Part shown: positions 1 through 64,000 of the stretch, piece by piece
Numbering within the stretch: position 1 is the stretch's first letter
How the letters are laid out: each line of letters opens with the position of its first letter
Source: Scenedesmus sp. PABB004
Lineage: Eukaryota
DNA length: 64,000 nucleotides
Direction of reading: 5' to 3'
NCBI GenBank assembly: GCA_014905635.1
Contig: JABVCE010000014.1
Location: forward strand, 930,001-994,000
Position numbers and translations under genes: made by a program
The notes under the pieces: model-generated
Told to the model about the DNA's origin: nothing
The model's input: only the letters and a program-made list of their open reading frames with translations
Databases searched by the model: none

Positions 1-1766
1 TCCACATGCGCAGCAGCGCGAGCGTGAAGGGCACGAGCTGGTCGCGCGTGACGGCGACGCCGAGGGGCAGGCTCATGATGTTGCGCTTGATGCTGAAGTA
101 GCCGCCCACGAGCACGTTGAACAGCACGCCGCCGGGCGCGCCGGGCGCGGGCACCGCCTCAAACGCGAGGTCGTTGATCTGCGCGGGCGGGGGCGGACCG
201 GGACGGCGGGAGGGCGTGAGGGCGGCGGCGCGAGCGGTTCACAAGGCCGAGCCGGGCAGAAGCGGGCGGCGGTGCCCCCGTGCGCGCGCCTGGGTGTGCG
301 GGAAGTCGTCGCGCGAGGGCGAGATGCAGATGTTGAGCTTGCGCGGCAGGTTGGCAAACTCGGCGTTGCCCGCGCCGCCGTTGAAGAGCGCGTCGTTCAT
401 CTCACGCAGGATGGGGCTGCCCGCAGCGGCGCGGCGCGGCTCGGGGTCAGTCCGCCTGCCGGGCCAGCGGCGCGGCGGCGGCGCAGCCCCGCCCGAGGCG
501 CGCCGGGCAGGCGGCGGCGTTGCGCGGCGGTGCGCGGCGGCGCGGCGGCTCACCGCACGTCGAGCAGCTCGTGCGGGTCGACGCCGGCGATGGGGCTGGA
601 CGTGAGGTTGCGCACGCTGTCCATGCCGCTCTGGATGCTCGACATGCCCCGCGCGATGAGCCCCGCCAGCACCTCATCCGCGTCCTCGAGCCGCACGCCG
701 CGCAGCTGCAGGTTGGCGCGCGTCGTGATGTCGGCGCAGCCGTCGGCGCCGTAGCGCGACACGACCGACGCCGCGTAGCGCAGCTGCTCCGCGCTGACCT
801 CGCCGTTGGGCAGCTGCGCGCGTGCGTGGGTGTGGCCGCGCGTGGCGGGTCAGGTTTGCTTGCGCCGGGGGCGGCGGCCAGACACGCGCCCTGCCCGTTA
901 TTCCTCGCCCCCCTCCCCACCCCTCAGCGCGCGCGCGCCGTCCCTCCCTCAGTGTGTGCGCACCTTGAGTCGCATCATGAAGCGCTGCGGCGTGCGCTTG
1001 CCGCGGTGGAAGAGACCAGCGAACTTCATGCGCACGTCGACGTCGTCGAGGTTGAGCTCCTCCCACGTCGTCGACCCCTCGCGCAGCAGGCGCGCGAGCT
1101 CGGGCACCTCGCTCCACATCGTGCTGCGCGCGTGGTGGTGGTGGTGGGGGGGGGGGGGGGGGGGAGGTGTGAGGGCGTGCGGCACGGCGTACCGCCGGCG
1201 GCGCGCGCGAGAGGTGTGACCGCGCTGTACTGCCGGCAGGCGCGGTATGCTTGCGCCCGCACCGCCCGCGGCCCCGGCGGCGCGCGGCGAGCGCGGCCGG
1301 CGGGCGTGCGGCGGGGGCCCGCCGCGTGTGGTGCGGGCCCTGGCGCCGGGCGCCGCCGCTCCTGCTTGCAGGACTTTGCGCGCACCTGCCGCACTTCTCG
1401 GCCTTGATCTTCTCAAACTTGTTGGCCTTCTTGTCGGTCGCGCGCGCGCGCGCCTCCTCGCTGAGGAACTGCAGCCCGCTCACGGGCGCCGCGGCGGCGC
1501 CGGCGGCGGCGGCCTGCGAGCGGGGCAGCGCGGCGTCGGCGGCGCGCACCCGCAGCACGCGGCGCGCGGCGGCGCCAGCCGCCCGCCGCGCTCGAGGGGA
1601 GCAGGCGCGGGGCGCGGTCTCCGGGTGCGCCCCACCTCGCGCGGCTCGAGCGTGGCGGTGGCCGCCACCCGCAGCCGAGCCGCCCGCGGCGGCGGCGGGG
1701 GCGCGGACCGCGACCAGCGGCGCCCGCGGCGGGCCCGCGGCGCAGGCGCGTCGACGTCGTCTGCAT
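1..1766 (-). CDS. NII1: Ferredoxin-nitrite reductase, plastid (5' part; gene runs off the window start)
   Basis: Spliced exons give KANKFEKIKAEKCG..., DVDVRMKFAGLFHR...FMMRLK|LPNG, GCADITTRANLQLRG, QSGMDSVRNLTSSPIAGVDPHEL, NLPRKLNICIS...HTQ|INDL, FNVLVGGYFSIKR, all plant/algal NiR motifs. Probable ATG at 1766 (MQTTSTRL). A frame discrepancy sits in the transit-peptide region. Confidence 0.95.
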
Positions 1767-2287
1767 GGCGGCGGGCCTGCGCTCAGGCGCGCGGGCTAGC
1801 TGGAGGAGGGCTGCTCGGCGTCGACTCGCGGCGTCGCTGGCGCTCGCAGGGGCTGCACGAGGTCTGGGACGGCGGTAGACTGCGGCTGGGCAGCTCGGGA
1901 GCAGCGAATGACGCGCAGCGCGGCTGCCGCGAAAAGTGACAGCGGCCCCAGGCGCTGGGACCAGGGGCACCAGGCACGAACCGGCGACCGCTCACTTGCG
2001 TCGACGGCGGCCGCGGCACGCCCGAACTCAGGCGACACGTCGCGGCCCCTGGCGCCGCCTGGGCGCGCAGGGACCAGCTGCTGATGGCGCAGCCCGCGCG
2101 CGGGGGGCAGCCCCATCGCTGTTCGCGCCGCGGTCCGCGCCACGCTGCCGTCTGTCCCAGCCGCTGCTCGGTGTAGCCAGCTGCTCGGCACACGGCGAGC
2201 GGCGGCACCAACTCGAGCAGCGCCGCCGCCGCTCGAACTGCGCGGTGCGCGGGCAGACCAGCAGCGCTGATTACCGGCCCCGGCCCC

Positions 2288-3270
2288 TCAGGCGTACCGA
2301 GCCGCCTGCATGAAGCGCAGCGCCGCCAGGCCGCCGAACAGCACCTGCGCGCGCCGGCGGGCGGGCGGCGCGGCACCGGCGGGGTCGGCCGGGTCGGGCA
2401 GCCGCAGCCGCGCGCGCGGCAGGCGCGGCAGGCGCGGCAGGCGCGGCGGGCGCGGCGGTCGCGGCGGGTGCGGCGGCGGCCCGGGTCAGCCGCCGCCCGT
2501 GCCTGGACGCAGCAGAAGCCCAGCGATATCGCGTTGAGCAGCACCTCCACCTTGAGCCTGCGCGGCCAGCGGGGCGGCGAGGCGGTGTGGCGCGCGCGCG
2601 CCGCCTGGCCGCCGCCTGGCCGCGCGCGCCGCCGCGCCGGCTCACACGTAGGTCTGGAATCTTAGGAAGTAGACAAAGAACGCGACCATGGGCGCGGCGA
2701 GCAGCACGCTCAAGCTGAGCGGCCCCGACGCCTCGACCTTGTTGCCCTTTGAGCCTGCGGGCGGCGTGCGCCGGTCGCGGCCGCCGCCGCCGCCTGAGCG
2801 AGGCCGAGCACGTCGCCCCCGCTGCAGGGAGCAGCCGCGCACCCAGGAAGAGGCGCGCCGGCTCGACGAGCAGAAAGAGCCAGAGGACCGCAAACTCGGC
2901 GCCAAACTTGGCGCGCGGGTAGGGCAGCGTGAGGCCTGCGGCGGCGCGGCGGCGGCCCCGTGCCGGTGCTGCTGTTGCTGTTACCAGAGACAGAGCTGCC
3001 GGCGCCTGCGGGCACGCACCCTTGTAGATGAAGACGGCGACGCTGACCGCCCAGAAGAACGCGTCCCACCAGCATCCAAAGTACAGGAACACTTGCAGCG
3101 GCAGCGACGTGAGGATGGGCCGGCTGCGCGCCGTGTCTGGGCGGGGGCGGGCCGGGATCGGGGCGCAGCACGACCAGCGCGGCGGCCACGACAGCAGCGG
3201 CGCCGCCGCTGTGCCCGCCGCGCCGCACCGGTCGCGGGCGCGGGCGCGGCCCGGGCTCACCGTGCATCAT
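2288..3270 (-). CDS. TMEM216: TMEM216/TMEM17-family ciliary transition-zone membrane protein
   Basis: Six phase-compatible exons: MMH-DTARSRPILTSLPLQVFLYF...YKG-LTLPYP...EPARLFLG-SKGNKVE...FLRFQTYV-LKVE...VLFGGLAALRFMQAARYA*. The LPYP, RLFLGSKGN and QTYVL motifs are typical of Transmemb_17. Confidence 0.85.
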
Positions 3271-3622
3271 GGCGCCGCGTGGCACGGCGCAGCACGCGCG
3301 GGGCCGCGGTTTCTGCTCGTTCGTGGGGCGCAGGCGCGGCGGTCAGAGATGGCGTCGGCGAGACAGCGGCCCCCTGCGCCTGGCGCTGACAGCTCTGACG
3401 CGGCGGGCGGTCGTGCCGATCTGTGCTTGCGAGCGAGGGGTCGGGAGGAGCAGGCGCCACGCAGGGTGCGCACGCGGGTCTCAGCGGCGGCCGGCGCCTC
3501 GCTGCAGCGCACGCGTTGCAAGCGCCCGCCGGCCCGGCCCCGCAGCTTGTCTCAGCTGCTCTCCCAAGCGGTCCAGCAGGTGGGCATGCGCCGCAGCCCG
3601 CCGCGCAGCGTGCGACCGCCGC

Positions 3623-4052
3623 CTAGCTGCCCCCCGCCGGTGCCGCTGCGACCTCCGCGACCGCTCCGCCGGCCACGCCCGCGCCGCCGCCGCCGGCGGC
3701 CGCCGTGGGGCAGTCGCGCTGCAGCGCCGCGGCCACGCGGCTCTGGATGAGCCGCACCATGAGCGGGTCGATGCCTGCGGCGCCGCGCGGCGGCGGCGTG
3801 CTGCGCTCGGAGCGCCACGCCGCGCGCGCCGCCGTGCGTCCTGCGAGCCCGCGCGCGCGCGCGCGCACCGATGGGCTCCGCGACGCTGCAGGCGACGCCC
3901 GGGAACTGCTCGCGCGCCTCGTCGACGAGGCGGGGGATGTCGTCCTGGATGTGGCGGCCGCGGGAGAGGAAGTACGGCGCGACCACGACGCGCCGCGCGC
4001 CCGCGGCCACGCACTTGCCTGGGTTGAGGCGCGGCGGGGGGCGGCGCCGTGA

Positions 4053-4104
<52 letters not shown>

Positions 4105-4522
4105 GGCACGCCCAGGGCTGGGCGAGGCGCGGCGCGGCGTCGCCCGCACCGATGGCTTGCGCGATGCTAGGCTCCGCGATCTCCATGTGCGCCGGCTCGA
4201 CCACCGCCACGCCGGTGAGGGCGCGGTAGAGGGCGCAAAACTCCACCAGCGCGTCGTTCGACGCGGCGCGCCGGCTGCCGTGGTCGACCACGACGACCGC
4301 GCAGTCGCACGCCGCCTCGCCGCACGGCGCCGCCGCCGCGGCGGCCGCGCCAAGGCCCGCCGAGCGCGTCAGGCTGCTGCGGCACCGCGAGGGAGCCGGA
4401 CGCAGCAGCTGCGCCGGCCAGGGGCGCGCGGCGCCAGCGGCGGCCGGCGCGGCAGCGCCGCTGCTGCGCGCCGGCCCGCGCCCGCGCGGCCGCATGGGCC
4501 GCGCCTTTGCGGCGGCCTGCAT
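3623..4522 (-). CDS. SIRB: Sirohydrochlorin ferrochelatase (SirB/CbiX), siroheme synthesis
   Basis: VVVDHGSRRAASN, EPAHMEIAEPSI, VVAPYFLSRGRHIQDDIP and AEPIGIDPLM across three exons. ATG at 4522 begins an Arg/Ala-rich presequence. Confidence 0.93.
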
Positions 4523-4927
4523 GCCTGGGCCTGCACTGGCTGCGGAGGAGAGCCTGCCGGGCCGCGCCTGGGCGGCTGGCCGCGCTGAAGGGCGGGCGAT
4601 GGCCGGGCGGGCGCCCACGCAGCACGCACTGGGGCAGGGGCGGCAGCTCGAGCGCCTGGGTGGACTGGAGTGGGCCATCGCCGGCGTGGGGCTGTGCGAG
4701 CGGGACACCGCTGGACCCCGGCGGCGCAGGCTCCCAGCTTGCAGGGGGGCCACTGCGGGCGCCCTGCGAGTTCCCGCCACATCGCATTCGGTCGGCCGCT
4801 TGGCGCTGCGTCTGGAGGAGAGCTGCCGCCGGCTGCCGCTTCCTCGGCACACCGCGCGCCGCGCGCCGCCGCTGCTGTCGGATTGGGCGCGCAAGGCCCA
4901 ATCCACGCCGGCCGCGCCGCGGCAGCT
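4401..4927. repeat. Inverted repeat copy A (sirB 5' coding end plus most of the sirB/MOT1 intergenic region)
   Basis: Its reverse complement aligns by eye along its whole length with 6705-7233, with scattered substitutions and small indels. Confidence 0.97.
4880..4904. promoter_or_regulatory. Palindromic double CCAAT element in the divergent sirB/MOT1 promoter
   Basis: ggattgggc-gcgcaag-gcccaatcc has CCAAT on both strands and a GGCCCA motif. It is retained in copy B (6729-6754). Function is inferred. Confidence 0.4.
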
Positions 4928-4982
4928 CGCGGCTTGAGCAGAGGCAACAGCAGCACGGGGAGCATCTCCAGCAGCTGCTGTG

Positions 4983-6680
4983 ATGGCAGAGGTGCAGCTC
5001 GGCGGCGACGGTGGCACGCCGCCGCCGCCGCCGCACGCGCCGCCGCCGCATGCGCCGCGTCGCCGCTGGCTGGCCGAGGCGAGCGGCGCGGTCGGCGACC
5101 TGGGCACGTTCCTGCCGCTGGTCGTCGCGCTCGCGGCGGGTGCGCACCTGGACCTCGGCACTACGCTGGCTTTCTCTGGCCTTTACAACATCGCGTCCGG
5201 CTGGGGCTTTGGCATCCCCATGTGCGTGCAGCCGATGAAGACCATCGCCGCGGTTGCGCTCACGACGCCAGGTGCGCGCGGGGCAGTGCGCGGCGCGCGA
5301 CACCGCCGCTCGGCAGTTCCCGCGCGCGGCCCACACGCTCGCCGCCTGACCGCCACCGCGGGCGTGCAGGGCTGACGCTGCCGGAGGCGATGGCGGCGGG
5401 GCTGTTTGTGTCAGGCGTCATGCTGCTCCTTGGCCTCACAGGTGGGCATGGCCGCAGAAGCGGCGGCGGCAGCAGCCGCCGCCGGCAGCCCGCGGCCCGA
5501 GCGCCGCGCCCCGCGGCGCGCAGGCGCGATGGGCCTGGTGCATGCCCTCGTCCCCACCAGCATCGTGCGCGGCATCCAGCTGGCGGTGGGGCTGGGCCTG
5601 GCCAAGAAGGTGCGGGGTGCGGGGGCGCCGCGACAGGCGCGCGCGCGGCGCAGCCGGCCCGCCGAGCCCGGGCGCGCTCACCGGCCGCCCCCGCCCACGC
5701 CGCAGGGCATCGCGCAGGCACTGCAGGACGCGCAGGGCCGGCGGCGGCCGTGGGGCGGCGCCGAGGGCCTGCTGCTGGGCCTGGCGGCGCTCGGATTCCT
5801 GCTGGTGACGACCGCCTCGCCAGCGCTGGCGGCGGCCGAGCAGCCGCAGGCCGCGGCGGCAGCGGAGGCGCAGGAGGGCGGCGACGAGGAGCAGCAGCGC
5901 CTGGTCGGTGACGCGTCGCCGCGGCGGCGGCGGCCTCCGCAGCAGGAGCCGGCGCCGGGGGCGTGCGAGGGCGGCGGCGGCAGCGGCGTGCCGTCTGCGC
6001 TTCTGGTGGTCGCCGCCGGGCTGGTGCTCGCACCCGTCACCCACCCAGAGGTGCTGCGCAGCCTGCGGCTGGGGCCAAGCGTGCCGCGCCTCGTGCTGCC
6101 GACCTGGGCGGACTGGAAGGCAGGCGTGCTGCGCGCCGGGGTCGCGCAACTGCCGTTGACGAGCCTGAACAGCGTGGTCGCGGTGTCGCAGCTCGCGCTG
6201 CAGCTCTTCCCCGAGCGCGCCGCGCGCGACGGCGCGCGGTGGGCGCCCGGCGTCGTCGCCGCGAGCGTGGGCGCGATGAACTTGGTCGGCTGCTGGTGGG
6301 GCGCGTGGCCCTGCTGCCACGGCTCCGGCGGCCTCGCCGCGCAGTTCAAGTTTGGCGCCCGCACCGGGGCAGCGCCGGTCATGCTCGGGTGCGCTAAGAT
6401 CTTGCTGGCGCTCACCTTTGGCAGCTCACTGCTCGCGCTGCTGCAGCTCTTCCCAGGGCCGCTGCTGGGGGCGATGCTGGCGCTGGCGGGCCTCGAGCTC
6501 GCCGGCGCGGCGCGTGCCGAGGCGGCGTCCGGCGGCGCGGGCGGCTTCGGGTCCTGCCTCCTCACCGCTGCGGCGATCCTGGGCCTCGGCGACACGGCGT
6601 CCGGCACGGCCGTGGGGCTGGCCGGCCACGCCGCGGTCGCGGCCATGCAGCGGCGACGCCAGCGGGCGTGCAAGCTGTGA
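4983..6680 (+). CDS. MOT1: Molybdate transporter, MOT1 family
   Basis: EASGAVGDLGTFLP, GIPMCVQPMKTIAAVAL, GIQLAVGL, QLPLTSLNSVVAV and PCCHGSGGLAAQFKFGARTG. Four exons with GT-AG introns. Confidence 0.95.
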
Positions 6681-6704
6681 CGATTCTGGCAAGTAATTCA
6701 CCCC

Positions 6705-7233
6705 AGCTGCCGCGGGCGCGGCCGGCGTGGATTGGGCCTTGCGCGCCCCAATCCGACAGCAGCGGCGGCGCGCGGCGCGCGGTGTGTCGAGGAAGCGGCA
6801 GCCGGCGGCAGCTCTCCTCCAGACGCAGCGCCAAGCGGCCGACCGACTCCGACACGGCGGGGAGCTCGCGGTGGCCCCCTGCAAGCTTGGGAGCCCTGCG
6901 CCGCCGCCGGGGTCCAGCGGCGTCCTGCTCGCACGACCCCGCGCCGGCGATGCCCAACCCACTCCACCAGTCCACCCAGGCGCTGGAGGTGCCGCCCCAG
7001 CCCCAGTGCGCGTCGCGTGGGCGCCCCGGCGTGGCCATCGCCCGCCCAGCGCGGCCAGCCGCCCAGGCGCGGCCGGGCAGGCTCTCCCTCGCAGCCGGTG
7101 CAGGCCCAGGCATGCAGGCCGCCGCAACGGCGCGGCCCATGCGGCCGCGCGGGCGCGGGCGGGCGTGCAGCAGCGGCGGCGCCGGGCCGGCCGCCGCCGG
7201 CGCCGCGTGCCCCTGGCCGGCGCAGCTGCTGCG
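6705..7233. repeat. Inverted repeat copy B (upstream region plus first 41 codons of the SET gene)
   Basis: Reverse complement of 4401-4927. Starts 25 bp after the MOT1 stop codon. Confidence 0.97.
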
Positions 7234-8904
7234 CGCCTCCGCGGCCGCGCCGAGCGCCGCCGAGACGGCGCCCACGGCGCTGCTGAACAACCTGTTTGAG
7301 GACCTGCTGGACAAGCTCGACATCGAGCGCCGCGTCGCGCTCGCCGACGCGCCGACCGGCGGCATCGGCCTCGTCGCGGCCGCGCCGATCGCGGCCGGCG
7401 AGACCGTGCTGCGCGTGCCGCGCGGCCTCTGCATCGCGATCGACAACGCCGACGGCAGCCTCACCATCCCCGGCGGCGACTGGCCGCGGCTCAGCGGCGG
7501 CGTGATGCAGCCGGGCGAGCCGCTCACCTGTGCGTCGCCGCCGCCGCTGCGGGCGCCGCGGGCGCCGCCGCCGCTCCCCGCCGGCGTGCGGCTCACGCCC
7601 CCGCGGCACGCGCGCATCCATCCATCCCCCGCTCTCACCCCAGGGGACGTGCTGCAGGCGCTCGCGCTCATGGACGCCACGGCGGGGGACGGCGACCCGC
7701 TGTGGGAGCTCATCGCAGACCACCTGCTGCCGCCGCCCGAGGCGCTCACGCTGCCGATGTGCTGGCCGGACGAGCTGCTCGACGAGCTGCAGCACCCGGC
7801 CATCGCCGACGCCGCGCGGCAGCAGCAGGCGCGGCGCGGCGCGGCGCGGGGCCCGGCGGGCACGCGCGGGCGCCGCCGCCGCGCGAGCGCGGGCGGCGCC
7901 CTGATCGCCCCCCCCCCCCCTCCTCCCCTCGCAGGCGCGCCTGCGCGGCCTGCTGCCGGCGGAGTACATGGACCCCATTGAGCCGGGCCTGCCCTCGTAC
8001 CTGCAGTGGGGCTTTGCCTGCGTGCGCAGCCGCGCGCTGCAGGTCGGCCCGCAGGCGTTTGGCATGGTGCCCTTTGCCGACATCGCAAACCACGCCGACG
8101 ACCCGACCGCCGACATCGCCGCTTCGTCGGCGCCGGCAGCGCCGCCGGCCGGCGCGGACGCTGGCGCTGCGCCCGCGGAGACGTCCGCGGCGGGCGGCTG
8201 GGTGGAGCTGGTCGCGCGGCGCGACCTGTCGGCGGGGGAGGAGGTGACGATCAGCTACAGCGGGCCGGGCGGCTACACCAACCAGCGCTGGATGGCGCAG
8301 TATGGCTTCGTGCCCGCCGGCGGCAACGTGGCGGACCGCCTCGACCTCGCGATCCCCGAAGGGTGCGGGCCGCCGCGCGCTGCCGCTCGCGCGTCTCCGT
8401 GCTGCCCGCGGCGGCGGCGCTGCGCGGCGAGGCGCCGGGCTGCGAGCGCCGTCGCGACGCCGCGCATGCCGCAGGCTGTCCGGCGCGACGCTGCGGCTGA
8501 GCCACGTCGAGGAGGCGCTGGGCATGGGGCTGCTGCTCGAGGCGGCCAAGGGGGCAAACCCGTACCTCATTGCTGCGCTGCGCTCGCTGCCACTCGACGC
8601 GGACGACGTGGGCGGCAGCGACATCGGCGGCGCGTCCGGCGGCGCGCCCGGCGGCGGCGGGCGCGGCATGGCGCCCGCGAGCGCGCAGGAGCGGCAGCTC
8701 GCGGGCGCGCTGCTGGAGCAGGTCACGGGGCAGCTGGCGGCGGCCGGGAGCAGCCTGGCGGACGACGAGGCGGCGCTCGCAGCGCTCAACGCCGCGCCCG
8801 GCGGCGGCGACCTGCGGCGCCGCGCGGCGCTGCGCTACCGCGCGGAGCGCAAGAAGCTGCTCGCGGCAGCACAGGTCGTGCTCGGCGTCTTTGTGCGCGA
8901 CTGA
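7112..8904 (+). CDS. SET-domain methyltransferase, Rubisco LSMT/SETD3-like, probably organelle-targeted
   Basis: GGIGLVAAAPIAAGETVLRVP, WGFACVRSRA, MVPFADIANH, RDLSAGEEVTISY, YGFVPAGGNVAD, and a C-terminal SSLADDE...AALRYRAERKKLL substrate-binding region. Confidence 0.88.
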
Positions 8905-9174
8905 GCGGAGGGTGTGCGTGGCGGGCGCGGCGGTTCTGAGGCGGTTCTTCGCCAACCTTGCCGCCGCACGGCGGCGCGCCGCCACGGTAACCACACGCGC
9001 ATTGGGCGTTTCCCGGCGTGCGCAGCCCCCGGACTCGCTCGGCGCCAGCAGCGTGGTCCGCGGGCGCGGCACGGTTCACGGCGCCGCTGCTGGCCGATGC
9101 AGTCGCCTCGCGCTGCGGCGCGGCCTGCAGCGCTGAGTGCGTGTAGCTCAGCGCGTTTGACGCGTCCAGGAGGC

Positions 9175-12100
9175 ATGGCGGCGCCGGGAGCGAGCCGCAG
9201 CCGCGGTGGCGGCGCCAGCTGCGCGCCACCGCCGCCAGCCGCGCCGCTCACGCCGCGCCGCTACCAGGCGGAGTTGATCGACCAGATCCAGCTCCTCGCT
9301 GCCTCTGGGACCAACGTGAGCGAACGAAGAACTCGGCGAGCGCTGCCTGCGCCCGGCCGCCCCTGACTCGCGCCGCCGCGCGCAGGCGCTGGTCGCGCTG
9401 CCGACGGGCGCGGGCAAGACGCTGATCGCCGCCGAGGTGCTGCGCGCGCGCCTGCCGGCGCTGCGCGCGGAGCGGCGCGCCGCGGTCTTCCTCGCACCCA
9501 CCAAGCCGCTGGTCAATCAGGTGCAGCCGTGACGCGCGCGCGCGCGCCCTGGGTGCCTGGCCCGCCGCTGCGCCTCGCCCCACGCGCGCGCCGCCGTCGC
9601 AGCAAGCGGCCGTGGTGCTGGCGGGGCAGCACGGGCTGGCGGCCAGGGCCTTCACCGGCGACTCGGGCGGGGCGGGCACGAGCACGTGGACGCGCGAGCG
9701 CTGGGCCCGGGAGCTCGCGGACGTGGAGGTCCTGGTGGCGACGCCGGAGCTGCTGCTGCACGTGCTCGCGCATGGCATGATGACGGTGCGCCGCCGGCCC
9801 GCCGCCTCGGCGGCCGCTAGGCTGCCCGGCCCGCCTGCGTCCCGGGCCGCCCAGCGCTTCTGCCCACGCGCCGCCGCCTCACCGCCGCCTCGCGGCCTTG
9901 CCGCCGCCACCGATGTCCCGCGGCAGATGCGGGACATCGGCCTGCTGGTGCTGGACGAGGCGCACCACGCCGGGTGGGCTGTGGCGTCACGGCGGCTGGC
10001 GGCTTGCTCTGCCCGGCCCTGCTGCGCGCCGCTCGCGCCCGCGCCGCCCTGCCGCTCACGCCCGGCCCACGCCCCACGCCGCCCCGCACCGCCGCACGCC
10101 GGGGCGGCCCATATCTCTCTCTGCACCGCGCCAGGGCGGGGGATCACCCCTACGCTCAGCTGCTGGAGGACTTTTACGCCACAGCTCCGGTCGACGCGCG
10201 CCCGCAGGTCCTCGCCCTCACAGCCTCGCCCGAGGGCCTGGGCGGCGGCGGCGGCCGCAAGCGGCGCGCTCGCGTGGACCTGCAGCAGCGGCTGGACGCG
10301 CGCCTGCTCACCGTCGCGGAGCACCTCTGGTGCGGGGCTCGGGCGCCGGGCGCGCCTGCTGCTGGGCGCGGCGCCGCGCGACGGCGCCGCCTGCCGTGCC
10401 GCAGGCCCGAGCTCGAGGCGGCGGTGCCCATGCCGGCCAACGTGGAGGTGCCGTACGCCGACGACGACCCCGCCTGGGCGGAGCACGCGGGCCTGGCGGA
10501 GGCGGGGGACGAGCTCAGCCTCGCACTGGAGGAGCTGCTCGGCCCCGCCAAGCGGTGAGGGAGAGGTCCGGGGGCCGCTGCGGCACGGCGGGCCAGCACA
10601 GCCCGGCGGCGGGCCAGCGCAGCCCGCGCTGTACGCCGCCGCGCTGCAGGTGCCAGGAGGTGCTGTCCCAGCTGCAGCGCCAGGCCGCGCTGGTGGCGGC
10701 GGGCGACCTGGACGTATCGGCTGAGGACGCCGCATCGCTGGCGTACTTTGACCATGACGTCAGCGGCTTCGGCTCACTGGCGCTGCTGGACAGACAGGCG
10801 CGGCTCGGCGTCAGCAGCCTGCCCCCCCCCCCCACCCACCCCACGGCGCCCGCCGTGTGAGCCGCTGACCGCGCCGCCGGCCCGCGCAGGTACGCGGTGT
10901 GCGCTCATGCCTGGCGGAGCTGGGCCCCTGGCCGGCGGCGGCGGCGGCGGCGCTCGACCTCCTGGCGGAGCGGCCAGAGGGCGGCGGCGACGCGGACGAC
11001 GGTGACGGCAACGCGGGCGCCGGCCGCCTACCCGAGGAGGGGCGCGACGACGACGATGAAGGCAGCGGCGGCGAGGGCGTCGACTCAGAGGGTGGCGGCA
11101 CGCTCGGGGGCATGGTTGACCTGGAGTTGGCCAAGCTCCTCTCAGTGGACGACCTGGGCGCGGCGCCGGGCGAGCTGCTCGTCAAGCTGGGGTGAGCGCC
11201 CGCCCGCGCACATGCAGCGCCGGCGGCGCGCGCGTCACGTCAACAGCCGCACGGCTGGGCGTCACACCCCACCCCACCGCGCCGCCTGCGCGCAGACTGG
11301 ACCTGATCTCCATCCGCACTTGGCTGTGCGACGCCGCCACGGGCATGCCCGGCGTCGTCCCGCCGCAGCGCCTGCGCACCGCGCTCGACGCGGCGGGCGA
11401 CCCGCGGCCCGACTGGTTTGACGCCGCCGCGCTCGCGACCGCGGCGTCGGCGCTGCTGGAGCTGGTGGACGCCACGGCCGCGCTGCTCGTGCTGCACGTG
11501 CTGGCGGGCCTGCTGGTGCCCGCGCGGCGCGACGTGCTGCTGGCGGACACGGCGCAGCAGGGCGTCCGCCCCCGCGCGCGCGCCGCCGGGCTCCTGGCCA
11601 GCGCCGGCGCGGCGCTGCTGGCTGCATTCCCGTTCAGCACGCTGCAGGCAGCGGTGCGCCGGCCGCGTGCCGCCGTGCCGCGCGCGGTGCAGCCCGCGGC
11701 CCAGCGCTCACGCGCCGCCGCGCCGCCGCGCCCGCGCCAGGTGTGGCCAGAGCTGCCCGCAAGCCGGGGCGCGCCCGCGTGGCGCGAGCCGCCGCTGCTC
11801 AGCCCCAAGGTCGTCACGCTGCTGCGCGTGCTGGCGGACAAGAGCGCCGCGGCGGGGCAGGGCGGCAGGGACTGGGCGGCGATCGTCTTCGTCGACACCA
11901 AGGCACGCCGGGCGGGGATCCCGGTTCTTGCGCCGTGCCGCGCCGCCCCACGTAGCCCCTGCGCGCCTCACACGCCGACCCGCGCGTTGCGCTGCCGCTC
12001 GCAGCTGGCCGCGCTTGTGTTGACGATGCTGCTGCGCAGCTGCCCCGACGTGCGCGGCAAGCTGCGCGCGGCGCACCTAGTCGGCGACACCGAGCCCGGC

Positions 12101-13349
12101 GGCGGCTCGCCGCTGCTGTGCATGACACAGGAGGTCAGCCGAGCCTCGGCCACCGCGCAGACGGGCCGTGCAGCTGGGCCGGCACGCGGCGCAGGCGGGC
12201 CGAGCATGCGCCGACGCGCCCGTGCCGCCGCCGCGTGCCTGCGCGCGTGCGCCGCCCGCCCGCAGCTCCAGGTCGAGGTGGTCGCTGGCTTCCGCAGCGG
12301 CACGTCCAACGTGCTGCTGTCGACGGCCATCGGCGCGGAGGGCCTCGACTTTCGCCAGGTCAGCTGCGTCGTCGCGCTGACCCCGCCCTCAAACGCGACC
12401 TACTACATACAGGTACAGGCAGGCTGCCGGCTGGCCGCGCGGGCGGCCGGCAGGGTCGGGCGGGCGGGCGGCGGCGCGGCGCACTCTGCTCACGCGCGCC
12501 GCGCGGTGCGGGTTTGCCGCAGGCGCGCGGCCGTGCGCGCCAGCGGGGCAGCGAGTTCTGCTGGCTCGTGCCGGCCAGCGGCGCGGGCGCGGGCGTTCGA
12601 GCCAAGAAGTGTGCGCTCGTGCAGTGCGTGCCCGCGCTCGAGCCTGGCGCGCCACGCCGTGCCTGGCACCCGGGCCGTGCTCGCCCTGCTCACCTGCTGC
12701 CCCCGACCTGTGCAGGGCGGCGGACGAGCAGGCACGCCTGGCAGTGCGCGTGTCTGCCGCAACGCGCGCGGGCGAGCCGGTGCCAGGCGGGGACGCAGCG
12801 GGCGGCCCGACGCAGCACCACCCGGAGCACCTGGTGCTGCCGCATGGCGGAGTAGCAACGCTGCGCCTCGCGCAGCCGCTGCTCGTGGGCATCTGCGCCA
12901 AGCTGCCCGGTTCCACGACGTGCGCGCTGCGTGCGGCGCGGTCGCAGCGCATGGCTGTGCGCACAGCCGCCCGCGCGCAGCACGCAGCAGCACACTCACG
13001 CGCCCGCCTGCCTCCGAGCAGCGACGCGCCACTGCAGGCCTTTTACTCCACGCGTGGCGTCCCCGTCGCCGGCCAGCCCCTCTTCACCACGACCATCTTC
13101 CTGCCCTCAAACGCGGGCTTGGGCCGCGCCATCCGCGGCCCAGCGCAAGCAAACGCCAAGGCGTCCAAGAACGCCGCCGCGCTGGAGGCCATCGCCGCGC
13201 TGTGGCGCGCCGGCAAGGTCGACGACTGGCTGCAGCCGACGTGGGGCAGCCCGCGGCACGCGCAGCAGCTGGGTGAGCGGCGGGCAGGCGCGCTCGGGCG
13301 GGGGGCGCCGCGCGGGGGCCGGCCCTGCTCGGTGCTGAGGCGCCCGCCC

Positions 13350-13425
<76 letters not shown>

Positions 13426-16400
13426 GACTCCAGCGGCGGAGCCCATCCCGCCCGTCCGCCTGGAGGTGGCGCTCGAGGAGCCGCTCGGCCCTCGGCGCCT
13501 GGCGCTGAGCCGCGCCGGCGACGCGGTGACGCTGCACCTGCACGCGTTTAGCCTGTCGCCGGCGGCTGCGGGCGACGCGGGCCTCGCCGACCTGCTGGCC
13601 CAGGCGGTCGGCGCGTGCGAGCGCTGCGCGGCGGTGCCGGGCGCGCTGCCAGGCCGTCCGGGCGCGCGCGGCGGCGGCGGCGGCCACGTGCTGCAGTACG
13701 GCGTGCTGACATGGGAGCCGCTGCCGCCGGAGCTGGAGTGGCCCGCCTGGACGCACAGCGACCAGGCGGCGCCGCACGTCGTGCGCGCGGCGAGCACCGC
13801 CGTGCGGCTCGGCCCGGCCCAGCTGCTGGCGCTGATGCGCCTGCAGCGCGTCACGCACAACCTGCTCGGCTGGTCCAGCAAGCGCCTGCTGGGCACGGCC
13901 GACGCCGCCGCCGCGGTCGGTGGCTTCAGGCCGCTGGAGCCGGGTGCGCTCAACGCCGCGCTCGGCTGCTGGTGCGCGGGGCTGCCCGGCGACGGCCCGG
14001 CCGACGCCGCCGCCGCGGCGGCCACGCACGCGGCCGCGCGGGGTGGCGCGCCGTCCGCGGCGGACGACGCGGCCGCAGCCGCGGCGCTGGTGGGCAGCGA
14101 GCTGGCCTACCTGTTCGTGCCAGTGGTCCTGCAGCAGGGCGGCGCGGCGCTGGACTGGCGCGCCGTGCTGGCGGCCGCGCAGGGGGTCAGGCCCGCGGCC
14201 GAGCTGGTCGCCGGCGGCGCGCCGCCTGGCGCCGCGCCGGCCGCGCCCACGCCGGCCGGCGCGCCGGCAGCGCTCGCGCCGCTGCCCGCGGGTGCGACGC
14301 CGGCGCAGGTGCTCGCGGCCGAGCCGTGCCTGGCGGGCCGCGTTGTCATCGCCGGCCACAGCAGCGCACTCTTTCGCTGCATGGGCGTCGCCGCGCACGT
14401 GACGTCCGGCGCGCCGGCGGAGCTGCGGTGGGCCTCGGGCGGCAGCGGCGGCGCGGCGAGCAGCCACGCGGCCTACTTTGCTGAGCGCTACGGCGTGTCG
14501 GGGCTGCGGCCAGACCTGCCGATGCTCGCCGCCAAGGGCGCGGGCTGGCGCAAGGGCCTGGGCCTGCTGCGCCGCCCGCTGCGCCCGCCGCAGCTGCAGG
14601 AGCGGCGCCCCCGCGCCGGCGGCGGCGCGGCGGCGGTGCCGGCCGACCTCGCGTCGCCAGAGGCCGCCGCCGCGGCGGCGCGCTTTGACGGCGCCGGCGC
14701 GGACGCGGCGGGGTGCGAGGGCGGCGCGGGCGCGGGGGCGGCGGCGCCGGCGAGCGCGCGCCGCCGCTGCTGCCGCTGGAGCTGAGCTGGGTGCTGCCGC
14801 TCAGCGCGAGCGCGTGGTCGGAGCTGGAGCTGCTGCCGGCGTTTGTGTGGCGCGCCAACAGCCTGCTGCGCGCGCGGCGCCTCGCCGCGCGTGTCGCGGA
14901 CCTGGCCGAGCGCGCGGGCGGCGCGTTCCCCGTGCCGCCGCCGCCGCTGCTGCTGGCCGCCACCACCGCCGCGGGCGCGGGCGAGGCGTTCGACTGCGAG
15001 GCCCTGGAGTTCTTGGGGGACGCGCTGCTCAAAGCGCTCGCGAGCAGCCAGCTGCTGCAGGCAAGGCCGCGGCTTGCACGTTGTGTGGGGTGCTAGGCCA
15101 GCCCCGCGCCAGGGGGTGGGGCGCGCAGCGGGCGCCGTCACGTGATACGTGACGGTCATGACCAGGCCCTCGCTGCTGCCGCCGCCGCCGCAGGCGCTGC
15201 CGCCCGACGCTAACGAGGGCGAGCTGAGCGTGGCCAAGGCGCGCCTGGTCCGCAACGTCGCGCTGGCGCAGGCGGCGCAGCGCCCGGGCGGCCTCGAGCT
15301 CGCGCGCCACGCGCACCTGCTGCCGCTCCTAGACCCCTGCGACCTCACGCCCACGGGGGACGGCGCGCCGCTGGGGTTGCTGCGCCAGCCGGACCGCACC
15401 CTAGCCGGCAAGCGCCTGGCCGACTGCGTGGAGGCGCTCGTGGGCGCTGTGTACCTCACTGCAGCTCAAGGGGACGACGGCGGCAGGCACGGCGAAGACA
15501 TAGCGCTGGTCAGCCTGGACGGCCTGGCCGCCGCCGCGGCGTTCTGCGAGGTTATTGGTGTGCTGCCTGAAGGTGCGCGGCCTGCGCTGGTCGGTAGCCG
15601 CTCGCGCGCCGTTCGGCCGCCCACGCGCACACCCGCCACTCCCTGTCGCCCCTCCTCTCCACCCCCGCGCGCAGGGGCGGCGGCCGCCGCACGCGCCGCG
15701 CCGCTGGCCGCCTTCCCGGCGCCGCCGGGCCGGCGCGCCGCGCCGGCGGCCGCACCAGCGCTGCTGGGCCACGCGTTTGACCCCGCGCGGCGCTGGCTCG
15801 CGTCCCAGGCGCTGACGCACGTGAGCGTGCTGGGCGCACCGAGCTACCAGCGGCTCGAGTTCCTCGGAGACGCCCTGCTCGACCTGGCGGCGTCCCGCTG
15901 GCTGCAGCGCCGCGTCGCCGCCGCGAGCGCAGCGGCCAGCGGCAGCGCGGCGTGCGCGTACACGCCCGCCGAGCTCACCTGGCGGCGCGCCGCGCTCGTC
16001 AGCAACGCCAACCTGGCCCGCCGTGCCGTGGCGGAGGGCCTGCACCAACGCCTCGTCACCCGCAGCCGGCAGCTGCAGCGGTGCGTCAGGCGCTTCGCCG
16101 CGGCGCCCACCGGCGGCGGCGGTGGCGGTGGCGGCGGCGGCGGCGGCGGCGGCGGCTGCGCCGGCAGCACCGTGACGGAGGCTGCGGCAGCGTCTCCGCA
16201 GGGGCGCGCGTGCGCAGCGGGGCTGCCAGGCGACGGCGCGGCCTGGTCGCCTCGGTCCAGACGTATCTGGGAGGAGGTGTGGACCAGCAGCGGCGAGGCC
16301 GGCGGCAGCGAGGCCGGCGGCGGCGAGGGCGGCAGCAGCGACGCCGACGGCGCGCCCCGCCCGCCCAAGGCGCTGGCGGACGTCTCCGAGGCCCTGCTGG

Positions 16401-16501
16401 GCGCCGTGTTCCTGGACGCCGCGCAGCGCGGCGGCGGCACGGCGCCCGGCTGGGTCGCGGCGTCGGCTGCGGCGCGGCGGCTGTTGAGCCTCTGCGAGTG
16501 A
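9175..16501 (+). CDS. DCL: Dicer-like RNase III (helicase, DUF283, PAZ-like, two RNase III domains)
   Basis: PRRYQAE, LPTGAGKT, LDEAHH, LALTASP, AEGLD, YIQ-ARGRAR; DUF283 (KNAAALEAIAALWRAGKVDDWLQP); PAZ-like AAYFAERYG; EALEFLGD/KRLADCVEALVG and QRLEFLGD/KALADVSEALLG. About 17 introns. Frame break near 14730-14760. Confidence 0.95.
13350..13425. repeat. (CCG)n microsatellite in a Dicer intron
   Basis: Uninterrupted ccg run. A similar (GGC)n run lies in the sirB intron at about 4055-4101. Confidence 0.9.
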
Positions 16502-17045
16502 CTCGAGTCGCGGTTGGGCCTGCACGAGCCGATCGCGTGGCGCAAGGGCGCGTGTTGCATGGCCACTGCGGTGGCAAGTTGCCAGGAGGAGCTGTTGTCG
16601 TCGTTGAACCAACCGACCGCAGGCGACCGCCGCGGCACCCAACAGCCGCAGTGCCGCCCGCCCGACCACGCCGCCGCGCTGCACAGCAGCCGCACGGCGC
16701 CGGGCGGCCCGTCAGTGACTGAAATGGCGCGTGGCACGAGCTCCCGGCGCACGAACGCGTCGCGCGCGTGCGCTGGGGGCGTTGCACCTGGCGTTGGTCT
16801 CATGACGCACTGGGGTCCCGCCGCAGCGCCGCCGCCGGCCTTCCCGCCGACCGCCTGATGCTCCGCCGCCCCTCCGGCCCTACCCACACATCGGCCCGTC
16901 TCCTCGTCGGCCATCCGCCGACCTGCTACGGCACAGACGCCGCCCGCCAGCTCGGGCCGCCCTCGAGACCCTCCCGTCGCGCACCCAGCGCCGCCGCGGA
17001 CGCGGACGCGTGGTCACTGACCCCTTGTGGCCCTGATCAAGCGCC

Positions 17046-18329
17046 ATGGCGCGGCGTCACGCCGCGCTGGCCCTCCTGCTGGCGGTGGCGGTCTTCGATG
17101 CCCGCGCCAGCGGCGCTCAGTTGGACCCCGCCACCTATGACCCACAGGCCGTCGATTGGGCGGGTGTCGTTTCCGCGTGCAACGCAGCCGCCCGCGGCGA
17201 GCGGCGCATGGCGGCCTTCATGACCAGGGCGGCCTTTCATGACGCGCTCAGCGTCGATGCCGCCTGCCTGGCCGCCGGCGACCCCCAGTCGGCCTCCTAC
17301 GCGTGCGGCGGCGCAGGTGGGCGTGAAAGCGAGGCGCACCGGTGGCGTCACCGCCGCGCTGCCCGCTGCTGCTCACCCGGCTCCCCACCGCCGCAGACGG
17401 CTCGCTGGTGCTCAACGATGCGGAGCAGGCGCGCAACGAGAACGGCATGGCGCAGGCGTCGTTCGCCAAGCGCGCCGCGTGGCTCGTCGCGAACATCACC
17501 GCCACCTACGGCTGCTCCGCCGCCGACGTGCGCACCGCGCGCACCTGCACACCCCCGCCGCCCTGCCCCGCCTCGCGCGATGACGCGCGTCGCCGCTGAC
17601 CCGCCGCCCCCTCGCCCTCTCCCTCCTCACCCCCCAGGCGCTGGCGGTGTGTGGGATGACCATGATCTCTGCCCTCGGCGCGCCCGACCTGCTCACGCTC
17701 GCGCCGCTGCAAGTCGGCCGCGTCGACCGGGCAGGCCCCAACCCCGACGGCTTCCTGCCCGCCGCGGGCGTGACGTCCGACGAGGCGATGGCATTCTTCA
17801 ACGCCCGCGGCATCTCCACCGGCGACGGCGTCGCGCTGCTCGGCGCGCACTCGCTGCTGCCGAGCAAGGGCTGCATCACGTGAGCCGCGGCGCGCAGCGC
17901 ACAGCACGCAGCACGCCGGGGCCGGCGCGCCAGCGCGCAGCGCGCAAGGGCCGCCGCGGACGCGCCCCGACGCGGCCCTCGCCCGCGCAGGAACTACAAC
18001 GGCGCGGGCGCGCCGACGCTGTGCGACGCCACGCCGCAGCCGGGCCCCGGGCCGCGGCCGTCGCCCAACCCCAACCCGCCCCAGCAGCCGAGCCCGCGGC
18101 CAAGCCCCGCGCCCCGCCCCGCCGCCCGCGGCCCCGCCCCGTCCAGGGCCCCGGTGGCCGCAAACTGGCTCAGGGCGGCGGCCCGGGCGGCGGCGGCCCG
18201 GGCGGCGGCGGTGGTGGTCAGCAGCCTCCGCAGCGGCCGGGTGGCGGCGGTGGCGGCCAGAACCCTCCGCAGCAACCCGGCGGCCAGCAGCCCCCGCAGC
18301 AGAACCCCCCGCAGCAACCCGGCGGCCAG

Positions 18330-18389
<60 letters not shown>

Positions 18390-19214
18390 AACAACGGTCC
18401 GGGCCAGCTCGGTCGCGCTTGTGGGACGCCTGCGCAGCAGATGTTCCACTTTGACAACCGCTACTACGTTGACCTCTGCACGCCCAGCATCGTGGTGGGG
18501 CCGTCCGAGGTGGCGCCGACGCCGATCAGCGAGCTGAGCGAGGCGGACTACAACGCGACACTCGCAACGGCGCAGTGCGGCTACTCGAGCGCGGCCTTCA
18601 AGGCCGCCGCCGCAGCGCGGCTCGCCGCGGCGCGCGACGGGAGCCAGCCGCTGCCCACCGTCAAGCTCAATGCGGGCGTGACCTGGGACAACAGCGGCTG
18701 CCCCGCGGCCGCGGGCCTGCAGCCGCCCCCGCTCGGCGCGGCCGCGGCCGCCAACTGCCCCCACCCGACGCAGCCCACCTGGTTCTACACGCGCAACGAC
18801 GCCCTCGTCGGCCTCGCCTGCCAGGCGGGCCCCGGCCCCGGCGGCGCGCAGCCGTCGGAGGTGCAGCGCGAGATGACCAAGTATGCCCTCAACAACGGCG
18901 CCTGGGTGCGCGACTACGCGATCGCGTTCACCCGCATGGTCGGCGTCGGCGCGCGCTGGGCGCCGCGGGCGTTCTTCCCGACCTGGCGCGAGTGCCCCGC
19001 TGGCGGCTGGCGCGCCGGCCCCGCGGCGGCGCCGGGCACCGACTGCAGCACCTGCGGCGTGCTGCCGGTCGTCACGGTGCTGCCGCTGCCCTCGACGCCC
19101 CCGGCGCCGCCGGCCGTGCCCGTGCCGGCGCCTGGCTACGCCTGCCCCGCGGGCTGCATCTGTGCGAGCGCGTTCGGCCCCGCCGACGTGCTGACGGTCA
19201 ACCCCACGCTCTGA
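17046..19214 (+). CDS. Secreted heme peroxidase (non-animal superfamily, class-III-like) with a Pro/Gly/Gln insert
   Basis: Signal peptide then QLDPATYD; distal RMAAFMTRAAFHD; GADGSLVL; CSAADALA; VGRVD; proximal VALLGAHSL; FDNRYYVDL; YAIAFTRMVGVG. Confidence 0.88.
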
Positions 19215-19661
19215 TGAGTGAGTGCGCATGGTGAGGGCCGAGCCCGGCGGCGCCGCCGGCGCTCAAGAGCATCGATTTTGTGCTGCTTCTGCTTCCTATG
19301 TCGCACTGCGCTGACGGCTCGTGCATGCCCGCTCTGCTATGCTCTGCTGAGGCTCGACGTGCGTGGTGCTCTGTCTCTGCCGGCCCGCCCTCTTGCTTGA
19401 TGGTTGTCCCACCCGCTGGTTGCACGCGCTGGCTGCATGGTGACGGCTTTTTGCTGCGGCCTGCGCCCCACCTGCCGCTGAACTGAACCGTGTCGAGTTG
19501 TCGCTCAGAAAACCCCACTGCTCTCTCTCGGCGTGGGCTTGCTTGACCCAACCGCCTGCTGCTGGCCCCTGGCCACGGGGTGGCCACGCTCTCGCTCCCA
19601 ACCACTTGCTCGCGCGTCAAGCCGCGTGCTGCACAGTATTCTCAGCACAGAACTGAGCTCC

Positions 19662-19666
19662 TGTAA
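19662..19666 (+). terminator. TGTAA polyadenylation signal (peroxidase 3' end)
   Basis: TGTAA is the chlorophyte poly(A) signal. It is rare in this GC-rich window and lies about 450 bp after the peroxidase stop. Confidence 0.55.
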
Positions 19667-19688
19667 CATAGCCACAGCTGGTCGCGCC

Positions 19689-22600
19689 TCACGCCAGGCC
19701 CAGCTGCTCCTTGAAGGCCGCCTCCAGCTCCCGGTAGCGCCGCTCCGCCCGCGCCGCGTCGGCCGCCGCAGCCACCGCGGCCGCGCGGTCCACGCCCGCC
19801 TCGCTGGTGCGCTGCCGCGGACCCGCGCCCTCGTGGGCGCCGCCCAGCGCCGGCCCCAGCGTCAGCCGCGCGGGCGGCGCCGCGAGCGCGCCCGTGGCGC
19901 TCGCGATGCTCTCGCGCACACCCGCGTCGCGTGCGCCGGCGGCGTCCGGCGGCGCCGCGCCACCCGGCCCCTCCTCCGCCGCCTGCTTGCTCTCCTCCAG
20001 GCGCTTGAGCGCGGCGGCGCGCAGCGGCTGCAGCGCGGGGCGGCAGCGCTGGTCGGCGTGCTGCGCCCGCGCAGCGCGCCGCGCGCAGCCCCCCCCCCCC
20101 CCAGCGCCGCGCCGCACCTGGCGCGCCGCCACGTCGGCCAGCCGCGCCGCCTCACGCGCCACAAAGCCCTCCATGAGGTGCCGCTCGTTTGGCAGCGGCC
20201 GGCGCAGCGGGCGGGGCAGCTCGAACAGGCGCAGCACGCCGGCCGCGTCGCCGACCGCGAGCACCTGCAGCCCGCCGCCCGCCGCTGGGTGGCGCGCCGC
20301 GTGGGCGCCGCCGCCGCCGCCGCCCTCGCCGCCGCCAGGCGGCGGCTCGCCGTCGCCGCGCGCCGGCGGCGCCGCGTGGCGCGGCGGCGGGGAAGTCAAC
20401 GCGAGGCTGGCGATCGCGACGCTTGAGACGCTGACGCGCAGGCTGGGCTCGTGGTTGCGGTCGAGCAGGTCCCAGACGTGCAGGCTGCCGCCACAGGTGG
20501 ACAGGAAGAGGAGACCGGGGCGCGTGGGGCTCCACACGGCTGGGGACGGGCGGGCGGGCGGCGGGGGCAGGGGCAGCGTGGGCATGCAAGTGCAGAGCAC
20601 GCGGTGCGCGGCCCGCTGACCGGCAGCGCCGCATGCTGCGCAACCGGCGGCGCGGCGCGCTGGCAGCGCACCGGCGGTGTACGCCTCGTCGGCGTTGGGG
20701 CTGGTGAACACTGGCTCGCGGCTGTCGGGGCCCTGCCACAGCCGGAAGCTCCAGTCGTCAACGCTCAGCAGCAGGTCCGGCAGGAACGGGCTCGGCGCGA
20801 GCGTGACGAGCGGGCCGGCGTGCGACGCAAACACGCTCTGCGCGGCGTGGGGCGGGCGGGCCGCGCGCGTGTGGGCGCGCGTGCCGGGCGCGGCGACGAG
20901 CGACAAACACGGCACACGCACGCTCCGCCGCGTGCGCCGCACCTTGGTGTAATCCGGGTTGTCGTCGCCCACGGGGCGGATGAAGGTGCCGCAGAGCAGC
21001 TCGCCGTCGAGGCTGCCCGCGGCAAAGGTGCCCGAGTCGAGGCCGCGCGGGTCAAAGGTGAAGCGGCAGCCCGCAAAGTCGTTGCCTGCGCGCGGCACGC
21101 CGGTGCGGCAGGGCTGGACGGCGCTGCGCGGCGTGGCGTGCCATGTGGCGCGTGCTGATTTCGCAATCTCATGCTGCGGCCTGTGCGCGCGCACCCGCAG
21201 CGCTCAGCAGGTGCACCGCGTGCATCGGCCGCCACACGAGCTCCGCCACCGCGGTCGCGTCGTCGGCGCGCTTGGTTCCGCGCTTGATCAGCTTGTCGAC
21301 GCGCGCGTCCCAAAACAGCACCTGCCGCGGCGCGCGCATACGTGTGTGGGCGCGCGTGTGCGCGGGTGCTGGGCGCGGCGGTCGCTTGTGCCGGCGCTCA
21401 GCAGCCGCTCCGCGCCGGCGCTGTGCGCGGGCCGTGCGCGCGAGCCCGCTGCACACACCTTGCCGTCCGCGGCGATGCTGGCGAAGAAGCAGCACTCGCG
21501 CGGCACGGTGCTGCCCGCCTCGGCCGCGGCCTTGGCCGCCGCACCGAGCGTGCTGCTGCGCAGCAGCGCCTGCGCGCTCGTGCCGGCGGAGCTGGCGCGG
21601 ATGGCAAAGCACTTGCCGCCGCGGTCGATCTCGATCCCAGGCAGCCACGCGACGTCCGTCACGGCCGACGTGTGCGACGCCTCCACCGCCGACAGGTACC
21701 TGCCGCGGCAGCCGCGGCGGCGTGGCGCGGCGGCGGTCAGCGACGGGCGCACGCGCGTGCGCGCGAGCGCGGAGCGAGGCCGAGCCGCGTGCGGCCGGCC
21801 GGCGCGTGGCTCCGTGCATCTCACTTGTGGCGCAGCACCTGCGTCGCTGCCTCCTCGTCGCGCGCGTCCTCCCAAAGCGCGCCACCGCGGCCGCTGCCCG
21901 CGCCGCCGGCGTCGGCGCCGCCCGCCGCGCCGCCGCGCCGTGCCGCGGGCCCCGCCAGCTCGGCGGTGTCCCACAGCACGAGCTGGCCGTTGTACGCGCC
22001 GCCCACGACGAGGTCCGGGTTGGCCGGGTTGTGCTGGAACGAAAAGATCTGCGCGCGCGCCACGCGCGGCGACGCACTCAGCCAGGCCCCAGCGCCCACG
22101 CCGCGCGCTGCCGCCTCCCTGCCGCCGCGCGCCGCCCTCTTCCCCGCCGCCGCCGCCGCCGCCGCCGCACCTCGTGGGGGCTCTCCAGCACGTACTGCGG
22201 GTGGATGGGATCCCTGAAGCTCCAGACCAGCACGTACGCCGGGCTGAGCCGCCCCGCGCCCGCGAGACGCTCCGTCTGGCCCGCCGCGTCGGTGCACGCG
22301 CACGCGACGACGCCCCGGCGGTGCGGCAGCCACGCGATGGCCGACACCACCTGTGGCGCGCGGCGTGGCGCGGGTCGGCGGCAGCGGCGGCGGCGGCAGC
22401 GCTGCCACAGCGCAGGGGTTAAGTTTTGCCACCGCAGCACCTTGTTCTTGCTGTAGGTTAGGTGGGTGAAGCTTTGCGCCTCGATCAGCCCGCCGTGCGC
22501 CGCGCGGCCGGCGCCGGCAGCCTTTGTGTCGCCGCTGCCTGTGCCGGCGCCGCCTCCGGCCAGGCCCTCGCCCTCCTCGTCTGCGAGCTGGTCCAGATCG

Positions 22601-23976
22601 TCCGCCAGGATGTCGCCCACCGCGTTTTGCAGCAGCACCTCGTCCAGCCTGGGCGGCAGCGCGCACACGGGTCGCGCGGGTCGCGCGGGCGGGCAGGGCA
22701 GCGCTCGGTGAGGCTCGGCGGGCGGGCCGCGGCGGCGGCGCGCGGGTCGAGGTGGTGGGCGCTCGCCGCCGCGCCCGCCTGCCACTCACCGCGGCCGCAC
22801 GGCCTCCAGGAATGTAGCAAAGCCCGACGAGCTGAGCAGCGCATCCACCTCCTCCGCCGGCAGCTCCCTCGGCGCCGTCTGTGTGCTCCCTGGGCGCGGC
22901 CGGCCTCCGGTGGCCTGCCGGCGGGCCGGACGGGCGGGGGCAGGGTGAGCCAGCAGCGCCACGAGGGCCCACCGGCCGCGCCGTGCCGTGCCGCGGCGCG
23001 CACCTGCACCGCCGCCTCGCGTAGCCGCGGCACTGCCTGTGTGCCGCTGTCCAGCGTCGCGCGGCGCAGGTCGTATGTCACGTCCCGGAACGGCGCGATC
23101 TCGTTGGCGTTGCTCGCCCACAGCTCCGATGCGGGCACGTCCACAAACGCGGCGCGGCCGCCAAACGCGCGGCGCGGCCGGCTGAGCAGCAGGCCCGCCG
23201 CGGGCGGCCGCGGCGCGGTGGAGAGGTCAGGCGCCGCGCCGGCGCCAAGGCCGGCGCTGGCGACGATGCCCGTCGCCGCGAGCTCCGCCTGCGGGGCGAC
23301 GGGCGGCGCTGGGCGCCCAGCTTTGCGGCCGGCCGGCGCAGGCGCCCTGCGCGGGTGCCCACCTCGGTGCCCTGGTCCTGCCACGGCCGCGGCTCGCGCC
23401 GCCGCCGGCTGCGTGGCGCCGCCGCCGCCGCCGCCTCCTCGGCGGCGGCCGCCGCCGCGTCGGCGGCCGCCCACGCCTCGGCCGCGCTGCGCGTGAGCGC
23501 GAGCTCGTAGTTGCTGCCGTCACCGTAGGCGTCGTCCGGCACCGCCCGCACCTCCAGCACGTCGCAGTCGCTTGCCTTGAGCGCGTCCCGCACGCAGTGA
23601 AAGTCGCTGATGGCGCCTTGAAACTGCACGTCCGCCAGCAGCGCCGCGCGCGACACCGCGCCGAGCGGGGGGCGGCCGCCGCCTGCGGGCCGCCAGCGGC
23701 GGCGGCGCCCGCGCCGGGCAGGCCCAGCGCCTCTGCGGTCACGCCTGCGCGCGGGCGGCGACGGCGCGGCACGCAAGCTGGCGGCGCGGCCGGGCGGCGG
23801 AAGGGGCCGCCGTGCCCGCAGCGGCCGGGCCGCTGCGCAGCACACGCACCGCGCACAAACAGCGCACGCACGCCCGGCAGCGGCTGTCTCCGTCCGTCGG
23901 CGTCCAGCACGTACGGCAGCGGCGGCGACGCCTGCTCTGGCGCCGCCGCCGGCGCGCCGTCCGGCGGCTCCGCCAT
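19689..23976 (-). CDS. DNAI3: Axonemal dynein intermediate chain IC140/WDR63-like (WD40)
   Basis: GAISDF, LSRPRRAFG, QNAVGDILADD, QSFTHLTYSKNKV, VLVWSFRDPIHPQYVLESP, NPDLVVGGAYNGQLVLWD, SPFLPDLLLSVDDWSFRLW, WSPTRPG and WDLLDRNHEPS. Confidence 0.88.
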
Positions 23977-24575
23977 GCCCGCGAGCGCGCTGCTGTCGGG
24001 CCGCTGCACGGCCGCCGCTACGCCGGCCGTCCCGCGGCCGCGCGAGATGGACGGCCCATGCGGCTAGGGGGTGCTGGTACGGGCTTCGTCCCAGGAGGCC
24101 GCCCGTGCAGGACGGTGCAGGCGTTGGTTGCGCGCTGCTGCTGGCAGGGGGAGAGGGGGGGAGAGGCTAAGGAGCGATTCCGGGAGGTCTGCAGCGAGTG
24201 ACGGAAACCTGGAGTGCGCCCGCTGGCAACGGGGTGCGGCGGCGGCGTTACGAGCGGCGGTCAAAGCGCCGCGACAACCCCGCCAGGCGTCCTGCGTGAT
24301 CTCTGCGAAGCCCCCTCACTGCTGATGACACAAGTAATCAAACGGCCTGCCTCTCAAGAGCCCGCGCGCGTTCGAGCTCCCGCGTCGCAGCGTAGCGCCC
24401 CGCTGATGCGCGACCGCTCCTCCCGCCGGCCCGCCTGCTGAGCACCGCCCTGCAGTGGCCCCAGATGTGATACGAGCTCTCCTGAAGCAGGTGGAGCGCG
24501 GTCACGCGCAAGCAGCAGGCGGCGGCGCCGCGGGCGGCCGCTGAGCGCCGCGCAGCAGCGACGGCGGCGGGCGCC

Positions 24576-25666
24576 ATGGACGGCTCGCCCAGCTTCTTCA
24601 CGTTGATGGCCACGGGACAGGTGGAGTCGGCGGAGGTGCGGTGCGGTGCGGCGCCGCCGTGGGGGCGGCCGGCGGGCCCTTGCGCGCGCAGAGCGGCACC
24701 CCGCCGCGCCGCCAGGTCCCGCACTGCAGCAACGCGTATGCCAAGTACGAGGTCGTGGCGGGCGAGGACTGGCAGATCCTGGACGGCATGGACAACGGCA
24801 TCACGCAGGTCGCGCGCGAGTCCGCGGGTGCGCCCTGCGCGCGAATCGCCGACTGCAGCCGGCGCTGCGCGGCGCGGCCGGCGAGCGCGGTGCGCCGCGC
24901 CGCCTGACCGCGCCGCCCGGCCGCCGCCCAGGCCCGAGCCGGCTGCTGGTGTGGAACTTCCCGCTCGACCTCACGTACCGGTCGACCAACGCGTTTGGCT
25001 GGCCGCAGCTCGTCGTGTCTGTTTATGGCCTCGACGCGCTCGGCCGAGACGTGCTGCAGGGCTATGCCGCCATGCACCTGCCCACCGCGCCGGGGCGGTG
25101 CGCGCGCCGCGCGGGGCTGCGGGGGCGGGACGGTGCCATCGCAGCGCGGGGCGGGGGCGCAGCGCTGACGCCCGCGCATGCCCCGCCCCGCGCGCCGGCC
25201 GGCCGGCGCAGGTACAACCTGCGGCTGCGGCTGTACCGCCCGCGCAGCGCGAGCCTGCTGCAGACGTTCACCAGCTGGCTGACCGGCATGCCTGCAGAGT
25301 TCAGCGACCCCCGGTTCCCCGCGTACGGCGAGGGCCGCGAGGGTGCGCGGAGCAGCCACGTGCTGCTGCGCGCGCTGCGAGCCGTGCCTGCTCCGCGGCG
25401 GCCGAGCGTGCCGCGCATGCTGCCCGCGCAGTGACGCGCGTGGTGTCGAGCGGGCACGTCAACGTGCAGGTCAACATCCTGACCAAGGCGCGGCGCGCTG
25501 GTCACTGCGCATGGGGGCCGGCACCACCAGGGCCGCTGCTGCGCGCGCCCCCAGCGCTCAGCCGCCGCGCCCCGCGCCGCGCACCCCCGCGCAGGACATG
25601 GCTACCTTTGGCTACGCCGACGGCAGCGGCCGCGACCAGGCGGCCTCGTTACCAGTGCGGCTCTGA
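24576..25666 (+). CDS. B9D1: B9 domain protein 1 (MKS transition-zone complex)
   Basis: GQVESAE, GEDWQILDG..GITQ, VWNFPLDLTYRSTNAFGWPQLVVSVYG.D..GRDV, GEGRE-VTRVVSSG, TK-DMATFGY. Six exons. Confidence 0.93.
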
Positions 25667-25822
25667 GCCGGCCGCCGTTGCGGCGGCGCGGCCCCGCCGC
25701 GCCCGTGTGACGCGGTCGCGCGTGTCCCTCTCCAGGCGCCACACGCGCGATCGCTGCACGCAGCCGCTGCAACTCAGCTCAGCTCCAGCTCACCCCGGCT
25801 CCGGCTCCGGCTTGGCTCCGGC

Positions 25823-28489
25823 TCAGCTCGGCGGCGGCAGCTTACCGAGCACCGCGTCCTCCATGAGCTGCACCGGCGGCGCGTCGGTGCCGGTGAAGAG
25901 CTTGAGCTGCTCCACCGCCTGGCCCACAAACATGGCCACGCCGTCGGCGGTCAGGCAGCCCGCGGCCGCCGCGTCGCGCAGCAGGCGCGTCTCGCGGGGC
26001 GTGTACACGGCGTCAAAGACGACCTTGAACTGGAGGGGGCAAGGAAGGGCAGAGGGACCATGAGCGCACGCGCGCATGAGCGAGCCGGCGGCGGCAGCGG
26101 CGGAGCGCGGGCGGCGGCGAGGCGGCGGCGGCGCCGCGCGCGCGGCGCGCGCACGTTGCCCACGGCCGCGGTCGCGACGGGCGTTGCCTCGACGTCGGGG
26201 ACCATGCCGACGCTTGTGCTGTTGGCCAGCACGTCGGCAGACACCTCGCCCGCCTGCGGCCGGCGGCACGGCGCGCGCGCGCGCGCGCGTGAGCGGTGTG
26301 TGCGCAGGAGATGCGTGGTAGCGCCTCCACCGCTCGGCCCGGCGACCGCCGCACCTGCAGTGCGCCCCAGTCCACGACCGTCGCGCCGCCGGGCACCGCC
26401 GCCGCGAGCGCCTCTGCGCGTGCCCTGCTGCGGTTGGCGATCAGCACCGTCGCGCCCCGGCTCGCCGCGCCAAACGCGAGCGCGCGCCCCGCGCCGCCCG
26501 CGCCGACGACCAGAAACGTGCGCCCCGACAGCGGGCTGGCAGCCCGCGCGCCGCAGTCACCGGCGGCGGCCGCCGCCTCTCTGCTCGTCGGCGACGCTGC
26601 GCCGCTGCGCCCGGCCGCGAGCACGCGCTCGATCACGCTGATCGCGGCGACCCAGTCGGTGTTGTAGCCCTTGAAGCCGCCGCCCGGCTGGCGGATGAGC
26701 GTGTTGACCGCACCGATCGCGCCCGCCACTGGGTCGTGCGCGGCCGCCGCCGCGTGCGCGGCCTCCTTGTGCGGGATGGTCACGCTGAACCCCGCCCAGT
26801 CGTGGCCCTCAAACGCGGACAGGAAGCGGGGCAGGTCGTCCACCAGCAGCGGCACAAACACGCCGTCGTGCCCTGGCGGTGACGACAGCGGCCGGCGGCG
26901 GCGGGCGGCGTCGGGCACGCGGCCGAGGGGGCGCGTGGGGCCGGCACGGCAGCCGCAGCCGTCGCCGCAGCCGCGGGCGCCGCCGCCCCCTCCCGCCGCC
27001 GCCGCCAGCCGCCAGCCGCCAGCGCCGCGCACCGAGCTGCCGGAACGCAGTGTTGTGGATGAGGGGCGACTTGCTGTGGTGCACTGGGTTGCCGATGATG
27101 CCGTACAGCGCCGTGGAGGGGCCCTGGGAGCCAAAGCCGTACAGCCCGCGCAGCTGCGCGATCGTCGGCTGCCCCGGCGCGCTCGCGCGCGCGTCGCTGA
27201 GCGCCGCAAACGTCAGCACGCCGCCGTACTTGGCCGCCAGCAGGCGCGTGATCTGGCCGCGCTCGCCCATCGCCAGCGCGATGGTCGGCCCTGCACGGCG
27301 TGCGCGGCAGGCGGCGGCGGGTCGGAACCTGGCGCGCCGGCGCCCGGCCGCGCGCGCCCGCTGTGCGCGGCGCCGCCGTCGCGTCCGCCGCCGCCGCCGC
27401 GCCGCGCCGCGCAGCCACGTCCGCCGCACCCTTGTTGACTTGCAGCAGCGAGAGCACGGCCGCGGCGTCGGCGATGTCGTTGGCCATGGTCGCGATCTTC
27501 ACGATGTCCGCCCCCGCCGCGCGCATCGCGTCGGCCTGCGCGTGCAGCCAGCCCAGGGACGGCGTCTCCTTGAAGTTGTGGCTGCTCAGGATGACCTGCG
27601 TCGAAACCGGCACCTCGCCCGCGCCTGCGCCGTCACGGCGGCGGCGGGGCGGCGGCGGCGTCGAGGGGCCGCCCTCGGAGTCGCGGGCGCGGGCGCTGCG
27701 CGGCGGCGGTGGGCGCGAGCCGGCCGTGCCGCACCCGCGAAGAAGAGCGCTGCGGCCTTGAACTCCACGTCCACGTACGGCGCGCCCCGCAGCGCCGCGA
27801 GCTTCAGCGTCGCGAGGCGCTCGGGCTCGGGGCCGTCGTAGTTGCCGCTGCGCCGGCGGCGGCGGGGGCGGGTCAGCCGGGCCGGCGGCCAGCCCCCTGC
27901 CGCGCCGGCGCCGCGCGCCGCTCTCGACGCTGCGCCGCGCGCTGCGGCAGCCAAGGCAGCCAAGGCAGGCAAATCAGGCAGGCCAGCGGGCGCGCGCGCA
28001 CACGCGCACGCACCCCTCCCAGGTCGGTCGGAACGTCACGATGTACGGCAGCGGCGCCGCGGCGGCCATGAGGGCCTCGAGGTGCGCTTCGGGCGTGAAG
28101 TCGGTGAGGAAGTCGAGGCGCAGCTCCAGCACGTCCACGCCCGTGCCCTGCGCCTCGGCAATCTCTGCCAGGAACGCGTCGACCGTCGGCGCGGTGATGC
28201 TGGTGCAGATCATTGTGCGCCCGCCGCCGCCCGGCCCGCCCGCCGGCGCCGCCTCCGCCGCCGCCGGCGCGGCGGCCGCCATCAACGCGCAGCGACGCGG
28301 CCGGCGCGGCGGCGCGACGGCGGCGCGGCGCGGCGCAGCAGCGCCCGACGCAGTGGCGCCTCGCGCACGGCTGTCGGCGGCCCGCCGCAGCGCTGCCGGC
28401 GGCGCGTTGAGCGCGGAGTGCTGCAGGGACCGCCGGGCCGCGGGCGTGGTGCCGGGCGGCGCCTGGGCGAACGCCAGGGGCACCGCCAT
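25823..28489 (-). CDS. Bifunctional 3-dehydroquinate dehydratase / shikimate dehydrogenase, plastid
   Basis: ELRLDFL, VTFRPTWEG, ILSSHNFKETP, AMGERGQITRLLAAKYGG, IGNPVHHSKSPLIHN, FSVTIPHKE, IGAVNT, GYNTDW, GAGGAGRA and FDAVYTP. Confidence 0.95.
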
Positions 28490-28815
28490 GTGGTGGGCGC
28501 CTGCTGCTGCTGCTCCCTGCGCGGCGGCCGCGCCGTTGCTGCGCCTGTGCGACAAGGGCGTGGCTCAGGGGACGCAGTGGGCGCACGCTGGGCATCGGCG
28601 GCGCCCGCGAAGCGTCGCGGGACGTTAAAAACCTGGGCGACGGCGCTGGGACGCCCCATTGCCCCACACTGCGGCTCCGTGCGCGCACAGAGCTCGGCGA
28701 GGCGAGACGCCACGGGCGCGGCGGCACCAGGCCGCGCCACCATACCCCCTCGCCGCGGCCTCGCCTGCTGAAAGCAGCATGGGCCTGCCCGCGGCGCGCT
28801 ACAGCTAGCCCCGCC

Positions 28816-31800
28816 ATGCTGGCGCCGGGGGCGCGCGCCTGCGGCGCGCCGCCGCGCTGCAGCCGCGGGCGGCGCTGCGGCAGCGGCGCGCCCGCTGCTG
28901 CGCCGCTGCCGCCGCCGCCGGCGCGCGCCGGCCGGCAGGCCACGCGCGGTGCGGCCACCGCGGACGCGCCCAGCAGCCCTGCCTCCGCGGAGGCGCTGTT
29001 CGCGGCGCAGCCGCGCCTGCTCACGGCGCGGCTGAAGCGGTCGGGCAGCTGGCGCGACGCGGCGGCGCTGCTCGACGCGGCGGGCGGCGCGGCCAACCAC
29101 ATCCACCTCGCGGCGGCAGTGGTGCAGGCGGCGCAGCTGCTGCGCCAGGCGGAGCAGCAGCCGGCGGCGCCCGACGCGGGCGCGTGCCTCGCGTGGGCGG
29201 CCGCGACGGCGTCGCGTGCGGCAGCGCGGCACGCGCGCGACCTCGAGCCGCGGCACACCGCCAACCTGCTCTGGGCGCTGGCGCGCTGCGGCGGCGGCGG
29301 CGCCGCGGGCGGCGGCGCCGTCGGCGGCGCGGTCGCGGAGCTGCTGGAGCTGCAGCGCGACCAGCTACGCCACGGCGGCGCCGCACCCCAGGACCTTGCC
29401 AACAGCCTGTGGGCGCTCGCGACGCTGCGGGTCGCGCCGCCGCCGGCCTGGCTCGCCGCGTTCTGGCCAGCCGCGCAGGCGGCGCTGCCGACGTTCCCGC
29501 TGCACGAGCTCGCCAGCACGGCGTGGGCGGCGGCGGCGCTGCGCGTCGCCGTCCCCGCCGCCTGGCTGGGCGCGTTCTGGGCGGCCAGCGGGCAGCAGCT
29601 AGCGCGCGAGGCGCGCGGCGGCGCCGCCGGCGGCGGCGCGCCGCCCTGCCAGGCGCTCGCCAACATGGCCCACGCCCTCGCCAGCCTCGGCGCGGCGCCC
29701 CCGCCTGACTGGCTGGCGGCCTGGTTTGAGGCGTCGGCGCCTGCGCTGGCGCGCTCCACGCCGGGGCAGCTGACCATGTCGCTGTGGGCGGTCGCGGGCT
29801 GGCGGGCAGCGCCGCCGACCGCCTGGCTGGCGGCGCTCGCAGATGCCGCGGCGGCGGCGGCGCCGCGGCTCAGCGACCAGGAGCTTGCGACCGCGGCGGC
29901 GAGCTGCTACCAGCTGCTGCTGCAGGGCTGCTGCGCCGGCGCGGCGGCACAGGGCGGCTCCGTGTCGGTGCAGCAGCTCGAGCGGGGGCTGGGCGCGCTG
30001 CTCTCGGCGGCGGCGGGCCGCGTGCAGACACTGCCCGTGCGTGCTGCCTCGGCGCTCGCCTGGGCGTCGGCTGGCCTGCCGACTGATGGTGGCGCCGGGG
30101 CGGGCCAGCAGCAGCAGCAGCAGCTGCTGCGGCAGCACCAGCACCAGCAGCAGCAGCAGCAGCAGCAGAGGCAGCAGCACCAACAGCAGCCCCCGCCGGC
30201 AGCGGGCGCGTGGCTGCAAGAGTTTGTGGCGCTGCGCAGCAGCGCGCCTGCGCCCAGAGGCGACGGCGGCGAGGCACTGCAGCTGTTGTGGCTCGCGGCC
30301 AAGGTGGGCACGCTGCCCGCCAGCGGCGCCTGGTGCGCCGCCGCGCGCGCGGCGCTGGAGCAGCAGCACGGTGCGGAGCCGAAGCAGCTTGCGCAGGCGT
30401 CCTGGTCTGTCGCGCAGCTGCTGGAGCTGGCGCACCCGCAGCCGCCAGGCTGCGGCGAGCTACAGCAAGAGCTGGACCGACTGGGCGCCGCAGTGCTCGG
30501 CGGCTTGACGCGACACGCGCGCCGCATGACCAGCGAACAGCTGCTCGAGGCGGCACTCAGCGCAGCGCGCATCACGGCGTGCGTGCAGGGGGCGCGGCAG
30601 CACGCGGGAGCGCTGGTGCAGGCGCTCACGGCTGCCGCCCAGCCCGGCGCGGCTGGCAGTCTGGGCCCGCGGCAGCAGCTGGCGCTTGCGGGCGCGCTGC
30701 ACCAGCTGCTGCGAAGCAGCCTGGCAGCGGCCGGGCCGGCAGAGCTGGCGGCGCTGCAACAGGCGGTCCACGCCTGGGTGGGCGCGGCGGCGCAGCTGGT
30801 GGAGGCTGCGTCGCTGACGCCGGCGGCGGGCGTGCGCGCGGGGCTACAGCTGTTGGCCGTAGCGCAGCTGCCCGTGCGAGCAGGCGCGGCGGCGGAAGCG
30901 GCCGGCCAGCTGGCGGAGGAGCAGCTGCTTCCAGTCGAGCCAGCGTGCCGGGCTGCGCTGCTGGGCCTGCTGGGGGGGCTCAGCAGCCTGGGGCCGGAGG
31001 AGACGCTGGGCGCGGCAGCGCTGTGCGCGCGGTGAGTTGTGGGCGCGCCCCGCTGGCCTGTGCGCGGCCAACGCCTGCGTCGCACCGCCCACCCCCGCAT
31101 CACCCTCTACCGCCCGCCCGTACGCAGGCTGCGCGTGCTGCTGCCCGCTGGCGCTGCCGCCGATATGGCGTACGCTCTGCAAGGCCACCTGCCCGGCTAC
31201 AGCCCCGAACAGCTGCTGCACGTGCTTGTGCTGCTGCGGCACCTGCGCCCGCCGCCGGCACAGCGCGGCACCATGGCGCCCGCGCGGCGCGCTGTCATGG
31301 CCGCCTGGCTGCAGGCGAGCCTGCGGCACATGCTGGCGGCGCTGGGAGAGCAGCAGCAGCTGGAGCAGGAGCAGCTGGAGCAGCAGCAGCTGGAGCAGCA
31401 GCCGCCGGGCGGGCCGGACTTTCTCGCGCTGTCGGTGGTGCGCCTGGCGCGGCTGCACGTGCACCCGGGCGAGCCCTGGCTGGCCGTGCACGGCCGCCTG
31501 CTGTCCGCGCAGCTGCCGGCGATGCCCGCGGAGCAGCTCTCACTGGCGCTGCTCGGCCTCGCGCGCCTGGGGCACCGCCCCGCCGAGCCCGCGGCGGCCG
31601 CGCTGCTGGCGGCGAGCGGCGCGGCGCTGCCGCGCATGACGCGCGGCCAGCTCGTGCGCACGCTGCACGCGCTCGCCAAGCTGCGCGTCGCGCCGGGCGA
31701 GGCGTGGCTGGCCACGTTTTACGGCGCCGCGCTGTCCGCGCCCGGGTCGTTTGGCGTGAGCGGCTTTGGCATGGTCGTCTGGGCGCTCGCGCGCGTCGGC

Positions 31801-32136
31801 GCGGCGCCCGATGCCGCGTGGCTGCAGGCGCTGCTCGACGCCACATTTGAGGGCTGCAGCGCGGGCGGCGAGGGACCGGGCAGCGAGGGCGTGTGCGGCG
31901 GGGGCGGCGCGGCGGCGCCCGCGCTGCACCCGCAGCACCTCGCCAACATGCTGTGCGCCTTTGCCAAGCTGCACTTCGCGCCCGGCGCGCCCTGGATGGC
32001 CTGGTTCCGGGGCCAGCTCGGCGCAGCGGCGGGGCCGCTCGCCGAGCTGGACCACTTTCACATCGAGTGGGCGTGGCGCGAGCTCGCAGACCAGCGCGCC
32101 GCGATGGCGCAGCACGGCGGGGGCGGCGGCGAGTGA
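28816..32136 (+). CDS. Octotricopeptide-repeat (OPR)-like helical repeat protein
   Basis: Repeated ~38-aa units such as PQDLANSLWALATL..PPPAWL, PGQLTMSLWAVA..PPTAWL and PQHLANMLCAFAKL..PGAPWM. One intron at about 31032-31127. Poly-Q tracts. Confidence 0.8.
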
Positions 32137-32185
32137 GCGCGGCTCGCCCGGGCGGCCGGGCGTGCACAGCGTCGGGATAGAGGTG

Positions 32186-32190
32186 TTACA
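32186..32190 (-). terminator. TGTAA polyadenylation signal for the minus-strand hypothetical gene
   Basis: ttaca on the plus strand, about 200 bp past the stop at 32396. Confidence 0.5.
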
Positions 32191-32395
32191 GTCCTGCCGC
32201 TCATCCTGCAAGCACGCACTGTGTGCTGCCGCCATGCCAAAAAGGGGCATGCAAAGTCAGTGTGCCGCGCGTGGGACAGATGCCAGCACCCCCGCTCCCT
32301 CGCGCCGCCGCCGCCGCCACGGGCAGCCGCACTGCGCTGGCGCGTCGCAGCGCCCCCACCGCCGCCGCTGGTCGTGCGCTCTCGCGCGCGCTCGC

Positions 32396-33316
32396 TCACT
32401 GCTTGCCCGCGCCCGCGACCGCCGCCGCCGCGCTGGGGAAGCGCGGCAAGCGCAGCAGGCGCCGCCGCCCCGCAGCGGCCGCGTTGCCGCTCTCCGCAGC
32501 GGCCGCCGCTGCGCCGGCCGCCGCGACCTGCTTGTAGGCCGCCGCCGCCGCCTCGCCCGCCGCCGCGGGCTGCCCGCCCGGCAGGCCCCCGGTGCACGCC
32601 GTCGCGGCGGCGGCGGCCGCCGCCGCCGCGGTCGCGGCTGCCGTTGTCGCGCGCGCAACCGCGTCGGCCATCGCGAGCTCGCGCGAGAGGTGGCTGCGGC
32701 TCCCGTCCGCCTCCTCCAGCGCGGCGGTCAGCGCCCGCACCTGGCCCTCCAGCAGCGCATGGTCCTCCCGCAGGTGCCCGTACCGCGCGTTGGCGTGCGC
32801 GACCTGCTCCGCGCACACGCGCTGCACGCTCACGCCCGCCAGCAACGCGACGCCGGCAAACGGGACGACCTCCCTCACCGGCTCGGGCAGCGCGGTCCAC
32901 TGCTGCTTGAGGCCGGTGATGGCCGGGTTAAGCCAGTCCACGTCCACCTTCATGCCTGGCGGGCGGCAGCAGCGCTGGTCGCGCCTGGCCAGCCAGCGCG
33001 CCGCGCGCTCGGCGGGGGCCGCCACCCCGACGCGTGGCGGCCGCGCACGCACCCAGGTTTGGGGACTTGATCTCCTTGCTGAGCTGCTGCACGCGCGCCG
33101 CCGCGCGGGCGCCGCCGGTCGCGAGCTGTTCGCGCAGGCGCGCCCACCACGGCGTGGCGCCGCCTGCGGGCACCGTGCCGTGCACGCATGCCCTTCAGTC
33201 CCAGGGACCAGCGGCCAGCGCGTGGGCGGATAGCGGCCGGCACCCTGGGCCTCTGGCGCTCGTGCCGCACCTGCCGCGCTGGCGTCGACTGCCCCGCCCG
33301 CGCCGGGCGCGCCCAT
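32396..33316 (-). CDS. Hypothetical protein with one hydrophobic segment and a coiled coil
   Basis: Three exons joined by two phase-1 GT-AG introns: MGAPG...AA-GGATPWWARLREQL...SPNL-GMKVDVDWLNP...VVPFAGVALLAGV...LEGQVRALTAALEE. No family recognised. Confidence 0.65.
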   Translation of the reverse strand: MGAPGAGGAVDASAAGAARAPEAQGAGRYPPTRWPLVPGTEGHACTARCPQAAPRRGGRACANSSRPAAPARRRACSSSARRSSPQTWVRARPPRVGVAAPAERAARWLARRDQRCCRPPGMKVDVDWLNPAITGLKQQWTALPEPVREVVPFAGVALLAGVSVQRVCAEQVAHANARYGHLREDHALLEGQVRALTAALEEADGSRSHLSRELAMADAVARATTAAATAAAAAAAAATACTGGLPGGQPAAAGEAAAAAYKQVAAAGAAAAAAESGNAAAAGRRRLLRLPRFPSAAAAVAGAGKQ

Positions 33317-33624
33317 GGCTGCGTCAGCGCCGTTAGAGACTCCCAGTCAGACGACAGTTACTGGGCGAGCGGTGCGGAAGCAGCAGCGCCCTGGGCGGGC
33401 CGGCCGAGCTGCTGGCGGGGCGCGGAGCTGGCGCTGTCGCTGCGACTCGACTGCTGGCAGCGCGGCATGGTATGGGACCCACCAGTTGCTCGACTCAGCC
33501 CTCAGCACCGCCGCGGCCGCCGCGGCCCCTCGGCTGCCGCGCCGCGTCCGGCTGACCGCCCACCGCCGCCGCAAAACGCAGGCAGCGCCACGCGCCGCTT
33601 CACCAAAACTCGCCACCAGCTCGC

Positions 33625-35423
33625 TCAGTCACGCGCGGGGCAGCTGGCCGGCAGCAGCCAGCCGCTGCTGCTGCCGGCGGCGAGCTCCAGGTCGCCGCAC
33701 GCGCTCGACCGACTGCTTGTCGACCCCGGCCCCGCGCGGCGCTGCTTGGCGGCGACCGCGCTGTAGTAGGCGGCGGCCGCCGCGTGACCCGCCCCGCGCC
33801 AGTCGACGGGCCCGCCGGCCAGGCTGGCGCGCGGCGAGAACCACGCGCCGCGCGGCTCGATCCATCCCGCGCGGGCGTAGAGCTGAAACGCGGCCAGGTA
33901 GGCTGCGGGCGAGGTGGCGGCGGGCGCCAGCTGCGGCGAGGGGCGCCGGCGGCCAGCGCCGGGCCGTGCGCACGCGCGCGCGGCGGCTGGCGCGGGGCGG
34001 CGCGCCGCACCGAGGACGAGCGAAAAGCACACGGCGAGCGCGTAGGTCGCAAACAGCGGCGCCACAAAGTGGACGGGCCCCGGCGCGCCCGGCGCCCACA
34101 CCTGCGCGCCGCGGGCTGCGGGCGGCGGCGGCGGCGGCGCAGGTGAGCGGCCGCTGCCGGCGCCGGCAGCGCTGCCGGCCGGCCGGCAGCGGGCGGCGCA
34201 CGCGCGCCCGCGCCAGGCTGGCGCCTGCCCGCGGCCTGGCCAGTCAGCCCCGGCGCCGGCGCCCGCAGCCGCGCGGCGTCACCGGTGAACATGATTGAGG
34301 CATTCTGGCAGCTCCAGGCGCCCTGGAGCAGCATCAGCCCGCAGCGCCCCATCGCGAGCAGCACGCTGTGCGACCACACGCACTGCGGCGGCGGTGGTCG
34401 CGCTGGGATCGTCGGTGCCGCCCGCCCGCCGTCGCGCGCGCTCCCGCGCCTCGCGCAGCACGCGCGCGCGCGCGCGCGTCTGCCGCCACCTGCAGCGCGC
34501 TGGTCGCGGCGAGGCCGGCCCAGACGTAGCCCGCCATCACGTGCACCGCGTGGTCCAGGGGCGAGGGCTTGATGTGCCAGCAGAAGACGAGAGTCTCCAG
34601 CGCAAAGCCGGCGACATGGAACGCGTGCTCCGCGCCGCTCGGCAGCGGCGCCGGCGCGGCGAGCGCGAGCAGGCCGAGCGCGCCCGCGGCCGCGTTGATC
34701 CCCGACATCAGGCCGTGCTGGAAGGACCCCGCGCCGCGCGCGTCCAGCGCGCCGGCGCCGTCCAGCAGCGGCCTGCGGGCGGCGGCGCGGGGTGGCGGCG
34801 CGGGGCGCGGCCCAGTGCGGCTGCCCCCAGCGCGCACAGCGCGGCTGCCCGAACAGCGCGCGCGGCGCGGCCCGCGCGCTGACCAGCAGTTGCCGCGCGC
34901 GAGGTGGGCGCACGCGAGCTGGTGCGAAAACGCCCACGCCGCGCCGTATAGCCCGAGCAGTGTCTTGGCGGCGGGCTCGCAGAGCTGGGCGGGCGTGCCG
35001 CGCCAGCTCGGCCAGGTGAACGTTGGCGCGCCCGCGCCGCCGGCGCCGGCGCCCGACGGCCCGCGCTTGCTGCTGGCGCTGTGCGCTGTGAAGCGCGCCA
35101 GCAGGTGGGCGTGCAGCGTGTAGGCGGTCCACCAGGCGCCCCAGAGCAGGAAGAAGAGCCCTGCGCCCGGCGCGTGGGAGGTGTGAGGCCCCCTGCGCAC
35201 CTCCCACGCGCGCAGCCAGGCGCGGCGTGCAGCGCGAGAACGGCGGCGGCTCGCGCTGCTGCACGCGCCGCGCCGCGCCGCGCCGCGCCACGCCCGGCTG
35301 CCCGCTGGCCTGGCCGCGGCTGGCCGCGCGCGCGGGAGGGGGTCTCGCACCTCCCTGGACGTGGCCCGCGAAGACCTGCCGCTCGTGCCCGGCATAGTCT
35401 GCCGCCATGCCGGGCATCGCCAT
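33625..35423 (-). CDS. TMEM45/DUF716-like multi-pass membrane protein
   Basis: FAGHVQG-GLFFLLWGAWW, FQHGLM, FALETLVFCWH, LDHAVHVM and LLQGAWSCQ give the His-dotted transmembrane pattern of this family. Confidence 0.72.
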
Positions 35424-35635
35424 GCTCGCTGGGCGCGCTGAGAGGGGCGCGGGCGGTGCTCGGGAGCTCGCGGAGAGCTAGCGGAGCTGTCGGACGCGCG
35501 CTGGGAACTGGGAGGCGAGCTGCGGGTCGCTGCGGGTCTCCCCGCGGCGCGCGTCGCGGAAAAACTCTGCCAACTTTCAATGGCGCGCCCCTGGGGCGCT
35601 CAGCGCGGCCCACACGGCCTCCCCTCACCAGCGCC

Positions 35636-36633
35636 TCAGCAGCTCAGCACGTGGTGCAGGCGCCCGGTGGCGACGTCGTAGACCAGGGCGTGGATGGGGA
35701 CGCCGCGGCGCATGAGCGGAGCGCGGCGCAGCAGCGCGGCATCCTCCTTCACGCTCGCGACCGGGTCTCCAAAGGGGCGCATGACCGCGTTGAGCAGCTG
35801 GCGGCGGACGGCGGACAGCGCTCAGTGCGCGGCACGGCGGCCAGGCCAGCCGCGGCGCGCGCGTGCGGCGGCCGGCCGCACGCACCGCCGCGCGCGCGCA
35901 CCCGCTTGCGCGCCCAGCGCGGCAGCAGCAGCTGCGCCCAGGCGCCCACGACCGACTGCGCGACGCGCGCCGCGACGCCCCACTCGCTCAGCAGCTTGCG
36001 CAGGCGACCGACCAGCGCGTCGTGGTGCCGCATCACCGCCTGCGGCCGCCGCGCAGCAGCGGTGTGCGGCGCTCCGCTTGGCCGGCGGCCGCGGGCGGCC
36101 CGCCGGCGGCCGCAGTGGCCCCGCCGCCATCTTTGCCTGGGCGCCGCAGTCGGTGTGGTGAATGATGAGCACGGCCCGTGTCGCGAGCTCCGGCACCTCC
36201 TGCGCAAAGCGGCGGCGGCGCACGGCTCAGCGCCGCGCCCCGTCGCCGCCCCGGCCTCGGCCGCCCGCCGGCGCTCCTCCGCGCCTGCGAGACGAAGAGG
36301 GAGCGCAGCACGTCGGCCGTGACGCGGCCGCCGGCGTTGCGCATGATCTCCACGTCTCCCAGGCGCACGCTCGGCAGCATGCGGTCGACCAGCAGGCGCG
36401 AGTCCATGCACGTCACGACCGCCAGCTGCGCCGGGGCAGCAGCACGGGGCGCACGTCAGAGGGCGCGCGCTGCGGCAGCGTGCCGGGCGGCGCGTGGCGG
36501 CGCGCCGCCGCTGCGCGCCCCCGCCCGCGCGCGCCTTCTTGCGCGCGCCGAGGCTCATGGGCTCGTTGAACGAGGCCGCCTGGGCGGCGTTGTCGGCCAG
36601 CAGGTCGCGCAGCAGCGCGTCGCCGGTGGCCAT
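35636..36633 (-). CDS. Beta-carbonic anhydrase, cab-type (clade D-like)
   Basis: LAVVTCMDSRL, MRNAGGRVT.DVLRSL, IIHHTDCG, SVKEDAALLR and LVYDVATGRL, with the CxDxR and HxxC zinc ligands. Confidence 0.9.
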
Positions 36634-36884
36634 GGTGCGATTGCGGGGCGCGGCGGCGGGCGTGGTGCGGGGTGTGGGGCGTGCAGAGGCGTGCGAGGCG
36701 AGCGGGCGGTGTGCTGGGGGCGGGTGCCGAGGGCGGCAGCTGCGTGCATAGACCGCGCAGCGGCGGTTAAATGACGGCGCCCGCGGTTCACGCGCGAGGC
36801 ACGCCGATCACGGCGCGCAGAGGCTGTACACGGTTTGAGCCCCCCCTCCCCTCTCTCCCCTGTCCGGCCCGGCCACGCTGCGCG

Positions 36885-39123
36885 TCAGTGCTCAGCCTCC
36901 TCGGCGATGCCCGGCAGCGCGCGGCCGCCGCGCGGCGCCGGCGGCGCGGCGGCCGCCGCCGCGCCGGCCACGCGCACGTGCTTGGGCGCCGGCTCGACGA
37001 CGCCGCCGCCGGCGCTGCCCTGCTGGCTGCCAAAGGCGGGGCCGCCGGGGCCGGGGCCGCCGCTGCCCTGGCTGCCGCTCGGAACCGCGCCGCCGCCGCT
37101 GCCGCCGGCAAAGAGGCTGCGCTTGCGGCTGCGGCCGCCGCTGCCGGCGTGCAGCGGCTGCGACCCGCCGGCGCCCTCGGGCCCGCTCGCGTCGCCGTCG
37201 CTGGCGCCCGCCGCCGCGTCGCCAAAGCAGACCCGCGCCGCGACGTCGGGCGCGAGCCCGCTGCCCGCGTCGCCCGCGCCGCCGGCGCACAGCAGGTCGC
37301 CCGCGCTGCCCGGCCGGCAGAGCGCGCCGCCGCCGCCGCCGCCGACGGCGCCGCCGCCGCCGCCGAGGTGCGGCGGCGGCCAGTCGCCGCTGGCGCCGCC
37401 GCCGCCGCCAAAGCCGGGCGGCGCGCCGGCGCTGCGCGGCTGGCGCCAGGGCGTGCCGGGGATGGTCGCGCCGAGGCGGGCCTTGGCCCAGTCCTCAAAC
37501 GCGGCCTTGAGCGCCGCGCACACGCGCTTGTCCGGGTCCTTGCTGTACACCCGGACCTTCTTGTCCTGATAGGGTGGGGGGCGTGGGTGCGCGTGCGTGT
37601 GTGCGTGTGTGGAAGGGGGGGGGGGTGTTTTTAGGAAAGGGCAGCAGCACAGCGAGCGCTGCCGCCGCGTGTGGCGCGGCGTGCGCGTCGCCCGCCGCCG
37701 GCGCCCGCCCACCCTCGACGCGGCCCCCAGCCCCCCCCCCCCCCTCCCTCTCACTCCCGCTCCCCTCACCTGGTACACTGTGCCGAGCATGCTGCTGACC
37801 TGCTGCTGGGGCATGTGGAAGGCCCTGTCCCCCACCGCCGCGTCCTGGGTCTGGTAGAAGCGCACGCCCGCCATGGGGTTGGACCCGCGCATGCCCTGGT
37901 CGATGTGCGTCTCACACACGATCACGTCCTCCGCACGCAGCTGCACCTGCGTGTGTGTGTGTGTGGGGGGGGGGTGCGGGGCAGGAGGGCCACAGGGAGT
38001 GTGTGCGGCGCGGGGCGGAGGCGGGTTTGGGGGTGGGTCGGCGCGGGGTGGCAGGGGGCAGCGCGGGGCGGCGCGGGGCGCAAGGGAGGGAGGACGAGCG
38101 GGGCCCCGCCGCGGCGCGCCACGCGTCGCCGCCGCCGCGCGGCGCGCGCACCCCGTCGTGCGCGGCCGACGAGGCGAAGCCGACGATCTCCTCCGCGCTG
38201 GGCGTGCCGCGGTAGCGCGCCTGCTGGCCCGGGTCGAGCGTGAGCTCCTGGACGTACTTGTACAGCCGCCGGCGGAACAGCGCGTCCAGCAGGCCCTGCG
38301 CCTGCGCGGTTGGAGCGGAGGGGAGGGCGAGGGGAGGGGAGGGGAGGGCAGGGGAGGGCAGGGGAGGGCAGGAGAGGGTGGGCAGGGGAGGGCAGGGGAG
38401 GGCGGCGGCACGCGCGGGGGTCGCGGGCGCGCGCGCGGCGGGACGGCGCGGCGCGGCGCGGCGCGGCGGCGGCGCCCGCGCGCCCCCGGCGCTGCGCGCG
38501 CGCGCACCTCGCGCACGGCTGCTGGGTTGTCGCAGTCGTCTGGGCGCAGCGAGGCGAGGCGCTGCAGCAGGGAGTCGTCCAGGTGGAGGTAGGCCGTCAG
38601 GTCGCCCTCCGCCACGGCGTCGCGCAGGCCCAGCGGCTCCTGGGAGATGCGGTGTGTGTGTGTGTGTGTGTGTGCGCGTGCGTGCGTGTGTGTGTGTGTG
38701 GGGGGGGGGGCAAGGTGGCCGCGCGCTCGGCCGTGCGGGGCGGCCAGCGGCGGGCCGCCGCTTTCGCCCGTGCGCGCCCACCTGCGCGAGCGCGAGCGCG
38801 TCGCAGACCATGAACTCGATCGACTTGACCTTCCTGGCAGCAGCACAAGTTCAGCGGCAGCGCGAGGCGGCGGCAGGGCCGCGGGTCAGCGGGCGCTGCG
38901 CGGCGCGCGGCGCGTGTGCGCGTGCGTGCGCGTCTACGCGCGTGTGCGCGTGCGCCGCGCGCGGGGTGTGCGCGCACTGGTGTGTGTAGACGCGGCGGTG
39001 CATCTCTGCGCGGCTCTGGAAGAGCCCGGTCGCGAGGTTGCTGTACTCGGTCATCTTGAAGATCACCTGCGTGTGTGGGGGGGGGAGGGTGTGTGTGTGT
39101 GTGGGGTGGGGGGGGGTGAGAGT

Positions 39124-39161
<38 letters not shown>

Positions 39162-39164
39162 ACA

Positions 39165-39218
<54 letters not shown>

Positions 39219-41252
39219 GAGAGAGCAGGGATCAAAGCTCCAGCGCGGTGTGCGGTCGCGTGCCCTGCATGCGGCCCGCGCGCGCCTGCGACGCGTCGCG
39301 GTCGAGCCTGCTGAAAAGCATGAGGCGCTCGTGGTCGAGCGGCACGCCCACGCCGCACATCTTGCTGTCGCGCAGCAGGTAGTCAAACTTGTCGACGTCG
39401 ATGCCGTTGCGCTTGTTGGCCACCTGGCGGCGTACGCGGTGCGCGGTGTGGGTGGGCCCGCGCGCGTGGGCGGGTGCGGGTGTGCGCGTGGGCGGGCGCG
39501 CGCTGCGGTCCGCGGCCGGGCGCGCGCCATCAGGCAAGCGGCGCGCGCACGATGTCAAACAGCCACGGCGCGTCGCGGTTGTGCGCGGCGGCGGCGGGGT
39601 TGGTGCTGCCGTGCATCAGCGCCTTGACCAGCGACGCGTCCGACTCGCTCAGCCCCGCCAGCGCCTGCGCGGCGGCGCGCGCGGCGCGGCGGCGGCGGCG
39701 CGTGCTGCGTCGCCCCCGCGTGCGCACGTGCGCCGCCGCCGCGTGCGCGCATGTGCCGCCGCTGCGGGCGGTGCGCCGCGTGCGCCGCGTGCGCCGCGTG
39801 CGTGCATGCGAGTGCCGCGTGCGCCGCGTGCGTGCATGCGAGTGCCGCGTGCGCCGCGTGCGTGCGTGCGTGTGAGCTGCGCGCCTGGAGGTCGATGTCG
39901 TTGTCGGCGTCGCCGCCGATGATGTGGTCAAAGATCCGATTGCTCATGGCCTCGTGGTGCCTGGGGGGGGGGGGCGGGGGGGCCCGGGGGAGGGGGGGGG
40001 GCGCGGGGCGCGGGGCGGCGCGGGCGCGGGGCGGCGCGGGCGCGGGGCGGCGCGGGCGCGGGGCGGGCGGGCAGGGGTGGCGTGCCAGCAGCCAGTTTGG
40101 GGGGCAAGCCAGCGGGGTTCACGGAGGAGGGGGCGGCGCGTCCCGGCGCGCGTGCGACCGGGCTCGCAGCGAGCGGCGCGGCGGCGGCGCACCACTCCCT
40201 GACGATGTCTGGGTTGCCTGGGAAGAGCTTTGGCAGCAGCTCCTTTTCAAACACGTGGCTGAACGGCCCGTGCCCGAGGTCGTGGCACAGCCCTGCGCGG
40301 CGGCACGCGGCGCCCGGGGTGGTGCGCGGGCTCGGCGGGTGCGCCGCCGCTGGCCGGCGGCGGCACGCGCGCGCGTGCGGCCCCCGCTGCCCCGTGCGCA
40401 AGAGGCGAAGCGCGGCGCGGCGCCCACCCGCGAGCTGCAGGACCGTGAGGCAGGCCCGGTCCTCGGGCTCAAAGTTCTTCAGCGTCCAGCCGTCGCTGTC
40501 GGGGCTGCCGCGGCTGCCGATGAGCTGCTGGCCCCACAGCGCTGCGGCGCGCGCGGGCGGCGAGGGCGCGGCGCGTGGGCCGCGCGCCGCGGCGGCGCGC
40601 CGGCGCCGCCGCCGCGCTGCCCGGGCGGCTCACTCGCGAGGTGCGCGACGCCCAGGCTGTGCTCGAAGCGGTTGTGGCTGGCTCCGGGGTAGATCTGCGA
40701 GGCGCGCGGGGGCGGGCGCCGGCGCGGCGCGGCCGCGGGTCGCGCGCGCTTTGCTTGCGCCGCCGCCGCGCGCTCGCGTGGCACGCTCGCCGGCGCTGCC
40801 GCCCGCCGCGCGGCCGGCGCCGCACGTAGTATGTGAGGCCGAGCTGCTTGAGGTGCCGCAGGCGCTGGAACTCGGGCGTGTCGATGATCGCGACGCTCGC
40901 GCGGTGCAGCAGGATGTGCCCTGCGCGGCCCCGCCGGCGCAGCAGCGGCAGCGCCGCCGGCGGCGGTTGGCGCGGCGCGGCGCGGCGAGGCGCGGCCGGC
41001 CGCGGCTGCGCCCAGACGCGCAGCAGCACCACAGCATGCCCGGAAGGCGCGCGTGGCGGCCGCCCGGCGGCGGCGCGGCGCGGCGCGGGGGCGGCGCGTG
41101 CCGCCGCTGCTGCTCCCGCCGCCACTCCGGCGCCGCCGGCCGGCGCGCGCACCGTGGATGTTGTCGTTGAAGGTCTTGGTGCGGCGGTGCTCCTCCTCCG
41201 CCTGGGCGTAGGAGTCCTGCTGCGACAGGGAGGGTGTGAAGGCCCGGTCCAT
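36885..41252 (-). CDS. SAMHD1: SAMHD1/VEN4-like HD-domain dNTP triphosphohydrolase
   Basis: FNDNIHGHI, IIDTPEFQRLRHLKQLG, YPGASHNRFEHSLGV, GLCHDLGHGPFSHVFE, IVANKRNGIDVDKFDYLLRD and RAEMHRRVYTH. No SAM domain seen. Confidence 0.95.
39127..39225. repeat. Compound (GT)n/(GA)n microsatellite in a SAMHD1 intron
   Basis: Adjacent gt and ga dinucleotide runs. Confidence 0.92.
39771..39870. repeat. Intronic tandem repeat (9-bp gtgcgccgc subunits inside a ~30-bp unit)
   Basis: gtgcgccgc repeats and two copies of gtgcgtgcatgcgagtgccgc. Confidence 0.8.
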
Positions 41253-41591
41253 CTTTCCCGCGTCGCCGCCGCGAGCGCCGCCGCGCCGCCGGGCGCCGGC
41301 GGCCGATCTGTGCGTGACCACCGGTCGGGGGAGTGGGCGTGGGCTGTGGCGGCGGAGGGGCGACCTCTTCCCTGTTCAAAGCACGCCGCTGCCGCACCGC
41401 CGCGCTGCACCGCCGCATGCGCCGCCCCGGCCGCCCCCCAGGCCGCCCGGCCTGCAGCAGCACAGCGCGGCGCACCTGGGCACTCACCGCAACCTGCCGC
41501 CGCACGTCCACGTCCAGCGCAGCGACGCAGCGACCGCCGCCGCTCCACGCAGCTGCTGCGGCCCGCGGCCTCGCCGGCGCAGCGCACCACC

Positions 41592-41944
41592 ATGGCGGGC
41601 GTGCGCGCGATCGGCTCCGCTGCCGACTGCGACGCGGCGCTGCGCGACGCGGGCAAGGTGCGCGCGCGGCGGCGCGCTGCTTGCGGCGGCGCGCTGCTTG
41701 CGGTCGTGGCGGCGCGGCAGGCGGCGCGATCGCGCGCCCGCGCCGGGCGCCCGCAGGCGGTGCTGTTCTTCTGGGCCAGCTGGAGCGCGCCGTGCGGGCA
41801 CATGGCGGGCGTGGTCGACGCGCTCGCGGCGGCGCACCCGGGGGTCGCCTTCCTGAAGGTGCGCGAGCGGCGGCGGCGGCGGGGGCAGCGGCGGCGGCGG
41901 CGGGGGCAGCGGCGGCGGCAGCGGCAACGGCAGCGGCGGCGGCA

Positions 41945-41989
<45 letters not shown>

Positions 41990-43839
41990 GCGGCGCAGCG
42001 CCGCCGAGCGCGTGCCGCCGACGCGGCGCACGCTCGCCCGCCCCCCTCCCTGCTGCGCGCGCCCCAGGTGGAGGCGGAGGAGGTGGACGCCGTGACGGAG
42101 CGCTTCGGCGTCACCACGGTGCCTTACTTTGTGCTGCTGCAGGTGCGCGGCCTGGGCGAGCAGCCCAGGCAGCGGCGCGGCGAGCAGCCCAGGCGGCGGC
42201 GCGGCGCGGCGGTGGGCAGCGCGCAGGCGGCGGCCGAGCGCGCCCCGCGCCCGCCCGCGCGCCGCCAGGCCGGCAAGGAGTGCGACCGCCTGGAGGGCGC
42301 CGACGCGCCGGGCCTGACCGAGCGCGTGTCGCGGCTCGCCGGCGCCGGCGCGCCCGCGCCGCCCTCTGCGCCGCCCGCCGCGCCGCCTGCGCCCGCGCCG
42401 CCCGCGCCGCCGGTGGACGTGCGGCGCCGCATCGAAGGCCTGCTGTCGTCGCCGCTCGTGCTGTTCCTCAAGGGCAGCGCGGCCGCGCCGTACTGCGGGT
42501 TCAGCCGCCGCGTCGTGGAGGCGCTGTCGGGCGCCGGCGCGGCGCCGGGGAGCTACGTCGACGTCGACATCCTGCGGGACGAGGAGCTCAGGCGCGGCGG
42601 CGCGGCGGCGGCGGCACGGCGGCACAGCGGCGCGGCGGCACAGCAGCGCTGCGGCGCGGCGCGCGCGGGCGGCGCGGCGCCGCCGCGGCAGCGGCAGCGG
42701 CCGCGACGCGTCCGCGCGCGTCCGCGCGCCGTCCCGCATGGTGGTGTGCGCGCAGGCAGGCGCTCAAGGAGTACAGCAACTGGCCGACATACCCACAGGT
42801 GCGCACCGCCGCGTGCCGCCGCGCCGCCGCCGCGCTCCCGCGCCGCGCGCTGCGCCCGCGCCCCGCGCGCTCCCACGCCCCGCGCGCTCCCGCGCCCGCT
42901 GCCGCCGCGGCGCGCAGCTCTACGTCGGCGGCGAGCTCGTGGGCGGCTGCGACATCGTCGGCGAGATGGCGGCCAGCGGGGAGCTCAAGGCGCTGCTGCA
43001 GGAAAAGGCGCCCGCATCGCTCGCGCCACCGCCAAAGCAGGCGCGCGTGCGCGGCCGCGCGCGTGCGTGGAGCGCCGGCCGCTGCAAGCCTCAGCCCTGC
43101 GTGCGCGCCGCGGCCGCCAGCTCACGCGCGCGCGCGCCCGTGCCGCCGCCGCCGCCGCGCCCGCCAGGCGCCGCCGCCGCCGGCGGCGCCCGCGCCGCTG
43201 AGCGCTTCCGAGCGCGCGCGCCTGGTGGGCCTGACGCAGCAGGCGCCGGTGATGCTCTTTATGAAGGGCACTCCAGAGGTGCGGCGGGTCCAGGGAGGGT
43301 TCAGGGGCCTGCCTGAACCCTGGGGGCCCGGGGCAGCGTCGCGCCCGGCCTGCTGTCACCGCCCCCCCCCTGGCCCGCGCGGCCCCGCTCGCCGCGCAAG
43401 CCCTCCGCCCCGCTCGTCGCCGCCGCCGCCGCCGCCGCGCGCCGCGCCGCTGTGCGCAGGCGCCGCGCTGCGGGTTCAGCCGCAAGGTCGCCGAGGCGCT
43501 GACGAGCGCGGGCGTGGGCTTTGGGTCATTCGACATTTTGACCGACGAGGGCGTGCGGCAGGGGCTCAAGCAGCTCAGCGAGTGGCCGACATACCCCCAG
43601 GCACGCGCCGCGGCGCCGCCGCTGGGTGCACGCGCAGGCTCCACGGGCGCCGCGGGCGCCGCCGCTGCGACGCGCCGGGCGCGGCCCGACCCGCCGGCGC
43701 CCCCGCTCTGGGCGCCGCGCAGGTGTACGTGCGCGGCGAGCTGCTGGGCGGGTGCGACATCGTGCTGGACATGGCCGCCGGCGGCGAGCTCAAGGGCAAC
43801 GTGGAGGAGATGCTGCACCGCATGCAGGACACCAGCTGA
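41592..43839 (+). CDS. GRXS17: Multidomain monothiol glutaredoxin (Trx-like plus two CGFS Grx domains; GRXS17/PICOT)
   Basis: [64 protein letters not shown] and [21 protein letters not shown]. Confidence 0.93.
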
Positions 43840-44462
43840 GCGCCGCCGGCAGCGGCGGCGGCGCGCGCGCGCGGCCGCCGCACGGCCGGCGGTCGCGGCG
43901 CGCGGGGCTCTGGCGGCGGGGCGGCGCGCGCCGCGCGGTGGGTCGTGCTGCGCCTCGGCGTGACGCCGCGGTGGCGTGGTGGTTCCGGGCGGCTGGGGCG
44001 GTGGTGGCTGCGCTGGCCCGAGGGGCGCGCGGAGCTGCTGCTGCGTGGGGGGCCGCCGGGTGAGGAGTGTTTAATTCGCCGCGCCGCGGGTCAATGATGA
44101 GCCTCACGCGCGCCTGCCAATGCGGCACGCGCACGCCACGCTGCGCGCGCTGCCGCGCATCGAGGAAAAACCTACGCAAAATGGCAACGGGCGGGGCCGC
44201 AGCGACCCAGGGCGGGCGGCGGCGCGCGTGCCGCGCGCCCGCCGCCCCGCCCACCCGCGGCCGACCAGCAAACCGATTTCACCGCCGCCCGCGCTGGCTG
44301 CGGCTGCTGCCGGGCGGCAGCATGCGCCCGCCCCCGCGCCCCGCGCCCCGGCCCGGCGCACCCGCCGCCGCGCGGCTTATCCGCACGAGGGTTGAGCTCG
44401 GTGACCGCGCGGGGGGTCCAACAGCCCGCCAGTCAACGGCGCGCGCAGTCAGGGGCGCGTCA

Positions 44463-47358
44463 TCAGTCAAAGATGCGCTCGCCGGTTGAGAAGAGGTTCC
44501 AGACCACCGTGCCGACCAGGTACAGCGCGACGGCGACGCGCCAGACGTCGGCCCACGTCCCGTGCGCGAGCAGCCAGCCCGTCGCGAGGCTGCCGAGCAC
44601 GCCCGCGAGCACGCCGGCGGTGTTGGAGAGCCCGAGCAGCACGCCGGCGTAGCGGGGGCCGATGTCCTGGTGGTTGGAGTAGAGCCCCGACTGGCTGAAC
44701 GCGTCAAAGCCCTGCGCGCCCATCATGCACGCGACCGCCTGGGGCAGCGTGTTGACGTGGCTCAGCAGGCTCAGGCAGACGGCGGGCCCCAGGAAGCCGG
44801 CGGACTGCATGACCTTCCGCACAAGCGTCACGCTCACGCCGCGCGCGACCATGCTGTCCGCGAGCCAGCCGCCCACGTTGGCCGCGACCGCCATGGTCAT
44901 CCAGGGCAGCACGCTGAACACGCCGCTCTTGAAGATGTCGCACCCGAGCACCTGCCGCGCCACGGCGGGGGCGCGGGCGCAGCGCGGGCGTGAGGCGGGC
45001 GGCCGTGGCGGCGCGCCGCGCGTGCCTCGGCGCGCCGCCGCAGCCGGCCGCGGCCGCGTGGCCGCCACCGCCCAGCCGGCGCGTGGGCGCGGCCGTCGGC
45101 CCTGGTCGTCGGCCCTGGTCGTCGCACCTGGTTGTAGTAAGTCGGCATCCATGTGAGCAGGATGAAGGTGCCCCAGTTGTGGCAGAAGTGGCAGACGATG
45201 ATGGCCCACACCTCGCGCCGGCTCAGCAGAGCGCGCCAGGGGATGGCGTCGGTCGACTTGCCGCTCACGCTCGTGTTGGCCAGGATGTAGGCCTGTTGGT
45301 GGGCGGGCGGGTGGGTGGGTGGGGTGGTGGTGGGGGGGGGGGGGTGGGCGCAAGGAGGGAGGGGGCAGGGAGGGAGGGGGCGCGCGTGAGCCAGGGCGCG
45401 CGGGCCCAAGTGGGCGGCGGCCGGGCGACAACGGGCGCAGCGCGGCGCGGCGCAGCGCAGGCGCCGGCGCCCCCCCCCCCCCCCCGCGCCGCAGTGCCCG
45501 CCGCGCGCGGGCACCTTCTCTGCGTTGCTGATGCGCGGGTCGTCCGCGGGCGTCGACGCGGCGCGCGCGCGCCACACGGCGTACCAGAGCAGGCCGAGGC
45601 CGCCGAAGCCGTAAAATACGGAGGGCCACCCCGCCGACGCGATGAGCGCGGGCGAGAGGGACAGCCCAGCAATGGAGCCAATGAACATGCCGCTGTAGAC
45701 CAGCGCCAGGCTGCGGCTGCGCTCAGCGACCGGCACCCACCTGGCGCGGGCGCGGCGCAGTGGTGCGGCGGCGCGGACGCGCGTGAGCCCCGGCGGCGCG
45801 TGAGCGGCGGCGGCGCGCGCGCCCCGGCGCGGGAGGGCGGGGCCTGCACGTGGGGGGGCCGCCGGCGCGCCGGCGCGCCGCCGCCGCGCGGGGCCTCGTC
45901 GCGCGCGCGCAGGCCCCTCGCAGCGCACGGGGGCCCCCTCACCTGCTGAGCAGGTTATTCATCGCCGGCATGGCCACGCCCTCGCCGATGCCCATGAGCG
46001 CGCGCGCGGCGAGCAGCGCGGGCAGGCCCGCCTGCGCCGCGAGCGGCGTGAGCGCGGTCGCGGCGGACCACCAGACCACGCCCAGGCCGAGGACGAGCTT
46101 GCCGCCAAAGCGGTCCGCCCAGATGCCGCCGAGGACTTGCGTCAGCAGGTAGCCCCTGGGGGAGGACGTGCGCGGGAGGGGGGGGGGGGGGGGGGCAGGG
46201 CGGCGGCGGCGTGAGCGCGGGTGCCCGCCGCGCGCGCGTGCGAGCGCTTGCCGACGCCGCCCCGGGTGGACGCGGCCGGCGCCGCGGCGTCGCGGCGGCG
46301 GGGCAGCTGGCCCGGGTCGACCGCGCAGGTGCCGGAGCAGACGGCACCTGGACGCCACCCGGGCCAGCTGCCCAGCCACCGGACCGCCGCCCACGGGCAC
46401 CGCTGCTGCTATCTGTGCACGCGCCGCTGCCGCCGCCGCCCCGCCGCCGCCCCGCCGCCGCCGCCCGCGCGCCGCCGTTCCGCCGCTGCCGCTGCCGCCC
46501 CGCCGCCGCCGCCGCCGCCCCGCCGCCGCCTGCCGCCCGCCGCCCCGCCGCCGCCTGCCGCGCGACGCACCAGAAGAAGCTGCTCTGCACGAGCCCCACG
46601 GTCGTGCTGGACCAGCCGTACTGCGCGGCCATGGGGAGCACTGCGATGGACATGTTGACCCGGTCCATGTTGCAGAGCATGAACGCGACAAAGCACAGCA
46701 GCACCATGCTCCACCGCCGCCGCCAGCCGCTCAGGCCCTCCAGGAACTGGGCGCGCGCGGGAGGGAGGGAGCGGGGCGGGGTGGGCGGGCGGGTCGTCGG
46801 AGGAGGGAGGCGGGAGGAGGGACGCGGGCGCGGCGCGGCGCGGCGCGGCGGGCGGACCTGCGGCGCGCCGCCCTTGCCGAGCAGGCCGTCGTCGCCGGCG
46901 GACGCAAACGTCGCGCGCGGTGGCGGCAGCAGCGCGCCCGCGCGCGCGCCGGCGCCGCCGGGCGGGCCGAGCAGCGGCCGCGGCGGCGCGCGCGCGCCCG
47001 CCGGCGGCGCCGGGTGCCGCTGCACCGCGCAGCGACCGCCGCCGCTGCTGCAGCTGCCGCCAGCAGCGCGCCCGAGCGCCAGCGGCGTCTGCTGGCTGCG
47101 GCACGCGCCTCTGCTGCTGCAGAGAGGGCCGCCGCTGCCGCCGCTGCCGACGGCACCGGCCAGGCCCCGCCGCGGCACGAGCGGGCAGCGCCGGCCGGCG
47201 CCGCGTTGCTGCAGCAGCAGCGCCTGCGGCGACGGCGGGCGCGGCGGGTGGGCTGCGGCGCGGCGCGGCGGCGCGGCCGGGCGGGGCGCGGCGGCCGCGG
47301 CGCGCGGCCGCACCTGCGCGGCGCGCTGCGGCGCGGCGGCCGCGAGCGCCGCCTGCAT
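44463..47358 (-). CDS. PHT4: PHT4/ANTR (SLC17) plastid anion/phosphate transporter
   Basis: LCNMDRVNMSIA, VQSSFFWGYLLTQ, GIGEGVAMPAMNNLLSRWVP, HFCHNWGTFILLTWMPTYY and GLYSNHQDIGPRYAG. Confidence 0.93.
46294..46380 (-). ncRNA. Candidate intronic pre-miRNA-like hairpin
   Basis: Perfect 17-bp arm pair 46301-46317/46357-46373, an inner 9-bp stem and a 7-nt loop, inside the 415-nt PHT4 intron. Confidence 0.45.
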
Positions 47359-48509
47359 CGCGCTTGGCGGTCTGGGACGGCCTGGGGGGGCGGGGGGCGC
47401 GGCGGCGCGGGCGGGGCGCGTGATCGGCGGCCTGTGCGGCCGGTGCGGCCACCTGCTGCTGCTGCGCGCGCGCTGGCGGGCGCGCCCCGGTCGCGGCAGC
47501 CACGCTGCGCCGCGCATTGCGAGCGCACGGGCGTCCCGCCGCGCCCCGGCAGCGAGCGCGCGTGCGCAGCCAAAATGCTGCGCACCTCGGAGCGACCAGC
47601 GAGGCCGCTCCGCTCGCAGCAAGCTCCACGCGCGCTGCCGCCGCGAGTGTGTGATGGATACGTCAAACGCAGCGCCTGGGCGATGTGGGAGCGGGCGCCG
47701 AGCGACGTGCGCGAGAGGACAGCAACCCCTGGCTGCTGCTGCTGCTCGGGCCTCGCGTGCTGCTGGCCGCGCGTGCGGCGGTGAACGTGGGGGCAGGGGG
47801 CGCAGACAGTGGCGAGCCACGGCAGCGCCCCGCAAGCTGGGTGGTGTGGCGGCAGGTCGCCGTTACGTGCGCCGCCGGCGAGCGCGCGGACGCGCCGAGC
47901 GCGCCAAGCAGCAGCGACCCACAAGCCAGACACAGGCAGGCAACAAAGCAGAAACGCGCATGGGACCCGGCGCCGCGCGCGCGCCCCCGGCCGCCAGCGC
48001 GGAGGTGTCGGGGCGCGCGCGCCGCGCCGGCCTGCATGCGCCGCCGCCCACACACGGACAGCCACACCCAACCCACGCTCGTCAAAAGTGGTCGGTCACG
48101 GCTGCCGCCAGACCATGGGCGGGCCCGGCAATCGCCGGGCCGGGTCAACGAGGGCCAATCGGTCGGTCAGGGTGCAGAGCCTGCGCCAGCAGTTGGGTGG
48201 TCATCTTGCAGCGCCCGCGGTCAAAGGGCGGGCGTGCGCACACCCCTGCGAGCCGGCCGGGCCGGCCGAGCGGCCGCGGCGGCGCGGCGGTGGCCGCGCC
48301 GCCGCGGGCGCCTCGCAGGGCAGTCCTGGCTTGCTGCTGCTGCTAACCTGCTGCGCGAGCCACGCGCACGGACGCAACCTGAACTGAACTAGAGCCACCG
48401 CGCCAGCTAGGGAGGGGGCGGCTCGCCCCAGGCACGCACGCACACACGCACACAAGCATCCGCGCCGCACGCTTATTGATTGCTCCCGATCGATCGCTCG
48501 CTCGCACGC

Positions 48510-49740
48510 TCACTCTGAGGAGCGGTGGTGCGCAAACGCCATGATCTCAACGGCGCCGCCGCGCGGCCGCTCCTTGCCGGCCGCGCCCGCCTCGCCCGCG
48601 CCCGCGCCCGCGGCGCCGGCGCTCGCCGCCGCGGCGCCGGGCCTGGGCGGCGCGACGAGCTTGATGGCGCCGCGCACGATCTTGACAAACCAGAGCGTGT
48701 TGAGGGCGAACAGCACGACCGGCACGCCGAGCAGGAGCAGCAGCGCGTGCAGCGGGATGCCCGCGAGGTGGTCAAAGTTGGCCGCGACGTGGGCGGCAAA
48801 CGGCGCGAAGGCCGCGACGCGCGCGACGCCCCACACGAGCAGCAGGCACAGGCCGTTGACCTTGTACGCGGCGAGGTCGCGGCGGCCGGCCTTGTCCATC
48901 CACCAACGAACGTTCACGCACGGCGTGGTGGCCTCGCTGAGCAGCACCGCGAGCAGGTACACGTGCGCCACGCGCGCCTGCGCCGCGGTCGCGAGGCTGA
49001 GCAGGGCGAGGCCGTGGTGCAGCACCATCTCGGCGCTGGCGATGGCGGGGTGTCCCGCGAGGAGGGCGAGGTCCATCGCAAAGTAGCCGCCGCTCAGGCC
49101 GACGACCGCAAATGACAGACCGCTCGTCCGCAGCACGCCCGGCGTGCCCGGCGCGTCGGCAAACTCCGCCGCGACCGCGAGCGACCACAGACCCAGCGCG
49201 ACGACGACGACCGCGTGCAGCGTCGACGGCAGGCGGCTGTCCCAGTCGGCCTGCTCCGACGCGCTCAGGCGCCGGTAGTTGGCGCACAGCCGCGGCGAGA
49301 GCAGCGCGCTGGCCTTGAACGCGAGCGAGTAGGTCACCGCCGACAGCAGCGCTGCGGCGGCGCGGCGTGGCGTGGCGTGGGTGGGGCACGTCGGCGGCGC
49401 TGCGCCGGCGGCGGCAGCGGCATGCGCGGCGTGCCGCGAGCACACCTGCTGCGCCCGCTATCTGCAGCATGTCGTCGTCCGTGATGAAGGCCAGCACTGC
49501 GCGCGGCGGGCGGCGGCGGGCGGCAGCGGCGCTGAATGGCAGCTGGCGCCCACGGCCAGCGCGAGTGCGGGGCGCTGCGAGCACGGCCCAGGCCTGGGGC
49601 GCCGGTCCACAGACCGCTTCAGCAGCAACACCGGCCGTGCGGGCGGCCGAGCGCGCGCTGGGGTGCGGCGCTGCCTCACTGCTGTCCGGGCCGGCCGCAG
49701 CGCGGGTCACACCCTCGCTGGCGTCCGCGAGCCAGGCCAT
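48510..49740 (-). CDS. TLC (TRAM/LAG1/CLN8) domain protein, TMEM56-like
   Basis: WDSRLPSTLHA, GYFAMDL, MVLHH, SEATTPCVNVRWWMDKAG, WGVARV and LNTLWFVKIVRG. Confidence 0.88.
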
Positions 49741-50057
49741 GGCCGCCCCGCCCGTCGCCCGTCGCCCAGGCTGGGCCGCTTGCTCTGCGGCGGAGTGGAG
49801 CTGCTGAGAGACGCCCGCTGCCTCGAGCAGCTTCTGCGCCTGCCTGCGAGGCGCTTGCGCACGGGAGGAGCGCTGGGAGTGGTGCGGGGAGCTGGGAACG
49901 GGGGGCTGGGTGCGAGTGCGGCCGCGCGGCGGCGCAAACCGCCTGCCGCCTAGTCACGCGCGACGTCGGCGCGGGCGCGGTCCCACGCCTCTGTTGGCGC
50001 GTTCCACGCTGCTGCATGCACGCCCGTGCACAGCCCATCACCCCCAGTGCAGTGCGC

Positions 50058-53000
50058 TCAGCCTGCCAGCGCCCCCGGCTGCGGCGCGCCCGCCGCCTGC
50101 CGCAGCCGCGGCGCGCTGCCGGCCGCCGCGCCCGCCGCGTGGTGCTGCTGCACCGCCACCTGCTGCTCCTGCTGCTGCTGCTCCTGCTGCTGCTCCTGCT
50201 GCTGCTGCTGCTCCCCAGCTCGATGATGCTGCGTTCCCGCCTGCCGCTGCGACGCCTCGCCGCCCGCCGCGTCGGCGAGCAGCTCTCCCCGGACCTGCAT
50301 GAGCAGCTGGCCCAGGTGGTTGGCGCCGAGGCCGTCGTAGCCGGAGCCCCAGTAGCGGTCGTGCGGGCTGCTCTCCAGCAGCACCGCGCCGCCGCCGCCG
50401 CCGCCGCCGGCGCCGCCGCCGGGGCCGGCGGTCGAGAGGAGCATCTCCCGCGGCCCCGCGTGCGCGCCGAACTTGGCGCGCAGCGCGCCCAGCATCACGC
50501 GGCGCTTGGCGGCAGCCCAGTCGGGCCGCAGCAGCTCGGGGCGCTCGCGCTCGGCGCGCCGCCCCAGCCGCGCCGCCTCCTCGGGGCTGAGCGACGCGGC
50601 GATCGCCTCCACCAGCGCCGCCGCCTCGTCGCCGGGCACGCCCGCAAACTTCTGGGCCTGGTAGTAATGCTCCACGCTCGCCCACCGCCGCAGCGGCGCG
50701 CCAGCCGGCGCCGCGTCGCGGCCCGCCGCGCCGGGGGGCATCTCGACCGCGTGGGGCGAAAAGTTGGACAGCGCGCCCCACTCGTCCCAGGCCTTGTAAA
50801 AGTGCACCACCGTGCCGTCGCCCGGGCGGTTGGGGCGCGCCTGCGCCGCCTGGCCGCCGCCGCCGCTGCTGCTGCCGCTGCTGCTGCCGGCCGATGCAGC
50901 CGCGGCGGCGCCCGCGGCGCCGCCGCGGGCGCCCGGGTATGAGAGCGCCGCCTCGAGCGCTGCGAGGCCGCCCGAGGAGGGCAGGTAGCCCGTGACCATG
51001 AGGTCCGGGCCGACCTGGCGGGGTGAGCGGGGTGTGAGGGGTGAGAGGGGTGAGCGGGGTGAGAGGGGTTTGAGTGGCGGCGGCGGCGGGCAGCGAGCGC
51101 GGGCGAGTGCGGGCGAGGGCGAGGGAGTGAGGGCCGGAGTGAGGGAGGGAGAGCCCCCAGCGGGGGCGCGCAGGGGCGCACCTGCTGCCAGGTCGGGTCG
51201 GCGAGGGAGACGGCCTGCGTCATCTCCACGTTGCCCAGCTCCCCCACCGGCGTGGGCGCGCGGTCGCCGCCGATGATCTTGGGCGCGATGAACGCAAGCA
51301 CCTGCGTGTGTGGGTGTGCGGGTGTGCGGGTGGGTGGGTGTGCGGGTGGGTGGGTGTGCGTGGCGCGGGGGCGGCAGGCGGGGCGGTGAGGGGCGGGGGG
51401 TGGTGGAGAGGGGCCCGGGGCGCCTGCGCGCGCGAGCGGCGGGCGCGGCCGCAACACGGCGCGGGCGCCGCCGCGCCTTGTGGATCACGCCGCCGGCGAT
51501 GGCGGGCGCCGCGAGCGTGCCGCCGCACTCCCAGAACACCTGCGCGCGGCGCGGGCGCGGCGCGCGTCGGCGCCCCGCCGGCCCGCCCGCCGCGCTCGCG
51601 TGCCATCGCCGGCGGCCGGCCGCGACGCCCCCTGCTCAAAGAAACGACCCCGACCCGCCGCGCGCGCCTGCAGGAAGCCCCGCTCGTAGCAGTAGTCGGC
51701 GACTGCGGCGGGCGTGAGGAAATCAAACTCCACCACCTCCACGCCGCGCGACCGCAGGTGCGCCTGGAACGGCGCGCGCGCGCCGCGCTGCGTCATCACG
51801 ATCGTCGGCGCCTCCTGCGGACCGCGGCGCCGGCGGCGGCGGCGGCGGCGCGTGGGCGAGCGCAGGGGGAGGGGCGCCACTCCGCGTGGCGCTGCGGCGC
51901 GGCTTCATCATCAGCGGGGCGGGGGCTCGGATCAAGAAATTCAACCATTGTGTTATGTGCTTCGTCAGCGCAGGAGCTGCTCGGAAGCGCGGATAACTGC
52001 TTCGTCACTGCCCCCGCCGCCGCTGGCCGCCACGCGCGCGCGCCGGGCCAGGCCAGCGCCGCCGTGTCGCGCGCGCCGCGCGCCGCGCCGCACCTGCGTG
52101 TCCCAGAGGTTGGCCGCGTGTGGCAGGTCGAGCGTGCGCGACATGACGACGCGCACAGGGAGGTGCCCGCCCTCGCGCCGCGTCGTGAGCCGCGGGTCGT
52201 CGCGGCGCACCGTGTTGCCGCCCACGACGACCGCGTCGCTCGCGGCGCGCGCGTCAAACACGCGCGCGCGGCTCGCGGGGCTGCTCACCCACGCGCTGTG
52301 CCCCGCCGCGGTAGCAATCTTGCCGTCCAGCGTCATCGCATACTTGAGCACGCTCAGCGGCGCGCGCAGCACCGCGCGGTGCAGCAGCGCCTCGTTCGCG
52401 GCCAGGCAGCGCGCCAGCGCGGCGTCGGCGGCGCCCGGCGCGGCGCCGCCACCGAGCGGGGCCTCGCCGAGCACGTCGACGGCCAGCCCGGCCGCGGCGT
52501 ACGCGCGCACGGCCTTGTTCCTGCGAGGACGCGCCGCGGCGGCGGCGGCGCCGCGGTGGGCGGCGCGCGGGGCGCGCGCGGGGCGCGGCCCCCCCCGCCG
52601 ACGCGCCGCGCGCAGCCACACCGCCCCGCCGCGCGGCCGCCGCCACGCCGCGCCCAGCCGGCTGCGCGCGCGCCGCACCGCAGGTGCGCGAGCGGGTGGC
52701 GCAGGCCCACGACGACGCGCGCCACGCCCGCGCCCAGCAGCGCGCCGACCGCCGCCTCGTCGCCGTGGCAGTCGCCCGTCTCCAGGTTGACGTACGCTGT
52801 CGCGCCGCGCGCCGCCTCGCGCGCCTCGCGCGCGGCGAGCACCTCGGCGGGCGTGCTGCCCTGCGCGCGCTGCACGCCCGCGCCGACGCGCCGGCCGTCG
52901 GGCGACACCAGCACGCACGCGGCGTTGGGGTGCGGCGCCGTCACGCCTGCGCGAGGGGGCGGGCAGCAGGGTCGCACCAGCCCGCTGCTCGTGGCAGCGC

Positions 53001-53540
53001 TCGCCGCGGCGCGCTGGCCAGGCCGCCGCCGCACCCGTCAGGCTCTGCGACAGCTCCGCCGCCTCCACCAGGCGCTCCAGGTCATCCCCTGCAGGGCCGG
53101 GCGGCGGTCCGGGTCGGCGCGGGCCAGTGTGGGCGCCGCGCGCGCCGCGCGCGCCGCGCGCCGCCGCGCGCGCGCCCGCCGCTGCTCGCAGCGCGCGCGC
53201 GCCCGCGCCGCGCCGGCCGGGCGCCGCTCCGACGCGCGCGGGGCAGCGGCGCGTGGGCGTCGCGGCGGGGCAGGCCCCCGAGGCGCTGCTGCCGCGCGGG
53301 CGCACCCGAGAGCGCGGCGCAGCGACGTGCCCGATGCCGGCGCAACCGCGGCCCCTGCGGGGCGCACGGGCCGCGTGGGACCGCGCGCGCGGGCGCACCA
53401 GATCGGGGCGGCCCCCGGCCAGGTCCCCGGCCACGCACCGCGCCGCTGGCGGCCGCAGCGAGGCAGCAGGGACCCCGCGCGCCGGCGCTGCTCAGCGCCG
53501 GCGCGCGCGGGCCCGCGGCCGCTGGGCGCGCCGCCGCCAT
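50058..53540 (-). CDS. PYRR: Riboflavin pathway pyrimidine reductase PyrR (degenerate deaminase, reductase, NADAR/COG3236)
   Basis: TAPHPNAACVL, LKYAMTLDGKIAT, VGGNTVRRDDPRLT, WECGGTLA, IAPKIIGG, WGALSNFSPH, SVEHYYQAQKF, LVESSPHD-like LLESSPHDRYWG, NHLGQLLM. The start codon is less certain. Confidence 0.92.
51920..52016 (-). ncRNA. Intronic box C/D snoRNA, U36/snR47-like, two LSU rRNA guides
   Basis: 7-bp terminal stem CGGGGGC/GCCCCCG. C box GTGACGA (52008-52002), D' CCGA (51984-51981), C' CTGACGA (51968-51962), D CCGA (51930-51927). Guides are complementary to conserved LSU rRNA AAGAAAUUCAACCA and AAGCGCGGGUAA (rRNA sequence recalled from memory). Confidence 0.85.
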
Positions 53541-54213
53541 GGCGAGTCGGCGGTCTGTGTCAACGGCGGCCCGCCATTGGGCAGCGCAGGCGGGCGCGAG
53601 GCGGCAGCAGCAGCAGCAGCAGTGGTGGCGGGCGGCGCGCGGTCTCTCTCTCTCTCTATCGGGCGCGCGTGTCTGGTGCGATGCGGGGCGGGTCGTCAGC
53701 GACACGCTGCGCCCCGCAGGGTCTGGGCGAGCTCGGCCGCCCGGCTGCCGCGCTCGGGCGTGCTCCGCTTCATCCCCGCACCCCCGCCCCCGCACCGTCC
53801 TCGGCCCGCGACGACAACACCAGCCCGCCGCCAGCGCACGCACGCAGGACGCAGCGCAGCAGCAGCAGCACCCTCCGCCCGCAGCCCCTCGCGCAGGCCA
53901 GCGCCCGCAGCCGCAGCCCCGCAGCCCCGGCCACCGCACCGGGTGGCTCTGGCAATGGTGGGCGCGCCACGCGGGCCTGCGGGCAGCCAGGGCGCGGCGG
54001 CGCGGGCCATCAGCGCCGCGGACGGCGGCCGCGCCGCGCCGGCCCCTCCCCCGCCCCTCCCCTCCCACGCCCCGCCCCGCCGCCGCCCCGCCGCAGGCCC
54101 CGGTGCGCGGCGCGAGCCGCCGGCCGTAGGACGGAGACGCAGCCGCAGCGCGGCAGTGCAGCAGCAGCAGCAGCAGCCCCGCCCGCCGCGCTGAGCGCGG
54201 TCGCCCGCCGCCC

Positions 54214-54804
54214 ATGGACCCCGCAGGTGGCGTCCCCGCCGCCGCTGGCGCGGGCGCCGCCACGGCTGGCGCGCCGCCGCCGCCGCTGCCACCGGGCGCG
54301 CCGCCCGCCGCCGCCGGCGGCGCCGCTCCGCTGCCGACGCCGCCGGCGGCCGCCGTGACCGCGGCGGCGCCACCGGCCGTGACCGCGGCGGCGCCGCCGC
54401 CCGCCGCCGTGCTGCCCGGGCCGCCGCCGCCGGCGGCCGCCGTGGCGGCGGCGCCGCAGCCCGCCGTGCTGCCCGGGCCGCCGCCGCCGGCCGCCGGGGG
54501 TGCGCCCATGTCGAGCGCGCTCGCGCTCGTGCCGTCCGGGCCGACCTCCTGGCCGGGCGGCCGGCGCGGGCGCGGCGGCGGCGGCGCGCTGGTGACGACC
54601 AAGGAGATTGACGAGATGCATGGTGACGAGATTACCCGCAGCCTCGCGCTCTTTGCAATGAACAAGCCGACCGGCATCTACTCCAAGCCCCGCGGCCGGT
54701 GCGCGGCCGGCCGGGGGCGCACGCAGCGGCGGCGGCGGCGCGCGGCGCGCGCGGCCGCGCGCGCGGCGCTCGGCCCCAGGAGCCAGCCTCACGCGAGCCC
54801 GCCC

Positions 54805-54841
<37 letters not shown>

Positions 54842-57306
54842 GCGCAGGTACAAGCTCGCCGGCGGGGAGGACTCGGAGGAGGAGCCCGAGCCGGAGCCGC
54901 CGGGGTCGCCCGAGCCCGAGATGTTCATGGTCGCGGGGCCGGGCCTCGCCGGCGGCGCGGCGGGCACGCCCGCGGTCGTCACCGTGACCGCGCGCGACGC
55001 GCAGCGCCGCCGCATCACCGCCGGCGGCGAGGAGGTCGCCGTCACGGTGACGCCCGGGCTCGGCGTCGCGCCCGGCGCGGCGCCGCTGAACGCCGAGGTG
55101 GTCGACCGCGGCGACGGCAGCTACGTCGCGCGCTTTGCGGTGCCGAGCAAGGGCAACTGGTCCATCCGCGTGACCGTGGAGGGCATCGAGGTCGACGGCT
55201 CGCCCTTCCCCGTCTTTTTCGGCGCGCCGGGCAGCCTCGACGCCGCAGAGGCGGCCGCGGCGGCCGACGAGGCGATCGCCGCGGCGGCGGCGGGCCTCGC
55301 GCCCGCGCCCGGCGGCGCGCCCGGCGGCGCGCCGGCGCGCCCGGCGCCGGTGGCGCCGCGCCCGCGGCCGGCGGCGTGCCGGCGGCGCCGAAGCTCATCG
55401 GCGCGGCGCTCGGCGCGGCGCCGGTCGGCGCGCCGCTGCCGCTGCTGCCGGGCGCGGCGCTCGGCGCGGCGGCGCTCGCGCCGGGGCTGCCCAACCTGCC
55501 CGGCGGCCCCGGCGCGATGATGGCGGCGGCGATGGCGTCGGCCGCCGCCGCGGCCGCGGCGGGCGCGAGCTTTGTGCACCCCCTCGCGGCCAACCCGCTG
55601 CACACGCAGCTCGCGACGCAGATGCTCGCGACCAAGGCCTCCCCCGACGCCGCGGCGCGGTGCGTCGTCGTGAGCGGCTTCCCGCCGGGGCTCGACGCGG
55701 CCGCGCTGCGCGCGCTCATGGGCGTCGCGGGCGGCGTGGCCGACGTCTCGCTCGCCGCCGCGGTGGGCGAGCAGCTCGCACTCGTCGAGTTTGAGGACGA
55801 GGCCGGCGCGGGCACGGCGCTCTCGCTCGGCGGCATGGCCATCGGCGACGCCTACACGCTGCAGGCGCGGCGCGGCGCGGGCCGCTGCGGCGCGCGGCGC
55901 AGCGCATGGGCGCGCGCCGCCGCGCCCGTCACCGCGCCGCCGCGCTCACACACGCCGCCGCCGCGCGCGCGCGCGCGCGCAGGTCGTCAAGGCGCCGGCG
56001 GTGAGCGCGCGGGACGTGCTGGCGCTCAACCCGGTTCTGGCGATGCAGATGCAGCAGGTACAGGCGGCGCAGGCCTCGATGGCCCAGAGCAAGGCGCTGC
56101 TGGCGCAGCTGCGCGCCAACGCGGGCCTGCCCGCGGCGGCGGCGAGCGGCGGCGGTGCCGGCGGCGGCGGTCGGGGGCGCAGTCGCAGCCGCAGCCGCGA
56201 CCGCAGCCGCGACCGCGGGCGGCGCAGCCGCAGCCCGCCGGCGTTTGTGCTGGAGCGCCTCCGGCAGCGCGAGCTGCAGCAGCAGCGCGCCGGCGGCGGC
56301 GGGGGCGGCAGCGGCCCGCGCTTCTGGCCCGACCGGTGCGTGGGCGCTTAGCGCCGCGCCTGGGGCGCGCACGCGCACGCGCGCTGCGCCCGCCGCCGAC
56401 GCGCAGCGCCCGCCGCCGCCGCCGCCCGCGCCCGCAGGCCCAGCTCCACCCGGCGCAGCAGGAGCAGGGAGCGCAGCCGGCGCGAGCGCAGCCGGAGCAG
56501 GGAGCGCAGCCGGCGCGAGCGCAGCCGGAGCAGGCGCCGCAGCCCCGAGCGCCGCCGCAGCCGCAGCAAGGACCGGGCAGGCGGCCTGCGCCGCGGCGAC
56601 AGCAGGCGCGAGCGCAGCAGGGAGCGACGCAGCCGCAGCCGCGACCGCCGGCGCTCGCGGTCGGGCTCCGCCGAGCGCGGCGGCCGCCGCGACAGGGACC
56701 GCGAGCGGGGCAGGGAGCAGCGCGAGGGCAAGCGCGAGGGCGGCCGGGGCGGCGCCAAGGAGGAGCTGCAGCCGGGCGGCGAGGGCGGGGCGGGCGCCGC
56801 ACCGACGGCAGAGGCCGGCGCGGAGCAGGCGCAGGGCGGGGCGCCGGCGGCCGACGCGGAGCGGCCTGGCGACGGCGGCGTCGATGGTGGCGTCGCCAAC
56901 GGCGCCAACGGCGCGGCCAGCCCGCCCGCCAAGCGCTCGCGGAGCCGCAGCCCCGCCGGCGAGGAGGCGCCCGCCGCTGCCAACGGCGGCGACGGGGGCG
57001 CGCCGGCCGGCGAGGAGGCCGGCGGCGGCGACGTGGCGGCAGCCGCGCCGCAGGCGGCGGACGGCGCGGCCCGCGGCGGCCGACGGAGAGCGCGGCGACC
57101 GCCGCGGCAAGCGCCGCAGCCGCTCCCGCAGCAGGAGCCGGCGCCGGTCGCGCTCGCGCAGCCGCGGCCGGCGCAGCGCGAGCCGCTCCCGCTCGCGCGA
57201 CGGCGGGCGCCGCAAGCGCTCCCGGAGCCGCAGCGGTGAGCGGCGGCACCACAAGTCGCACAAGTCGCACAAGAGCAAGCACAAGCACCACAAGGGCGAC
57301 CGCTGA
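54214..57306 (+). CDS. Filamin-repeat + RRM + RS-domain protein (SR-like splicing factor)
   Basis: Filamin Ig-like fold (VAGPGL...VTARDAQRRRITAGG...DRGDGSYVARF...SPFPVFF), RRM (VVVSGFP...ALVEFEDE) and a long RS/RD tail ending HKSHKSKHKHHKGDR*. Frame break near 55335. Confidence 0.8.
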
Positions 57307-57780
57307 CCGGCTGCGGGGCGCTGGCGCAGTGCGGCGGCCGCGGCGGGCGGCAGAGGAGGACGCGTGGGGGAGAGAGTAACGGCGCTGTCCGGTCCAGTTT
57401 CATTGTTGGCGGTGCCCGCGGCAGCACGCGCCGCCCTCGCCCGCGTCGCAGCGGCTGCCCCCTGTCGCAGGGGGCGGCACCGCTCCCCCCGTCGTCACCG
57501 ACTGCGACCCCCCCCCCCCGGCCTGGTCCTGCATCAATGCCCAGGTGAGCGCGGCGCTGCAAAACTCGGTGCTGGCGGCGCCCGCGGCGCTGTGCGGGTG
57601 CGTTCGAATGGACGCGGCGCGCCGCCGCGCGCCGGCACTGCCGCCAGCCGTCGGCGGCTGCAGCGCAGCGCCGGTGCGCCGCGCGCGCGCGCGTCCGGTG
57701 TCCGCCAGTCCTGCTGGGGCAGCCAGTTGCAACTGGCCCAATTGGGTTCTAATCCTCGTCCCCTCCCATCTGCCGCCGGC

Positions 57781-60700
57781 TCACGCGCCGGTGCTGGGCG
57801 TGGTGATGGGCCGGATGCCGCCGCCGGTCGACACGCGCGGCCGGCGCGGCGACGCCGCGGCGGCCGACGCGGGCGAGCCCGGCTGCTCGGGGTCGGCGCG
57901 CGCCTTGGCCGCCGGCGACAGCGGCGAGCCCGGCTCGCCGCTGAGCGTGCGCGCGCGGTAGGCGTGGGTGGCGGCGTCGTACATGCCGCTGCGCTCGAGC
58001 TGGCGCGGCGCGGCGGAGGGCGGAGGGCGGAGGGCGGCGTCGGCGCGCGCGCGCCTGCGCTGCACGCGCAGGCCGGCGGGGCCTTGGCCTTGGCGCGTGC
58101 GGCACGTGGGCGCGGCGCGCAGCTCACCCGGCGCTTCGGCACCTCCAGGACGAGCCCGGCGATGGTCAGCGCGCCCAGCAGTGCAAAGATGGGCGCCAGC
58201 CATGCCGCGAGGCTGCCGCGGCGCGCGGCGAGCAGCGCGCCCAGCACGCACGTGGCCACGCCTGCGGCGGGCGGGGCGGGGCGGGGTCGGCGTCGGCAGC
58301 CGCTCCTGGCTGGCTCCTGTGCCTCCCCCTGAACACGCGCCGCCGCGCGCACCGACGAGGACGGTCAGCCAGCCCAGCGCGGCGTGGCCGCGCCGCCAGC
58401 CGCCGGCCTTGCGGCTCGCCGCGCCCGGCCAGGTGAGGCCGAGCAGGGCCTGGAGCACCGCGAGCCCCGTGGCGGCGGCAGCGAGCGCAAAGTGTGGCAG
58501 GGTCAGGCCGGCGAGGCCCGCCACGCCGCCGCTGGCGGACCAGAGCAGGGCCATGGGCACGGCAAAGGACGCCGCCACGGCGGCCACGCCCAGCGCCTGC
58601 AGCCCGTTGTGGAGGTGGCGCCACAGCGCCGACACCTGCCCGGGCTGCGGCGGCGGTTGGGCGGCGGCGCCGGCGGCAGCGGTGAGCGCCCGCGCGCGCG
58701 CGCCGGCTGGCCTCGGCCCCGCGCCGGCGCGGCCTTGGACCCCGCGCGTGCGGCCCCGCCAGGACCCCCGTGCGCGGCGACGCCGCGCCGGCGCACCTGG
58801 CCCTCGCCAAAGAGCCACTTGTGCCGCGCCAGCAGGCCGCCGGCGGGCAGCAAGAAGCAGAAGGCCGCGAGGCCGAGCGCGCCGTGCGCGACGATCGCCG
58901 CCGCGCGGGCGCCGGAGGGGCCGCCCGGGCCGGCGGACGCGGCGCCTGCGGCGGCGGGCGCGCGGGGAGGGGCGCGTGGGCAGCGCGCGCGGGCGCCGCC
59001 GGCGCTGCAGGTTCCTGCCGCGCGCGCGGCGGGCGGCGGTGAGCGCCGGCGGCGGCCGGCCGCGCCTGAGCGCATGTCGACGATGATGGACCCCTGCTGC
59101 TTGTGGCGCCCCAGCGCGGTGCTGGTGGAGGTGGCCCAGATCAGCGGCACAACTGGGGCGGCGGGGGCAGCAGCGGGGCGGGTCGGCGGGGGCTGGCCCG
59201 CGCGCGCGCACGCGCGTGGCGGCGCCGCGGCCGACGAGGCCCCCTCCTCTCGGGCGGCGTGCGGCGCACCGGCGGGGTTCAGGTTGCTGGTGAGCGCCGC
59301 GTCGGTCGTGGCGGGGCGGCTGAAGCAGAGCGTGGTGGTCTGGCTGTTGGAGGTGAGGTTGACGCGGCGCACGGCGCCCAGGCCGCTCGCCCAGCCGGGC
59401 GCGGGGCGGACGCCCAGCACGGTGCGCGAGGTGAGGCGGTGCGGCGCGACCTGCGCGCGGCGCAGGGCCGGGCGCTCGCGTGGGCGGCGCGCGCGCGCGC
59501 GGGCGGGCGGCGGCCGCCACACGAAGCGTGCGTCTCCCCCCGCCCAGCCTGCCCCAGCCGGCGACAAACCCGTGTGTCGCCCGTCTTGGGGTCCACGCTG
59601 CCGATGACCGCGTCCGAGGGCACCATCTGCCCCGGCGTGACGGGGAAGCCAACCCCCAGCCAGCCCTGCGCCGGCGGGCGCGGCGGCAGCAGCACAGCGC
59701 GGGCGCGTGCCCACATGTGTCAGCGCGCCGCTCAGCGGCCGCGGCAGCGCGTCCCGACGCAGCGCGTGGCGCGCCCGCGCGCCGCCGCACCTCCTCGCCG
59801 CTCTCTAGCGCAAGGTGCATCATCTCGCCGGCGCCCGGCGGCGGCGCGCGGCCGTCGGCCTTGCGCGTGCAGGCGTTGTCGGGCGCGGGCCCGCCGTAGC
59901 TGTAGTGCAGGCGCACGCCGCGCGACACCTCGCGGCTGCAGTCGTAGCCCAGGGAGGAGCCCTCGGGGCAGGCCGAGCCCGCCTGGCTCATCGTGGACGG
60001 CGCTGCGGCGGTGATCGTGGTCAGGACGCCGCTGCGCGGCTCCGGCTGCTGCGGCGCCGCCTCGGGATGCTCCTCGCCGGGCTGCTGCTGCGCCGCGGGC
60101 TCGGCGGACGCGCCGGCCGGCGCGGCGGGCTGCGGCTCGGGCTCCGCCGCGGCGGCGCCGGGGGTGCAGTGGTTGGGCGGGCACTGGCTCAGCCGCAGCA
60201 CGGGCAGCCCCAGCTGGCTCTTGGACAGCGGCGCCGTCGGCGAGGTCGCGCTGGAGACCTTCACCTCCACCGGGCCTGGCCCGGCGGCGGGCGGCGGCGG
60301 GCGGCAGGCGACAGGGGCGGTGTGTGGGCGCGGCGCTGGCGCGGGCACCCACGAGGGCGGCCGCCGTCCCCGCCGTCCCGCGCACCGAGCATGCCGCAGG
60401 CGACCTGCCACCGCGCGGTGAGGCGCCTGACCAGCTGCCGGTCGGGCGTCGTCAGCGCGTTGGCGCTGCGGCGCGCGGCGGCGGGCGGGCGGGCAGCAGA
60501 GTCGGCGCCGGACGGCGCGCGAGCGCCGCCGCGGCGGCGCGCGCCCCGCCGCGGCGGCGCGCGCCCCGCCGCGGCGGCGCGCGCCCCGCCGCACCAGCGC
60601 GGAACGTTGGCCTCCAGCAGCGTGCCCTGGGAGACGGTCAGCAGCGCGCCGCGCGGCGCCTCGCCCGCAAACGCCACCTCCACCGTGTGCGTCTCGCCCG

Positions 60701-61039
60701 GGCACAGCCCGGTCACGGGCTTACCATTCAGGCTGACGCTGAGCTCGCTCGCACTGCGCGCAGGGCGGGCAGCAGCAGCGGCGGCGGCGCGGGGCGTCAA
60801 GCGGCGCGCGTGGGCTGCCGCAGCTGCTGCGCCGGCTGGCCGGAGCTCTAGGGACTCTCCACCACGCTCCGCGCGCACCTGTCGAGCACCAGCGGCTGCG
60901 TGCCAGCCACAGCGCGAGTGGGGTGGCCGAAGCACCCTTGCTGCGGCGGGAGCAGCAAAGAGCCCGTCGCGCCTGTCGTCGCTAAGGCTACGACCAGAGC
61001 TGCCACCAGCTGCAGCGCGCCAAAAAAACGCAGCTGCAT
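57781..61039 (-). CDS. Signal peptide + reeler-like + DOMON + cytochrome b561 protein (ferric-chelate reductase-like)
   Basis: Signal MQLRFFGALQLVAALVV; LCPGETHTVEV; DOMON GWLGVGF...QMVPSDAVIG...LIWA...H; b561 histidines in AHGAL, LHNGLQ, PHFAL and GHAALG. Confidence 0.8.
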
Positions 61040-61893
61040 GGCGTCGGCGCCAGACGAGCCGCAAGGGTCGGCTCGCGCGCAGGCAGCCTCGCAGAGGCTG
61101 GCAGCGACGCTGGACGTCGTGGGTGTCGATGTGAGCGTCGGGGAATCGTGCGGGAGCTGCTCGAGCAGCGCTGCGAGCTCAGGGTCTGCCGGCGGCGTCC
61201 GCAGAGCTGGCACGCGTCCCGGGAACACGCGGCGCGCTTGCACGGCCCCGCACGCACGCGGGGTGCGACGACCGCCAAAAACTCTCACTAGCTCACGCGC
61301 CGCGCGCGCGCCCCGCGCGCTCCGCAACCGCAGCGCCGCACGCGGTGAGCGCACGAGCTTCGCCGACGCAGACCGACCTACCACACCACCACAATGAACA
61401 GTGCTGAGTCACGCGTTGCCGCACGCAGTGCCGGAAGTGCAGGGGAGAGGGCGCCGGTCCAACCATGGCGGGCGTGGGCGCGCCGCGCCGCCGCCCCACC
61501 TGCCGGCGTGCGGGGGCAAACGCGGCCCCTCGGGCCGCCGCTGCTGGTGGTCGCCCCCACCAGTGCAAAGCTGTCCACGCGGCGGCGCGCCCCGGCCGCC
61601 GACTGGCTTCCCCCGACCCACCCCCTGCATACATGCAGCCAGCTGCTGCGGGGGAGCCAAAACCACGCGGCGCCGCGCCACGCGCGAGAGGGGCACGAGC
61701 TGCCGGGCGGCGGCGCCGGCTGCGGCACGGGCGCCGCCGCCGCATGGACACAGGCGCGTCGGGCGGCGCCGCGGGCGCCGGGCGCCCGGGCGCGCCGCGT
61801 GCCCCCGCCTCGCCGCCGGGTGCGCGTGGTTGGCGGCGCCTGCTGGGCGCCCGCTGCGCCTGCTGCGCCGCGCCACATCAACGCCACATCACG

Positions 61894-63654
61894 TCACAGG
61901 TAGTGCATCGCCGCGCCGGCGGGGTCGTCGTACTCGTCGTCGTGCCCCTCGCTCGCGTAGCTCATGCGCGGCTTGTTGGCGGTGAGCTTCTCGCTGATCA
62001 TCGCGCACGCGAGCTGGATGGCGCCGTAGCTCCCGCTCACGCTCACCTCGCGCTCGTGCGTGTGCGGGTCCATCTTGCTGCGGTCGCTGATCTTGATGGT
62101 CACCTTGGCGTTCTGCGCGGCGGCACCGCGCGGCGGCGCGCGGGCGGGCGGGCGGGTGGGTGGGTGGGTGGGTGGGTGGGTGGGTGGGTGGGTGGGGGAA
62201 GAGCAGCGGGCGCGTGGGCAGAGGCCGCCCGTGCGACGCGCTGGGGCCGCGCGCTGCTGACCCCCCTCCCCCGAACCGCCCCCGCCTCGCCTGCTGTATC
62301 TGCGTCAGCGTCTGGCCCTTCTTGCCCAGCACCGCGCCGACGTCCTCGTCCTGCAGCGCCATCAGCAGCTGCGCCTTGGCCGCGCCGAGCACGCTGCGCG
62401 CGGTGCTCGTGCGCACGGCGGGGATGAGGCCCTGCGTGTTGGCCAGCTGCAGCGTGAGGTCCATGTAGGCACCAAACTTGTCGTCAGCAGACAGCTGCGC
62501 ACGCGGACGCACGGACGCGGCACGGCGGCGGCGGCGGGACAGCGGCGGCGGGCGGGGCGTGCGGGGCGTGAGGGGCGGCGCGTCGCGGCGCGGGCCGCGC
62601 CACACTGCGCCGCGGTCCTCCTCCCGCGCCCGCCGCGGCGCGCCGCCACGCCGCCACGCACCGTGTTGAGTATGAGCGCGACCGCGCGCAGCACCTTGTC
62701 GCGGCCGCCGCTGACGGTGATGAGTCGCTCGCTGTCGCTGGGCGTGAGCTCGCTGAGCGGCTGCACCCGGATCGTCGCGCCGCTGTCAGACATGAAGTCG
62801 CGGATGGTCTGGCCCTTCTGCCCGATCACAGCGCCGCACAGCTTGCGCGACACAGCCATCTTGACCTGACGCGCCGCAGGAGCGGGCGGCGCGGCGCCGC
62901 GGACGTGGGCGCACCGCGCGCGGCGGCGACGCGCCGCGTGCGCCGCGCCGACCGCTGCGTGCGCGGCGCCGCGTCGAGCGCCGCACCGCGTCCTCGCGCG
63001 GCTTGGCCGCCGCGCGGCCCATGGCCATGGCGGGCTCCTTGGGGAGCTTCTCGAGCATGAGGAAGACGCTGGTCAGCACGCTGTGCAGCGAGCCGCTCAG
63101 CAGCAGCACGCGCTCGCTCGTGCCTGCGGCGGCGGCACGGCGCACGGCGCACGGCGCGGCGCGGCGCGCGGCGGGGTTGTGTGGGCTGGCGTGGGCGCCG
63201 CGGGCGCGGGTGGTGGCGGCCCTGGCAGGGCGCTGGCGCTGGCGGGCGGCCCCCGGACCTGGGTAGAACTCGCCCGCCCGGGAGAGCTGCACCCGGGCGC
63301 CGGAGTTCTTCTGGATCTGCTCGATGGTCTGTCCGCCCTGTGGGCACGCGCGACGGCCGGCGGGATCAGGCCCACGCCGCCCAGGCGCGGCAGGGCGGGC
63401 GGGGTCGCGGCCATCTGCTGCTCCCCGCGCGCCCGCCCCGACGCGCCGCGACGCGCCTTGCCGATCACGCTGCCCGCGGCGGCGTTGGAGATGAGGAGCT
63501 TGGCGATGACGGGCTGGCCGCCGCTGGGCGTGTCGGCGCTGGTGCCGGGCAGGCCCTCGCAGGCGCTGCTCGCGGGCGCCTCCTCCTCGTCCTCCACGTC
63601 GGCCTCCTCCTCGAGCTCGGCCTCCAGCTCCGCCTCCAGCTCGTGGTCGGCCAT
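61894..63654 (-). CDS. BTR1: Triple KH-domain RNA-binding protein, BTR1/NOVA-like
   Basis: KLLISNAAAGSVIGKGGQTI...SGARVQLSR..EFYPGTSER, CGAVIGQKGQTI and VGAVLGKKGQTL...IKISDR. Confidence 0.88.
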
Positions 63655-64000
63655 AGGGGCGGGCGGGGGGTGCGGGGGGCGGGTGGTGGGCGATGGGGGA
63701 GGGCGGGGGTGGTCGAAGGGGGCGTCGGGGGAGGCGTGTGGCGGGCGCGGGCGGGCGGGCCGCAACCTGGCGTCCCTGCAGCAGCAGCCGCGCTTTTGGC
63801 ACGGCCCTGCGCCGCGAGCCTGCACACCGGCGTGCCGGGGGCTCCCTCCCAGACGCCGCGCCCGCCCCCACATCCCCACGCGCGATCTGGCGCGCCGCCG
63901 CACGCCCAGCAGCGCCGACGCGGCGCGACAGCGCGCAAACCATCACGCCGCCGCGCCGGCGCAGCGCACCGCCCGCGGCGCGCCGGGCCGGCGGGGCATG

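Follow-up and report, generated by a model that had tools for sequence, protein, structure and literature searches.

An inverted duplication flanking MOT1 in Scenedesmus sp. PABB004 and the probable capture of a sirB promoter region and presequence by a SET-domain gene

Two unrelated genes on either side of the molybdate transporter gene MOT1 in Scenedesmus sp. PABB004 begin with the same duplicated 5' segment, although their downstream parts have nothing in common—one is sirB, the other a gene for a SET-domain lysine methyltransferase. The explanation we favour, and consider reasonably likely, is that the 5' region of sirB was copied in reverse orientation past MOT1 and fused in frame to the SET gene, with MOT1 keeping its orientation. 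The DNA analysed here (the window) is a stretch of 64,000 nt, positions 930,001-994,000 of the forward strand of JABVCE010000014.1; it holds no N, has a G+C content of 78.5%, and supplies all coordinates below, which are window-relative.

The inverted repeat and the genes around it

The features discussed in this section and those that follow are given here by position, strand, and identity.

3623-4522, minus strand: CbiX/SirB (sirohydrochlorin ferrochelatase-like) gene, sirB, from Pfam PF01903 and tblastn of P0005 and P0006
4522-4148, minus strand: sirB exon 1
About 4019-3867, minus strand: sirB exon 2
About 3775 to the stop codon at 3625-3623, minus strand: sirB exon 3
4401-4927, minus strand: left arm, the probable original; first 41 codons of sirB (4522-4400) and 405 nt upstream
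4788-4927, no strand assigned: MOT1-proximal block of the left arm, partner 6705-6846
4882-4902, no strand assigned: ATTGG...CCAAT palindromic pair of the left arm, partner 6731-6752 in the right arm
4928-4982, plus strand: unique spacer between left arm and MOT1 ATG, 55 nt
4983-6680, plus strand: MOT1 molybdate transporter gene with introns, from Pfam PF16983, open reading frames, and family motifs
6681-6704, plus strand: unique spacer between MOT1 stop and right arm, 24 nt, locally A+T-richer
6705-7233, plus strand: right arm, the probable copy; 407 nt upstream and the first 41 codons of the SET gene (7112-7234)
7112-8904, plus strand: SET-domain, Rubisco-LSMT-like lysine methyltransferase gene, from tblastn of P0083

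The inverted duplication is real, local, and of some age, its arms differing by about 7% substitutions. A repeat finder and blastn of one arm against the window both pair 4401-4927 with 7233-6705, as the original prediction had it; the pair is unique within the 64 kb, and the remaining blastn matches are short, GC-rich, and of low complexity. A global alignment of the two arms (527 and 529 nt) pairs 478 identical bases and 35 mismatched ones; another 30 columns are gaps, from 11 separate events, and the aligned bases are 93% identical. Identity drops to 38-45% in the 60 columns outside each end—the repeat is sharply bounded, and similarity stops after the residues LLR, as had been described. 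Each arm was also said to hold some 400 bp of upstream DNA, an ATG, and 41 codons; the upstream parts measure 405 and 407 nt, and the start codons lie at 4522-4520 (minus strand, sirB) and 7112-7114 (plus strand, SET). The two arms bracket an intact MOT1 gene, in agreement with the same prediction. Of the sirB-MOT1 intergenic region, only the 55 nt next to the MOT1 ATG lie outside the left arm, and the right arm starts 24 nt past the MOT1 stop codon.

Pfam matches and homologues bear on the identity of all three genes. Two sirB exon frames score 52.9 and 27.1 bits for PF01903 (cutoff 22; E=5e-14 and 5e-6); intron 1 of this gene contains a (GGC)n run. For MOT1, PF16983 (MFS_MOT1) gives 101.9 and 57.2 bits (cutoff 30; E=3e-29 and 3e-15), the translation shows both of the family signature motifs given in PMC10385300, and an in-frame stop at 4935-4937 lies upstream of the first ATG. 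The SET gene consists of four open exon blocks, collinear with the 515-aa protein P0083 to its last residues (tblastn E=5e-86 and 8e-34), and P0083 carries PF00856; single SET exon frames give weak matches short of the cutoffs, 21.5 bits for PF00856 (SET, cutoff 22.4) and 19.2 bits for PF09273 (Rubis-subs-bind, cutoff 21.6). Further SET homologues were obtained from an exhaustive search of representatives—a word-indexed search gave P0083 only, due to low-complexity words. Additionally, a ferredoxin-nitrite reductase gene lies at 553-849 on the minus strand (PDB 2akj, E=6e-32), about 2.5 kb from sirB.

Within the 41 common codons, the sirB and SET copies agree in 35 of 41 residues, as had been claimed for the presequence. 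They are rich in alanine, contain 8 (sirB copy) and 7 (SET copy) arginines, and have no acidic residue. Counting codon 41 there are nine nucleotide differences, which change the residue in six codons and are synonymous in two; seven non-synonymous base changes (in those six codons) against two synonymous ones leave purifying selection not evident, and the preserved frame could be luck. The claim that indels are confined to non-coding DNA holds in the global alignment, where all 11 gap events lie upstream of the ATG, with none in the last 65 nt before it and none in the 122 coding nt. At the upstream rate about three indels would be expected in those 122 nt (P about 0.03-0.05, with an indel count that depends on the alignment); the middle of the arms, presumably neutral, took up eight indel events in about 190 nt while the four SET exon blocks stayed open. 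In both genes the frame runs open across the junction into the conserved domain: there is no in-frame ATG between SET residue 42 and about residue 133, nor between sirB residue 42 and the CbiX domain. With all four exons intact and no further start codon available in this interval, the SET gene probably uses the captured 5' end and its start.

Divergence is uneven along the arms. The MOT1-proximal pair differs by one substitution and two one-base indels in 140 nt (99.3% identity); identity is lowest in the middle, at 88.2%, and reaches 93-94% towards the sirB/SET end (Fisher test on the MOT1-proximal pair, p=0.009 against the outer part and p=4e-5 against the middle). This pattern suggests, as the simplest explanation, a gene-conversion tract between the arms, and hints that they still exchange sequence.

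Donor, recipient, and ancestral layout

That one gene captured the upstream region and presequence of the other was part of the original prediction; the N-termini and synteny of homologues support it, and point to sirB as the donor and SET as the recipient. There were 82 SirB matches, of which 29 have at least 40 residues before the DHGS motif. Four of the 29 (and four of the 82 overall) carry W-P-[AS]-Q at 34-50 residues before DHGS, and the remaining 25 do not; the same motif in the window lies inside the repeat, 45 residues before DHGS. Composition-preserving shuffles of the 29 regions (n=5000) averaged 0.024 carriers and never gave more than one, and shuffling the 41 residues of the window gave the motif in 0.28% of cases. 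The tblastn alignment of P0006 extends from this motif through sirB exon 1. Among the N-terminal extensions of 151 SET-family matches, W-P-[AS]-Q occurs in none.

The SET gene tells the complementary story—its N-terminus is homologous to the sirB presequence and not to SET homologues, which match only from residue 36-42. Among the best N-terminal matches to the window protein are P0084 (42-141), P0085 (39-141), and P0090 (36-141), and in all three 33-38 unrelated residues precede the matching part; SET homologues generally have N-terminal extensions of their own, of 24-38 residues. Alignment of the whole presequence was tried as a discriminator of the donor and rejected: local alignment against N-terminal extensions reached a z of 3 in 0 of 29 SirB and 0 of 22 SET regions, and with top values of 2.8 and 2.9 neither family is set apart. 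The direction of copying rests on one four-residue motif chosen post hoc, on its position, and on synteny.

Synteny comes from a metagenome scan of 80 SirB loci, in which only L024, an algal contig, shows MOT1; the comparison is with one outgroup locus. Most of the loci (73 of 80) have an intronless CbiX gene of bacterial or picoeukaryotic appearance and are uninformative, and MOT1 is absent beside SirB in the algal flanked loci L007 and L057. In L024 an intron-bearing SirB gene (plus strand) stands head-to-head with MOT1 (minus strand), and their start codons are 362 bp apart as against 461 bp in the window. MOT1 has no inverted repeat around it in this contig, and the 4.3 kb downstream contain no SET gene. 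Because L024 has the divergent sirB-MOT1 pair without the repeat, the present orientation of MOT1 looks ancestral, and MOT1 was probably not inverted. From motif and synteny together we infer that the left arm is the native, bidirectional sirB-MOT1 intergenic region, and that SET received its copy.

Route of origin and competing explanations

The proposed route would start from the native divergent sirB-MOT1 intergenic region together with the first 41 sirB codons. A reversed copy of this segment would have been set down 24 nt beyond the MOT1 stop, creating an in-frame junction with the SET/LSMT-like gene exactly at the start of its conserved part; the upstream region and N-terminal extension that SET had possessed would have been replaced by the copy, and MOT1 would have stayed in its ancestral orientation. 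Copy-and-insert repair or replication (template switching, fold-back priming, or ectopic gap repair) accounts for such an outcome better than inversion does. Neither junction shows microhomology by eye, and the exact route can only be surmised. SirB and Rubisco-LSMT-like SET proteins are both of kinds that work in the plastid. Given this, and given that SET homologues have extensions of their own, one presequence would have been swapped for another of the same kind; the change would lie in the promoter, with SET now behind a copy of the sirB promoter and among genes linked to nitrate assimilation, namely nitrite reductase, SirB, and MOT1.

The original prediction had suggested an inversion of MOT1, which the comparison with L024 does not support. 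In that model staggered breaks, one in the sirB 5' region and the other in the SET 5' coding region, would have inverted MOT1, and fill-in of the overhangs would have left the 527 nt at both of its ends, in opposite orientation. The layout is indeed that of 17 of 29 Drosophila inversions, in which inverted copies of once single-copy DNA flank the segment (PMC1885836), and the predicted join places an ATG of the 55-nt spacer in frame, 13 codons before the SET body. That ATG was considered as a relic of SET's own start and rejected—of 55-mers drawn at random from the window, about 8% supply one equally well, and the geometry is implausible, as MOT1 and SET would have diverged in the ancestor from start codons separated by just 17 nt, which leaves no room for either promoter. 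Inversion also needs the opposite ancestral orientation, yet L024 is already divergent, at similar spacing and with no repeat. We therefore give inversion a small chance. It is likewise improbable that the right arm is a silent relic, with SET starting elsewhere (from a spliced upstream exon or a non-ATG codon) and the in-frame junction due to chance. Almost every frame is open at 78.5% G+C, a copy would fall in frame about one time in three, and the ratio of non-synonymous to synonymous changes in the 41 codons is near 1; however, the stretch before the conserved part of SET holds no second in-frame ATG, the N-terminal extensions present in all homologues stop at one and the same point, and an intact SET gene needs a promoter and a start, for which only 24 nt of non-repeat DNA exist between the arm and MOT1.

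The remaining alternatives concern the origin of the segment itself. Were it native to SET, sirB and the MOT1 promoter region would have received the copy; P0192, a SET-family protein, begins with the first five residues of the presequence, P0094 of the same family has W-P-A-A-Q at residue 7, and whole-presequence alignments favour neither family. Several points count against this: four SirB homologues carry W-P-[AS]-Q at the corresponding offset, and it is missing from all 151 SET-family extensions; SET homologues align from residue 36-42 only; and the copy would have had to overwrite almost all of the DNA between sirB and MOT1, which resembles L024 in layout and size. We regard a SET origin as quite improbable. 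Least credible of all, and close to negligible, is an assembly artefact, or a genome-wide dispersed repeat present at both places by chance. The 35 substitutions and 11 gap events between the arms make a fold-back read or assembly duplication very unlikely, as fold-back chimeras do not differ in this way, and a dispersed repeat fits poorly with a single pair in 64 kb; moreover, the coding part of the left arm runs unbroken into SirB-specific sequence common to homologues.

Known systems and possible consequences

Chimeric genes in Drosophila form when a partial duplication carries a promoter and a 5' coding part to a new 3' partner; in most described cases the duplication is tandem and direct, and an extra gene results. 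The Scenedesmus pair resembles them in that a promoter and 5' coding segment were duplicated recently and the parts that follow are unrelated, but here the 5' end of an existing single-copy gene appears to have been replaced, and no extra gene was made. Presequence transfer has a precedent in nuclear rpl32 of Populus and other Malpighiales, which took its presequence from a duplicated Cu-Zn superoxide dismutase gene (PMC8018952, citing Ueda 2007). In both cases a second copy of one plastid protein's presequence ended up in frame with an unrelated protein. However, recipients of the rpl32 type, as that source presents them, had newly moved from the plastid, lacked a presequence, and gained one by exon shuffling; SET is an old nuclear gene whose homologues have extensions, the junction lies inside an exon, the promoter is included, and the inverted copy sits close by, on the other side of a neighbouring gene. 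The staggered-break inversions of Drosophila (Ranz et al. 2007, PMC1885836) are similar in that inverted copies of once-unique, partly coding DNA flank a segment. They differ in that inversion of the segment is unsupported here (L024, one locus, has the same sirB-MOT1 orientation), and in that the flanked segment is a single 1.8-kb gene instead of a chromosomal stretch.

The neighbourhood also invites comparison with algal nitrate clusters, such as NAR1-NIA1-NII1-Cytb5R-NAR2-NRT2-MOT1-CNX2-CNX5 of Ostreococcus tauri (PMC4620153). As in those clusters, MOT1 lies near nitrite reductase; SirB is not named among them in the passages of PMC4620153 examined here, where 'siroheme' occurs once, as the NiR cofactor. 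The divergent sirB-MOT1 pair of the window and L024 would be an addition to the known arrangement, linking at one promoter how nitrite reductase is supplied with siroheme and nitrate reductase with molybdate. A literature search found no description of such capture events in algae or of SirB in nitrate clusters, which is not proof of absence.

Transfers of presequences and promoters are usually reconstructed from old, eroded events. In this window the event lies almost open to view: the copies are 93% alike, the junctions can be placed to the single base, a donor gene is identifiable, and another alga retains the layout before duplication; new in our account is a probable donor with a name, sirB, and SET as its probable recipient. 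A presequence may thus be replaceable even in a gene that already has one, in keeping with the view that these peptides are under loose constraint and can stand in for one another. A nitrate-responsive promoter, if that is what was captured, would have wired a plastid lysine methyltransferase to nitrogen assimilation. Chlamydomonas MOT1 is nitrate-induced (PMC10385300), and a common nitrate-linked control of sirB and SET, as originally proposed, is plausible from the arrangement of the genes.

What was copied would be a whole bidirectional promoter, leaving MOT1 flanked by two mirror-image control regions. The copy in the right arm could drive antisense transcription into the MOT1 3' end; a MOT1 transcript that starts in the left arm and ends in the right would have complementary 5' and 3' ends; and recombination between the arms could flip MOT1, a possibility raised in the original prediction, both orientations being equivalent in their flanks. 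That sirB, MOT1, and SET form one nitrate-responsive unit with antisense transcription, complementary MOT1 mRNA ends, and a flipping MOT1 is a speculative and rather unlikely proposal. If both 140-nt blocks were transcribed, the duplex of the MOT1 ends is predicted at -364 kcal/mol, a measure of potential only, and GC-rich controls without arm sequence also pair strongly (-47 kcal/mol). TGTAA, a candidate poly(A) signal, occurs five times in 64 kb against 2.8 expected and is uninformative for the MOT1 3' end. The ATTGG...CCAAT pair was considered as a conserved feature of the sirB-MOT1 promoter and rejected, being absent from L024; within the 64 kb it occurs only as these two pairs, one in each arm, where shuffles lead to an expectation of 0.01.

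The inverted pair and the genes it touches

Positions 4401-4927 are the reverse complement of positions 6705-7233; a repeat finder, MAFFT and blastn of both the left arm and the window against the window are concordant, and the original prediction of this pair holds in all its details. The self-comparison proposed as a check, run as blastn of the window against itself, gives a single inverted pair, and neither it nor the repeat finder detects a further one of this kind within the 64 kb (64,000 bases, no N, 78.5% G+C). The sole other self-match of at least 150 nt is a direct repeat, about 240 nt long (42755-42990 and 43557-43795, 73% identity).

Features of the locus, in window positions
1-1480 (e.g. 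553-849), minus: 5' part of a ferredoxin-nitrite reductase gene, off the left window edge (Pfam NIR_SIR_ferr; PDB 2akj)
2274-3266, minus: gene for a predicted TMEM17-like membrane protein, located between those of nitrite reductase and SirB (PF09799, E=1e-8)
4522-4148, ~4019-3867, and ~3775 to the stop at 3623-3625, minus: sirB exons (tblastn with homologues)
Two exon frames continuous with the left ATG, minus: CbiX (PF01903; Pfam)
4522-4520, minus: start codon of sirB, within the left arm
ATG 4983 (in-frame stop before it) to stop 6678-6680, plus: MOT1 (translation)
Two frames between the arms: MFS_MOT1 (PF16983; Pfam)
7112-7114, plus: start codon of the SET gene, within the right arm
After the right ATG, plus: SET and Rubisco-LSMT substrate-binding domains (Pfam scores just below threshold)
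Four open blocks: SET gene, collinear with P0083, a homologue of 515 residues, as far as the latter's final residues (tblastn E=5e-86, 8e-34)
9426-13276, plus: helicase gene, downstream of the SET gene (Helicase_C E=2e-9; DEAH-like box in the 9426-10724 frame)

In a global alignment the arms (527 and 529 nt) match at 478 positions and mismatch at 35, with 11 gap events that take up 30 columns; their boundaries are sharp, since identity beyond either end falls to 38-45%. From the positions of the two start codons, each arm contains 41 codons preceded by 405 or 407 nt. The encoded 41-residue peptides are identical at 35 of 41 residues and the coding part is free of indels, both as predicted. The inter-arm spacer hardly exceeds the MOT1 coding region—just 55 nt lie between left arm and MOT1 ATG, and 24 nt between MOT1 stop and right arm.

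By tblastn with homologues, sirB, MOT1 and the SET gene are all intact; there is no in-frame ATG between residue 42 and the conserved domain in either SirB or SET. The closest solved relatives of the nitrite reductase are those of spinach and tobacco (E=6e-32). A long (GGC)n run at 4054-4108, placed in intron 1 of sirB by homologue alignment, would translate as poly-Ala in the frame of exon 1, a possible trap for gene callers.

Ownership of the shared segment

An exhaustive search with the first 289 residues of the SET protein gave 156 matches at E ≤0.001; among the best 150 of these, the best N-terminal matches begin at query residue 36-42, and the homologues concerned carry 33-38 unrelated residues ahead of the matched part. 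Together with the shared 41-codon 5' end, this supports the proposal that one gene captured the promoter and presequence of the other, and the suggested comparison of N-termini points to SirB as donor. Of 82 SirB homologues, 29 extend for 40 residues or more ahead of the conserved DHGS, and four of the 29 (P0002, P0006, P0007, P0008) carry W-P-[AS]-Q 34-50 residues before it; in the window's SirB the motif lies within the repeat, 45 residues before DHGS. Shuffles of the 29 regions yielded a mean of 0.024 motif carriers (maximum one in 5000 trials), and shuffling the 41 residues of the window produced the motif in just 0.28% of cases. P0006 aligns with the window from the motif through the whole of exon 1 (tblastn), and the N-terminal extensions of the 151 SET-family proteins inspected all lack the motif.

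There are counterpoints to a SirB donor: the motif is missing from 25 of the 29 SirB homologues, the SET-family protein P0094 has W-P-A-A-Q at residue 7, and the first five residues of another, P0192, are those of the presequence. When all 41 residues are locally aligned, the two families are not told apart (top z 2.8 and 2.9; z ≥3 in 0/29 and 0/22 regions). On these sequence comparisons SirB is quite probably the donor, rated no higher because the motif was picked after having been seen.

Chimeric genes formed by partial duplications are already known. Gaining a transit peptide by duplicating one already in use is likewise described for genes recently transferred from plastid to nucleus, an example being rpl32 and SOD1 in Populus (PMC8018952). 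The present case is of a known kind, but differs from these: a long-established nuclear gene had its existing presequence replaced, an entire bidirectional promoter was brought along, the copy is local, inverted and placed on the far side of a neighbouring gene, and the event is young enough for junctions, donor and pre-duplication layout to be read. In a literature search no comparable algal event came up, which falls short of proving absence.

Siroheme synthesis is completed by SirB-type enzymes. Siroheme is required by nitrite reductase (PMC4620153), and MOT1, which is nitrate-induced in Chlamydomonas, provides nitrate reductase with molybdate (PMC10385300). The Ostreococcus nitrate cluster includes MOT1; passages on the subject in PMC4620153 do not name SirB in such clusters. 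Nitrite reductase, SirB and MOT1 form a neighbourhood tied to nitrate assimilation, and since these neighbours serve that process, a putative nitrate link of the captured promoter is reasonable.

MOT1 orientation and the origin of the copy

One scan of metagenome contigs with a SirB alignment gave 80 loci. CbiX is intronless and apparently bacterial or picoeukaryotic in 73, three are truncated by contig ends, and four (L001, L002, L007, L024) share the position of an intron with the window's sirB. MOT1 is also present only in L024, an unrelated algal contig of 64% G+C.

Start codons in L024
ATG 9034, minus: MOT1
Likely ATG 9396, plus: SirB

On these strands the L024 pair is divergent, as in the window, with start codons 362 bp apart versus 461 bp; the divergent pair occupies 8900-10840 in L024 and 4148-5270 in the window, at a start-codon spacing of 360-460 bp. 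The synteny comparison that had been advised finds the window's sirB-MOT1 arrangement in L024; the pairing is not universal, since two other algal loci, L007 and L057, have flanks without MOT1. Around the L024 MOT1 there is no inverted repeat, and the 4.3 kb downstream contain no SET gene. It is possible that the pair is a conserved bidirectional unit that couples siroheme and molybdate supply. The simplest reading of this gene order is that the divergent pair is older than the duplication, the left arm being the native intergenic region and MOT1 having kept its orientation.

The original prediction instead favoured a staggered-break inversion of MOT1 (model in PMC1885836). Such an inversion would require an ancestral orientation opposite to the L024-like layout—and L024, a single locus, is already divergent—and would place the MOT1 and SET start codons back to back, 17 nt apart. 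When the ends are joined as the model prescribes, the 55-nt spacer does give an in-frame ATG; so do about 8% of random window 55-mers. We consider the inversion improbable. The evidence fits a copy-and-insert event, in which 527 nt would have been copied in reverse, with one side attached 24 nt beyond the MOT1 stop and the other to codon 42 of SET, whose own upstream region and first codons would have been lost. The product could have come about by a template switch at a stalled fork, by ectopic gap repair, or by fold-back priming at a break that followed MOT1; no microhomology is seen at either junction.

Probable use of the captured start and divergence of the arms

Sequence features make it likely, if somewhat less so than the donor assignment, that SET uses the captured 5' end. 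The junction falls where the SET homologues' own extensions end, SET has no alternative start codon, and it is open over ~1.3 kb of exons versus 8 indel events in ~190 nt of the arm middle; the 122 coding nt hold no indels versus ~3 expected (P ~0.03-0.05, alignment-dependent). Against use, almost all frames are open in this genome, and purifying selection is not visible in the 41 codons, which have 7 non-synonymous versus 2 synonymous base changes.

Both arms have a second ATG (regions 6944 and 4690), ~58-60 codons ahead of the shared one and in its frame. Indels between the two total a multiple of three; the reading frames part along the way, leaving no conserved peptide, and the stretch is probably non-coding.

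Divergence is uneven along the arms. The MOT1-proximal 140 nt are 99.3% identical (one substitution, two single-base indels), the arm middle 88.2%, the 65 nt before the ATG 93.8% and the coding part 93.4% (Fisher tests: inner versus outer p=0.009, inner versus middle p=4e-5). A gene-conversion tract is the simplest cause of the inner near-identity, the alternative being constraint on both copies. Within this block lies a palindromic ATTGG...CCAAT pair (4882-4902 and 6731-6752), found in the arms only (2 versus 0.01 expected) and absent from L024. This pair may be a bidirectional promoter element.
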